From: Leucoraja ocellata | Taxonomy: Eukaryota | DNA: 64,000 nucleotides | NCBI GenBank assembly: GCA_036785375.1 | Contig: JAWMAR010000546.1 | Coordinates: 1,116,001 to 1,180,000, forward strand | Direction of reading: 5' to 3' | Shown: positions 1-64,000 of the stretch, one piece after another | Numbering within the stretch: position 1 is the first letter of the stretch | How the letters are laid out: each line of letters begins with the position of its first letter | The notes under the pieces: generated by a model | What the model was told of the DNA's origin: nothing | The model's input: only the letters and a program-made list of their open reading frames with translations | Databases searched by the model: none | Position numbers and translations under genes: made by a program

Positions 1-2191
1 GGTTATTAGCCTTAATAAGTTTGGAATACTAATTTCTGGTTTTGTAATGTAAATTAATACATCATCTGCGTATAGAGAAATTTTATTCACTGTGTCCTTT
101 GTGTTATACCCATGTATTTCCGGATGCCCCCTAACTCTTTCTGCCAGTGGCTCAATAGCAAGCGCAAGTAATAATGGAGATAACGGGCATCCTTGTCTAC
201 AACCTCTAGATAGGCTAAATTTAGATGACAACCTTTGGTTAGTAAATATTCTAGCCGTGGGATTTGTATATAACAGTTTTATCCATGTACAGAATTTCTC
301 CCCTAGCTGCATCTTTTCCATCACCGAAAATAAATAAGACCATTCGACCTGATCAAATGCTTTTTCAGCGTCAAGTGAGATTATTGCTAGATCTTCATTA
401 ATAATTCTCTTGGAATATATAATATTAAATAATCTTCTTAGATTATAATATGAGTACCGTTTCTGAATAAAACCTGTTTGGTCAGGGTGTATTAATTTAT
501 TCATCACTGTACTTAATCTATGCGCTAGTATTTTAGTTAATATTTTCTGGTCTGTATTTAAAAGTGCAATTGCTCTGTATGATCCCGGGTCTTCCGGATC
601 TTTATCAGCTTTAGGAATAAGTGTTATTATAGATTCATTTAAAGTGTCTGGAAGTTTCTGTTGAGTATAGATATACTCATACAGTCTTTGTAAACGTGGG
701 CAAAGCAAATCATAAATTTTTTTGTAAAATTCGGAGCCTAAACCATCTGGCCCTACTGCTTTACCATTTTTTAAAGAGCCAATAGACTCCTCAATATCCT
801 TTATCGTAATCTCCCTTTCTAATAATTCTCTATCGTTTGAATCTAAACCTTTTAAATTACATTTTATTAAAAAATCTGCTATTCCTTCTGATTGTGCTAC
901 GGTTTTAGTTGAATAAAGGTTATGATAGTATTGGAGAAATCTATCATTTATGTCCTTGGGCATTTTTAATAATTCTCCTGTCTCTGTTCTAATTTTATGA
1001 ATTATTTTTTCCCCTTCCATTTTTCGTAACTGGCGTGCTAATAGTTTTTGTGGTTTGTCTCCAAATTCAAAATGTAATTGTTTGGTTTTTTGATAAAGTT
1101 TTATTACTTGTTCTGAATACATTTTATTTAATTTATATTTCAATACAGCAATTTTATTATGTTTTAACGTAGATGGCATTCTCGCATTTTCTATATCTAG
1201 TTGCTTGATTTCACTTTCCAATGTCTGTTGCTTAATCCTGTTCTCTTTATTATAAAATGCTTGAGCAGAAATTAATGTACCTCGAACATACGCTTTGAAC
1301 GTTTCCCACATAAGAGAAGTGGGTGTGTCAGGGTTGTCATTTACCTCAAAAAATATTTGAATCTGTTTAATAATATATTCCTGGCATGATCTTTCGTTCA
1401 AAATTTGTGGGTTAAATCTCCAATATGCTTGTTTCTCGGACATTCCATTTAATTTAATCATGAATGTTACAGGTGCGTGACCTGAGATTATAATGTTATG
1501 GTATTTTGAATTATAAATAAATGGGATAAACGTAGCGTCAACTAAAAAATAATCTATTCTTGAGTATGTTTTGTGTACTGGTGAGTAAAATGAATATTCC
1601 CGTCCAGTTGGGTTTTCTATTCTCCAGACATCCTTAATATTAGTGGTATTAATAAATGAATTTAAAAATACACTTGATTGAGATTTTGCTTTTTTTTGCC
1701 TTGATGATCTATCTAAGTATGAATCTAATGTACAATTGAAGTCTCCTCCAATTATTAATTTATATTGTGTAAATTCAGGAATTTTATTAAATGTTTTATT
1801 AAAAAACGTGGGGTTATCAAAATTAGGCCCATAAACATTAAGAAGGATCACTTTTTCTCCATTTAACTCTCCAACTAGTATAATATATCTACCATCAATA
1901 TCCACTATTGTTGAAGAGTTCGTAAAAGGTATTCCTTTACGAATTACTATTGCAACTCCTCTGGACTTGTGGGAAAAGGAGGAATGATATGATTCAGCGA
2001 TCCACTTAGCTTTAAGTCTATGTTGAGATTCCTTTTTAAGGTGTGTTTCTTGAAGAAATATTATATCTGTTTTGATTAAATTTAGATGTGCCAAAACTTT
2101 ACTTCTCTTAATTGGTTCATTGATTCCCTTGACATTCCAACTACAAAATGTTATTCCCTGACCCCCCTCTTGTCATGTTAACATCTTGCAT
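1..2191 (-). mobile_element. L1-clade LINE ORF2 (APE endonuclease + reverse transcriptase), 5'-truncated, running off the window start
   Basis: Manual minus-strand translation gives SWNVKGIN, FLQETH, NVYGPN, IIGGDFN, YSRIDY (endonuclease) and YRAIALLN, DQTGF, SLDAEKAFD, RQGCPLSP, LYADD (RT). The ORF track lists no minus-strand sub-ORF here, consistent with a frame that stays open to position 1. Confidence 0.95.
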
Positions 2192-2585
2192 ATTGTTTCT
2201 AAGGTGGTCTATAACCGAGCAGAAGGTACAACACCTCTAAACCCCTTCCGACCCCCTCCAAACCGCTCCAATCATCTACAGCCCTCCAAATCCCTGTAAA
2301 CACTTCTAAACCACTCTAACCCCCTCGAAAGCCCTCCACACCCATGTAAACCTATCCTATGTAATCCCATGTAACCCCGTGCAAACCCCCCTAAACGCCT
2401 GTAAACCCCCTAAAACCCTCTAAACCACTCTAAACCTCTCTAAACCCCACCTGTAACACTTGTAAACACATATAAACCTCTCTAAACCCCACTAAACCCA
2501 TCTAAAACCCTCTAAACCCCTGTACACTCTAAACCCAGGTAAAACCCTCTAAACCCCACCAAACCCCTCTAACCCCATCTAAACC

Positions 2586-3431
2586 GCGTTTTTTATTATT
2601 TTTTGTCTGTGTTTTTATGTAGTTTTTGTTATTTTATGTTGGGGTGTGTGTGTGGGGGGGATGGGGGTGGGGTGGGAGGGGGGGGGAAACTTTTGAATCT
2701 CTCCCTGCACTGGAGACCCGACCTTTTCTCGTCGGGTCTCAGGTGTCGTTGAGGCCGCAACGAGGAGCGGCCTCCAACGGGAAGAAGCCGGGGACTCTGG
2801 TGCCGACTCACCGTTGCCGTCGCGGAGCTGGCCGAGACCGGAGCGGGTGGAGCGGTGGAGGAGCGCTGCCGCTGCCGCTGCTGCTGCTGCTGCTGCTGCT
2901 GCCGCTGCTGCTGCTGAGTCGGAGGCTGCTACTGCGGGTCTGCGGACGGCTCGGACGACCCCGCGCGGCTCCCTGGAGGGAGACCGCTTTTCGGGGCTCC
3001 TGCAACGGCGAATTCTCCCGCCCGTGTTGCGGGGTCGAAGAGCTCCTGGAGCGGGGCCTAACACCATTGCCCCGCGCGGCTGGAACGGCCGCGGGACTTT
3101 GCGAGCACACACCGGGGGCTCCAACACCAAGACCCGGTGTGCGACCTCGCACCACCCGGCGTGGCTTCAATGGCCGCGGGACAATCGCCATCACCAGCCG
3201 GGGGCTTTGACTTTGACTCTGACATCGCGGGGGGGGGGGGGGGGAGAGTGCAGTGGAGAGATAAGTTTTTTTGGCCTTCCATCACAGTTATGTGATGGAT
3301 GTTTATGTTAAATGTAATTATGTTGTGTCTGGGGTCTATTTGTGTGTAATGTATGGCTGTAGAAACGGCATTTCGTTTGGACCTCCAGGGGTCCAAATGA
3401 CAATTAAATTGACTCTTGACTCTTGACTCTT
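2586..3431 (+). mobile_element. GC/CpG-rich non-autonomous retroposon with internal (GCT/GCC)n tract and (TTGACTC)n tail
   Basis: Inserted in the satellite. Ends ATTTCGTTTGGACC..GGTCCAAATGACAATTAAA(TTGACTC)n. 5' and 3' ends resemble the copies at 9048-12096 and 52140-52790. Trinucleotide tract at about 2864-2916. Confidence 0.7.
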
Positions 3432-6400
3432 AAACCCCTCTAAATCCCTCCAAACCACTCTAAATTGCTCCAGATCCATCTAAACCTCCCCAAAACCATC
3501 TAAACACCCCCAAACCTCTCTAAACCCATGTAAAGCCCTCTAAACACATATACACCCCTTGTAAACCCCATGTAAACCCATCGAAACCCAGGTGAACCAC
3601 TCTAAACGCCTCTAAACCCGTATAAAGCCCGCTAAACCCCGCTAAACCCCTGTAAACCACTCTAAACCCCCCCCTATAAACTCACATAAACCCATCTAAA
3701 CCCCCTGTAAACCGCACGTAAACCCCTCTACACCCTTGTTAACGCCTCTAAACATTGTAAACCCGTCCAAACCTCCAAACACCTGAAATCCACTCTAATC
3801 CCCTCCAATCCTCTCCAGAACCCTCCAATCCCCACAAAACCCCGACAGACACCATCCAAACCCCTCTAAACCCCCTGTAAAGCCAATGTAAACTCGTCAA
3901 AACCCAAACCGCTCTAAATCGTTTTAAACCCCTCTAAATCTCTCTACACCGGTAAACACCTGTAAACCCCTGTAAACCCCTCTAAACCCGCTAAATCCAT
4001 CTAAAACCCTCTAAACCCCTCTGAGCCCCTGTAAATTCTTCTAAACCCCTGTAAACCCCCATAAGTCCCTCTAAACCCCTGAAAACCTCTCTAAAACCCT
4101 TTAAATCCCTGTAAATTACTCTAAACCTCTCCACAAATATAAACACTTGTCAACCCCTTTAAATTCCTCTAAACCCCGCTAAAACAATCTAAAACACTCT
4201 ACTCCTCTAAACACCCGTACAACATTCTAACCCCCGGAAAACCCCTGCAAACCCCTCTAAACCCCTCTAATCCCCTGTAATCCTCTCTAAACCCCTAAAC
4301 CTCTCTAAACACCTGTAAACACTTGTAAACACCTGTAAACCTCTCTAAACACATGTAAACCTCTCTAAACACCAATGCACCCCTATAAAACCATCGAAAC
4401 CCCTCTAAACCCCTGTACCCCCTAAACCCATGTAAATCCGTCCAAACTCCGCAAAACCCCTCTAACCCCCTCCAGACCCATATAAAGTCATCTAAACCCA
4501 TATAACCCTTGTAAGCCCCATGTAAACCCATCTAAACCCCGGTGAACCACTCTAAACGCATCTAATCCCGTATAAAGCCCGCTAAACTCCTCTAAATCCC
4601 CTGTAAACCACTCTAAACCCCGATAAACGCAGATAAAGCCCTCTAACCCCCCTGTAAACCCTACGTAAACCCCTCTACACCACTATTAACCCCTCCAAAC
4701 CCTGTAGCTCCCTCCAAACCTCTCCAAACACCTGAAATCACCTCTAAACCCCTCCAAACCGCTCTAATCCTCTGTAGAATGCTCCAATCCCCACCAAACC
4801 CCTCTAAACACCATCCAAACCCGTTGTAAACCCTAGGTAACCGCGTCTAAACCCAAACCCCTCTAAATTCCTATAGCCCTCTAAACCCCTCGAACACCCT
4901 GTAAACCCTTCTAAACCCCTGTAAACCCCAGGTAACCCCCCTAAACCGTTGTAAACCCCATGTAAACCTCTCTAAACCACTCTAAAGCCATATAAACCCC
5001 TGTAAACCCCATGTAAACCCATCTGAACCCCGGTGAACCACTCTAAACGCCCCTAACCCCGTATAAAGCCCGTTAAACCCCTCTAAACCCATGCAACCCT
5101 TTATAAACCCCTATAAAGCCCCGTAAACCCTTCTGAACCCCCTGCAAACTCGATGTACACCCTCCAAAACCCCTGTAAACCTCATGTAAACACCCCTAAC
5201 CCCCCATCTAAACCCCCTATAAAACTACACAAACCCCTGTAAACCCATATAAACCCCTGTAATCCTCCCTAAAACTCTCTAAACCACTCTAAACATCTCT
5301 GAACAACTGTGAATCCCTCTAAACCCCTCCAAACCCATCTAACCCGCTCTAAATATCTCCAAACCGCTCCAAACCGCCCCAAACCCCTCTAAACCCATCC
5401 AAAATCCACCCACCCATATAAAGCCCTCTAAACCTCTATCCACCCTGTAAACCTCATGTAAACTCCTCTAAATCCATGTGATTCATTTTAAACGCCTCTA
5501 AACCGCAATAAAGCCCGCTAAACCCCTCTAAACCCATGTAAACCCCTCTAAACCCCCTATAAAGCCATGTAAACCCTTGTAAACCTCTCTACACCTATAA
5601 ACACCTGTAAACCCCATGTAAACTCTAAACCCCTGTAAACCCCACTAAACTCCTCTAAATCCTTGTAAACGATTGTGAACCCATGCAAACCTCTCTAAAC
5701 ATCTCTAAAACCCTGTAAACACCTTTAAACCCCTATACACCCCCTGTAAACCCCCTGTAAATGCATATGAACCCCTCTACACACCACTAAATCCCCTGTA
5801 AACCCCTCTAACTCCCTCTAGACATCTCTAAACCCATCTAAACTAAACCTCTCCAGACTCCTCCAACCCCCTCTAAACCCCCGTCCAAAGCCCTCTAAAC
5901 CCCATGTAAAGCCCTCTAACCCCATCTAGACCACCTGTAAACCCCATGTAAACACATCTAAATGCCTGCAAACCACTCACAACCCCTCAAACCCTTATAA
6001 AGCCCTCTTAACCCCTGTAAACACCTCTAAAACCATATAAAACACTCAAACCCCTCAAAACCCATCTAAACCCCATGTAGACCCCCCCCCTAACCCCTGT
6101 GAACCTCTGTAAACCTCTCTAAAACACTCAAAACCCCTCTAAACCGCTCTAAACATCTGCAAACACCTGTAAACCCCTCTAAACCCCCTATAAACCCATC
6201 TAAAACCCCTCATGTAAATCCCTGTAACTCCCTCTAAACACCTCTAAACACGTGTAAACCCCTCCGAACCTCTGTAAACCCCTCTAAACACCTTTAATCC
6301 CATGTAAACCGCAGTAAACGCCGCTAAGCCCCAGTAGACGCCTGTAAACCCCTCTAGACCACTGTGAACCCCGGTAAAGCCCTCTATAACCATCTAACCC

Positions 6401-6614
6401 CCCTGTAAACCCCCTGTAAACCCCTCTAAACCCCATGTAAACATGTCTAAACCCCTGTAAACCACGCTAAACCCCTCTAAACCACTATAATCCCCGGTAA
6501 ATCCTTTTAAACCCCTGTAAACCCCTGCAAACCTCTCTAAGCATCTCTAAAACCCTCTACGCCCATATATACCCCTCTAAACCACTCTAAACCTCGCTAA
6601 ACATCTGCAAGCAC

Positions 6615-6814
6615 NNNNNNNNNNNNNNNNNNNNNNNNNNNNNNNNNNNNNNNNNNNNNNNNNNNNNNNNNNNNNNNNNNNNNNNNNNNNNNNNNNNNNN
6701 NNNNNNNNNNNNNNNNNNNNNNNNNNNNNNNNNNNNNNNNNNNNNNNNNNNNNNNNNNNNNNNNNNNNNNNNNNNNNNNNNNNNNNNNNNNNNNNNNNNN
6801 NNNNNNNNNNNNNN
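6615..6814. other. Assembly gap (200 N)
   Basis: Run of N. Confidence 1.
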
Positions 6815-9442
6815 GTAAACCCCTGTAAACCCCCTGTAACCCCCTCTAAAGACCTGTAAAACCCTGTAAACCATTGTAAACCCATGTAAACTTTTCTAAA
6901 CATCTGTAAACCTCTGTAAACAACTCTAAATCCCTCTAAACCACTATAAGCCCCTGTAAACCCCCTGTAAATGCACCTGAACCCCTCTAAATAATCTAAA
7001 ACCCTGTTAACCGCTCTAAACCTCTGTGAATCTCTCTAAACCCCACCAAACCTCTCTAACCGCCTCTAAACATCTCTAAACCCCTCCAACCCAATCTAAA
7101 TCTCTCCAGACCCCTCCAATCCCATCCAAACCTCTCCAAACACCACTAAACCCCGTGTAAACCAGTCTAAACACATAAACTCATCTCAACCTCTCTAAAC
7201 CCATATAAAGCCCTTTAACCACTCAAAACTAATCTAGACCCCCCTGTAAACCCATGTAAACCCCCCTAACCCCATGTAAAGCTCTATAAACCCCTGTGAA
7301 CCTCTCTAAAACACTCTAAAGCCGCCTAAATCCCTCTAAACCTCTAAACACTCTTAACCCGTGTAAACCAAACTAAACCCATCTAAACCCCTGTACATCC
7401 CTCTAAACCCCTCTAAACACCTCAAAACACTTGTAAACCTCGGTAAGCCCCGCTAAGCCCCAACAAAACCCTCTAAAACCCCTCTAAACACCCTATAAAG
7501 ACCTCTAAGCCCATCTAACCCCATGTAAACCGCTGAAAAGACCTGTAAACCCCACGTAAACCAGTCTAAACACCTGTAAACCTCTCTAAAACCATTTAAA
7601 CCGCTCTAAACCACTATAAACCTCTCTAAATATCTGTAAACACCCGTAAAACATCTAAACCCCTCTAAACCCATCTAAAACCCTCTAAACCCATGCAATT
7701 CACTCTAAACCAATGTAAATCACTCTAAACCCCTGCAACCCCCTCTAAACCCCTCCAAACCTCTCCAGACCCCTCTAAACCCCTCCAAACCCATGTAAAC
7801 CCCTCCAAACCACTCTAAACCCATATAAACCCATCTACACCTTTATAAACACCTGTACACCCCATGTAAACTCCTCTAAACCATGTGAACCACTCTAAAC
7901 GCATCTATACCCCATAAAGCAGGCTAAACCCCTCTAAACCCCTCCAAACCCATGTAAACCCCTCCAAACCACTCCAAACCACTCCAAACCCATATAAACC
8001 CATCTACACCTTTATAAACACCTGTACACCCCGTGTAAACTCCTCTAAACCATGTGAACCACTCTAAACGCATCTATACCCCATAAAGCAGGCTAAACCC
8101 CTCTAAAACCACGTAAAACCCCTCTAAACCCATCTAAAACCCCTGTAAACTCCATGTAAACCCCCCTAAATCCCTGTAAACACCAGGTAAACCCCCCTTA
8201 ACCCATGTAAACCACTCTAACCCACTCAAACCTCTCTAAAACCCTCTAACCCCCTGTAAACCCCATCCAAATCTCTCTACACACCTATAAAGTACTCTAA
8301 ACCCCTCAAAACGCATCTAAACCTCTGTAGACCCCAAGTAAACCCCCCTAAACCCCTCTAAACCCCATGTAAACATATTTAACAACTTCTAAAGCCGTCT
8401 AAACCCCTCTAAACACCTGCACACCTGTAAACCACTCTAAACTCATCTAAAACACTCTAAACCATTCTAAACGCCTGTAAATCCCTCTAAAGCCTAGTAA
8501 ATCCCACTAATCCCTCTAAACCCCCTGTAAATCCCATGTAAACACCCCTACACCCCTGTGAACCCTTCCAATCCCCTGTAAGCATCTCTAAAACCCTCTA
8601 AACCCCACTAAACCCCTCTAAACCACTCTAAACCTCTCTAAACACCTGTAAACCTCATGTAAACCCTTGGAAATCTCTTAAAACCCTCCAAACCTCTGTA
8701 AACTCCTCTAAACCTCTGTACACATGTAAACACCTATAAACTCCCTTAAACCTCTCTAACCCCGCTAAACCAATCCAAAACCCTCTAAACCAATCTAACC
8801 TCCTGTAAATCATTCTAAACCCGCTGTAAACCCATTTAACACCCTCTAAAGCCGTCAAAACGCCTGTAAACCCATCCAAACCCCTGTAAATCTCTTGAAA
8901 ACACTCTAAAGCCATCTAAACCCCCTCTAAACCTATCTAAACCTCTCTAAACACCTGCAATCATCTGTAAACCCATCTTCCATCTAAAACCTCTAAACCC
9001 CTGTAAATCCCTCTAACCCCCTCTAAACACCTGTAAACACATGTAAGATTTTTAGGACTTTGAGATTTTTGCCTTCCATCACAGTGAGGAGGTGCCTGGT
9101 GAACTCACTGTGGTGGATGTTAAATTTGTGTTTATTGTGTGTTTTTGTCATTTTTTATTATATATACTAGACCAAGTGCAGACCCGTTGGGTCTATTTCC
9201 CCAACAGCGTTTGTGGGGGGGGGGGGGGGGGGGAGGGGAGGGAGGAGGAGGAAACGGGATAGATTTGGGAGTGAAAGGAGAGCGCGGTAGGGGGTGAGAG
9301 ATGGGGAGAGAGATGTGGGGGAGGGGGGATGGGGAGGAGGGAGGGATGGGGAGAGGGGGTGGGGTAGAGAGGGAAGGGGGTGGGGGAGAAAGGGATGGGT
9401 GGGAGAGGGAGAGGGAGAGGGAGAGGGGTGAGGAGAGGGAAA

Positions 9443-9790
9443 AATAGAAACATAGAAATTAAGAGCAGGAGTAGGCCATTCGGCCCTTCTAGCCTGCACC
9501 ACCATTCAATATGATCATGGCTGATCATCCAACTCAGTATCCTGTACCTGCCTTCTCTCCATACCCCCTGATCCCTTTAGCCACACGGGCCACATCTAAC
9601 TCCCTCTTAAATATAGCCAGTGAACTGGCCTCAACTACCTTCTGTGGCAGAGAGTTCCAAAGACTCACCACTATCTGTGTGAAAAATGTTTTCCTCATCT
9701 CAGTACTAAAAGATTTCACCTTTATCCTTAAACTGTGTGTCCCGCTTGTCCTGGACTTCCCCAACATCGTGAACAATCTTCCTGCATCAG
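9443..9790 (-). mobile_element. CR1 LINE 3' fragment inside the Helitron
   Basis: SRTSGTHSLRIK..FFTQIVVSLWNSLPQKVVEA C-terminal motif plus the (TTTCTATG)-type tail shared with other CR1 copies in the window. Confidence 0.85.
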
Positions 9791-10532
9791 ACAAATGCAA
9801 TTCAGGACTTTTCTCTTCACAAGCAAAGTCAGAATGACGGTTAGTGAAGAATTCGAACAATCGCTGAGCGTTCAAGATGCTGCGCGCACCTCCTGCACCA
9901 AGGCGGGGGGGGGGGGGGGTGGGTGCGTGAGTCGTCACACACGAGATCTTGTAGCGGTGAGCTCCGCTATAAGATCTTTGGTCACACACTAAGCTCGCGC
10001 CTCCACAAACAAATGAGCGTCTTCTTGAATGGAGAGCGTGTGGCTGCCTCCACAAACCGTCACACGCACTGTGGACCCGCCCCCACAAAAAATATTGTGT
10101 GAGGAAGGGGAGGAGGAGGGTGGAGAGGGTGGGGGGGGGGGGGGGAGAAGAGGGGGAGGAGAGGATGGGGGAGAGAGGTGAAGGGGGGGGGGTGTTTGGA
10201 GCGGGCGTGCATGAGTCGAGAGAAGAAAGAAGGGCAGAGAGAGAGGTTGGTACAACAACAAAAAAGCTGGATAAACTCAGCGGGTGCCTTCTTCTGGGTT
10301 TCGGCCAATGGTGACCATTCAATTCGCTCCATAGATGCTGCCGCACCCGCTGAGTTTTATTCAGCTTTTTTTATGTCTACCTTCGATTTTCCAGCATCTG
10401 TAGTTCCTTCTTAAAGACAGAGAATGTGCACAGTAAGGGAATGAGGAGGGAGAGGGGGAAGAGTGTGGAGGGAGGGGGAAGAGTGGGATGGGAGGGGGAG
10501 ACAGGCAAAAGAGTGTGGGGGGGAGGGGAGGT

Positions 10533-10980
10533 CTAAGCTATTACAGTAAATTAAACATTGTCACTAATGCCAGCGTGTTGTAGAGTAATAAGTCTTTAAC
10601 AAATAATCTCGGAGCTGCCTGTGAAAACTTACTGGTACTCGCGGTAAAGTGAAGCCGCGGTCTCAATTAATAAGCGGCCGATTCGCGATCGTGGAGCCGA
10701 GGATGATCTCCGCGGGCGGGCAGGGGTGGGGGGGGGGGGGGGGGGGGGGGCTGTACATAGTGCCGTCTGTAGTGGTCGTTTGCTCGTTTTCAGACCCTGA
10801 TAACGGGAGAAAAACGGAGGGATATCGATCGCTATTTACCGCGAGTACCTAAGTTCCGAAATCGGAGCACTTTTTCCCGGCAAGTTTTCGCAGGCAGCTT
10901 CGAGATTATTTGTTAAAGACTTATTACTCTACAACAGGCTGGCATTAGTGACAATGTTTAATTGACCGTGTTATAGTTTA
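10533..10980. repeat. Foldback/MITE-like element with about 100-bp inverted arms
   Basis: aattaaacattgtcactaatgccagc..gaaaactt at about 10549-10630 is the reverse complement of about 10882-10963. Confidence 0.8.
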
Positions 10981-10998
10981 GGCCCTCAATTTCATGAA

Positions 10999-11052
10999 TG
11001 AGTGAGTGAGTGAGTGAGTGAGTGAGTGAGTGAGTGAGTGAGTGAGTGAGTG
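10999..11052. repeat. (TGAG)n microsatellite
   Basis: Direct reading. Confidence 0.95.
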
Positions 11053-11972
11053 AAAAGTAGGGACTTTGCTTTCTTGCACTTTAATCCACTTCGCAGCACT
11101 TTCTTCAGCCTTTTTTATACTTTTCCCACTAAATACAATGAACCTGTTGCAAGTTTCCATGACATTTATTCTACAGAACAACACATCGGAATCTCCAGTA
11201 AAACAGGCATCTGTGAAGCCCTCTCAGCCATTTTGTGTGCTTGCCTGAAACAAAGCGCATGATTGGCCAACTGGCAGACAACTCAATGTCAAACGTGCTT
11301 TCATTGGACTAAAAAATTCCTGACATTTTTCCCGTTTTTCTCTAATTTAATAAAAATGTGCAAGTCTTCTTCATATCGAGTTTCAGGGGTGATTTATATA
11401 AATATTTTTACACAATATGTGAACATTTCATGTAGTTTAGTGACTTGGGTCACGAAACTGCAGAATAAAGCTCCTCGGCCCACAGCCTATTCCCTGTACT
11501 CCCAATATGGCAACAATGTATTTGAACATTGGGCATTGTGACATCACACGATGGAACGTTCACCGGGGCTGTGGCTCCTGCAAAGGCATATGTAAATGAA
11601 TCCATTCCGATTGGACATCTGTGAGCATCGGGCATTGTGACATCACGCGATGGAACATTCACCAGCGGCTTAAACACGACGAAATGTAATGAGGAGCGGA
11701 TACTTAGAAAGAAAAGCAAAATCTCTACCGAAATGGAAAAGACGTCGGCGATTCTGCGTCCGGTTTCGGAGTTGCGGTGAATCAAAGGAAGATATGCAGC
11801 CAGAAGCCGTACATGCAAATGGATCCATTCCGATTGGACGTCCGCGAGCGTCGGGCATCACGATTGGACGTCCGCGAGCATCAGGCATTGTGACATCGCA
11901 TGGCGGGAACGAATCGAAAGGCAGGAAGGGATCCTTACGGCAGGCGGTCGGATGGGGCCGGAGTTTTAAAAG

Positions 11973-12025
<53 letters not shown>

Positions 12026-15000
12026 GACTGCAAGGCACCGAAATTTCGTTCAGACCGAAAGGTCTGAATGACAATAAAGGCTACTTTGACTTGACTTAAA
12101 CCCCGGTAAACCCCGCTAAGCCCCAGTAAATGCCTGTAAACCCATGTAGACCCATCTAGATCCCGGTAAACCCCTATCTGGCCCTCTAAAACCATCTACA
12201 CCCCGTCAACCCCATGTAAACCCCCCCAAACCCCATGTTAACCTCTCTAAACCCTTCTAAACCCCTCTAAACCCATGTAAACCCCCGTAAAGACCTGTAA
12301 ACCCCGTGTAAACACCTGGAAACCTCTCTAAAACCCTTGAAACCTCTGTAAACCCCTCTAAACCTCTCTACACCTGTAAACACCTGTAAACCAAATCCTT
12401 CTAAACCTCATGTAAACCCCTGTTAGCACCTCTAAACCCATCTAAAGCCCCCTATAACCACCATGGAAACTCCCCTAATCCCCTGTAAACCCCACGAAAA
12501 CCAATACTAAACATCTGTAATCCCCTCTAAATCCATGAAAACCTCTCTAAACCCCTGTAAACTTCTCTAAACTCGCTAAACCCTTGTAAACCCCTCTAAA
12601 CCTCTCTACGCCTGTAAACACATGTAAACCCCATGTTAACACCTTTAAACCCCTGTACACCACTCTAAAACCCTCTAAACACATGTAAACTCCTCTAAAC
12701 CACGCTAAATCTCTCTAAACACCCGTAAACACATGTAAAGTCATGTAAACCCATTAAACCCCTCTTAACACATCTAAAACTGTCTAAACCCCCCGCCAAC
12801 CTCTCCAAACCGCTCTAAACCTCTCCAGACTCCTCCAAACCCCTGAACACCCCTCAAAACCACTCCAAGCCCCTCTAAACCGATATAAAGCCATCTACAC
12901 CCTTACAAACACCTGTATACTACATGTAACCCCCTCTAAACCCTGTGAACCACTCTAAACACATCTGTACCCCCAATAAAGCCAACTAAACCCCTCTAAA
13001 ACCATGTAAAATCTCTCAAAACACTAAACCTCTGTAAACCCCATGTAATCCCCCCCTAAACCCCTCTAAACCCCTCTAAACCCCCTGTAAACCTCTTTAA
13101 CACCCTCTACAGCCATCTAACCCCTTCTAAACCTATCTAAACACCTGCTAACAACTGTATACCACTCTAAACCCCTCTAAACTCATCTAAAATACTCTAA
13201 ACCATTCTAAACGCCTATAAATCTCTCTAAACCCCTGTAATTCCCACTAGCCCCTAAACCCCCTGTAAACCCCATGTAAACCCCCAGAACCCATGTACAC
13301 CCCATGTAAAACCTCTCTAAACACATCTAAAACCCCTGTAACCTCCAATTAAACCCCCCTAAACCCCGTGTAAACCCATTCAACACCCTCTAAAATTGTC
13401 TAAACCCCTCTAAACCTCTCTAAACACATGCAAACACCTGTAAACCTCTCTAAGCCCCTCTAAACTCATCTAAAACACTCTAAACCATTCTAAACGCCTG
13501 TAATTCCCTCTAAACCCCCTGTAAACCCCCTGTAAACCCCATGTAAACCCCCCCTAAACTCATGTAAAACCTTCTAATCCCCTGTAAACATCTCGAAAAC
13601 CCTCTAAACCCCTCTAAACCTCTCTAAATACCTGTAAACACCTGTGAACACATGTAACTCCCTCCAAACACGTCTAAACCCATCTAAAAACCTCTAAACC
13701 CCTCTAAACCCCTGTAAACCCCTCTAAACCCCTGTAAATCCCTCTAAACCCCTCCAAACCACTCTAACCCCCTCGAAATTCCTCCAAACCGCTTTAAACC
13801 TCCTCAAATCCCCGCAAACCCCTCCAAAGCCCCCCAAACCCATGTAAACCCCTCTAAACTCTCGTGAACCACTCTAAATGCCTCTAAACCGCTACAAGGC
13901 CCGGTGAACCTGTCAAAACCCCTGTAAAGCCCTGTAACACCTATACAGCCCTGCAAATCCCTCTAAACCCATCTAAACCCCCTGTAAACCCCATGTAAAC
14001 CCATCAAAACCACTGTAAACTCATATACACATATGTAAACCACTCTAAACCCTGTAAGCCTCTGTACAACCTTCTAAACATCTGTACACACAGGTAAACC
14101 CTGTCGAGATTCCTCTAAACACCCTGTAAACCTCTCTAAAACCCTCTAAACATCGGTAAACCCCTCTAAACCCCATGTAAACTCCCTAAACACCTGTAAA
14201 CATTTCTAAAACACTCTAAACCCCACTAAACACCTCTAAACCACTCTAAACCTCTCTAAATATCTGTAAACATCTGTAAATTCCTCTAAACCGATGTAAA
14301 TCCCTCTAAACCCCTCCAAACCCCTCTAACCACCTCCAAATGCCTCCAAACCGCTCTAAACCTCCCCAGACACCTACACACCCCTGCAAACCCCCTCTAA
14401 ATATCTCCAACCCCTTCCAAAGCCCTCCAAACCCCTATGAAGCCCTCTAAACCCCCCTATAAACACCCTGTAAACCCCTGTAAGATACTATAACCCCATG
14501 TAAACCTCCCTAAACCACTGTAAACCTCTCTAAACCCCTATAAAGCCTTGTAAACCCTTCTAAACCCATCTAAACCCCCTGTAAGCACCATGGAAACCCC
14601 CATAAACCCCCGTAAACCCCGTGTAAAACCCCTAAACCCCTGTAAACCCCCTAAAACCCTGAAAACCCAATGTAAACACCCCTAAACCCTGTAAACCCTT
14701 CTAATCCTCTGTAAACATCTTTAAAACCCACCAAACCACTCTAACCCACTCTAAACCTCTGTAAACAACTTAAATCCAGACCAAACCCCTCTAACCCACT
14801 CTAAACCACCAAACCGCTCAAAACCTCTCCAGACCCCTCCAAACCGCCCCACACCCCTCTAAACCCCTATAACCCCTCCCTCTAAACCTCATGTAAGCCC
14901 CTCTAAATCCATGTGAATCATTCTAAACGCCTATAAACCGCAATAAAGCCCGCTAAACCCCTCTAAACCCATATAAACCTCTCTAAACCCCTATAAAGCC

Positions 15001-17133
15001 TTGGAAACCCCCATAATCCCCTGTAGACCCCGTGTAAAATCCCCTAAACCCCTGTAAACCATTGTAAACGCATGTAAACCTCTCTAAACATCTCTAACCC
15101 CTGTAAACATCTCCAAATCCCTCTAAACCACTACAAGCCCTTGTAAACCCCCTGTAAATGCATCTGAACCCCCCTAAACACCTCTAAACCCTGGTAACCG
15201 CTCTAAACCCCTGTGAACCTCTCTAAACCCCTCCAAACATCTCTAAACCCCCTGTAAACCCATGTAGACCCCTTAAACCCCTGTAAACCTCTCTAAAGCA
15301 CTCTAAAGCCGTCTAAACCCCCTATAAACTCCCGCAATCATCTGTAAACCTCTCTAAACCCATCTAAAACGCTCTAAACCCATCTGAACCCCTGTAAATC
15401 CCTCTAAACACCTCTAAACACTTGTAATCCCTGGTAAACCCCGCTAAGCCCCAATAAACGCCTGTAAACCCCTTTAGATCCCTGTAACCCCCCTCTAAAC
15501 CTCTATAAACACCCTATAAAGACCTCTAAACCCATCTATACCCAAGTAAACACCTGTAAAGACCTGTAAACCCCACGTAAACCCGTCTAGACACCTGTAA
15601 ACCCCTCTAAAACCCTGTAAAGCCTACTCAACAGCTGAAAACATCTCTAAACCTCTAAGACCATTTAACCCGCTCTAAATCACGCTAAACCTCTCTAAAT
15701 ACCTGTAAACACTCGTAAACACCTGTAAAACGCGCTAAACCCCTGTAAATCTCTCTAAACCCCTCCAAACTGCTCTAAACCTCTCCATACACCCCCAAAC
15801 ACCATGCAAACCCCCTGTAAATCCCTTCAAAGCCCTCCAAAGACCCCGCAAAGCCCCAGTAAACGCCGGCAAACCACTGTAAACCCCTTTAGATCCCTGT
15901 AAACCCCTCTAAACTAATGTAAACCTCTCTAAATCCCTCTAACCCCCCTGTAAACCATACTAAATCTCGCTACACCTGTAAACCCCTCTCCACCTGTAAA
16001 CCCCTATAAACCTCTCTAAAACCCTCTAAACATGTGTAAACCCCTCGAAACCCCTGTAAAGCCTACTAAACACCTGTAAATATCTCTAAAACCCTCTAAA
16101 CCCTTCAAAACCGTTCTAAACCCCTCTAAACCCATCTAAAACCCTCCGAACCACTCTAACCCCCTCGAAATCCCTCCAAACTGCACTAAACCTCTCCAGA
16201 GACCTCCAAACTCCTGTAACCCCCTCTAAATCCATCCAAAGCCCCCCCAAAGCCAACCAAACACATATAAAGCCATCTAACCCCATATAACACCCTGTAA
16301 ACCCCATGTAAACCAATCTAAACCGCAGTTAATTACTCTAGACGTCTCTAAACCCCTATACAGCCCGCTGAACCCCTTAAAACCCCATGTAAACACCATG
16401 TAAACCCCCAAAACCACTGGAAACTCCTCTCAACCCTTGTAAACCTGTTAATCTCTCTAAACCGTCTAAACACCTATAAACACGTGTAACCCCTATGTAA
16501 ACCCCTCTAACCCCCTGTAAACCTCTCTAAAACACCCTAAACGCCTGTAAACCACTATAAACCTCTGTAAACCCCTCTAAACACATATAAAACCCACTAA
16601 ACCCCTCAAAACCCATCTACCCCCCCCCCCCCCAAACCCGGTAAACCCCTGTAAACATCTCTAAACAACTATAAAAGCCCTCTAAACCCCTAAAAACCCA
16701 TCAAAACACCTGTAAACACGTAAACCCCCTAACCCCCTGTAAACCCTTATAAACCCATATAAACCCCTGTACATCCCTCTGAACCCCTGTAAATCCCTCT
16801 AACCTCCTCTAAACACCTCTAAACACTTGTAAACCCCGGTAAACCCCGCTAAGCCCCAGTAAACGCCAGTAAACCCCTCTAGATCCCTGTAAACCTCTGT
16901 AAACCTATCTAAACACACCATATATACCTCTAAACCCCTCTAAACCCCTGGAAACCCCTCTAAAACCATCGAAACCTCTGTAAACCCGTCTAAACCTCTC
17001 TACACCTATAAACACCTGTATACCCCTTTAAACCGCTCTAAACCCCCTAAAACGCCCTCTAAACCCCAGTAGGCCCATCTAAACCCCTTGTATACCCCAT
17101 GTAGGCCCCCTTAAACCCCTGTAAACCCCCCGG

Positions 17134-17320
17134 GGGGGGGGGGGCGGCGGGGTGCGGCGGCTGGGACGGAAGCAGCAGCAGCGACAGCGGCGGCCTGGCC
17201 ACGGAGCTGGGGCGGCGGCCCGGACTCGCAGCAACAATTTTTTTGCGCCCCTAAAAATTTAGCGCCCGGGGCAACCGCCCCACTGCCCCCTCCCTCCCCA
17301 CCCCCCACGCTACGCCACTG
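17134..17320. mobile_element. MITE end, probably hAT-type (terminus reads CAGTGGCGTAGCG on minus strand)
   Basis: GC-rich segment ending ..cgctacgccactg. Only one terminus seen. Confidence 0.5.
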
Positions 17321-17478
17321 GCTGTGTCTACCAAAGGTTGTATCTACCAAGGGATGTGTTTACCCAGGGTTGTGTTTACCAATGGTTGTGTCTATCGAAG
17401 GTTATGTCTACCAAGCTTTGTTTCGACCAAGTTGTGTTCATACCAAGGGTTGTGACTACAAAGGGTTGTGTCTATCTC
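17321..17478. repeat. 16-bp minisatellite (GTTGTGTCTACCAAGG), about 10 copies
   Basis: Direct reading. Confidence 0.85.
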
Positions 17479-17609
17479 GTGGGTCTGGTGCGAAAAGCGC
17501 GGGTCTGGTGCGAAAGGGGCGAGCCTGGAGCGTAGAGTGTGAACCTCGTCCGCAAACTGCGAGCCGGGCGCACAAGCTGCGAGCCAGGTGCGAAAAGAGC
17601 GAGTCTCAG

Positions 17610-18003
17610 TAAATGGTGAATTAGTGGAGCGCACCAATAAATGGGGAATTAGTGGAGCGCAACGTTAAATGGTGAATTAGGGGAGCGCAACGTTAAATGG
17701 TGAATTAGTGGAGCGCAACGTTAAATGAGGAATTAGTGGAGCGCAACGTTAAATGGGGAATTAGTGGAGCGCATCATTAAATGGGGAATTAGGGGAGGGC
17801 AACGTTAAATGGGGAATTAGGGGAGCGCAACGTTAAATGGGGAATTAGGGGAGCGCATCATTAAATGGGGAATTAGGGGAGGGCAACGTTAAATGGTGAA
17901 TTAGTGGAGCGCAACGTTAAATGGTGAATTAGTGGAGCGCAACGTTAAATGAGGAATTAGGGGAGCGCATCATTAAATGGGGAATTAGGGGAGGGCAACA
18001 GTA
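17610..18003. repeat. 28-bp minisatellite (TAAATGGKGAATTAGKGGAGCGCAACGT), about 14 copies
   Basis: Head-to-tail units with no spacers. Confidence 0.92.
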
Positions 18004-18007
18004 AACA

Positions 18008-18445
18008 TTGGCGCAGCGGTAGAGTTGCTGCCTCACAGGTTCAGAGACCCGGGTTCGATTCCGACCACGGCCGCCGGCTGCGCGGTTAATACGTTCTCCC
18101 CGTGACCGCGTGGATTTTCTCCAGAGATGCTGCCTGCCCCGCTGCTACTACAGAGTTTTGTGACCACATGTGTTAGATCTGCGTTTCTGAGCTCAAGCTA
18201 TCCAGCACGGTGGCACAGCGGTAGAGTTGCTGCCTGACAGCGCCAGAGACGCGGGTTCAATCCCGACTAAGTGCTGTCTGTGTGGAGTGTGCACGTTCTC
18301 CCCGAGACCACGAGGATTTTCTCCGACATCTTCGGTTTCCTCCCGAACTCCAAGGACGCGCAGGCGTGTAGATATACGGGTTTAAATGTAAATTGTCCCC
18401 AGTGTGTGTCGGACATCGATTATGTGTGGGGGTCGCTGGTCAGTT
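18008..18445 (+). mobile_element. Two tandem tRNA-derived SINE heads (HE1/V-SINE-like)
   Basis: A-box TGGCGCAGCGG / TGGCACAGCGG and B-box GGTTCGATTCC / GGTTCAATCCC at about 18009-18062 and 18211-18265, followed by SINE body. Confidence 0.8.
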
Positions 18446-18589
18446 TCGCACAGTTCCTTTTCGAGACCCTTTTGCCCACAGATGCTGTCTGTCACGCTGG
18501 GTTACTCCAGCTTTTTGTGTGTATCTTCGGTTGAAAGCAGCATCTGCAGCTTCTACATGTGCGAAGCAGTACTTACGTCTGGATATTTG

Positions 18590-18777
18590 CGGGGTTTAGA
18601 GGAGAATTAGAGGGGATTAGATAGGTTTGGGGGGGTTTGAGTGGTTTCGAAGTGTTTAGAGGGGGTTTCGTTGGGCATAGAGGAGTCTAGAGGAGTTTCA
18701 AGGGGTTTAGAGGGGCTTAGGGGGGTTTAGAGGTATTTCGAGGTGTTTAGACGGGTTTAAAGGTGTTTAGAGGGGTT
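18590..18777. repeat. Same satellite in inverted (G-rich) orientation
   Basis: ggggtttagagg units. Confidence 0.85.
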
Positions 18778-19169
18778 ACTCTATGCATTCACAATAATAT
18801 GTGAATGCATAATTCCGACGGGTAACTGCGCACTTCGTCCAAGCACGCTTCATGCAAGCCATCTTAAATGACTACCTAAAATGTCATTTGGCAACCTAAA
18901 AAGCTGCCTATGTTGCCCGGCTGGCAACAGGGAAAAAAAGTTAAGCGAGAGCCCTGTGTCTCCTCCCGTTCCTACCTCCGCCTTCGGGCTCCTCCTCCTT
19001 TTTCCTTTCTTCTCACCGTCTCCCCCCACCCCCTATCAGTCTGAAGAAGGGATTCGGCCCCAAACGTTGCCTATTTCCTTCGCTCCATAGATGCTGCTGC
19101 ACCCGCTGAGTTTCTCCAGCATTTTTGTGTACCTTCGATTTTCCAGCATCTGCAGTTCCTTCTTAAGCA

Positions 19170-19867
19170 GTTTCCCTCCGAGCTGTTTCTTTGCCCCTTC
19201 CTCGCGGCCTACCTCGGGCTGGAGCTGCGTTTCCCGTCGGTACCGGCTGGGACTGCAGCTTCGGCGGTGGCACAGCGCTGGGACACCAACACGGAGCAGG
19301 TGATGCCCTACCCAGGTCGCCGTGCGGTAAGCTCCGGAGTGCGGTCACCGCCAACTAACATCCGAGGAGCTGTGGCTGCGGGCGTCCGGCCGCGGGCGGT
19401 GCTGGATTTGGAGCACCGTGGAGCCTGGGATCCGAGATCGCCAGAGTCGAAGCTCCAGCCAGCGCGGCCTGAGGACTTCGGGAGCCGCGGTCTCCAGGGA
19501 AGAAGTGGCCGCTCCTGACATTTTCAAGATGCTGAGGAGTGTTCACCTGACGCCGGAGTTCCAGCTTCCCGGCAAGAGGGCCTGAAAACATCGGACTGGC
19601 TGTGGAGGCCACAATTGGGCCCCGACCTCGAGTGATTCACAGAGGAAAACTTAACTTTCTGGTGCCTTTCCCCACAGTGGACATTTTTGATTCTGTTATG
19701 GGGGGGACGTTCTTGTTGAATTCTATAATGTGTTGTGTCATTTTTCTCTTTTTTAATTTTTCTATAGATGTACGGAAACTTTATTGTTTCTTTTGTGTAA
19801 AGCACTTTAGTTTCAACGCGAGTTGATTTAAACGTGTTATATAAATAAAATTTACTTACTTACTTAC
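19170..19867 (+). mobile_element. GC-rich non-autonomous retroposon with (TTAC)n tail
   Basis: CpG-rich body, AT-rich 3' part, AATAAA then ttacttacttac. Confidence 0.55.
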
Positions 19868-20039
19868 AAGGAAACTATGTGTATCATTAAGATCCCCTCT
19901 CATCCTTCTAAATTCCAGAGTATACAAGCCCAGCCGCTGAGTAGGGCCCTGTACAACTGCAGAAGGACTACTTTGCTCCTATACTCAACTCTTCTTATTA
20001 TAAAGGCCATGCAAACCTCTTCTCTCGAGCTTGGCAGTC

Positions 20040-22123
20040 TGAATCTAGTGCCATAGCTATTCATAACTGTGATCAAACTGAATCAGGTTTTGACGGTATG
20101 ATGTGGGAATTGGCTGGGATAAACTGGCAAATGTACTTAAAGGCTTAACGATAGATATGCAATGGCAAACATTCAAAGATCCTATGGATGAATTGTACCA
20201 ATTGTTCACCCCTGTCTGGTGTAAAAATAAAACAGGGAAGGCGGCTCAACCGTGGAAAATGATGGAAATTTGGGAATGTTAAATCCAGGCATATAAATTG
20301 TCCAGACAAAGCAGCAAACCGGTGGACTGGGAGAAATTTAAAATTTAACAGAGGAGGATAAAGGGATTAATTAAGTGGGGTAAATAGAGCATGAAAGGAA
20401 AGTTGCAGGGATAATATTAGTGAAGACAAATATAGGCCCCTTACAGTCAGAAACAGGTTAATTTATAATGGTAAACAAGAAATTGGCAGATCAGTTAAAC
20501 AAATACTTTGGTTCTGTCTTCACTAAGGAAGACACAAACAGTCTCCCAGAAATACAAGGGGAACGAGGATCTAGTGGGAGGGAGGAAGTGAAGGGAATCC
20601 ATATGATTCAGGAAATGTTGTTAGGTAAACTGTTGGGACAGAAGACATGTAAATCCCCAGGGCCTGATGGTCTGCATCCGAAACAACACAAGGAGGTGAC
20701 CCTTGAAATCGCGGATGTATTGGTGATCATTTTCCAATGTTCTATAGACATTCAATTAGTTCCTGTGAACTGGAGGGTAGCTAATGTAACCCCATTTTTT
20801 AAGAAAGAAGGGATAGAGAAAACAGGGAATTATAGACGTTAGCCTGACATCGGTAGTGGGGAAGATGTTCGATTATTAAAAATGTAATAGCAGCAAATTT
20901 GGAAAGCAGTGACAGGATCGGGCTGAGTCAGCATGGATTTATGAAGGGAAAATTATGCTTGACTCATTTTCTAGAATTTTTTGAGTATGTAAGAGGGAAA
21001 ATGGATAAGGGAGAGCCTGTGGATGTGGTGCATCTGGACTTTCAAAAGGCCTTTGAAAAGAGAACTGGTTGGCAGACAGGAAGCAAAGAGTAGGAATTAA
21101 CGGGCCCGTTGTAGAATGTCAGGCCGTGACGGGTGGGGTGCCCGCATGGCTCAATGCTAGGATTTTCAATATAGATTAACGATTTAGACAAAATAATTAA
21201 ATTTCGCATCTCCAAGTTTGCGGATGTCACCGAACTGGGTGGTAGTGTGAGCTGTGAGGAGGATTATTTAAGGCTACAGGGTGAGTTAGATAGGTTGGGT
21301 GAGTGGGCAGATGCACGGCAGATGCAGTATAATGTGTATAAATGTGAGGTCATCCACTTTGGTGGCAAGGACAAGGAGACAGATTATTATCCGAATGGTG
21401 TCAGATTAGGAAAAGGGGAGGTGCAACGAGACTTGTGTGTCCTTGTACAATTGTCACTGAAAGTAAGCATACAGGTTAGGCAGGCAGTGAAGAAAGCAAC
21501 TGGCAAGTTGTCCTTCATAGCGAGAGGATTTGAGTATAGCAGCAAGGAGGTCCAACTGCAGTTGTACAGGGCTCTGGTGAGAACACACCTGAGCATCATG
21601 TGCAGTTTTGGACCCTAATTTGTGGAAGGACATTCTTGTCATTGAATGAGTACAGCGTAGGTTCACAGGGTTAATTCCCGGGATGTCTGGACCGACATAT
21701 GATGAAAGAATGGATCGTCTGGGCTTAAATGAAGGGATTAAGAAGGATGAGAGGAGATCTTATAGAAACATATACAATTCTTAAGGGTTTGGACAGGCTG
21801 GATGCGGGAAGAATGTTCCTGATGTTGGGGGGAGTTCAGACATATGGGGCACGGTTTAAGAATAAGGGCTAGGTCATTTAGTGTTGAGATGAGGAAAAAC
21901 TTTTTTTTTGGCAAGAGAGTTGTGAATTTGTGGAATTCTCTGTCTCAGAAGGCAGTGGAGGCCAATTCACTGGATGTTTCCAAGAGAGAGCTATATATAC
22001 TGCTTGGGGCTAACGGAATCAAGGGATATGGGGAGAAAGCAGGAAATGGGTAATGATTTTGGATGATCATATTGAATGGGTGTCGAACGGCTTCCTCCTG
22101 CACCTATTTTCTATGTTTCTATA
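20040..22123 (+). mobile_element. CR1 LINE, degenerate ORF2 plus 3' tail
   Basis: KSPGPDG, GNYR, QHGF, VHLDFQKAF, KCEVIHFG and LWNSL motifs across frameshifted ORFs. Tail ttttctatgtttctat. Confidence 0.92.
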
Positions 22124-23289
22124 TTTTACTAATGTGTTCTAAGTAACCTGCGAACCCTGGTATACCTACTTTCTGCACTGTGGTATCAATTAACCTGTTC
22201 CTTTCTAAATAACTTGCTAACCTCTGTGCCACTATGCAAAAGAAAATCTTGCCTTCTACATTTAGGAGACAAATAACCTAAACTGATTTAACTCTGGAGA
22301 CTCTTTCTTCTTGGGAATGAACATTCCCCCTGCTCTACGCCAAACCCTTGGTATGACCAGCTTCTACCAAACTATTGGCCGGAGCCTCCACGAGAATCTA
22401 AGCACATCAGGTGCACTTTTATGTACCCGGTAAGGGCTCTATTTGGTCCCAGGGCGAAGAAGCCTATTCCTGCCATATTACTGCTCCCACTGCCTTCCAC
22501 TTTTGTGGCAAAACATCTAACTCTATGTCTCCTAAGGTGGTAACTGGAGGGAAACACTGGCCCGATATTGGGACCCATGACGCCAGGCCCACTCAGTATT
22601 CAAACAACGTAAGGTCCGAAAACACAAGGCCCATTCAGTGTTGGTGTTGCATGATGCCACAGAAAGTAGACCCAATCTCTATTCAATGTACTCTGGGCCC
22701 AATCACTTTAGTTGCGGTTACCCTGATAGTGCACTGAATGGGCCAAATGCAATCAGCTGAGAGTAGTCCAGGATACCCAACTAGTGGGATGAGTGGCTTT
22801 GTGGCTCCGTGTGGCCTATTCTTAATTTGGGGGCTGATACTACCTCACTCACCCACCGTCAAAGGCCCAACCAATGTCTAAGTGAAAGCTGCCCAAGATG
22901 GGTAACAGGCAAATCGATCTGAACTCATTTACTATCCGTTGGAGTAATGTGATCCCAGCTAACTCTAGATGCTGGTGATTAATTCTTAATGTCTATCATT
23001 GTCTCATCTTGCCCGTTCTAGACTCCATGCCCAGAATCATACCCATGTACTTTGCTGATCTCTGTGCCAGTGTCAGCTGTATCAAGTGTACTCTCATTGC
23101 TTTGAAACATTTTTTGGAATATTCGACAGTAATATCAGAAGGCATTGTGATATTGCTTAGAGCTTGGTGGAGCAAACAGTTCACCACAACGACCTATTTG
23201 TAGAAGATAGCTACTGTATAAGGGACGGTTGTGAAAAGCGCCTACGTGGTCGCTCTTCTCCTGGAACTTTGGCATAAAATGCATTCAAA

Positions 23290-24190
23290 TATAAGGGGGG
23301 TGTGCACGTAAGGTCACTGGGTCATAGGGCTTGACGCGCGGGGCCGCTCAATTCATCTGGAGGACATCCGTAACTTCCGGTATATTTTATTAATGCAAGA
23401 AATGGGTACTTTCCTACCTGTTAAAAATCCCCAAAATATTGAATTATAGTGCTGTAAAAAATTGTGTAAGTCGGGGTAAGCGTGAGAGACATGTACCCAA
23501 CTTCAGAATTCCAAACGTGAAGCGAAATGAAGGTAAAGAGAAGTGAGAGCTGAAGGGACAACAGCAGCTAAAGTGCTTGGCGAACATTGGCCGTGCAGAT
23601 ATCGGAATTGAAAATATTGGGAATCCTCACGTTTGCTCACTGCATCAACAGTAAGGCATTATTTGTGGTTTTTCTTGATTCCTTTGGTATCTAAAAAGTC
23701 TCAGAAGTGATAAATCTGGCTGTAAATTTTGCTTCAGATACGTTTTCATTTTGTAGGTAAAAACCCACTTGAGAACCATGGGAGATTTTAAAATTTTACA
23801 GCCTGATTTATCACTTCTGAAACTTTTTAGATGCCAAAGGAATCAAGAAAAAACACAAATAATGCCTTAGTTGATGGAATGCAGTGAGCAAAAGGCCAAT
23901 GTTCACCAAGCACTCTGGCTGTTGTTGTCCCTTCAGCTCTCGCTTCTATCTACCGTCATTTCTACTCCCGTTTGGAATTCTGAAGTAGGCTAAATGTCTC
24001 TCAGCTTATCCCGGTTTCCATAATTATTTACAGCGCAAAAATTGATAATTTCAGCGGGTTTTAACGGGCCCACTATGCTGGAAACAATGGTTAGTGCCTA
24101 CCTGCAGTTCATCGCTTGTACTCCAGTTTGAGTGGTGTAGCAACAGTACGGGTCATGGGTCGTGACCCGACTGCCGTGAAACCTCCCTAT
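23290..24190. mobile_element. Non-autonomous DNA transposon / foldback with about 300-bp internal inverted repeat
   Basis: 23417-23730 is an imperfect reverse complement of 23790-24068. Imperfect termini TATAAGGGGGGTGTGCACG / (rc) TATAGGGAGGTTTCACG. Confidence 0.7.
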
Positions 24191-24244
24191 ACATGACCTT
24201 AACGTCATCGGACACCCGAGCGCGCAATGGTCGCATAATCGAAG

Positions 24245-26700
24245 TCACTCCTGTCCCTTCACCGACACCTCGCCCCCGCTTCCTCCGAGAAATCACCTTC
24301 CGTAATCTAAAATCCATCGATCCCCACCATCTCTCTGACCTGCTCTCCACCACTCTCCCCCTGGATTCAACCCATATCTCACCTGATGATCTCACAAACC
24401 ATCTCAACTCCACCTTGTTTACTTCCCTAAACATTCTGGCCCCCCTCAAAACAAGAACCGTAACTTTTAACACATCTTCACCCTGGTACACACCTGCACT
24501 TCGTAAGCTGAAACAGACTGGTCACCGACTTGAACGACTCACAAAGAAATCATCTCTCACAGTCCACCATGAAACTTACAAACTCCACCTCACTGCCTAC
24601 AAAGATGCCCTCATTGCTGCAAAATCTGCCTACCTCTCCTCCATATTCACCGACCCCTGCCTAAACCACAGAACCCTCTTCTCCACAGTGGACAACCTCC
24701 TCAAGCCTCGAACCAACACTCTCCCTACCTCTACTCCGGATCTCGGCAACTCATTCCTCCACTTTTTCACTGATAAAATCAGCACCATCTATCAATCTTT
24801 ATCTCTTGTACCCGACTCCCCAGCATCTACTCCACCACCTACCAAGGCCCCTCCTTTCAACATCTCCACTGACCTCCTTACCCCTCCTCCACACTGCTTC
24901 CTCTCCCAGTTTGACCTGGTCACCCCTACTGAAATCTCCAAAATCATCAGCTCTTCCAAACCCACTACCTGCTCCCTCAACCCTCTCCCCACTCTCCTGC
25001 TGAAGTCCTGCCTCCCCGTTCTCTGCCCCTACCTCACTAATCTCTTCAACTCCTCATTGTCCCAAGGAATTGTCCCCTCCGCTTTCAAAACTGCTGCTGT
25101 CACACCAATCTTAAAGAAACCTGGTCTTGATCCCTCCTCTCTCATTAACTACCGCCCAATCTCAAACCTCCCCTTTCTTTCAAAAACCCTGGAGTGTATC
25201 GTTGCGTCACAACTTCATTCCACCTCCTTGCATATAACCTATTTGAACCCTTCCAATCTGGCTTTCGCTCCCTCCATAGCACAGAAACTGCTCTCCTCAA
25301 AGTCCTCAACGACCTCCTCACCTCTGCTGACACTGGTTCTCTCAACATCATCATCCTCCTCGACCTGAGTGCAGCCTTCGATACAGTGAACCATAACATC
25401 CTGCTCACCAGACTCAAAGACCTCGGCATTGAAGGTTCTGCACTCAGCTGGCTCCGTTCCTACCTTTCCAACAGATCCCACTTCATCTCTCTCCATAACC
25501 ACACCTCTGCTACAGCCACAGTCACTCAAGGCGTTCCCCAAGGCTCCGTACTTGGCCCCCTCCTCTTCATCATCTACATCTTCCTCCTTGGTCAGATACT
25601 CCGCCACTTCAACCTGGACTTCCATTGTTACGCCGATTACACCCAGATCTACCTCGGCACCAAATCCCCCGACAACCCCTCCCCCCCTCCCCCCCTCCCC
25701 CCCCTCTCCCATATCAACTCCTGTTTGTCAGCTATAAAGACCTGGATGCAACATAACTTCCTCAAACTCAACAGCGGTAAAACAGAATTCCTTCTCATAG
25801 GCTCCAAATCCACACTCAGCAAAATCAATAACCCCACTCTCACCATCGACGGCACCACTGTCTCCCCATCTCCCCAGGCCCGCAACCTTGGCGTGATCTT
25901 TGATTGCACCCTCTCCCTTGAGCCTCACATCCGCCATGTCATTAAAACCTCCTTCTTTCACCTCCGCAACATCGCCAAAATCAGACCCTCTCTCACACCT
26001 CCTGCTGCTGAAAGACTCATCCATGCCTTCATCTCCTCCCGACTGGACTACTGTAACTCACTTCTCCTTGGCATTAGCTCCACCTACATCAACCGACTCG
26101 AACTGGTCCAGAACGCAGCTGCCCGACTCATCACCCACACCAAATCCTGACATCACATCACTCCAGTCCTCAAACAACTTCACTGGCTTCCCATCTCCCA
26201 CCGGATCACCTACAAAATCCTGGTCCTCACCTACAAAGCCCTCCACCATCTGGCCCCCCCATATCTCACTGACCTCCTCTCCCCCTACCAACCCTCACGG
26301 TCCCTCAGATCCACATCAGCCGGTCTCCTCTCCATCCACAAGTCCAACCTCCGCAGTTTTGGGGACAGAGCCTTCTCCAGGGCAGCTCCCAGGCTCTGGA
26401 ACTACCTCCCCCAAATGATCCACAATTCCGTATCCCTCACCATCTTCCAGTCCCGCCTCAAGACCCATCTCTTCACCTCTGCCTATACTTAGCCCCACGT
26501 CCCCCTCCCTTTTCATCTGTGCTTGAATTGCCTCATATTGTGTTTTGAATTGAATTCTGTCTTTAATTTGTGTACTAGTCATGTCTCTACTATTTACTTC
26601 ATTCCGCTTACATGTTTTTCCTCTACTTGCTAAATTTTTGTAAGATGTCCTTGAGACTCTTGAAAGGCGCCCATAAATAAAATTTATTATTATTATTATT
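24245..26700 (+). mobile_element. L2 LINE, 5'-truncated ORF2 (RT), disrupted
   Basis: NYRPISNLPFLSK, FQSGFR, LLDLSAAFDTV, GVPQGSVLGP, YADY (for YADD), RLDYCNS. Frameshift at about 25210, stop at 26148-26150, (ATT)n tail. Confidence 0.93.
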
Positions 26701-27692
26701 ACTACTCGCCAGTGACGATGTGAGAGAAAATATATTGAGGGAAATGGTGGAACGCGAAGAAATACGAGTGCGCATTTATCGTAAGGTGCTGGTTTCTTCG
26801 AGAAACGAATATAGCAAACCAGGTTAGGCTTTTGTAGTTCCGCTTTTATTTGTGATTTAATAGAAACACATTACAGAGACCTTTTTAAAAGCATAACACG
26901 AAGTGATCAACACAACTGAATTCCACACTGAGACCAGGTACATTGAACATGTGGCTCGAGAGTCAAAGGTTAGCTCTGAATTAAGGAAAGGACAATTGAG
27001 CAGAAAAGGAGTAAATAGATATTTGCTGATATGTGCACACGCGTTGGATTGTTGGGTATGTATTTTCACGTGCATTTACATGACATTTATTTACAGGCCT
27101 TCGGTTAGGCCGCACTTGGAGGTCAGGTCGTCCCTTCAAGGGGATAATGTGGAGGCTTTGGAGAAGATGCAGAAGAGGTTTACTAGAATGCTGCAGCCCG
27201 GGTTAGAATTATTAGCTAGAAGAGGCAAACATGGATTGTTTTCTTTGGCGCATCGGAGGTTGAAGTGGGACACGGTAGAAGTTGTTAGAATAATGACAGG
27301 CATAGATAGTGTGTCTGAATTTAACATGAAGATTACGATCTCACACAAACAGCGTTCCCGACTTTCTATACAACGGCATTCAACACCGGAAGGACACAAA
27401 TATGGCCCATGCTAAAGAAAAAGAGAATGTATAGAAAAAAAGATAAAAAGAAGAAAAGAAACGTCTACCGTTTGAGAAAATTGACTTATTTTCACATGAT
27501 ATTCAAATTACGATTAAAATATTTTGATACATTAACGCTATACGAAAGGCAACTAGGCAATATCAAACAAGTCAGATAGACAGAACGAACTATTGTTTAT
27601 GACATTGCCCGCTTCTGCTTTGAACATTTCCCTTGGTTACAACGACGTCCATAGACCGGTCAGATAAATACGCGGTTTTCAACATTCAATCG

Positions 27693-27701
27693 TCACTTGA
27701 C
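27693..27701 (-). CDS. IGHM: IgM TM2 exon (VK-stop)
   Basis: ctctctttacag|GTC AAG TGA, completing the canonical KVK cytoplasmic tail. Confidence 0.9.
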   Translation of the reverse strand, partial: VK

Positions 27702-27835
27702 CTGTAAAGAGAGGGAGAGAATATGAAAGTGTATTAGCAGTCTGTGACTAAGATGCCAGGACATCCAATGAGTGGGACAATCGCTATTTTGCCCTACTCT
27801 TCAATCAGGTGGAAAAGTAAGTGCAATGGACTCAC

Positions 27836-27963
27836 CTTCACCAGAGTTACGGCAGCACCGTAGGAAATGCTCAGGAAGAACAAGATAATGAATGTGGAAG
27901 CGGTTGTCCAGATATTGTCTCTGTCTTCCTCATAGTCCTCTAGAGGAACGTTGTCGGCGTAAT
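27836..27963 (-). CDS. IGHM: IgM TM1 exon
   Basis: (D)YADNVPLEDYEEDRDNIWTTASTFIILFFLSISYGAAVTLVK, a CART-type transmembrane motif. AG acceptor and GTGAGT donor. 128 nt, phase 1 to 0. Confidence 0.95.
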
Positions 27964-28681
27964 CTACGCAAAGCAGAACGCGAAGACGTTCACAATATAT
28001 TCTAATCATTGTATTGTATTTATTATTTACCAAAATAATAGGGATATTAATATTAGGGATATTAATTTCCTATGAGCTGTTTTTACGTTGAGGTGATCAT
28101 CCATCCTCAACAATTGTATCCACAACCATGGCCACTTGTAGACACAGCTGCTAATAAACAGCCGTTTATGAATAGTTTTGGAGAAAACAATGTGTTTGCA
28201 TATTTCTGGGATTCATTACTCATTCTATAAACGTCCGCTTCCCATTAATATATTTTACTAACCAGGATGGTATAACACTTGGAGCTGGTTATTGCTTACA
28301 ATGTTATCAGATAACCCTGTATTTGGATATGGTGACCGGAGCTCGGTGAAGGAACTCACTGAATGGAAACATTGGCTCCCAATAATGTGCCATAATTCCC
28401 ACATTAGAACCCTGTTGGCTGATGTATCCTGTTTTCGGTTAGGGGATGGAGGAAGGCTTGTGTACACAAATATAACTTTGAACCATTTGAAAGGCATTAT
28501 ATTTCTAGTGTAAAATATGGAGCATGTATGATCTACGGTTATACTTAGTTGTTAGGAACGCGGGGAAAACTACTGGATAAATGATCTGATTGGCCCTTCC
28601 GTTTGCCTGTAACTAACTAGATGTGTATCATCATGTATAAGTTTGCCTAAAATCTAACATTGTTTTCGTATTAGTTCATGG

Positions 28682-28682
<1 letters not shown>

Positions 28683-28740
<58 letters not shown>

Positions 28741-28757
28741 TGTGTGTGTGCGCGCGC
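28683..28757. repeat. (TG)n-(CG)n microsatellite
   Basis: Direct reading. Confidence 0.95.
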
Positions 28758-28967
28758 ACATATAATGCGTGGAATTGTTGTGGAAAATCTATTTCGACAT
28801 CAATCAGCATTTAAGCAGAAGAAAAATATAATATGAGCCAATAAATCTACTAGCGTGTACTATTGACACAGGGATTTTGCTTTGAAAGTCCATTGGTATT
28901 AAAGTGAGAGCCTAAATGCATTTGTGTGGTATTAATGTGGTTTTCTTTTGTGCAAATATGCGATTTT

Positions 28968-29411
28968 ACAAGGTTGAACAAGTTAGGGCTTTATTCTTTG
29001 GAGCGCAGAAGGTTAAGGGGGGACTTGATAGAGGTTTTTAAAATGATGAGAGGGATAGACAGAGTTGACGTGGATAAGCTTTTCCCACTGAGAGTAGGGA
29101 AGATTCAAACAAGGGGACATGACTTGAGAATTAAGGGACAGAAGTTTTGGGGTAAAATGGGGGGGAACTTCTTTACTCAGAGCGTGGTGGCTGTGTGGAA
29201 TGAGCTTCCAGTGAAGGTGGTGGAGGCAGGTTCGTTTTTATCATTTAAAAATATATTGGATAGTTATATGGACGGGAAAGGTATGGAGGATTATGGGCTG
29301 AACGCAGGTGTATGGGACTAGGGGAGAATATGTGTTCGGCACGGACTAGAAGGGTCGAGATGGCCTGTTTCCGTGCTGTAATTGTTATATGGTTATATGG
29401 TTTATATGGTT
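28968..29411 (+). mobile_element. CR1 LINE 3' fragment
   Basis: LGLYSLERRRLRGDLIEVFK..WNELP motif and (TATATGGT)n tail. Confidence 0.88.
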
Positions 29412-29983
29412 TAGCTAACCGTTCCTATTATTTTGCATTTCAAAGAATGTTTGATTGCTGGTGTGTTTAGGTGGATGTCCATGTGCTATGGGGTAAGCAT
29501 GTCGTTAATTGCGTTTTATGTATGTTTCTATGCGACCCCATAAATGATTTTATTTGTGTGGCTTGCTGATGTTTTGTGGTGAGTAAGCTTCGTGTACATC
29601 AGGGGGAGAACTGGAAACGGACGTGGCCTTGTCTATTGCTCGAGCCGCATCTGATATTTGGATCTAAGTTTGTGTTCTCACGAGCCACTCATAGCGGTTA
29701 TCCCATCAATCGCCTGCACACATTGTGATGCCCGTTTAATAACTGAACGCCACAGCATTCTGGAGCCGGAGTTAAATGGCCCACTTCATGGGAACAATCT
29801 ATAATGGTGACACTTTATTCTTGTTCTTTACGTTCCACATAGTTGTACTTAGCATTACGTTGCTTTCATTGAATTGCTATCGGCTGTTTCTTCTCTACGC
29901 TCCTGAACACATTCAGCATCATGTGCATCAAAAGAGCCATTACATTCTCTTATCATTAATATATGGATTTTCCACTCTCATTC

Positions 29984-30359
29984 NNNNNNNNNNNNNNNNN
30001 NNNNNNNNNNNNNNNNNNNNNNNNNNNNNNNNNNNNNNNNNNNNNNNNNNNNNNNNNNNNNNNNNNNNNNNNNNNNNNNNNNNNNNNNNNNNNNNNNNNN
30101 NNNNNNNNNNNNNNNNNNNNNNNNNNNNNNNNNNNNNNNNNNNNNNNNNNNNNNNNNNNNNNNNNNNNNNNNNNNNNNNNNNNNNNNNNNNNNNNNNNNN
30201 NNNNNNNNNNNNNNNNNNNNNNNNNNNNNNNNNNNNNNNNNNNNNNNNNNNNNNNNNNNNNNNNNNNNNNNNNNNNNNNNNNNNNNNNNNNNNNNNNNNN
30301 NNNNNNNNNNNNNNNNNNNNNNNNNNNNNNNNNNNNNNNNNNNNNNNNNNNNNNNNNNN
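29984..30359. other. Assembly gap between CH4 and TM1
   Basis: Run of 376 N. Confidence 1.
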
Positions 30360-30589
30360 ATATCTGGCCAGTAAGAGCGATAATGTTGAAGTGTGTCCGC
30401 GATGCGTGCAGTGGTGCAGCTGTGACTTATCTCCAAAACCCCGACGTTACTGTGCCGTCTACATGCGTTTTCAGTAAATTGTCGCCAAGATTTTCAATAT
30501 TCAACGTTAATATATAGTCATCGTTTTGACAGAATGTTTTATATAATTAATTGGGTGGCCACGTGTTCAGCTCAAGGAGGTTAAAGATA

Positions 30590-30605
30590 TTTATTAGCAT
30601 TTATT
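30590..30605 (-). promoter_or_regulatory. Tandem AATAAA polyadenylation signals for secretory mu mRNA
   Basis: AATAAA at 30605-30600 and 30595-30590, about 30-45 nt after the tailpiece stop. Confidence 0.75.
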
Positions 30606-30633
30606 TCAGAGGAATTTGAAACTAAATTCATTC

Positions 30634-31026
30634 TCATTGACAGGAATTGACAGTGTCCATTAATACAAGGGAAACGTTGACAAAACTGGGGTTTACCGCT
30701 GGACTTATTGACCGTTCTGACGATGGTCTTCATGGGGAGTGCTTCGTGCCCCACTAGACAGGAGAAGGAGGCTCCGCTAGCCCACTCCTCTGCCCCAACG
30801 GATAACAGGCTGTATGTGAAGAAGGTATCATTGCCGTTCTCCGCCTCCACCTCGGTGTTCTTGTACTTGCTCTCATCCACCCGCTTGTCATCAAGTGTCC
30901 ACGTGACGAAGACCCTGCGAGGGGAGAATCCTCTCACGAAGCAGGTGAGGATGATAGTCTTGTGGGCGGAGATTTCTTCTGTCGGCGGCAGAAGGACTGA
31001 GACGGAAGGTGGCAGCAGATGTTGAC
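30634..31026 (-). CDS. IGHM: IgM CH4 exon plus secretory tailpiece (tail has a +1 frameshift as assembled)
   Basis: [39 protein letters not shown]. Internal membrane donor G|GTAAA after 30697. Removing one C from CCCC (30688-30691) gives [20 protein letters not shown]-stop, with an N-glycan site and penultimate Cys. Confidence 0.95.
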
Positions 31027-32137
31027 CTAGGGAACAATTGAAATTGCGTTTATTATACAAGACGGTTAAAGCGATTAAAAGCTAAATATATCCGTGAGTA
31101 AACTGCCAACCGACAGTATTAACGGCATTGCATTCCCCTTTTGTGACTTGTCTCTTTGTTCAGACATATACACCTGAATGTGCGTCTCTCCTGTGCACGG
31201 CAGAAGATTTGTATGAATCACTTCACACACTCACACACAAGATCAAGCCAAGCGCCCTCTCTGATCCGTGTTATTTCTGATGGCCATGGTTGACTCTGCT
31301 CCTTTTGTCATTTATTGCTAAATGCAGTTGAATGAGACGTTATCAACCCATGGCAGGAGTAGTTAGTGGATGCCAGCGGAGAATGCTGAGCGTATAAGGT
31401 GATGCTTTGTGAAGTGCGTTTTCGAAATCGATGCAAATGATGGAATTGTAAAATGAATTCAGGGATCGCAGGAAACAAAGAGCACGTCAGACAGTGTGTA
31501 CGCAAAAAGAGATGCCTCTGTATGATGTGGGGAAATGACCCATTCTTAAGTTGCAGAGATAATGTTGGACGGAGTTGAGAGTAAAAAGGGAATTTGGAAA
31601 TGGCCATTTTGACCTGGACAATACAAGCAAAATGGAAAACAAAACACTTCTAGGCTCTTTGTCTGCGGTCTTCCTCGGTGTTATATCTAATCCCTATGGC
31701 AAGCTTTCAGAATGGCATTCCTCCGATCGTTTGTGTAGATGCAGACCATTGGAGCCAATATTAAATGTTCTGCATTAAGTTGACGTCTTTCCGATATACG
31801 GCATTTGAAGGTTTTTGGGTTTTTTCGAATAACTCGTTTCATGTGCCTAGCTCAGAAACTGACATTTCTGCAACTCGAGAGTATCTGCGATCTACTGACA
31901 CCATCACCACATGGTAATTGGTAGGCAAACCCATATCCCTGCAAGTTACAACACTCATTTCATGCAAAGTCATCTCGTATTCTCTCTTTTCCAGCTCTGA
32001 CCAAGGACTCAGTGAAGTCTTAGGACTATTTCATTTTGCATAGATATTGCTTCGCCGACGGAGTGATCTCAATCATTTATTTTAGCTTTATCTCAGAAGA
32101 AAAGTGCACCAGTCACCTCTGGCCCACACCGGCTCAC

Positions 32138-32436
32138 CTTTCTTCCAGTTGATTCGTTCAGTTTTTGCTTTGGCATATTACCATGGCTCACCGCGCATTC
32201 GAAATAATCCCCACTCAGCCAGTCTTGAGTCGAAATGTTGACTTTGCTCTGTACGATATCTGCATGTCCTGTGGGCTGGATGTATGATACCAAAGGTACA
32301 TTCCCACGTTTCCAAGATACTGTGATACCATAAGGTGCATCGGATACCAGACAGGTTAACGTCACGGTCATCTCCATTAACTCTTGTTCAACTTGTGGTG
32401 GAAGGATTTTAATACTCAGTTTGTCGCAGGAAACAT
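32138..32436 (-). CDS. IGHM: IgM CH3 exon (-1 frameshift near its 3' end as assembled)
   Basis: [29 protein letters not shown] and GTGAG sites give 299 nt, one short of phase 1-1. Adding 1 nt at about 32162-32167 restores ..[10 protein letters not shown]. Confidence 0.92.
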
Positions 32437-32769
32437 CTGTGGCACAATAATGAATGTGAACATAAGCATTTGCAGGAGTAACCGGCATCGAAGGTTTACA
32501 CCAATCATCCGCCCCCAAAACTTGAATGTGTACATGACCCCTTCTGATTAGTGATTCTGGGAACATGGGTCCTAAATCGTCATGAACTGACTTTTGTCTC
32601 TGTGCAGAGAACGACCACAATAAATGAAATGAGAGGTCGCATCATGGGCTATACCACGCTAGACACGCAGAGCTGGAGTACTGTAACTCAGCGGGTCAGG
32701 CACCATCTCTGCAGAAAATGAATACATGCTGTTTCTGGTCGAGACCCTCCTTTAGACTGAGAGTCTGGG

Positions 32770-32800
<31 letters not shown>

Positions 32801-32895
32801 GGTGTAGAAGTATTAATAGGTACAAATAAAAAAACAACCCTGAGCGCTAATGTTTACACTAATATCCCGAGACACACCACGGATGTATTTCTTAC

Positions 32896-33213
32896 CTGGA
32901 GGCATACTGATGTTTTGGCTTTTCAAATCTTTTTCATGGTTGACTTGGCAGGTATAGACGAAATCTCCGAACCACTCTTCAGCTGTGAATGTCAACTGGC
33001 TGGTCGCCGAGAAGTTACCGGTACCGTTCACCTGGAAGGCGGGAGAGGTGACGATGCCCGAATCCAATGGCTTTCCATTCTTCAGCCAGTTCACAGTAAA
33101 TATGGCTGGGGTGAAATCGTTGACCAAACACACGGCGATCGCTTTTCTGCTGCGCTTAATTTCATCAAGAGCAGTTATGGTAATGGTGACGGTAGGATGA
33201 TGTACCACGCGGA
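32896..33213 (-). CDS. IGHM: IgM CH2 exon (intact)
   Basis: HPTVTI..AVCLVNDFTP..WLKNGK..YTCQVNH. 318 nt, ttcag acceptor and GTAAG donor. Confidence 0.95.
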
Positions 33214-34089
33214 CTGAAAGGAAATAAACTTCATTGGAATTGCTCATAAACCATCGTCGATTAATAATGACGTCCAATATTTTCACCCCAAAAAAAATAT
33301 CACATTTTCTGATTAAAAGTAGCCGTCCACTCACTTGGACTTCCCGAGATGCTACTAAATTCTTTGTTTATCATGGTACATCGAGTGCTCGTAAATGGTG
33401 AACTTATAGTTCGGTGTCGTTGTCACAGGGATGTAATGGGCCGACTTCTGCTTTTGTCCTCTGTGACTGTGTCTGTGCTTTTAATATTCTTGATAATGTT
33501 CTCAACATGATGCACTCAGCCGCTCCGATTGTTCGCCAGTTAAAATGTAACGTATCTATGTATAGATCAGTTCCTCGCGAATTATATGGACGGGCTGGTG
33601 ATGATAATAAATTGATCAGCACTCTTTTCAAACTCTCTACAAGTATTTTTTTAATGTTTTATGATTTTGTGAATGGCGAATTGTCTCGATATTTGAAGCA
33701 CCGCCTTTCGTTCCGTCACAAGAACGCTTCGGTAATATGAATATCGCTCTCGCCCCTCGGTGCCTGGAAACACAACTCACCGTTTTGTCCAAACAACAAC
33801 AGCAGATGTTGTTTGATTTTTTTTTTAAAGCGAAAGGCTGGAATAATGTGGCGGGTGGTTTAAGTGTTTTTGGTCTTTGGTGGTTATGTTGAGAATAGAG
33901 TTTCATCATTGTTCCAGATGTTACATCACATCTGTGGATGCAGCCACACTTTCACATCACTATATAGACATGAATTGTCTGTCTTTGACCAGATGGATCG
34001 TGGAGCTCAGATGAGCGTTCGACGTTCAGTATGACATGAAGAATAAAACCGAACAGGGCACATTAGGTCAAGTACTTATCTTCAATTGT

Positions 34090-34578
34090 CAAATCCCGCG
34101 AATTATATGGATTGCATCACGGCCTGGTTCGGCAACTTGAACATCCAGGAGCAGAAAAGATTGCAAAAGGTTGTGACCCCTGCCCATTCCATAACCGGCT
34201 CGGACCCTCGGACCACCGACCCCCCCCCCCCCCCCCCCCCGCCCATCATCAAAAAGGCAGCCAACATCATCAGAGACCCACACCATCCTGGCTACACACT
34301 CATTTCACCACTGCCATCGGGAAGAAGGTACAGGAGCCTGAAAACTGTAACGTCTAGGTTCAGGAACAGCTTCTTCCCTACAGCCATCAGGCTATTAAAC
34401 ACTAGAACTTCATATCCTCTGAACTGCAATAGATTATTATTATTATTATTATTATTATTATTGCACTGTTATTGTTTGTTTTGAGTGTGTGTGCGTGTAT
34501 ACATGCAAAAATGTCATTGTTCTATCTGGGACATATGACAATAAAACATTCTTGACTCTCGACTCCCGACTCTCAACT
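34090..34578 (+). mobile_element. Rex1/Babar-type LINE 3' fragment in the CH1-CH2 intron
   Basis: CITAWFGN..IIRDPHHPG..LPSGRRYRS..FRNSFFPTAIRLLN, then ATGACAATAAA and a gactc-type tail. Confidence 0.8.
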
Positions 34579-34594
34579 CCACCCCAACACGAAC

Positions 34595-34897
34595 CTGGTA
34601 GTTGTACTTTCACTTTATACTCGTTCTGGTTGTGCTGAACCACGCAGAAGATGTCACCTCCCCGCTGCCGCCGCCTCGGTGATGGTTAACTCGCTGCTCC
34701 GGGTGTAAGTTCCCAACTTATTGAACACTGCCGGGTAGCCCTTCACTCCGGTCTCCAGTTTTATATCATCTTTCTTCCAAGAAACACTGGCGCCCGCAGG
34801 GAATAGCCCAACGCCAAACAACCATAGGTGAACGAACCACTGGAGCCTTGATCCTCGCAGGTGAAGAGAATGAAGGGACTGGGCGCGGATGGAGCCG
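34595..34897 (-). pseudogene. IGHM: IgM CH1 exon with -1 and +1 frameshifts and an in-frame stop as assembled
   Basis: [24 protein letters not shown] / [20 protein letters not shown] / [21 protein letters not shown]. Indels at about 34800 and 34661. TAA at 34763-34761 in the spliced frame. 303 nt. Confidence 0.88.
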
Positions 34898-35189
34898 CTG
34901 CAAAGCAAAGGCCACATGAATGTTAAACTCTCTCTCTCTCTCTTGTCTATTTCATGCAACTTCACCTGTGTATCACACACTGTTAGTTAATCACTCCGCC
35001 TTGATCCCACCTTGGAAAACATTGGCTGAAAATGTCTTGGGTGCCAATATCTGGCAGTTACTGCCAAATGTACGCACAATTTCGAGTTGGAAATATATCG
35101 ATAGGCCTCCAGTATTAATTACTGTAAAATTCCCAGGATTTCTCAGGAATGCTCAATGGCTATAACTAACGTTGGCGTATGTGTTACAA

Positions 35190-35680
35190 TCTCACCAAAC
35201 TCCTTGTTGCGACTGGGGATGATGGAGCAAGGGCGGATCTACGGGATACAGTGTAGACACGTGTGAGAGTCTCGTCTATTGTAAAAGTGGAGAATACCCG
35301 CTCCCTAAAGAATGAGGACCTCAGATATCCTGGATGGAACAACTCATCTTGGGAGCAGTTGCACGGAGATGGATGAATTTGGAAATAGGCCATAGAATCT
35401 TTGCAGGAGGCAAGGTTGGAAGAGGTGTAGTCCTGATAGCTGCGGGAGTCCGTAGATTTGTCATTTACGTCAGTCGATAGTCGATCTCCTGCGATGGAGG
35501 ACGGTGAGATCAACAAAGGGGAGGTATGTGTCGGGGATAGACCCGGGGAATTTGAACGTACGGTCAAAGTTTGTAGACAATGAAGTCGATGATTTCTGCA
35601 TGGGTACAGAGGAAGAGTTCGGGGAATCGGCCAGTCTGTGTCAGGGGTTGTCCCGTGTACCCAACTAAATGGACATTGGT
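35190..35680 (-). mobile_element. Degenerate Penelope-like element fragment in the J-C intron
   Basis: GDRLSTDVNDKSTDSRSYQDYTS..SCKDS, similar to 57621-57866. Confidence 0.7.
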
Positions 35681-36935
35681 GAAATGATGTGCAATGTTGG
35701 AAACAACATTTTCTCTGCTATTTGAATCGAACAGTTATCCCACTAATCCGTGAACAGAGTGGGAATTGAAATCAATGGTTCAAACGAGGGTTTGACTGGC
35801 GTTCAAAATTACATATGCATTTATTTAATTAAAATTAAATAATTTTGGTAGGTTTCGCTTGGGCCACTGAGAGTGCCCGTGGCTAAACTTTTGATTTGAA
35901 GGAAGAGGGAAGAGTTTTGTCATAAATGGTTCCGAGATTATCCGATAAAATCAGAAACAATGGAAGGATGGCTGTGGTTTTCCGTGGTTTTCCACATCCG
36001 GGTCCCGAACATAATTTGGGAGAAGACCAAAAAATAAACAATCACAATCTTGTTCGTGTAATTTGGCCTTAAATGTGTCCATCGAACGAAACTAACTAAG
36101 GGAGTGGATGGGATTGAAATGTAGCGACAAATAACACACTTCAAATGTTACTTTTTAACTGTATTTTGTTGTCCCATCACTCACGAAAATATACCGATCA
36201 TTTATGTCGACCGTAATTGCAAGGACATTCCAAAAGCAAACCAGCCGGCAAGAACATTACATTCATGCCAGATTAAAAACATGTATGAGATTGCATTGGT
36301 AAGGATTAAAAGAACTCCCTCAATATAATATCTGAATTAGTAAAGGTTATGTACCACAACATCAGGAAACTAAATGTAGCATATAAATTGTAACAACATG
36401 TTAACACTTCGTAATTAAATAAATTGGCACATGTTTCAAATGCTTGTCTGTGTGCATCATTGCCTCAATGAAATCAATAATAATCAATTAACATTAATGT
36501 TGATGCAATCAGTTCAGTTTCCAGCATCTTTAAACGAGTTTACGTTTACAATGTGATCGGCACGGAAGAACGAATGATTAACATTGTATCACTGTGTTCA
36601 AGAAGGAACTGCAGATGCTGGAAAATCGAAGGTACACAAAAAAAGCTGGAGAAACTCAGCGGGTGCAGCAGCATCTACGGAGCGAAGGAAAAGGGCAACG
36701 TTTCGGGCCGAAACCCTTCTTCAGACGGGTTTGTATCATTGTAAACATTGTATCACTGTCCGATAGGAAACGAATATCAAATATACCAATTATAAATTAT
36801 AACCTGCAATCTATTAAAACATATCTGAGTTTGCTTCGTGACTTTAACAGGAAAATGCTTTCATTCATATAGAGGAAGTCTACTTAGAATAGTGAAAATG
36901 CACAATGTTGCTAAATCAATGTCTTAATTAAATAA

Positions 36936-36943
36936 ATGCAAAT
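36936..36943. promoter_or_regulatory. Octamer ATGCAAAT in the J-CH1 intron (candidate enhancer site)
   Basis: Perfect octamer overlapping a CAAATG E-box. Function not shown. Confidence 0.3.
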
Positions 36944-39059
36944 GTAATTTGAATGCCACTCAAACCTCTTTAAGCCATGGATTTCAATTCGCACTCTGTT
37001 CAATGATTAATGGGATACCCTGTTTTGTAATTAAAATTAAGATAGCGGAGTCAGTGGATATGGGAGAAGGCAGGAAAGGGGACTGATTGGGGAAGATCGG
37101 CCATCACATTAAATGGCGGTGCTAGCTCGAAGGACCGAATGGTCTCTATTGTCTAAATTAGCAAAGAAAATCCCGTTTCCAACATTCCATTTTTCCCAAT
37201 CTCTCTATTTTTTTTACCGCAACTATTCGTAAAGCGGACATTTTTCATTAGCAATTCCGTAAATCGAGGAACATTTTGTTTAAATGACATTGGACCCATA
37301 GACAAACACGAATTCAAATTCTCTTTTCTAATAAATCCACGGATTACAAATTTATTCAAGAACTGCAGCTGTTCCGAAATCTCCCCGTTTTACATTCAAC
37401 GCATTTTCCAAATGGAATACTCGTGATCTTTGACATAAAACAGAGAAATGGGTCATTGGGTTAGGCAGCATTTGTGGGAAAGAGGAAAGCAAGCATTTGT
37501 CAGGTCGACTATCGTTGGGAGAATAAACCATGGCGAATTCAGTTTTGATTAGAGATATAGCATTGAAATAGATCCTTCTGCCAACCAAATCAGCGGCGAC
37601 ACAAGTTCACGTTATCGCACCCCGACCCACCCGGGTCAATCACCCGGGTCAAGTACCTGCAAACCTGCACTCTTTTGGGTTGTGGGAGGAAAGCAGAGAA
37701 CCAGTAACAAACCGCAGGGAGAACGCACAGTTCTCCAGTCTGCACCTGATTTCAGGAACGAAGTCGTGTCTCTGGCGCTACCAGCTGTCATTCGACTCCC
37801 TCTATGGGATGTGTCTTTCGCCACAGGCTGCGTGACCCTCTAGGTGTTTGCAACATTTACTCTTCCCATTTATGATTTCTAACTATTTCTTGTTATTTTT
37901 ATTTTTTAAACATATATCTTCTTTGCGTTTATTGAAATAACCGAATCGGACACTTCTTACAACAGCAATACCCGGTCGCTGCCAATCGAATGGAACGTAC
38001 AAACACGCCAATTACGCACCAAATATCGTCTCCCACATGACCGGCTGAATCATACCGCCGATGGGATCAATCGCTTAACACAAATTTGCTGAAACTCTTC
38101 ACAAAAATCCAAAGTATCTCTGTCCAAAGACCACCGAAATTCATTGTTCCATTGACCACCGAGCCAATCATTGTTGAAATAACGAGGAATAACACAATAC
38201 ACGTGGATTACATAGATAACATTCCATATAATGTGAATTTCATTCAGTTCTCCGTCACCCTAGTTCCTCTGTCCCCTATTACACCCGGTACGTTGTCATT
38301 CTCTAGATCGCGTTTCACGGACTTTGCTTTCTTAGCTTTGCTGTATCATTGGTTCACATGCCAACTCATTGTACTTCAAGATAGACAAAAAAAGTTGGAG
38401 TAACTCAGCGGGAGAAGCAGAGTTACTCCAGCTTTGTGTCAATCCGGCAACATAAATCAGCATCCACAGTTCCTCCCTATTCATTGTACTTCAAGATATA
38501 TAACTGACGCTGACCTTGCTGTCTGTGTTTTGCTGCAAGAACATTTTACTTCGTCCATGCAAGTTGTGTTAGCGATTGGATTAAAGTTGGCAAGGCGATT
38601 CCACCAATTAATACATACACTTTAAAAACTTGAACATTTTACACCCAGGATTTATCCGTTTCTGTCGTTTGTTTCATATGCGCTGAGAAGAAACAAACTG
38701 AGACAAAGTACCTGCTGTTGATCAGAAAATACAGTTCGATGCATCGCAGATCAAGGACCACAACAATCTCAAACAATTAGAAAGCCTAGTGAAAGCAAAT
38801 TGATGCTCATTTTCCCACCAATTAGGAACTTAAACCGAATCCGTTCTCATAGTCAAAGGATCGAAAGTCATAGCACAAAGGCAGTTTGAATCGTGAATAT
38901 CACTGCAGCGGAATCACATAACATTCTAAAGCAACATCGATCCAACATTGCAATGAATGGGTAATTAATGTAGAGGAACAATTTAATATAATTATTGGAA
39001 ATATCGAGTAAAATTACAACTGGATACATCTAGATACTGAATAGGATGAAGTTTCTTAC

Positions 39060-39107
39060 CGTTGGTTACCGTCAACATGGTGCCTCCTCCCCAGTAGTCA
39101 AGATAGT
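39060..39107 (-). CDS. IGHJ: IgH J segment (YLDYWGGGTMLTVTN)
   Basis: WGxG motif and GTAAG donor. Confidence 0.96.
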
Positions 39108-39146
39108 CACAGTGTTACATTCTATGGGCTTCCTCACACAATAACA
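39108..39146 (+). promoter_or_regulatory. JH 23-RSS
   Basis: CACAGTG (39108-39114), 23 nt, ACAATAACA (39138-39146). Confidence 0.9.
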
Positions 39147-39470
39147 TGATCTGCACAAGGTTGGCAAAAAAGAACAAAATTCCTGTAATATTCGTATTTC
39201 ACATCGAAGGTGAATGACTTATTGCTCTTTGAAAACAATGAATGCGTTAAATAAATAATTTCCAACAATAATCAGATACCACGGCTCCGTGATTTAAACA
39301 GGGCAGAATGTGATGAGAATTATCTACATATAAAATAAAAATTACTTCAAGTTACCTATACAACAAAATGTGCGAAAAAATATCCCTGGACATGTTTATG
39401 CTCTTGTTGTATGAAATATTGAATTGAAAATATCATATACTGGCCAGACCACCGTATTATGGGTTGTGGA

Positions 39471-39538
39471 TGTTTTTGTATTGGTAGGAACCGCTGTGCC
39501 ATCCAGTATACACAGTGAAACATACCATGTCAAATACC
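39471..39538 (-). other. IgH D segment (D2 type, TATACTGGATGG at 39499-39510) with 12/12 RSSs
   Basis: V side: CACAGTG (39511-39517), 12 nt, TCAAATACC. J side: CACAGCG (39498-39492), 12 nt, ACAAAAACA (39479-39471). Confidence 0.95.
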
Positions 39539-39786
39539 TCGCTCTTCAAGAACTGGTGCATGTACTGCTCACAGACGATATGTCCCAGGAGACTCTTCGC
39601 TGTCACTTATACAGCTAAACGCTGTTCTTCTAAAGCTCATAAAATAACATTAATTGGTCGGAAGACAGTTGGACATTTCTCAAAACAATCCATGTAACTT
39701 TAAACGGTGACATTTTATTTGATTTTTCTTCACTGGGCCTCTCCTACGGTGCTTGTAGGTTGGAGCAGGAGAAAACTAGGTGTCAG

Positions 39787-39834
39787 GGTTTTTGTACGGG
39801 GAAGTCGCTGTTTGTAGCACCGTGACCCACTGTG
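39787..39834 (-). promoter_or_regulatory. Compound RSS at the VH 3' end: D1 remnant plus overlapping 12-RSS and 22-RSS
   Basis: CACAGTG (39834-39828), 12 nt, ACAAACAGC (39815-39807). Also CACGGTG (39824-39818), 22 nt, ACAAAAACC (39795-39787). Confidence 0.85.
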
Positions 39835-40139
39835 TCTCGCACAGTAATAGACAGCCGTGTCTTCGATCTTCAGGCTGCTGGCCGTCACGATGAAGATATT
39901 ATTCGTATTGTCTTTGGACGGAGTAAATCGGCTCTCTATCCCCGGCGCGAAGAACTTGGTGTAAGTAGAACCGTAGTAGGTAAGCAGCCACTCCAGCCCC
40001 TGCCCGGGGACCTGACGGACCAAAGTCATCCACTTGCTGCCAACACTGAACCCGCTGACTTTACAGTTCAGTGTGATGGAGCCTCCAGGAGTGGCCATCT
40101 CTGTCTCGGGCTGGGTTAGAACGATATCGGAATGGACAC
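39835..40139 (-). CDS. IGHV: IgM VH exon (open frame, FR2 Trp replaced by Leu)
   Basis: [68 protein letters not shown], with a ttgcag acceptor. Confidence 0.97.
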
Positions 40140-40313
40140 CTGCAAGTTAAAAACAAGGCATGAATGGCGAGGATAAAACATTGACCATTGATCCCCGACT
40201 CTAATTATCAAGAGGAAATAAATTGGGACGGTTCTAGAGTGGGTAGAAGGGGAATGGTGTAGTGGATACACCACTGAGACACTTGCGTGGGGAATTTGTC
40301 CAACATCACTCAC

Positions 40314-40359
40314 GGACTATTAACGCCAGGAACAAACTCAGTGAAACCGCCGCCATCAT
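40314..40359 (-). CDS. IGHV: IgH leader exon (MMAAVSLSLFLALIV)
   Basis: 46-nt hydrophobic exon with GTGAGT donor, phase 1, splices in frame to VH. Confidence 0.92.
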
Positions 40360-40444
40360 CCCGCTGGGAAGTGTGACCCTGTTGTTTCTGTACAGAACCT
40401 CGCAACAAACCAACTGCAAGGAGGTTGGATTTCGGCCCCTCTTA

Positions 40445-40575
40445 GAGAGAATTAAATACCCGGCAAAGAGGGCGCGGCTGTGGGCGGGACTTGTAAACCG
40501 AGCGGTGCAGCGGGCGGAGCTGAAACACGGCCCCAACTCAACAGCAACATGGACTCACGCTATCACATCTATTAG
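40445..40575 (-). promoter_or_regulatory. VH promoter: TATA-like TATTTAA, GC boxes, no octamer
   Basis: TATTTAAT at 40458-40451. GGGCGG boxes at about 40482 and 40512. No ATGCAAAT before the LINE at 40577. Confidence 0.55.
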
Positions 40576-40576
40576 A

Positions 40577-41540
40577 CACATAGAAAATAGGTGCAGGAGT
40601 AGGCCATTCGGCCCTTCGAGCCTGCACCGCCATTCAATATGAGCATGGCTGATCATCCAACTCAGTATCCTGTACCTGCCTTCTCTCCATACCCCCTTAT
40701 ACCTTTAGCCATAAGGACCACATCTAACTCCCTCTTGAATATAGCCAATGAACTGGCCTCAACTATCTTCTGTGGCAGAGAATTCCAGAGATTCACCACT
40801 CTCTGTGTGAAAAATGTTTTTTTCATCTCGGTCCTAAAAGATTTCCCCCTTATATTTAAACTGTGACCCCTTGTTCTGGACTTCCTAAACATCGGGAACA
40901 AACTTCCTGCATCTAGCCTGTCCAACCGCTTATGAATTTTGTAAGTTTCTATAAGATCCCTCCCCAATCTTCTAAATTCTGCTAACTAACCCTTCCTTCC
41001 CCATTACTCAATACCCAGTCTAGAATAGCCTGCTTTCTCGTTTGTTCCTCTACATGTTGGTTTAGAAAACTATCCCACATACATTCCAAGAAATCCTCTT
41101 CCTCAGCACCCCTGCCAATTTGATTCACCCAATCTATATGTAGATTGAAGTCACCCATTATAACTGTTTTACCTTTGTTGCACGCATTTCTAATTTCCTG
41201 TTTGATGCCATCCCCAACTCCACTACTACTGTTAGGTGGCCTGTACACAACTCCCACTAGTGTTTTCTGCCCCTTAGTGTTTTGCAGCTCTACCCATATC
41301 GATTCCACATCCTCCAAGCTAATGTTCTTCCTTTCTATTGCGCTAATCTCCTCTCTAACCAGCAACGCTACCCCGCCTCCTTTTCCTTTCTGTCTATCCC
41401 TCCTGAATATTGAATATCCCTGGATGTTCAGCTCCCAGCCTTGGTCACCCTGGAGCCATGTCTCCGTGATCCCAACTATATCATAGTCATTAATAGCTAT
41501 CCGCACGTTCAACTCATCCACCTTATTACGAATGCTCCTT
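40577..41540 (-). mobile_element. Internally deleted CR1 (endonuclease joined to 3' end)
   Basis: GITETWL, GVVYRPP, IMGDFN and ILD motifs (40982-41521) abut the C-terminus and tail (40577-40980). Confidence 0.9.
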
Positions 41541-41607
41541 GCTGATACAGATGCACAAGAGGTTAATAAAACAGCGTGCTTTTCTGCCCCTTACACAATA
41601 TAAGCAA

Positions 41608-42240
41608 AACATAACAAAAGGATTTGAGTATAGGAGCAGGGAGGTTCTACTGCAGTTGTACAGGGTCTTGGTGAGACCACACCTGGAGTATTGCATACAG
41701 TTTTGGTCCCGTAATCTGAGGAAAGACATTCTTGCCATAGAGGGAGTACAGAGAAGGTTCACCAGACTGATTCCTGGGATGTCCGGACTCATATGAAGAA
41801 AGACTGGATAGACTCGGTTTGTACTCGCTAGAATTTAGAAGATTGAGGGGGGATTATAGAAAATTACAAGATTCTTAAGGGGTTGGACAGGCTAGATGCA
41901 GGAAGATTGTTCCCGATGTTGGGGAAGTCCAGAACAAGGGGTCACAGTTTAAGGATAAGGGGGGAATCTTTTAGAATTTAGGAGATGAGGAAAACATTTT
42001 TCACACAGTGAGTGGCGAATCTCTGGAATTCTCTGCCACAGAAGGTAGTTGAGGCCAGTTCATTGGGTATATTTAAGAGGGAGTTAGATGTGGCCCTTGT
42101 GGCTAAAGGGCTTAGGGGGTATGGAGAGCAGGCAGGTACAGGATACTGAGTTGGATGATCAGCCATGATCATATTGAATGGCGGTGCAGGTTCGAAGGGC
42201 CGAATGGCCTACTCCTGCACCTATTTTCTATGTTTCTATA
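41608..42240 (+). mobile_element. CR1 LINE 3' fragment
   Basis: LYRVLVRPHLEYC motif and tail. Confidence 0.9.
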
Positions 42241-43953
42241 AAGTTTATATTGTGTAAGGGGCGGAAAAGCACGTTTAAAACTCATGGTATAGTTGTAAAT
42301 AAGATGGTTTCAAGATTGGTTTCATAGCGCAGTTGTTTCATAAAATATGTTCGGAATTCCTCAAATGTATATTAAAATGTTTCTGGGTGTGTGCTTAAGT
42401 GTGTGAGAGGGAGAGAGAGGAGAGGTGAGGGAAAATATTTGAGCAAGAAAGACAGACAGACAGACCTACCTTCATTGTTAGGTAGACACATAATGCTGGA
42501 GAAACTCAGCGGGACAGGCAGCATCTCTGGAGCGAAGGAATGTTTGACGTTTTGGGTCGAGACCCTTCTTCATTCCTCCAGAGATGCTGCCTGTCCCGCT
42601 GAGTTACTCCAGCATTATGTGTCTAGCTTCGATTTAAAGCAGCATCTGCAGTTCTTTCCTACACATTCGCAGTTATCAATATGAGCCGTTCGAACAATAT
42701 TGGGACTGTCCATTCCAATATCAAGATACATTTATTTGTCACATATCCCAGTTGATACAGTGAAATGTGTGGTCACCATACAGCCATACAGATAAAATGT
42801 TAATATCGAGATTGGTTACATAAAAGGCAGTAGAGGAAATTGATACAAAGCAAACACAAGGTTCTATTAAAATGTCATTAAGAGATTGGAAGGAAATTAA
42901 TGGATGGCATATTGCAGGAGGGGAATTGTAGATCTGTGGAGTGATTGGAGAAATAATCGGCATTAGGGATGATTCATGTAGTGTTGATTTTCAGATGCTG
43001 GTTCCAAAGAGCAAAGTTGAATGAAGGCACGTTCTAACCAATCAACCAATGAGTATATTTGTTGGATAGTATTTCAATGATTCAAACTGCACTGGTAGGG
43101 CGGATGGTGTCGAAAAATCTAATAGAGATATCTGAAGAAGAATCCACTAGAGTTATCTGAGGAGATAAATCGAAACAGTAGTTCACCGATTTCTGAGGAA
43201 AACACGAGGAGTGTCGAACATTTAAGGTGCATACGGGCAATTAAAGTTTCCTGCGCTCCAACATAGTATTTTTCTATGACTTGAATTTTAATTTATCATT
43301 GTATTTTCTATGCATCTGTGAATTTGTCACGTGTGACATTCATATGTATGCAGAGAATGTTATTGATCCCAGCCATTGTTGGTAAATAAAGGGATATGAT
43401 ACATGTTCTCAGTAAACCTAGCTTTGTAGAAATATTATTGACTAATATCATCCATATGCACTTCAACTTTATTTTTACAGGATAGAACATTGACAATTTA
43501 AAATAAATGTCTCTGGTGTAATCTGTTCAGAGATTTGCATTTCTTTCTCACTTTATCTGTTTTCCGCCTCTGGGGAAACATTACTTCTGTTTCTGTCCTT
43601 CAGTAAACGAACCTGGGTCTGGGGGTGTTGAAATCACTGTTTATTTAAATCAGTTCATCTCTGTTTCCAGCCATTTTTAGATCAACACAAACAAGGCAAT
43701 GAAGATATCATTCTCGACGGCGATTATATGTTTTAACAATATTGGCAGTTGGCGCAAATCAACTGGATTCTCCGAGGGAGTCTATTTTATCATATATTGT
43801 TCAAATAAAATGGTGTATTTATATTACAGATTCACCAGAATATTTTGCTGTCCACTTGAATCTCCACTTGAAGAAATGTCTAAGCAAGCGAGGTCAATGG
43901 AGGAATCGAGTGCTTTCCACACATGCACTGTAGGTTTTTCATTATTAACACAC

Positions 43954-44162
43954 NNNNNNNNNNNNNNNNNNNNNNNNNNNNNNNNNNNNNNNNNNNNNNN
44001 NNNNNNNNNNNNNNNNNNNNNNNNNNNNNNNNNNNNNNNNNNNNNNNNNNNNNNNNNNNNNNNNNNNNNNNNNNNNNNNNNNNNNNNNNNNNNNNNNNNN
44101 NNNNNNNNNNNNNNNNNNNNNNNNNNNNNNNNNNNNNNNNNNNNNNNNNNNNNNNNNNNNNN
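43954..44162. other. Assembly gap
   Basis: Run of 209 N. Confidence 1.
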
Positions 44163-44267
44163 GCACGATCCACTGCCATGTACGTCCAGGCCCAAGTAAG
44201 AATTTACTTGTACCGCTCTAGGCACTTATGAAAATTATACATTCTTGATACTTGACGCGTCATGTGT

Positions 44268-45990
44268 TAGAAACATAGAGGAAACTTAGAAACATAGAAA
44301 AATATGTGCAGGAGTAGGTCATTCGGCCCTTCGAACAGGGACCATTCAACATAATCATGGCTGATCATTTTAATTCAGTACCCCGTTCCTTCTTTTTCCC
44401 CATATCCCTTGATTCCATAGGTTTTAAGAGCTAAATGTCCCACTTAGGAAACCTGAACGGAAACCTCTGGAGACTTTGTGCCCCACCCAAGGTTTCCGTG
44501 CGGTTCCCGGAGGTTTTTGTCAGTCTCCCTACCTGCTTCCACTACCTGGAACCTCCGGCAACCACCTGCAACCTCCGGGAACCGAACGGAAACCTTGGGT
44601 GGGGCGCAAAGTCGCCAGAGGTTTCCGTTCAGGTTTCCTAAGTGGGACAGGGGCATTACTCCCTCTTGAAAAGATCCAGAGAATTGGCCTCCGCTGCCTT
44701 CTGTGGCAGAGAATTCCACCGATTCACAACTCTCTGGGTGAAATTTTTAATCCTCATCTCAGTCCTACATGGCCTATCCCTTATTCTTAAACTGTGACCC
44801 CTGGTTCTGGACTCCCCCAACGTCGGGAACATTGTTCCTGCATCTAGCCTCTCAGTCCCGCCATCCCGGGAATTATCCTGGTGAACCTATGCTGCACTCC
44901 CTCAATAGCAAGAATGTCCTTCCTGAAATTTGGAGACCAAAATTGCACACAATACTCCAGGTGTGGTCTCACCTGGGCCCTGTACAACTGCCAGAAGGAC
45001 CTCCTTGCTCCGAAACTCAAATCCCAACATGCCATTAGATTGAATGGCATGCAATGAAGGCCAACATGCCATTCGCTTTCTTCACTGCCTGCTGTACCTG
45101 CGTGCTTACTTTCAGTGACTGATGTACAAACACACCCAAGTCTCGTTGCACCTCCCCTTTTCCAAATCTGACACCATTCAGATAATAAACTGCCTTCCTG
45201 TTCTTGCCAATAAAGTGGATAACCTCACATGTATCCACATTATACTGCATCTGCCATGCATCTGTCTTATTTTAAGTCACCTTGCAGCCTCATAACATCC
45301 TCACCGCAGCTCCCACTGCCATCCAGCTTTGTGTCATCTGTAGACTTAACTTGGAAATTACACATTTAATTCCCTCGTCTAAATCGTTAATAAATATTGT
45401 AAATAACTGGGTTCCCAGCACCATTTGTCACTGCCTGGCATTCTGAAAAGGACCCGTTTTTTCCTACTCTTTGCTTCCTGTCTGCCAACCTGTTCTCTAT
45501 CCAGGTCAATACCCTTCCCCCATTACCATGTGATCTAATTTTGCACACTAATCTCTTGCGTGGGACCTTGTCAAAGGTTTTTTGGAAGCCCAGATACTCC
45601 ACACCCACTGGCTCTCTCTTATCCATTCTACATCCTCAAAAAATTCCAGATTAGTCAAGCATGATCTCCCTTCATAAATCCATGCAGACTTTGACCAATC
45701 CTGTCACTGCTTTCCAAATGCGCTGCTATAACATCTTCAATAATCGACTCCAGCATCTTCCCCACTACTGATGTCAGGCTAACGTCTATAATTCCCCATT
45801 TTCTCTCTCCCTCCTTTCTTAAAAAGTGGAGTTACAATGGCTACCCTCCAGTACACAGGAATGGATCCAGTCGGGAGAATATTGGAAAATGATCACCAAT
45901 GCATTCACAATTTCTAGGGCCACCTGCTTGAGTACTCTGGGATGCAGACCATCAGGCCCTGCGGATTTATCTGCCTTCAGTCCCAACAGT
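44268..45990 (-). mobile_element. CR1 LINE (RT to 3' tail), degenerate
   Basis: SAGPDGLHPR, FQKTFDKVP, CEVIHF and VRPHLEYC motifs, plus tail. Confidence 0.9.
44432..44658. mobile_element. Palindromic MITE (possibly PIF/Harbinger-like) nested in the CR1
   Basis: About 85-bp near-perfect arms tgtcccacttaggaaacc.. / ..ggtttcctaagtgggaca. TAA/TTA-like flanks. Confidence 0.8.
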
Positions 45991-46440
45991 TCAAGTTCAA
46001 GTTCAAGTGAGTTTATTGTCATGTGTCCGTGTATAGGACAATGAAATTCTTGCTTTGCTTCAGCACACAGAACATAGTAGGCATTTACTACAAAACAGAT
46101 CAGTGTGTACATATACCATAATATAAATATATACACACATGAATAAATAAACTGATGAGGTGCAAATAAATGAAAATGGGTTATTAATAATCAGAGTTTT
46201 GTCCGAGCCAGGTTTAATAGCCTGATGGCTGCGGGGAAGTAGCTATTCCTGAACCTGGTTGTTGTAGTCTTCAAGCTCCTGTACCTTCTACCTGAAGGTA
46301 GCAGGGAGATGAGTGTGTGGCCAGGATGGTGTGGGTCTTTGATGATACTGCCAGCCTTTTTGAGGCAGCGACTGCGATAAATCCCCTCGATGGAAGGAAG
46401 GTCAGAGCCGATGATGGACTGGGCAATGTTTACTACATTT
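45990..46440 (-). mobile_element. Rex1/Babar-type LINE 3' end
   Basis: IIKDPHHPG..LPSGRRYRS..IRLLN and (TTGAAC)n tail. Confidence 0.82.
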
Positions 46441-46789
46441 AACACGCCACCCCCGCTGGACCCACGCCACCCCCGCCACACAGAGGGGGGAGAGAGAGAG
46501 GGGAAGGGAGCGGAGAGGGACAGTGGGATTATCTTTAGTGAGATTGATAAATTAAAGTAGGCTTTAGAGCTATTATATTTTCTCCTCCATATGAATAATA
46601 TTAAACAATATCAAATAATATCAAACAATTGGAACTGCTTTCCTTTCCTTGATAACAATATTGAAAAATATGAATTCCATAGTTTGTGACATAAATACAC
46701 ATTTTAATGGGATCATTATATACAGATGTAACATTTCAATTTCGAGATCGGGGGGGTTGGGGGCAAATATGCGTCATGCCGATAGCCTA

Positions 46790-47850
46790 ATCGTTAAAGA
46801 GTTAAAAGATAGCCTAATCGATAAAGAGCTGAGAAGAGGAATCAGAGCTGCCAAGGAAAGATACTCTGAGAAGTTGAGGAGCAAGTTCTCAGCTAATGAC
46901 TCTTCTTCAGTTTGGAAGGGCATAGAAGAATATAAGAAGAAAGCCCCCCCGCTCTTTGGACAATCGTCAGCTGACGAACGACCTGAATGAGTTTTATTGC
47001 AGGTTTGAAAGTCAGAAACGTAACCCTTGTACCCCCTGCCCAACAACACAGCCAGACCTCAGTCTGTAAAGAATGGACCCTGCACCCTCTCCTTCCCATT
47101 CACCACTTCACACCTACTTAAGGCAAGGCTCCAGTATGAAAAGTGTGGACCCTTTCCCACCCCAACCAACAACTCACACACACTCACAGCCTGACCTCAG
47201 TCTGCAAAGACTGGGCCCTTCTACACCCACCCCACTCCAATTACTCATTCTTAACCAGTCCCTGCAAAGATGTACTGTCCCTGCTTGCTCCACTATTGTC
47301 CCTGTACACAAAAAGGTAAGGATTACTGGTCTTAATGACTACAGGCTAGTCGCACTGACCTCTGTAGTCATGAAGACCGTTGAAAGGCTTGTGCTGGCCA
47401 AGCTGAAAAATATCACAATCCCTCTGCTGGAAACTCTGCATTTTGCATATTGGGCCAATAGATCTGTAGATGACGCTGTCAATCTGGGCCTGCACTTCAT
47501 CCTCCAGCACCTAGACCGCCAGGGGACCTATGTGAGGATTTTGTTTTTTGATTTTAGCTCTGCATTCAATACCATTGTGCCAGAGCTACTACGCTCCAAA
47601 CTTTCTGAGTTGACTGTGCCTGAACCCCTCTGTCGGTGGATCATCAGCTTTCTGACAGACAGGAAGCAGCATGTGAGGCGGGAAGGCATATCTCGGACCC
47701 ACAAACGCTCAGCATAGGAGCACCGCAAGATCCGTACTCTCCCCTCTCCTCTACTCTCGCCACACCAACGATTGCACCACCACAGACACCTCTGTCAAGC
47801 TTCTCATGTTTGCGGATGACGCAACCCTGATTGGACTGATCCAGAATGGG
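46790..47850 (+). mobile_element. Rex1/Babar-type LINE RT fragment
   Basis: [33 protein letters not shown] and FADD motifs. Confidence 0.85.
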
Positions 47851-47854
47851 GATC

Positions 47855-49095
47855 TCTGTACTCTTTTCCGTTTGACATCTTACCTATAATGGTGCCCAGA
47901 ACTGAACACAATATTCTAAATGCGGTCTCACCAACGTCTTATACAACTGCTACATGACCTCCCAACTTCTATACTCAATACTCTGACTGATGAAGGCCAA
48001 AGTGCCAAAATACTTTTTAACCACCTGATATACCTGCGACACGGCCTTCAAGGAACCATGCAACCATCAACCATTCCTCTGCCGACCTGGCTAATTGATC
48101 CAGATCCTGCTGCAATCTTTCACAACCATCTTCACTATCTGCAAAACCACTCACTTCTGTATCATCAGCAAACTTGCTAATCTTGCCCTGTTCCGTGACG
48201 TGTCACAGAGTGCTGGAGTAACTCAGTGGGTCAGGCTGAGTATAGAAGTTGGGAGGTCATGTTGCAGTTGCATAAGAAGTTGGTGAGGCCGCATTCAGAG
48301 TATTGTATTCAGTTCTGGGCACCATGTTATAGGAAACAAGTCATCAAACTGGAAAGGGTACAGTGAAGATTTACGAGGATGTTGCCAGGATGAGAGGGCC
48401 AAAGCTATAGGGAGAGGTTGAGTAGGCTGGGACTCTATTTCATGGAGCACAGGAGGATGAGGGATGATCAAATAGAGGTGTATAAAATCATGATTTGAAT
48501 AGATATGGTTGAGTCTTTTGCCCAGAGTAGGTGAATCGAGGAGCAGAGGACATAAGTTTAAGGTGAAGGGCAAAAGATTTAATAGGAATCTGTGGGGTAT
48601 GTTTTTCACACAAAGGGTGGTAGGTGTATGGAACAAGCTGCCAGAGGAGGTAGTGGAGGCAGGGATTATCGCAACATTTAAGAAACAGTTAGACAGGTAC
48701 ATGGATAGGACAGGTTCGGAGGGATATGGATCAAACGTGGGCAGGTGGGACTAGTGTATATGGGACATGCTGGGCCGAAGGGCCTGTTTCCACACTGTAT
48801 GACTATGACTCTATCTATCTTTCCCTCTCAAACCCATTCTCCTGCCTTCTCCCCATTACCTCCGACAGCCCTATCCATCAAGAATCTATCAATCTCCTCC
48901 TGAAAAATGTCCATTGACGACCTCAACAGCTGTCTGTGGCAATTAATTCGACAGTTCCCAACCCTCTGACTTAAGAAATTCCTGCTCATCTACTTCCTAA
49001 AGGAATGTCTTTTAATTCTGAGGCTGTGGCCACTGGTCCTAGACTCTCCCACTAGGGGAAACATCCTCTCGACATCAACTCCATCCAGGTTTTTA
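47855..49095. mobile_element. Cluster of CR1 fragments in both orientations
   Basis: SRGHKFKVK..WNKLPEEVVEAG (+, about 48235-48812), with minus-strand CR1 pieces on either side. Confidence 0.8.
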
Positions 49096-49299
49096 ACCAG
49101 CTGGGACAGACGGCAACAGCTTCACACCATGTCCCAAAGCTTGTGTCCTGTCCTGCATCACCCAAGGCAGCAGAGACGTTATAGGAGAAGGCAAGCACCG
49201 TAACAAAGTAGCTCACGATAGTTTGGGTAACTTTCAGGAATGTCTATGCATGTCACATCATGAATATTACTGAAGAACGGTCTTGACCCGAAATATAAT

Positions 49300-49490
49300 C
49301 TATACCTTTTCTCCAGAGATGCTGCCTGACTCACTGAGTTACTCCAGCACTCTGTGACTTGTCACCTATCCCTGTTCTCCAGAGATGCTGCCAGACCCGC
49401 TGAGTTACTCCAGCACTCTGTGAAACGTCGCTTATTCATATTCTCTGCAGATGCTGCCTGACCCACTGAGTTACTCCAGCACTCTGTGAC
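49300..49490 (+). repeat. Three tandem 66-bp units of a Penelope/SINE-associated motif
   Basis: ttctccagagatgctgcctgac..gagttactccagcactctgtga repeated at about 49309, 49375 and 49441. Confidence 0.8.
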
Positions 49491-49647
49491 TAATTTCCCT
49501 TCACCCATCTGCCCAAACCCACTCTCCCCCCTCCTTTCCTATGTTCCTTTCCACCCATAAACCTCTCTGCCTTTACATTTCACTCCTCTTTCAAATCTGC
49601 TCTACTTATCTACATTTTTCTTCTTTACTTTTTAGTCATAGAATTGT

Positions 49648-50552
49648 TGTATTGTATTGTATATCTTTATTGTCATTTCCTGAGTATTCGCATACCCAGA
49701 GGAAACAAAAAAACGTTGCTCAACCAGTGTCCATTCAGTGTGCATGAAAAATAAATAGAAATAAAAAATACATGTATCATGAACAAATTTAACACTCTAC
49801 TAAACATTCAACAGGCGTTTCGACCAGCAGCGGCACAACAGTGGCTCTGCTGCAGTGTGTCCAGGTTGGGGGTTTGTGCGCGATACTTGGCGGGGGGGCA
49901 AAGTCCATTTAGCAGTCTTATAGCCTGTGGGAAGAAGCTGAGGAGCATCCTGCTGGTTTTGCAGCTAATGCTCCTGTACCTCTTCCCAGATGGCAGGATG
50001 GAAAAAATGTCATGCGATGGGTGGTAAGGGTCTTTGATGATGGAGATGGCTCTGCTGATACATCTCTTCCTGTATATGTCCAGCAGGAAGGGGAGTGGAG
50101 CACCAATAATCCTGCTGGCGGTCTTCACTATCCTGTCTAGTTGGTGCCGTTCGTACGCCTTGCAGCTCCCGAACCAGGAAGTGATGCCGTAGGTCAATGT
50201 GCTCTCGACAGTCCCCCTATAAAAAGTCCGTAGGTGTGTAGTGGGGAGGCCTGCTTTACGTAGTCTTCGGAGAGGGTGAAGTCGCTGCTGGGCTCTCTTG
50301 ACCAGAGCTGTGGTGTTGGCCGTGGACGTCAGGTCATCAGACAGACGTAGTCCTAGGAACTTCATGCTGCTGACCCTTTCCACATCAGCTCCGTCGATGT
50401 GCAGAGGTGTATGGTGTTGTTTCCCCGCCCTCCTGAAGTCAACCACCATCTCCTTAGTTTTTCCCACGTTAAGAATGAGGTTGTGGGATTTGCACCAACC
50501 TGTGAGCAGCTCCACCTCCATCCTGTACGCCGATTCATCATTGTCACTGATG
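49648..50552 (-). mobile_element. Rex1/Babar-type LINE 3' region (open C-terminal frame)
   Basis: NLILNVGKTKEMVVDFRR..KFLG..YGITSWFG..LPSGKRYRS and (ATACA)n tail. Confidence 0.88.
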
Positions 50553-50971
50553 AGAATGATGCAGTGTGGAAACAGGCCCTTCAGCCCAACTTGCCCACAC
50601 CGACCAACATGTCCCATCTAAACTAGTCCCAATCACACACGTTTGGCCCATATCCATCTAAATCTGTCCTATCCATGTACATGTCCAAATGTCTCTTAAA
50701 CATTAGGATAGTCCCAGCGTTAACTACCTCCTCTGGCAGCTCGTTACATACACCCAGCACCCTTTATGTGAAAAAGCTACCTCTCTGATTCCTGTTAATT
50801 TCTGAAATATTGGTCATAAATATGGTGCAAAAAAAAGCTCCAAAATAAGGCTCAGAATGCATCAGAGAGCATCTAAAACCCCTGAGCTTCCATGGCCCGG
50901 CTTATTTCACATTAAGTTTTTGTAATCCTGTCATGCCACCCCTATTTTTTGAAAAGCTTCGTACGGGCCTG

Positions 50972-51705
50972 GAATGGGTGACGTTTCGGGCTTCTTCAGA
51001 CTGATGTCAGGGGAGTGGGTGGTACAGAGTTAAAATGTAGTTGGAGCCAGCAAGACTGGTGGGAGAACTGGGAAGGGGAAGGGAATGGCCAGAGAGGAAA
51101 AGCAAGAGCTGCTTGATGTTAGAGAAGTCAATGTTCATACCGCTGGGGTGTAAGCTGTCCAAGCAACATATGAAGTACTGTTCCTCCAATTTGCACTGAC
51201 AATGGAGGAGACCCAGGACAGAAAGGTCAGTGTGGGTATGGGAGGGTGAGTTAAAGTGTTGAGCATCCGGGAGATCAAGTAAGTTTAGGCGGACTGAGCG
51301 GAGATGTTCTACAAAATGATCGCCGAACCTACGCTTGGTCTCGCCGATATACAAGAATCCACACCTGGAACAGCGGATACAGTAGATGAGGTTGAAGGAG
51401 CTGAGTGAAACTCTGCCTCCCCTGACAAACCTGTTGGGGTCCTTGGATGGAGTTGATGGGGAGGTATAGGGACAGGTGTTGCAGGGAAAAGTACCTGGAT
51501 GGCTTGGGTGGGAAGGGAGGAGTTGGCCAATGATTTGCGATGGGAGCTGTCTCTGCGGAAAGCAGAAAGGGGTGGAGATGGGAAGATGTGGCTAGTAGTG
51601 CGATCCTGTTGGAGGTGGCGAAAATGTTGGAGGATTATGTGCTATATGCGGCAGCTGATGGGGTGGAAGCCGAGGACAAGGGGGAATCTGTCCTTGTTAC
51701 GAACT
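50972..51705 (-). mobile_element. Penelope-like element fragment (GIY-YIG endonuclease)
   Basis: YIGETKRRFGDHFVEH..AQHFN..GMNIDF, followed by a CTGAAGA..GAAACGTC motif. Confidence 0.85.
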
Positions 51706-52137
51706 TGAGAGAAGTATATACAATGATGAGAGTCATTGATAGGGTAGACAGTCAGTATCATTTTCCAGGATGGAAATGTCCAACACCAGAAGACATAGTT
51801 ATAAGGTGTGAGGGGGAACGTTGAATGCAGATGAGCGAGGCAAGTATTTTACACGGAGTGTGGTACGGACCAGGAACGCATGATGGTGGTGTGGGTGGAT
51901 ATGATAGCGGTGTTTAAGAGGCTCATTGTAGATACAGGGAAGTGCAGGGAGTACAAGGATATGGATCAGGACAGGCAGATCAGTTTAATTGGCCTTCCTA
52001 AGGTCCCGTTACAGCCAATATTCAATAAATCTCTGCACCTGTGTATATATTTATTAGTCTGTTTTCTGTATTGACCACAATCAGAGGCAACATGCATTTT
52101 ACCCGTTTATATCATGTTGTTTATTTAATCTCACAAT

Positions 52138-52790
52138 ATCATAATCATAATTATACTTTATTAGCCAAGTATGTCTTGCAACATACGAGGAATTTGATTT
52201 GCCATCCAGTCATACCAATAAAAAGCAACAGAACACACAAAATACATTTTAACATGAACATCCACCACAGTGACTCCTCCACAATCTCTTCCCTTCTTTG
52301 TACTCCCGCAGTCGCGGGCCTCGAGCTTCCGTTGATTTTGACTCCCGTAGCCGGCGGCGGTCCCTCCGCGTCAGGGCGATCAAGCTCCTGCATCGGGGGG
52401 ATCTCAGCTCCCCGCGCCAGGCGATCTGACCCCCGGGTCGAGGCTGGTCAAACCTTCTGTGTCGTTGGAGCTTCCCGACGTCGGTCTCTCCCGAGATTGC
52501 GAGCTCTTTGATGTTAAAGTCCGCAGGCCGCGGTTGGAGCGTTGATCCCAGGCAAGGAATCAGCTTCGATGTAAGTCCACGCCCCGCGGTGGGGCTCAAA
52601 GTCAGTCCTGAGCAAGGCCGCCAGCTCCATGATGTTAGGCCGCAGAGCGACTGGAGATACGATCCGGAAAACAATCGCATCTCCGGCAAGGAACAAAACT
52701 TTCCCCCGATCCCCTCCCTCACCCCCCACATAAAACAAACCAGAGAACATTAGCACAAATTTCAAAACACACTAAAAATAATAAAAACGA
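52138..52790 (-). mobile_element. GC-rich non-autonomous retroposon, related to 2586-3431
   Basis: Shared T-rich 5' end and cactgtggtggatgtt..AATAAA 3' end. Confidence 0.65.
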
Positions 52791-52959
52791 CGGTATATTG
52801 TCCAACTTCTTGTATTATCTAAGCTTGTCTTTGCCCCGCATAAACCATGTTAGACCCAGCCTCCATATTCATTAACTCACTGGACATAAAAAGAAAATAA
52901 TGATCATGGGGTACAAGGACCGCTCTTTTCACAATACATTGTGTTTTCTTTTCTCATAT

Positions 52960-53290
52960 TTAGTTTTGTTTAGTTTGGAGACACAGCGCGGAAACAAGCC
53001 CTTCAGACCTCCGCGCCCACGCCGACCAGTGGTGCCCATACACTAGCACTATCCAACACACTAGGGACAATCTACATTCGTTTCCAAAGCCAATTAACCA
53101 ACAGACCTATACGTCTTTGGAGTGTGGGAGGAAACCGGAGCACCCGGAGAAAACACACGTGGTCACATGGAGAATGGACATACACTGTATAGACAGCCTA
53201 CAGTCAGGATCAAATCTTGGTCTATGGTGCTGTAAAGCAGCAGCTCTACCACTGTGCCAGCCTGTCGCCCCATATGCCACTGTGCCGCCC
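52960..53290 (-). mobile_element. tRNA-derived SINE (HE1/V-SINE-like)
   Basis: Minus strand GGCACAGTGGTAGAGCTGCTGC.. head matches the SINEs at 18008-18445. (CTAAA)n-like tail. Confidence 0.75.
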
Positions 53291-56095
53291 CTATATCTAC
53301 TATAATAGACAATGTCATTGTTTATGGGCCGTATTTATTCATATGATATTTTGAATCTCTAAACTAAAATAATAAAATGACTATAGTGCCATGGTCTGAA
53401 GCACAAATCTATGTCACATTAGGCCTTACGTCTCCATACTTTATACTGTAACACGTATCCATCTGTCAAGCCCAACGTCTGTATTTGCTTAAATCATAAT
53501 CTGTCTCAACCTTCTGTACCTTACACTGAGTACACTCCACAATAGTCTTGCAAATGCACTATATAGACCATAGAAATGTACAGTACAGTTACATGCCTTT
53601 CCACTCACAATCTCTCTACTAAATATAATGCCAAGATAAACCAATCTCACCTATGTGCAAATGATTCCCATCCCGCCACTCTCTGCATATCCATATGCCT
53701 GTCTAAATACTTCTGGTGCATTACACAATGTGTTTCAAGCACCTATCCACTTCATATGCTGCACTATGTCAACAATAATTACACCCCAAAATGCCGCCAG
53801 CTCTAAAGCACGAGGACACATATATATTTATTTCAGACTTCACCAAAAACTGAATTAATCCTACAGAGACTGTAGCAGTCCAGAATAAAGTTATCCGTGT
53901 TGGCAAGTTGGGTTAAGGTCACATATTTTCTCAGAATAAACATTATCAACTGATCTCATCACTTTGGTGTTCAAGAAGAGACTGCAGATGCTGGAGAATT
54001 GAAGGTAGACAAAAGTGCTGGAGAAACTCAGCGGGTGAGGTAGCATCTATGGAGCGAAAGAAATAGGCAACGTTTCGGGCCGAAACCCTTCTTTAGACTG
54101 GTTAATCACTTTGGTTCTCTGTTAAAAGGAAGATGGAAACCTGCAATGATGGAAATACTGCATCTTGCATCTATTTTAACATCACCGTAAATTATCTAAG
54201 CTTATAGATGCAGAAAATCTCAAAGCACTTGACTTTGTGGCCATGTTAGCAGATGATATGAACATAGGTAGTAGGACAGGTAGTGTAGAGGAAGCAGGGA
54301 GCCTGCAGATGAACTGGACAGGTTGGTAGAATTGGCCAACAAGGATATGGAAAATGTTGAGCCGAGTTTGGGCCCATACAGTATCTGAGGTGGGATAAGC
54401 TGGACTTGGAGAGGGATCCGATGAGGCTTAGAATAATGATCCCGGGGATGATTGGGGTAACCTTTGATGAGCGTTTGACAGCGCTAGGCCTATGCACGCT
54501 GGACTTTAAAAGGATGTGGTGAGACCTTATTGCGACTGATTGAGATTGAAAGGCCCGAGGAGGGTTGATGTGGAGAGGATGTTTCCACTCATTGGAAAGT
54601 CTAGGACAAGAGAGCACAGCCTCAGTGTAAAAGTACATAGACTTAGAAAGGAAATGAGGAATTTATTTAATCAGCGGTGAATCTGTGGAATTCATTGCCA
54701 CGGGCAGCCATGGAGGCCAAGTTATATGGTTCTGTTTTAAAGTGGAGATTGGCAGATTTGTGTTTAGTTAGGGAGTCAAGGGCTTTGGCGGAAAGGCAGC
54801 AGAATGGGTACGAGAGAGAAAGATAAGTCAGCGGCGATTGAATGGCAGAGTAGACTCGACGGGCCGAATGATACAATTATGCTGCTATGATTCATGAATA
54901 TCTGAACTTATGAAAGTACGCTGAATCACCAGAGAAAATGTAGTAAAATAATGCGCTAGACATCGACAAGTCACCTGGACCCAATGACTTGAATGTGAGC
55001 ATTAGAAATAAGTAGATGTAGGTAAAGAGAGAGTATGGATTATAATATATTAGAAAATAACATTTACAAATGATGTAACATTGCGGAAAAACTCTAATTG
55101 AGTTAAAACTGCAAAAGTGACTACGATTAAGAAGGAGAGCCAGAAATGAGCACGAAAAATGTCAAATAGTCGAACATCTATCAGAGGGGAAACTAGAGGC
55201 ATGTAAGGGTACAAATAACAAGTTAATGAAAGTTACGAAAAGAACAAATCAAAGCCAGCCCAACGATCAAGGAATGGTGGAGCCCACAATGGCCTCTTGT
55301 TGGCTGTGGAAAAGGTGATAACAAGTGCATATAAGCCGTAAAACTAAGCAGGATGACAGTGAAACTAGTAGGATGACTGGGTGGGTGAGGAAGGGGACTG
55401 ATGGATTGCAACGGTTAGAGGAAATAAGGAAGATCAATATTCCTACCGCTATGGTTCGGGTTAGAGTTAGGGTTAGGGAGAGTGCAGGTGAGGATATCGA
55501 TTGGCAGATGGCTGGAGGAAGGATACGGATGATGGGACGTTTTATAGATTTCTAATGAGATCATGTCTGGAAACATCTCTAATACTGAAATACAATGCTT
55601 GGGACTATTGTAAGGATGGTAGTGCAAGGTTCACTAAGCTGATTCTTGCATGACAAAATGATGTGGAGAGGCAGATAAACAGAAAGAGGCCACTGCATAA
55701 CATTTCAAAGACTTAGAGATGACCTTACTATTGTTAATATTCTGAGCTGGGTTGATTGGCTAGCTGTTGAGATTATTTTTTCTACAGTGGTGTTCAGGAC
55801 TAAGGAGCGTGGATTCAGAATAAGGGGTAGCTAATGCAATCGGTGACCAAGAGTAATTTGTGACAAGGAGTTGCGGCACTTTGGAATTCTCTATTCCCGA
55901 AAACAATGGATATGAATATATTGACAATATTTCAATTGCATGCTGGTGGAGTTTAAAAAAATATCAAATAAGGCAAGGAGTATGTGGAATGAGCAGAAAG
56001 GTGATGAGGATTCTTAGACGACATCCGCCGTGATATTATGGAAGAGCGAAGCGACCACGAATGATGGGTCAGCATCTTTCTGCAGTGTTTCTCGA

Positions 56096-56610
56096 TTGAC
56101 AATAGACAATAGACATTAGGTGCAGGAGTAGACCATTCGGCCCTTTAAGCCAGCACCGCCATTCACTGTGATTATGGCTGATCATCCACAATTAGTGCCC
56201 CGTTCATGCCTTCTCCCCATATCCCCATGACTCCGCTATCTTTAAGAGCTCTATCTAACTCTTTCTGGAAAGCATCCAGAGAATTGGCCTCCACTGACTT
56301 TTGAGGCAGAGAATTCCACAGATTCACAACTCTCTGGGTGAGAAAGCTTTTCCTCATCTCCGTTCTAAATAGCCTACCCCTTATTCTTAAACTGTGCCCC
56401 CTGGCTCTGGACTCCCCAAACATCGGGAACATGTTTCCTGCCTTTAGCGTGTCCAATCTCTTAATAATCTTATATGTCTCAATAAGATGCCCTCTCATTC
56501 TTCTAAATTCCAGAGTATACAAGCCCAGTCACTCCATTCGTTCAACAGTCCCGCCATCCCAGGAATTAACCTCGTGAACCTACGCTGCACTCCCTCAATA
56601 GCAAGAATCT
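56096..56610 (-). mobile_element. CR1 LINE 3' fragment
   Basis: LEFRRMRGHLIETYK..LWNSLPQK and (CTATTGT)n tail. Confidence 0.9.
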
Positions 56611-56794
56611 CCACTTTTCAAGCAATACACAAACTGATGTAGCATTTCAGCGAGCCAAAGAACATCTATGGAGGGGCTGGACAGATGACGCATCCTAACG
56701 GGATGCTTTCTTCTGAGTAATTGCCGTCGGGGTGGGGAGAAAACTGGAAAAGAGTGGGTGTGGCAGGATAAAGTTTGGCAAACAATAGGTGGAA

Positions 56795-57930
56795 GATAGA
56801 CACAAAATGCTGGAGTAATTCAGTGGGACAGGCAGAATATTTTGAGAGAAGGAATGGGTGACGTTTCGGGCTTCTTCAGACTGATGTCAGGGGAGTGGGC
56901 GGTACAGAGTTAAAATGTAGTTGGAGCCAGCAAGACCGGTGGGAGAACTGGGAAGGGGAAGGGAATGTCCAGAGAGGAAAAGCAAGAGCTGCTTGATGTT
57001 AGAGAAGTCAATGTTCATACCGCTGGGGTGTAAGCTGTCCAAGCAACAGATGTTCCTCCAATTTGCACTGGGCCTCACTCTGACAATGGAGGAGGCCCAG
57101 GACAGAAAGGTCAGAGTGGGAATGGAGGGTGAGTTAAAGTTTTGATCAACCGGGAGATCAAGTAAGTTTAGGTGGACTGAGCAGAGGTGTTCTTCAAAAT
57201 GATCGCCGAACCTGCGCTTGGTCTCGCCGATATACAAGAATCCACACCTGGAACAGTGGATACAGTAGATGAGGTTGAAGGAGGTGAGTGAACCTCTGCC
57301 TCACCTGACAAAACTGCTGGGGTCCTTGGATGGAGTTGATGGGGAGGTATAGGGACAGGTGTTGCAGGGGAAAGTACCTGGGTGGGAAGGGAGGAGTTGG
57401 CCAAGGATTTACGATGGGAGCTGTCTCTGCAGAAAGGGGTGGAGATGGCTAGTAGTGGGATCCTGTTAGAGATGGCGAAAATGTTGGAGGATTATGTGCT
57501 ATATGCGGCAGCTGATGGGGTGGAAGCCGAGGACAAGGAGGAATCTGGCCTTGTTACGAATGGGGGGGAGGGAGAGCAAGAACGGAGCTGCAGGATGTTG
57601 ACAAGATCCTAGTGAGAGCCTCATCTATAATGGAAGAGGGGATTCCCATTCCCTGAAGAATGAAGACATCTCGGATGACCTGGTATGGAACACTTCATCA
57701 TGGGCGCAGATGCGGCGTAGGAGGAGGAATTGGGAGTAGGCAGAGAGTCTTGACAGGAAACACGCTGGGAAGAATCTGGATAGCAATGAGAGTCAGTGGG
57801 TTTGTCATAGGTGTCAGTCGCTAGCCTGTCTCCTGTGATGGTGACGGTCAGATCTGGAAACGGCATGGAGATGTCGGGGATGGTCCAAGTGAATTTCAGT
57901 GCAGGATGTAAATTTGGTTGTGACGTTAAT
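56795..57930 (-). mobile_element. Penelope-like element fragment (RT C-terminus + GIY-YIG)
   Basis: PFPDL..YDKPTDSH and YIGETKRRFGDH. Near-duplicate of 50972-51705. Confidence 0.85.
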
Positions 57931-58576
57931 GGTCAGTGAGTGCTGCATTGGTGCAGGAGGTGGCACCGATGCAGTCGTTCATGTAGCACAGGTAGTTTTT
58001 TTTTATTTAAATGACGAAGGTGACTTGAGAGCTGGGGGCTGGGGAGTAAAATATGGGCACAAGAATGAGGAAGAGAGCGTGTGCAGGGTGCTATGATTCT
58101 AAATTGGAGAAATCGGTGTTTATACTGTTCCATTGAAAGATATCCAAGCGGATCATCATCGGGTGCTGCTCTCCACTGTGTGTGAGGCCAAGATTGACAA
58201 TGGAAGATGCTCGGTGTGGGAATGGGAAACAGAGCTTAACTGACTGTGAACTTTACGGAGAGAGCATAATGGTCATCAAAACGGTTGCCTGGTCACTCTT
58301 GGTCTCACCAATGTACACAAATGAGCATCGCAGGAAACAAATGCTGCATACGTGATCTGCAGAGGTAGATGTGAATCTCAGTCTGAACTGGGACAACTGC
58401 CTGTGTGGCTGGTGGAAGTGAAACAGGAGCTGTCGGGCCAGGCGTTACATTCCATGCGGATGTAGGGGAAATGCTTGGGAATGGAGCGGTTTCGGTGGGG
58501 AGAGATGACCAGACCAAGCAACTGCGGACAATGTGGTCTCTCTGGAAAACGGAAGGGGCGGAAACGGAAAGATAGA

Positions 58577-59600
58577 GACATAGAAACATAGAGTGATACA
58601 GTGTGGAAACAGGCCCTTCAACCCAACTTGACCACACTGACCAACGATGTCCCAGCTACACTTGTCCCACTTGCCTGCACTTGGTCCATAACCCTCCAAA
58701 CCTGTGCTATCCATGTACCTGTCCAACTGTTTCTTAAACGATGGGAGAGTCCCAGCCTCATCTACCTCCTCTGGCAGCTTGTTCCATATACCCATCACCC
58801 TCTGTGTGAAAAAGTTACCCTTCGTATTCTTATTAAATCTTTTACCCTTCACCTTGAACCCATGTCCTCTGGTCCTTGATTCCCCTATTCTCATGATTTT
58901 GTACTCCTCTATAAGATCACCCCTCATCCTCTACGCTCCATGAAATAGTGACCCAGCCTACTCAACCTCTCCCTATAGCTGACACCGTCTAGTCCTGGCA
59001 ACTTCCTCGTAAATCTTTACTGAACCCCTTCAAGCTTGACAACATATTTCCTATAACATGGTGCCCAGAACTGAACACAATATTCTAAACTCACCAACTG
59101 TTTATACAACTACAACATGACCTCCCAACTTCTATACTCAATGCTCTGATTGATGAAGGTCAAAGAGCCAAAAGCCTTTTTGACTACCTTAGCTACCTGC
59201 GACACGACCTTCAAGGAACCATGCACCTGTACTCCTAGATCCCTCTGCTCTACAACACTAACCAGAGGCCGTTTGTTGTGTAGGTCCTGCCCTTGTTCGA
59301 GGATGCAAAATGCAACATCTCACACTTCTCTGTATTAAATTCCATCAACCATTCCTCCCGCCCACCTGGCTAATTGATCCAGATCCTGCTGCAATCTTTC
59401 ACAACCATCTTCACTATCTGCAAAAACACTCACTTTTGTATCATCAGCAAACTTGCTAATCTTGCCCTGTATGTTCTCATCCAAATCATTGATGTAGATG
59501 ACAAATAGTAACAGGCCCAGCACCCAACCCTGAGGCACACCACTAGTCACAGACCTCCAGTCCGAGTAGCAACCTTCCACCATCTCCCTCTGTTTCAGTA
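58577..59600 (-). mobile_element. CR1 LINE RT-to-3' fragment, nested in degenerate Penelope sequence
   Basis: SGVPQGWVLG..YINDL..KFADDTK motifs and tail. Confidence 0.9.
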
Positions 59601-60284
59601 TTTCCTCGACGGTAACCCTGACTGCTGTCATGACACTTCCAGTGACAGGACGCGACTGGAGATGAGATCACATTGAAGATATTGGAAATGTCGGAGAATG
59701 ATATATTATATGTGCAGGCTGGTGTGGTGAAAAGCGAGGTCCAGAGGAACATTATCCTTGTTCTGTCTGAGGAAGGGCGAGTGAGAGTAGAACTGCGAGA
59801 CACAGGGAACGTATGGATGGAGGTGTAATCCACAACTGCACGGCTAAACCACGGCTACTGAAATTAAAGGAAGGTTTCATTTGTCGTTGGGTGAAAAGCG
59901 TTATCGTAGAAGTAGAAGTAACTGAGACGGAGAACTCGAGAGTAAGGGATGGTGTCCTTACAAGGGGCAGATTGGAAGGATGCAGTCAAAGTAACTGAGT
60001 CAGCGGGTATTAATGGACGTCTGTGCGTAGTCTACATTTTGTGATGGAGACAGAGAGATCCTGAAAGCAAAGTTCAGTCACAGAGATTGTCCTGGTGAAT
60101 GTCCGTTGCTCTATTTAATTTCTCCATGTCAGTAACACTCTCTGTAGACGTAAAGCCAGTCAAGCCTCACTACGTTCTGCCAGATTCTGAAAGTATTTGA
60201 CATTGTCAAGGTGAATTATGATCATTTGTTCACATTGAAACTCTCTGACAAATCATTTTTACCATGTTTTGCTGTTTATCATAT

Positions 60285-62290
60285 GCTGAGGAAATGGAGC
60301 AGCTGGGCTTGTAAACTCTGGAGTTTAGAAGACGAGAGGGGTTCTTATTGAAACATATACGATTATTCAGGGTTTGGGTATGCTAAAGGGAGGAAACATG
60401 TTCCTGATGTTGGGGGAGTCCAGAACCAGGGGCCACAGTTTAAGAATAAGGAGTAAGCCATTTAGAACGGAGATTAGGAAACACTTTTTCACACAGAGAG
60501 TGGTGAGTCTGTTGAATTCTCTTCCTCAGAGGGCAGTGAAGGCAGGTTCTCTGGATACTTTCAAGAAACAGCTAGATAGGGCTCTTAAAGATAGCGCAGT
60601 CAGGGGATATGGGAAGAAGGCAGAAACGTGGTACTGATTGGGGATGATCAGCCATGATCACATTGAATGGCGGTGCTGGCTCGAAGGGCCAAATGGCCTA
60701 CTCCTGCACCTATTGTCTATTGTCTATTGTTATTGCGCATGGGACATGCTCCAGGGAAATATTTGTAATTGCGATTTCATGAACAACAGTGTTGTACACT
60801 GAAACATATTATAGTAACGGATCATGACTAGACACGAACATTAACGATTGGAGCAAGGTGGGCCATTAGGCCCTTAAAACTGGTTCAGCCTTCAACCCAA
60901 TCATTGCTGATCATCATGTGTCCGATTCTTCCAAATATTATTACCAGTTGAGGGTACAAGACATGTGTTGCTGGGCAGATCTTGGAGTTGTTAGTTTGCA
61001 GTCAGCAGCTCTGTGCATCGGGCTGGAATCAGTACATTCATTTCTCTAAATAATCCACAGGTGCTTCCGTTCAGTTAGCTCCTGCTCTTTGTTAGCGATG
61101 GAGTGTTGGACTCCAGCCACATCATATGTGGGGGAAAGGTGAAATCAAATGGAATCAGAATAAATATGAAATGCCATTCATTTAAAAAAAATTCAGCTTT
61201 AACGGCGAGTTCTGAGGCTAATAAAATTAAGTGAGACACAGATGTGGCAGGGAAAACGTAACATTTTGGATGATCATTCATGGTCAAGTTGAACGTCAAT
61301 AAGCAATAATGCAATAGCAAGGAGAGACATTCGTTTGGATGTTGTAAAATCAGTATGGGTAGAACAGTGAAATAGCCAAGGGCAGAAAACGTTTGTTGGA
61401 GTGGGATACAGACCCCCAACAGCAGGATGGAGGTTGGGGATAGCATCAAGCAGGAAATTAGTGATGCATGCAGCAAAGATACAGCGGTTATCATGAGTGA
61501 CTTCAATTTACCGGTAGATTGGGCCAACCAAATTGGTAACAATGCTGAGGAGGATTTCCAGGAATGTATACGGGATGGGTTTTTAAACCAATATGTAGAG
61601 GAACCGACTAGAGGGCAGGCTGGGTATTGTGTAACGAGGACAGATTAGTTAGCGATCTTGTTGTGCAAAGCTACTCGGTCAACTGTGACCATAATATGGT
61701 GGAATTCCACATTAGAATGGAGAGTGACACGGTTAATTCAGAGACTAGGCTCCTGAACTTGAATAAAGACTTTGAAGGTATGAGACGGGAACTGGCTAGG
61801 AGAGACAGGCACATTTTATTTAAAGGGTTGACAGTGGAAATGCAATGGCGAAGATTTAAAGACCGCTTAGATAAACTTAGATACGTCACAGAGTCATAGT
61901 GTACCACAGTGTGGAAACGGGTCCTTCGGCCCAACTTCCCCACATCAACCACCAATGTCCCAGCTACTAGTCCCACTTACCTGCACTTGGTCAATATCCC
62001 TCCAATCCATGTCATATCAATGTATCTAACTGTCTTTTAAACAATGGGATAGTCCCAACCTCAACCACCTCCTCTGGCGGCTTGTTCCATACACCCACCA
62101 CCCTTGGTGTGAAAACGTGATCTCTCGGATTCCTGTTATATCTTTTCCCCTTCACCTTGAACCTATGTCCTCTGGTCCTCGATTCCTTCACTCTGGTCAC
62201 AAGTCTCGGGGCATCTTCCCGATCTTTTCCTCCCATGATTTTGTACACCTCTTTAAGATCTCCCCTCATCATCCTCCTGCGCTCCATGGC
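60285..62290. mobile_element. CR1 fragments (3' end + 60285-60731; endonuclease region + about 61300-61880; 3' end - about 61885-62290)
   Basis: RGHSLRIR, SDFNLPVDW, CDHNMVEF and RGHRFKVK motifs. Confidence 0.85.
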
Positions 62291-62307
62291 GATTGATACA
62301 AATACAT

Positions 62308-63276
62308 CTATAGATGCTCCTGAACACATCATCAGTGATGTAACCTGGGGTCATTGGGTGTTTCGGGTCTTTCAACATCAGACACCCTCACCCAGGCAAC
62401 CCAGCCGTGGTTGATCAGACCACGACTTGTGTTCAGGTGGCATTCGCTCCTCCCCATGGACCTTCTCTCCTGATCCAGCCATCTCGAGGCCTTCTCCGCT
62501 GCCTCTGTGGTGTTCTTGATGGCCCTTCTCCTCGCCACTCCGTTGATGCCCATTGCACTCAAGGCTCTGTAGAGCGATTGCCCTGCAAAACCTCTGCAGC
62601 CAACCTCGATGGGCATACACCTTGCCTTCCAGCCCTGCTTGCGGCAGTCTATGACCAGCTCTTCATACTTGGCCATCTTCCTCTCGTGGGCCTCCTCCAG
62701 ATGGTCCTCCCACGGCACTGTCAGTTCCAACAAGACAATGTTTTTGGTCGTCACTGAGACCAGGAGGATATCTGGCCTCAGGCAATGTGCCGTGGGAACC
62801 TCAGCTGTTTCACCAGGTCTATGGAAAGCTGCCAGTCCTGCGCAGTCGCCAGGATTCCTGATTGATTCCTGGCTGCTGTGGTTCTTGACAGCTGCACTCC
62901 GGCTTTCACGAAGGTGATCATCTGGGTGGTGGGCCGTTCTCGTCTACAGCTGCTGATTCCCATGCTGATGGCTTCTGAAAATGGTTTAAGAACCTGGTCA
63001 TGATGCCATGTGTACCGGCCCAGCCCAAGAGCCTTTGGGCAACAGCTCAGGATGTGTTCCAACGTCCCCTTGCCTGAGCATTGCGGGCAATCTGGAGATT
63101 CCGCTTTGCCCCAGATGAAGAGGTTCGATGGGCTGGGCAGGACATCATACACTGCCTGGACCAGGAACTTGATGCGCTGTGGTTCAGCCTGCCAGAGCTC
63201 AGTCCATGTGACTTTTCGGTCCATGGCCTGCTCCCACCTTGTCCAGGCTCCCTGCTGCCTCAATCCAACTGACATC
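62308..63276 (-). mobile_element. RLE-type non-LTR retrotransposon 3' fragment (HERO/NeSL-like), frameshifted
   Basis: CCHC knuckle CPQC..HILSCC, YTWHHD (RHD motif), RPD..LELTVPWE..KMAKY restriction-like endonuclease, IEVGCRG. Confidence 0.85.
62322..62400 (-). ncRNA. Candidate rearranged (non-circularly permuted) hammerhead ribozyme
   Basis: GGGUGUC / UGAUGU..GACCC-GAAA-CACCC..ACAUCA-CUGAUGA-UGUGU. All core nucleotides present and stems I and III are perfect. Confidence 0.6.
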
Positions 63277-64000
63277 ATTCAGGACCCTGCTGTTATATCC
63301 AATGCTTTCAACCAGCACTTCTCCACTGCATGTAGCTCTACTGTATTTGACTCATCTATTATATGTGACTTTCCAGCTACATCTACATGTAGAAGCTCTT
63401 TTTCTTTTCAAAAAATAAAACCTGTTGACGTTCAACATGCTATTAATGAATTAAAGGATGATTGTGGAGCTGGTCCAGCTGGCATTGAGCCTAAATTAAT
63501 TAAGATAGGAGCTAATATTCTAATGTACCCACTATGCGAACTGCTTAATTTGTCTTTCTCAACTTGTACCCTCCCTTCCGCATGGAAGTGTGCTAATGTT
63601 ACTCCACTGCATAAGGGAGGCGAACCACACAATATTAACAATTACCGCCCCATCTCAATTATCAACTCGGTGGCTAAAATCCTTGAGAAACTAGTGTTCA
63701 ACCAGCTTTCACATTATGTCTCAACTTTCAACATTCTATCTCCATGCCAGTCTGGGTTCAGACCTAATCACTCCACAATTACAGCTCTGTTAAAACTCAC
63801 CAGCGATGTGTTCACTGCTTCTGAGGATGGTAACTCACCGGTGCCATCTTTCTTGATTTAACCAAGGCCTTTGATGTTGTTGACCACTATCTACTGCTTG
63901 ATAAACTTTACTCTATTGGTCTTTCTCAAAGCAATCTACTGTGGTTTAACTCGTACCTTCATAACAGACGCCAATGTGTCACCTTTAATGGAAGTCAATC
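63277..64000 (+). mobile_element. L2/CR1-group LINE RT fragment, running off the window end
   Basis: NNYRPISII..QSGFRPNHST, then (frameshifted) FLDLTKAFDVVDH. Confidence 0.85.

Follow-up and report, generated by a model that had tools for sequence, protein, structure and literature searches.

In the accessible text of reports on cartilaginous fishes, the normal heavy-chain cluster is given as V-D1-D2-J, and the horned shark and the little skate are described as having partly germline-joined IgM clusters of the forms VD-J, VD-DJ and VDD-J, and also VDJ. By description, the cluster analysed here is like these in that a V-D1-D2-J-Cmu minilocus appears to be part fused, with the rest retaining its signals and presumably able to rearrange. 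It is unlike the VD-J, VD-DJ and VDD-J forms, as those excerpts present them, insofar as V and D1 alone appear fused and both D2 and J are free. Moreover, its joint gives rise to a perfect heptamer that lies 12 bp from a nonamer-like part of the D1 spacer, which sets it apart from the clusters of horned shark and of little skate as the same sources describe them.

The NS4 VJ light-chain genes of the nurse shark are, in the sections available, attributed to RAG action in germ cells, their joints having fully excised signals and coding ends processed as in lymphocytes. They share with our cluster the derivation of a joined gene from a split one; unlike NS4, which is a light-chain gene with a complete VJ and no signal left, the joint in our cluster is partial, retains a signal and may have a non-RAG origin. 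The embedded heptamer TACTGTG of VH replacement, as outlined in the partial descriptions at hand, also lies in or at a V coding end and may be cut by RAG at low frequency, but it has the opposite orientation and no nonamer, whereas at 39834 the heptamer is oriented downstream, with a nonamer matching at 7/9 letters at 12 bp. Direct VH-to-JH joining in D-less mice indicates, from what the available summaries state, that D-less heavy-chain joints can support B-cell development; joining of that kind runs against the 12/23 rule (23/23) and proceeds inefficiently, whereas a V-J joint in our cluster would obey the rule by way of a poor cryptic signal. A cryptic heptamer of the VH-replacement type was excluded for the heptamer at 39834 by its downstream orientation together with its nonamer-like partner. 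The opossum is said to have a partly germline-joined VH, with V fused to D, that still recombines, in a mammalian translocon locus.

The earlier note had read the end of the V in our cluster as a pair of overlapping signals that would allow both V-D-J and direct V-J joining. The letters are as claimed: TGT GCG AGA (39843-39835) is followed by a perfect heptamer, 12 bp beyond which stands a 7/9 nonamer, CACGGTG-22-ACAAAAACC is nested in this signal, and downstream there are both a D flanked on each side by a 12-bp-spacer signal (39538-39471) and a J whose signal has a 23-bp spacer. The long-spacer signal is real and fixes His-Ser-Gly at the start of the CDR3 (CAC AGT GGG T). The dual signal, however, does not seem to be built at a V end, since that end appears to be a germline V-D1 joint and the 22-bp signal the ordinary 3' signal of D1. 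We consider it probable that the locus is a partly germline-joined VD1-D2-J-Cmu IgM cluster, and that the short-spacer signal is a cryptic by-product of the V-D1 joint.

The minus strand of the window, by which we mean the whole stretch of 64,000 nucleotides analysed, reads as a single IgM heavy-chain cluster such as cartilaginous fishes have, complete in its exons. A signal scan and translation place leader, V, D, J, Cmu1-4 and TM on this single strand in a minilocus of ~13 kb, and all features located below lie on it. The leader exon, read from the sequence, occupies 40314..40359, with its ATG at 40359 and a donor GT at 40313. The V-derived part of the V exon (39835..40139) translates as an open frame ending in ...DTAVYYCAR, and it carries the usual TACTGTG heptamer as well (39847-39841). 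It is followed by the junction base C at 39834, which, from the comparison of contig loose ends, converts the ACAGTG of D1 to CACAGTG, and by the D1-derived coding letters ACAGTGGGT (39825..39833), which are identified by a contig match, are in frame with V and read His-Ser-Gly. The 3' signal of D1 found by the signal scan (39787..39824), expected to be the chief functional signal of the fused VD1, is composed of CACGGTG (39824-39818), a 22-nt spacer (39817-39796) and ACAAAAACC (39795-39787). The cryptic short-spacer signal (39807..39834) is composed of CACAGTG (39834-39828), the 12-nt GGTCACGGTGCT (39827-39816) and ACAAACAGC (39815-39807).

Signal scan and pattern count together give the two signals of a free D of the D2 type: the 5' signal, with a 12-nt spacer, at 39511..39538, and the 3' signal, made of CACAGCG, 12 nt and ACAAAAACA, at 39471..39498. 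The sequence between them is the D coding segment TATACTGGATGG (39499..39510). The J signal, with a 23-nt spacer, was located by signal scan at 39108..39146, and the J coding segment YLDYWGGGTMLTVTN was read from the sequence at 39060..39107, with a donor GT at 39059. Cmu2 (32896..33213) and Cmu3 (32138..32436) are open on frame-by-frame translation, Cmu1 (34595..34897) has two frame breaks in short homopolymers (at about 34799-34805 and 34660-34663), and Cmu4 with the secretory tail (30634..31026) has one, in CCCC at 30688-30691. The first transmembrane exon spans 27800..27963, its 3' end being approximate.

The V exon was searched singly and the C exons were translated frame by frame, with no spliced model assembled. 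The V-exon homolog search, over proteins shorter than V-plus-C chains, returned 12 candidates, among which the best named relative is an Ig heavy chain V region from Heterodontus francisci (Pfam PF07686) at 62% identity, and identity to Chiloscyllium VH is 58-60%. None of these 12 candidates is a paralog protein, and an exact look-up in the protein collection gave no exact copy of the V open frame. No second V was found by tblastn over the whole window, nor any match to Rfam families at the gathering threshold over the same extent. The signal scan yielded 8 signal-like sites on the two strands of the window, 5 of them inside the V-J interval, and no separate D1 flanked by any of those five was found between 39100 and 39840. 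The five are the pair at the V end, the two signals of the free D and that of J.

Positions 39000-40500 were compared with two DNA-like contig sets (X1 and X3), an RNA-like contig set (X19) and a raw polyA RNA run (X22); the kinds of X1, X3 and X19 are program guesses, the runs bear other organism labels, and at most 0.39 of words were found in any run. Record 6 of X1 is identical to the window over 39742-39833 (0 differences) and then continues with 26 unlike letters. Reverse-complemented by hand, these begin with the last letters of a nonamer and go on through a 12-nt spacer to CACTGTG and TACA. The unjoined D1 of this contig is TACAACAGTGGGT, with a 12-bp signal on its 5' side and, on its 3' side, a CACGGTG-22-ACAAAAACC identical to that of the window. 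One X3 contig has the same D1 form and extends to the start of the 5' nonamer; a second, diverging at 39828, has TACAGTGGGGGGT, and three RNA reads from X22 have TACAGTGGGT. The contig loose ends lie at 39833 (X1, X3, X22) and at 39828 (X3), and the CACGGTG-22-ACAAAAACC letters follow the unjoined D1 in X1, X3 and X22. Because the contigs run on into unjoined D1, the letters 39833-39825 of the window are assigned to D1 coding sequence, and the long-spacer signal to D1 as its own 3' signal. Since V runs into D1 letters, and no separate D1 precedes the D with 12-bp spacers on both sides, the cluster reads as VD1-D2-J, partly germline-joined. The supposed V-to-D interval would then be the interval between D1 and D2.

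On the same assignment, the cryptic heptamer would be made of the junction base C and D1's ACAGTG, and its spacer of the last three coding letters of D1 (GGT), the 3' heptamer of D1 and two spacer bases; the nonamer-like ACAAACAGC would sit within the 22-nt spacer of D1. The equivalent of position 39834 is A or T in 3/3 unjoined D1 forms, which gives no CAC start. As base 1 of the heptamer is A or T in all three of them, the motif is apparently neither conserved nor selected as a signal. Two other origins of these letters were tried and rejected. If CACAGTG were the start of a 23-bp signal belonging to the V itself, its nonamer would be CTTCCCCGT, 23 nt downstream, which is no nonamer, and the good nonamer lies 32 nt off. 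A 10-bp tandem duplication (CACAGTGGGT / CACGGTGCTA) agrees in just 6/10 letters, and the D1 origin accounts for the letters.

By letter count alone, the short-spacer motif is a rare one. CACAGTG-N12-ACAAAAACC with up to 2 mismatches has 3 matches in the window, where 100 shuffles lead one to expect 0.06, and 0/100 shuffles reached 3 matches; the other two matches are the real 5' and 3' signals of the free D. Nine-letter words within 2 mismatches of the nonamer make up 0.26% of the window's 126,366. Perfect CACAGTG heptamers number 19 in the window, and three of them are paired with a nonamer of this kind at a legal spacing (the J, the 5' side of D, and the cryptic one), the remaining 16 having at least 3 nonamer mismatches at every spacing from 10 to 25. 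The cryptic signal, a statistical outlier among these heptamers, has 0 heptamer and 2 nonamer mismatches, and the real D 5' and J signals of the cluster have 2 nonamer mismatches each. Its spacer is 12 nt long, and the GGG run that sets this length is borne out by short-read contigs from paralogs.

The nonamer positions that matter most are 5-7. In the cryptic nonamer ACAAACAGC, a C at position 6 and a G at position 8 leave the A-run at 5-7 broken, and the cryptic spacer begins with GG in the window sequence. In the accessible text on SARP-seq, which assays 12-bp signals in massively parallel fashion, the use of CACAGTG is reported to change more than 50-fold with the first two spacer bases (PMC9723617). 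GG is the lowest-ranked spacer start there, CACAGTGGG scoring 0.020, while CACAGTG with an AT or CT start (CACAGTGAT and CACAGTGCT) scored 1.144 and 1.150, values that were obtained on plasmids carrying a consensus nonamer, with mammalian core RAG, and are guides only for shark RAG on chromatin (PMC9723617, Table 1). Under the same caution, CACAGTGTT scored 0.829 and CACGGTGCT, which is CACGGTG+CT, scored 0.499 in the top spacer quartile (PMC9723617, Table 1). The consulted sections also attribute little specificity to heptamer position 4, and two non-consensus nonamers lowered signal joints in that mammalian system to 22% and 1% (PMC9723617). The cryptic signal overlaps the perfect-nonamer signal, so that simultaneous binding of both would be impossible. 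Owing to its GG spacer start and its nonamer broken at position 6, the 12-bp signal, though legal on paper, is predicted to be weak. Among the features of a working 12-bp signal, it has a CAC-type heptamer and a 12-nt spacer; it lacks the nonamer A-run, a suitable spacer start, and conservation in related copies.

With V and D1 fused in the germline, the fused exon would end in ...CAR-His-Ser-Gly and retain the 3' signal of D1. Rearrangement would be expected to take two steps, one in which the CACGGTG-22-ACAAAAACC of VD1 joins with the 5' 12-bp signal of the free D and one in which the 3' 12-bp signal of that D joins with the 23-bp signal of J. The cryptic 12-bp signal could also pair with the J signal under the 12/23 rule and give a D-less V-J joint, and the proposal that it is a legal partner holds formally, the J lying ~700 bp downstream in the right orientation. 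Such D-less joining would probably be rare if it occurs at all, given the poor spacer start and nonamer and the overlap with a much better signal. The predicted short product, CAR+YLDYW, could arise from V-J joining with 2 nt trimmed from J or 1 nt added, but not from an untrimmed joint, which is out of frame because 14 nt of J precede TGG. A further suggestion, that the 12-bp signal might cut an already formed VD-D intermediate to J, fails because ACAAACAGC leaves with the excised 22-bp signal; by hand count, an untrimmed VD1-D2 joint has 3/9 nonamer letters left at 12 bp.

The RNA and read evidence on use comes from the same four runs. X22 reads lie on the gene's strand only, with a depth of 3-7 over intersegment DNA, and their depth is 28.9 in the J signal region against 28.4 in J and at most 2.7 in V. 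At 39060, 27 X22 reads exit into Cmu1-like letters, as at a splice, and at position 39075 the reads differ from the window in 32/32 cases. X22 is mostly unrearranged transcript of another copy, and for this reason it is unable to reveal V-J joints of the cluster in the window. X19 contains spliced leader-to-V letters, seen as loose ends at 40311 and 40139, which may derive from this cluster or from another. A V unitig of X19 (record 13, 90 nt, 0 differences) ends exactly at 39835, where either varied sequence follows AGA or the unitig simply ends. This end fits use of the cryptic signal and, equally, a normally rearranging, near-identical unjoined V. None of the pieces listed from X1, X3, X19 and X22 spans 39834/39835 as the window reads. 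The depth of X1 and X19 in the bin 39816-39866 comes wholly from contigs whose last matched position is 39833 or whose first is 39835; the depth of X3 in this bin is 411, its component pieces lying outside those listed. Several of the 1-bp indels between window and runs, in the 1.5 kb compared, lie within short runs of one letter.

The reading closest to the earlier note is that both overlapping signals are used, one giving long VD1-D2-J and the other very short D-less V-J CDR3 classes, as a built-in switch. A perfect heptamer, an exact 12-nt spacer and a 7/9 nonamer, of which 0.06 sites would be expected per window, speak for it, as do a consensus match on a par with the real D 5' and J signals of the cluster, the presence of a correctly oriented J with its 23-bp signal about 700 bp downstream, and the stop of the X19 V unitig at the predicted cut, 39835. 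Nevertheless, we hold this reading to be very unlikely. Letters 2-7 of the heptamer are D1 coding sequence and the essential first C is missing in the three unjoined D1 forms, the GG start is the worst for a spacer (a reduction of more than 50-fold) next to a nonamer whose A-run is broken at position 6, and a perfect-nonamer signal overlaps the motif. The unitig end is equally explained by a near-identical unjoined V, and no joints appear in the 4 runs, of which X22 consists for the most part of unrearranged transcript and the rest are contigs. As a working switch, then, the 12-bp route is unsupported, with a GG spacer start at 0.020 against 1.14-1.15, a poor nonamer and a heptamer absent from unjoined D1. 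A rival with the same anatomy concerns the joint alone, and we regard it as possible but doubtful: a non-RAG deletion between a V heptamer CACAGTG after AGA and the ACAGTG of D1, across 6 bp of microhomology, in which case the heptamer at 39834 would be the original V heptamer. Such a deletion leaves a junction with no added or unexplained base, and the V proteins predicted for Chiloscyllium have CAR|H and CARD|HSE, that is, CAC AGT G in frame after the V end; the X19 V unitig, too, ends at AGA. The same letters, however, would result from a RAG coding joint with one base added and 1-4 nt trimmed from D1, germline joints of nurse shark light chains look RAG-made in the parts of that literature at hand, and the coding end of an unjoined V in the source species may lie beyond AGA.

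The cluster might also be a dead one, with neither signal mattering to the repertoire, and the two frame breaks in Cmu1 and the one in the secretory tail of Cmu4 point that way. All three breaks lie at short homopolymers, though, and the window shows 1-bp indels against every covering run at 39443 and 40220, and against all contigs and 11/12 reads at 39188; these fit errors of the assembly consensus as well as they fit differences between paralogs. Leader, V, D and J are intact, as are Cmu2, Cmu3 and every splice site. The Cmu breaks may be consensus error or may mark a young pseudogene, and we judge a pseudogene to be rather unlikely. Possible 1-bp errors in the assembly, and the fact that none of the listed contigs in the four public runs spans 39834/39835 as the window does, could further be taken to mean that the V-D1 joint is not germline at all and reflects an assembly error or a somatic rearrangement caught in the consensus. 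An assembler would not typically, however, drop a few hundred bases cleanly and in frame at 6 bp of shared letters, and one clone of lymphocytes would not prevail in the consensus of a genome. The runs compared are labelled as other organisms and each contains 0.39 of words or less, and partly joined clusters are, by the accounts available, well known in cartilaginous fishes. A joint of this non-germline kind therefore seems extremely unlikely to us.

A partly germline-joined VD cluster is an already known type of gene. In the literature searched, in which subscription papers are thinly covered, we found no paper on a cryptic heptamer created by a shark germline joint. Titles and abstract openings of the papers listed on overlapping, nested or dual signals held nothing comparable, and those on VD-joined clusters since 2015 held no such report. 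The phrase 'overlapping RSS' occurs in the visible part of one bat IgH preprint.

Use of the cryptic 12-bp signal is unlikely, and it is quite improbable that the V-D1 joint by accident made a 12/23-legal signal which RAG uses at a low rate, giving both VD1-D2-J and D-less V-J chains. If this were true, the cluster would make D-less, light-chain-like V-J chains with a 6-residue CDR3, and two overlapping spacer classes would compete at one coding end. The locus would in that case offer a natural setting in which to test how overlapping signals compete, as well as a way of making D-less heavy chains within the rule. More speculative is a thought on D1 itself, in which a 5' heptamer is followed by 1-4 nt, TACAGTG or AACAGTG, 12 nt and ACAAACAGC. 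This layout resembles what a decayed signal joint of two 12-bp signals might leave, and such an origin, if true, would bear on how D segments arose and on the 12/22 asymmetry of D1.

In conclusion, our data suggest that a perfect heptamer is not necessarily a V signal when it lies at a V end. Partly pre-joined heavy-chain clusters set a heritable limit on CDR3 diversity, which in the window would act through a fixed His-Ser-Gly, and they are classic evidence for the action of the recombinase in germ cells. The cluster described here adds a clean case in which the unjoined form of D1 is visible in public reads.

The first D segment, D1, is fused to V in this cluster, and the part that the window has in common with unjoined copies of D1 (paralogs known from public contigs and reads) spans positions 39807-39833. 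Because the unjoined copies run from a 5' heptamer CACTGTG through 1-4 nt to a heptamer-like TACAGTG or AACAGTG, and from there through 12 nt to ACAAACAGC, D1 resembles, as judged from its sequence, two 12-bp signals that stand head to head and have decayed. One of the unjoined copies, from the raw polyA RNA run X22, carries ACAAACAAC, with C replaced by T at 39808 on the plus strand in all three reads. At the 3' end of V an embedded heptamer, TACTGTG (39841-39847), points upstream; the window's V shares this element with most VH genes of other vertebrates.

On the gene's strand, the polyA RNA of X22 covers the DNA between D and J, that between D1 and D2, and the J signal (39060-39815), and J is spliced to Cmu1 in 27 reads. 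The RNA over 39060-39815 is mostly unrearranged, "sterile" transcript, and its source is a closely related cluster.

The constant region contains three frame breaks, two in Cmu1 (34799-34805 and 34660-34663) and one in the secretory tail of Cmu4 (30688-30691), each of them at a short homopolymer; either the gene is a young pseudogene or these are consensus errors of the assembly. There are 1-bp indels at 39188, 39443, 40220 and 40464, where the window deviates from all covering contigs and nearly all covering reads, and these agree with one another. Several of these sites lie within short base runs, and the differences may hint at assembly consensus errors or may be differences between paralogs.

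Retrotransposon-like pieces with open frames flank the cluster at 40662-41521 and 28926-29321, and one of the two frames reads ...GITETWLQ..., which we take to be the endonuclease-like start of a candidate retrotransposon-type piece. Two stretches of roughly 5 kb each, 3431-9038 and 12097-17129, consist of a repeated 10-bp unit that reads TAAACCCCTC on the plus strand, with about 65% matches; both have the transmembrane exon upstream of them and a GC skew near -0.7, their G-rich strand being that of the Ig gene. A 28-bp repeat of 13.9 copies occupies 17610-17999. The Rfam search at the gathering threshold returned no family in the whole 64,000-nt window, including 62322-62400.

V, CDR3 and J of a predicted Rhincodon typus protein share a single frame, running through ...CARDWGGSLHYWGQETMVTVTA..., and its gene, as assembled in the whale shark, resembles a VDJ whose segments are all joined in the germline.

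Follow-up and report, generated by a model that had tools for sequence, protein, structure and literature searches.

A 5'-truncated HERO-like retrotransposon on the minus strand of a 64-kb stretch of genomic DNA, the whole of which is called the window here, carries in its 3' UTR a hammerhead-type RNA motif. Comparison of 35 related families makes it very probable that a four-way junction interrupts the core of this motif at the step from A9 to G10.1. A wider reading is that a seventh permutation of the hammerhead, active and with a Holliday-like four-way junction in the core, a kink-turn, and a kissing loop, is present in HERO elements of animals, fish and lancelets among them. It would cut the mRNA and seal it into a circle, so that an RLE-type LINE would retrotranspose from circular RNA and, by forming partial tandems, renew its 5' end. 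This wider reading is tentative and is held with somewhat less than even confidence.

The HERO-like copy and its 3' UTR motif

The element and the parts of its motif lie in the window as follows.

62295 to 63271, minus: 5'-truncated RLE non-LTR retrotransposon (HERO-like), with zinc knuckle, RLE domain, and 3' UTR
62428 to 62437, minus: 5' strand of helix P0, paired with 62328 to 62319; overlaps the stop codon of the family frame (62435 to 62433)
62403 to 62427, minus: hairpin P1, 8 bp with a 9-nt loop and the palindrome UGAUCA (62417 to 62412); adjoins P0 and G10.1 with zero unpaired bases
62398 to 62402, minus: 5' strand of the relocated stem II (G10.1 = 62402), partner 62369 to 62365
62388 to 62396, minus: 5' strand of the bridging helix and GA of the kink-turn-like loop, partner 62352 to 62344; equivalent to helix 'I' of type-SGC
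62375 to 62387, minus: block S, read from the sequence, with stem III 5' strand, U16.1, C17 (62381), the predicted cut between 62381 and 62380, and stem I 5' strand
62356 to 62369, minus: block G, with stem II 3' strand (C11.1 = 62365), GAAA, and stem III 3' strand; core invariant in 35 of 35 families
62344 to 62355, minus: 3-nt bulge, GA, and bridging helix 3' strand, kink-turn-like by comparison of the register
62329 to 62341, minus: stem I 3' strand and CUGAUGA (C3 = 62335, A9 = 62329); stem I 97.7% paired
62319 to 62328, minus: 3' strand of P0, beginning right at A9+1, supported by covariation; taken earlier for a strand of stem II
62295 to 62318, minus: short hairpin and UGUAU-like motif near the insertion 3' end, from comparison with related loci

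DNA homology with related loci covers positions 63271 to 62302 of the HERO-like copy, and comparison with these loci sets its 3' end at about 62295 (± 10 nt). The ORF frame is broken near 62780 and 62476, with relatives having two extra letters at 62476. The RLE domain shares 64% identity over 88 amino acids with a Tetraodon polyprotein, and a zf-RVT match was obtained with an E value of 2.4e-4, under Pfam's cut-off. In total, 236 protein relatives of the copy were found, the named ones coming from teleosts, rays, a skate, and lancelets. They are RT-RLE proteins of about 1050 to 1120 amino acids and show the HERO trait of a single RT ORF with a C-terminal zinc knuckle and RLE; the RT domain (PF00078) is gone from the window copy and kept in the relatives. 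This layout fits the HERO clade as described in PMC9004415 and PMC4640811. Judging from the domain layout and from an RLE tree that included proteins of fish and lancelets, the window element probably belongs to the HERO clade. The zf-RVT match, the RLE match, and the 236 relatives agree with an earlier reading of the window (referred to as the sequence-only reading), which had placed the motif in the 3' UTR of an RLE HERO-like element. In the RLE tree, a motif-bearing locus (L012) clusters with the Tetraodon polyprotein (support, 99/95). The nearest protein relative of positions 62479 to 62781 is P0002 of the teleost Astyanax (81% identity over 101 columns; support, 99/95), which is closer to the window RLE than the ray protein is. 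This affinity hints at horizontal transfer, provided that the host is a cartilaginous fish.

A target-site duplication of the HERO-like copy was looked for in the window, and none was found. The copy is flanked by a plus-strand RT fragment on its 5' side and by a CR1-like fragment on its 3' side. The RT fragment derives from another LINE (63004 to 63861, plus strand) and stands head to head with the HERO 5' junction near 63271 to 63278. CR1-like repeats are present in the window, as are immunoglobulin heavy-chain constant-domain exons (30584 to 33367, minus strand), the one searched matching IgM-type C domains best, and a 724-aa open frame (1 to 2172, minus strand) that starts with an APE-type endonuclease, looks L1/Tx1-like by eye, and leaves the window. 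The immunoglobulin exons and the CR1-like repeats together point to a cartilaginous fish as the probable host.

The motif consists of the minus-strand pieces GGGUGUC (62387 to 62381), UGAUGU (62380 to 62375), GACCC-GAAA-CACCC (62369 to 62356), and ACAUCA-CUGAUGA-UGUGU (62341 to 62324), all at the positions given by the sequence-only reading. Stems I and III, described there as perfect, are indeed 6-bp helices without mismatch, and the step between 62381 and 62380 is upheld as the predicted cleavage site. The noncircular block order A-C-B was also borne out; Eckert et al. 2023 (PMC10085705) name this order S-G-C, and their report of type-SGC RNAs agrees with the remark in the sequence-only reading that rearranged hammerheads had been described. 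The pairing CCUGGG/CCCAGG is present, and what had been seen as an extension of stem III is the counterpart of the bridging helix of type-SGC, which connects stems I and II. The original extent of 62322 to 62400 proved too short, since the structure begins at 62437 and ends at 62319. An S-G-C descriptor found a single site in the whole 64-kb window; among 300 dinucleotide shuffles, none matched with stems I and III of at least 5 bp, and 4 of 300 matched at 4 bp. Rfam hammerhead families gave no match in positions 58000 to 64000 of the window at E values up to 10 and no match in 20 of 81 related loci at E values up to 1.

In the window copy, P0 is a perfect 10-bp helix with pair probabilities of 0.68 to 1.0. 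ViennaRNA folding of 62420 to 62300, a method blind to pseudoknots, gave a z score of -0.89. The construct proposed by the sequence-only reading for a cleavage test (62430 to 62300) would lose most of the outer helix P0, and CUGAUGA is predicted to be sequestered in a hairpin of this construct (pair probability, 0.69). In four public runs with the family, position 62398 is a minus-strand C in about 99% of the depth, from which the window differs; with this C, the last pair of the upstream stem II changes from wobble to Watson-Crick, giving five Watson-Crick pairs. The remaining frequent differences within the motif in these runs lie in linkers or in the kink, and three differences, each seen in a single contig, affect P0 or P1, where two produce a wobble and one a mismatch. 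Contigs of the four runs, two of which have a guessed RNA status, showed no clustered ends and no RNA ends. In the window copy, the stop codon of the family frame falls within the 5' strand of P0; in many loci it is located at this strand or immediately ahead of it. A terminating ribosome could thereby unfold the junction and gate cleavage.

Helix architecture and core conservation

Loci were picked by the RLE protein alone, without reference to the motif. The best 80 of 352 metagenome stretches yielded 79 loci, and genome contigs yielded 2 more. Hammerhead boxes CUGAnGA, with N7 free, and GAAA were found in 61 of these 81 protein-fetched loci (best 80 of 352 stretches plus 2 genome loci), with the three blocks anchored within the first 330 nt past the RLE match. 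These 61 loci and the window gave 62 copies, grouped into 35 families at 80% identity, and the RLE identity between families ranges from 32% to 91% (median, 52%). The 20 loci left out of the counts include those that are too short (L023, L026, L046, L049, L072, and L080) or short with the motif still visible (L002 and L029), those with U3-A8 (L050 and L055), those decayed or mis-anchored (L007, L014, L021, and L053), and those truncated or deleted (L001, L031, L040, and L043). Only 2 of the 81 loci (L057 and L078) have no trace of the motif. Many of the loci come from a few metagenomes, and the families are related to one another. Terminal repeats in contigs L049 and L037 raise the possibility of collapsed assemblies. 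No relatives were found in viral contigs in two scans. Two HERO fragments occur in bacterial genome records (L080 and L081; Thalassococcus and a Brevinema MAG), most likely as host DNA contamination. Covariation was scored on a MAFFT alignment of the 35 families made from sequence only; the core boxes CUGAnGA and GAAA are partly imposed by the anchor, the loci having been selected by protein only.

Across the 35 families, the six-helix model was paired in 87.2% of cells, compared with 60.5% after shuffling (0 of 500) and 36% to 41% when slid, and 37 of 40 pairs showed two-sided changes. Stem III was 95.7% paired, nearly as much as stem I, and pair 1.1-2.1 occurs as four types and is paired in every family. 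The upstream stem II was 94.2% paired with 44 two-sided changes. Of the 35 families, 31 have it starting 20 to 21 nt ahead of the cut, 30 have at least 4 pairs in it (swap control, 34%), and 29 have the pair G10.1-C11.1. P0 was 83.1% paired, with two-sided changes in 10 of 10 pairs; at least 6 contiguous pairs from A9+1 were found in 26 of 35 families (swap control, 16%), and the helix shrinks to about 4 bp in one subfamily. P1 was 79.0% paired, with two-sided changes in 8 of 8 pairs, and its loop centers on a hexamer palindrome in 22 of 35 families (UGAUCA in 15, UGGCCA in 5, UCAUGA in 1, and GACGUC in 1). The bridging helix was 81.6% paired, with at least 5 contiguous pairs in 28 of 35 families; in 31 families it comes after a 5-bp stem II and one purine. 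It is followed by the stem I 3' strand, an order shared with the HRIMA-1 alignment. A kink-turn has a 3-nt bulge and then tandem G.A and A.G pairs. Measured against this general consensus, the strict register is found in 20 of 35 families, the remainder being shifted or having a bulge instead. ViennaRNA, which provides no test of a pseudoknotted model, predicted P0 in 26 of the 35 families, stem III in 14, stem II in 10, and stem I in 0. A local hairpin, ACAUCA-CUGA-UGAUGU, was rejected as a conserved structure, its 37.6% pairing being at the shuffle level, and it matters for truncated constructs only.

Because the strand before GAAA pairs upstream and the strand after A9 closes P0, the core would be opened between A9 and G10.1. 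In the predicted fold, P0 and P1 would form one stack and stem II and the core another, with strands crossing as in a four-way junction, and the kink-turn-like loop would make stem III fold back into the bridging helix of stems I and II. On this model, the RNA corresponds to a type-SGC ribozyme whose usual ends are closed and whose chain is opened anew within block C.

In the core, G12, A13, A14, and A15.1 are unchanged in 35 of 35 aligned families. Position 17 is C in 23, U in 25, A in 14, and G in 0 of the 62 copies, G having been allowed by the search, and U16.1 is present in 60 of 62, in keeping with the NUH triplet (A15.1-U16.1, H not G). All four bases occur at N7. Positions 3 and 8 were left free and form C3-G8 in 48 copies, U3-A8 in 3, U3.G8 in 1, and a mismatch in 0 (n = 52). 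As the U3-A8 cases, together with U3.G8, fall in one clade, the switch probably counts as about one event; U3-A8 is a known active covariation (PMC3088659 and PMC4209133). Three helices adjoin the core, namely, stems I, II, and III with the pairing given above and with G10.1-C11.1 next to stem II. The ordinary link between A9 and G10.1, which is direct or of 1 to 2 nucleotides, was not found, A9 entering P0 and G10.1 following P1. As far as an alignment can tell, the conservation pattern follows the rules of hammerhead chemistry, and cleavage is probably active in the intact families. Hammerheads elsewhere accept one extra nucleotide between A9 and G10.1 (PMC3705267 and PMC4209133), one or two nucleotides being the most known at this step according to Eckert et al. 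2023 (PMC10085705), and short core insertions at other points reduce cleavage (PMC3088659).

Tandem copies and the fate of the RNA

Genomic copies continue about 70 to 90 nt beyond the predicted cut, which speaks against the earlier suggestion that cleavage could process the 3' end of the element. Since insertions end well beyond the cut and near a UGUAU-like motif, cleavage is not the maker of this end. A TGTA(T/A)-like motif lies downstream of A9 in 22 of 35 families, mostly at 21 to 32 nt, and related copies diverge a few bases beyond the UGUAU-like motif, so that 62295 to 62318 is likely the start region of reverse transcription. Among loci with at least 250 nt downstream, 12 of 52 continue into the N-terminus of a next ORF. 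Of the ORF starts examined, 19 of 20 with at least 330 nt upstream have G and C blocks 216 to 683 nt ahead of them, the regular expression used being loose and prone to extra chance matches. Thirteen of these ORF starts are in loci fetched via the RLE of the upstream copy, and 6 of the 7 others have the motif; the seventh has 383 nt upstream only, and the motif of its relatives lies at 434. In L050, L059, and L039, non-element DNA is followed by a partial upstream copy of varying length and then by the unit, and L043 starts at the foot of P0. L045 (24 to 733 versus 3754 to 4455) is a tandem of two HERO families that are 70% identical, with a complete motif in each; because its upstream motif comes from a different family, this tandem could not be produced by a single circle. 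Zebulon of Tetraodon is reportedly also a partial tandem.

The 5' UTR past the tandem junction is shared and internally repetitive in L006, L009, L018, L034, L039, L042, L048, L060, L063, and L068. Its CAGUGAC-like start is conserved between distant families, and this 5' UTR may form another RNA structure or give ribosomes access to uncapped RNA. The contig of L015 (positions 1 to 10) starts one base past the predicted cut of its upstream motif, which may be chance. L001 (1340 to 1360), the copy most similar to the window among the loci fetched, ends about 7 nt past the cut, its homology stopping at window position 62374.

In the proposed mechanism, the hammerhead-type fold cuts HERO RNA at two tandem copies and rejoins the unit into a circle as template for reverse transcription, a scheme given slightly better than an even chance; that the circle itself is the template is, taken alone, evenly balanced. 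The RNA would cleave after H17, and a read-through transcript with two motifs, cut twice, would release a unit RNA running from N1.1 to H17. This unit would start with the stem I 5' strand, block G, CUGAnGA, and the P0 3' strand and end with the P0 5' strand, P1, the G10.1 strand, and the stem III 5' strand. Its ends would be the two halves of one ribozyme, which could reassemble around the nick and be ligated, ligation being favored because about 27 base pairs (P0, II, bridging helix, and III) would hold the halves. The RT-RLE protein would begin copying 20 to 35 nt past A9 and cross the sealed junction. An early stop would give single 5'-truncated copies such as the window copy, and more than one full turn would give partial tandems. 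A circle model of the same logic has been proposed for Penelope-like elements (PMC4209133 and PMC6765202). The palindromic P1 loops point to kissing between copies, which may assist either the circle or a template-jump route.

Nearly the same DNA would be expected if the split-core hammerhead were active and formed no covalent circle, with the linear unit RNA keeping its ends paired and the RT jumping the nick as the R2 RT does between templates. Synthesis by the R2 RT on noncontinuous templates is cited in PMC6765202. The structural and tandem evidence fits equally well, and the chimeric tandem of L045 fits jumps between different RNAs better than it fits a circle. However, template jumps tend to add bases, and 61 of 81 loci keep an unbroken motif over the cut, neither gain nor loss of bases being seen at H17-N1.1; such jumping is regarded as unlikely. 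The motif may instead be a noncatalytic relic or mimic in which the junction switches catalysis off, serving the RT-RLE protein as a binding or priming signal like the R2 3' UTR pseudoknot. The motif lies near the 3' end, the region to which LINE proteins bind, and this would suit such a role. Genomic copies always span the cut, so that unrepaired cleavage would destroy the template, and the literature searched offers no precedent for inserting a helix at A9. However, a binding signal has no need of H17, a free N7, G10.1-C11.1, or the switch from C3-G8 to U3-A8, and a relic is quite improbable.

A ribozyme that acts only as a dimer is given a still smaller chance. Here, the palindromic P1 loops would kiss and two RNAs or tandem copies would swap strands, as in minimal Penelope hammerheads; dimeric hammerheads are established in PLEs (PMC4209133), the self-complementary hexamer of 22 of 35 P1 loops has a covarying center, and a monomer requires a tight bend. 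However, the 13 of 35 families in which this parse finds no central palindrome still keep the core, and the type-SGC RNA SGC-1 cleaves without a linker between stem III and the bridging helix (PMC10085705). Least credible, with very little probability left to it, is the model of the sequence-only reading, an ordinary type-SGC hammerhead that cuts the element 3' end and takes stem II from the strand right after CUGAUGA-U. The block order and the U-then-G after A9 do resemble HRIMA-1. The covariation across homologues that this reading called for found the core and stems I and III conserved or covarying, but its stem II (GUGU/ACCC) was only 52.6% paired over the 35 families, far below the upstream alternative. 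The 52.6% slightly exceeds the shuffled value of 46.1% (3 of 500 shuffles reach it), and G is kept at A9+2 in 24 of 35 families; the six-helix model leaves both this G and the slight excess unexplained. However, a slid version of the same helix scores 52.0%, at least 4 pairs form in 2 of 35 families, and the strand in question is occupied by the covarying 10-bp P0. The U.C mismatch is also constant in the family, with no variant at 62326 in the four runs, and insertions end far past the cut, as described above. The split-core hammerhead with circularization is the preferred model.

Relation to known ribozymes and elements

Eckert et al. 2023 (PMC10085705) defined blocks S, G, and C, assumed them to be uninterruptible, and recognized six permutations; type-SGC hammerheads cleave in vitro, and all come from metatranscriptomes and none from genomes of known organisms. 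The predicted split-core layout falls outside these six permutations. With type-SGC (HRIMA-1 and variants), the HERO motif shares the S-G-C order, the same core nucleotides, and a short linker between stems I and II, and, like active HRIMA-1, it has a 5-bp stem II, one purine, and then a helix bridging stems I and II. Both the S-G-C order and the bridging helix (81.6% paired; at least 5 pairs in 28 of 35 families) thus recur here. In contrast, block C of type-SGC is intact, with at most a bulged U after A9, whereas P0 and P1 occupy the A9-G10.1 step of the HERO motif, the strand with G10.1 has moved to the 5' side of everything else, and both strands of the bridging helix connect to stem III. 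In addition, type-SGC is known from metatranscriptomes only, whereas the HERO motif is in animal retrotransposons. The type-SGC RNAMotif descriptor, which requires stem II after CUGAUGA(U)G with at least 2 further pairs, does not accept the window copy, which fails at pair 10.2-11.2. Because of the core interruption, descriptor and Rfam searches miss the HERO motif. In its predicted layout, this motif lies outside types I to III and, by its A9-G10.1 link, outside type-SGC.

Hammerheads of Penelope-like elements and retrozymes resemble the HERO motif in the repeat at both ORF ends, the head-to-tail or partial tandem arrangement, the U3-A8 variants, an insertion at the A9-G10.1 step (one nucleotide in theirs), and the proposal of a circle (PMC4209133 and PMC6765202). 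They differ in being type I, often minimal and dimeric, and associated with a GIY-YIG endonuclease, whereas the HERO motif has full stems, a pseudoknotted order, and an RLE-type LINE as host. The 5' HDV-like ribozymes of R2, L1Tc, and RTE are likewise self-cleaving RNAs in non-LTR retrotransposons, cleavage being a prediction for the HERO motif, and R2 is also RLE-type (PMC6765202). According to the same text, they belong to another ribozyme class and release the element by cleaving at the 5' border of the ribozyme itself, whereas the predicted HERO cut is internal to a 3' UTR structure kept whole in genomic copies. The relatives match the HERO clade, including Zebulon, in a single ORF of about 1050 to 1120 amino acids with RT, zinc knuckle, and RLE and in their fish and lancelet affinities (PMC9004415 and PMC4640811). 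No ribozyme is described for this clade in the literature searched. Searches of the literature, with most subscription journals and Repbase Reports outside their scope, turned up neither a hammerhead in HERO elements nor one with a helix between A9 and G10.1.

The split core challenges the assumption that the three blocks of the hammerhead cannot be interrupted. Noncircular hammerheads, so far a feature of unknown RNA agents, would also gain a place in the genomes of vertebrates, and dozens of variants occur in nature. A core that tolerates a helix at A9-G10.1, together with possible circular templates, bears on the engineering of ribozymes and of RNA-templated gene insertion. For the HERO elements themselves, the motif is a candidate answer to how they keep making partial tandems.
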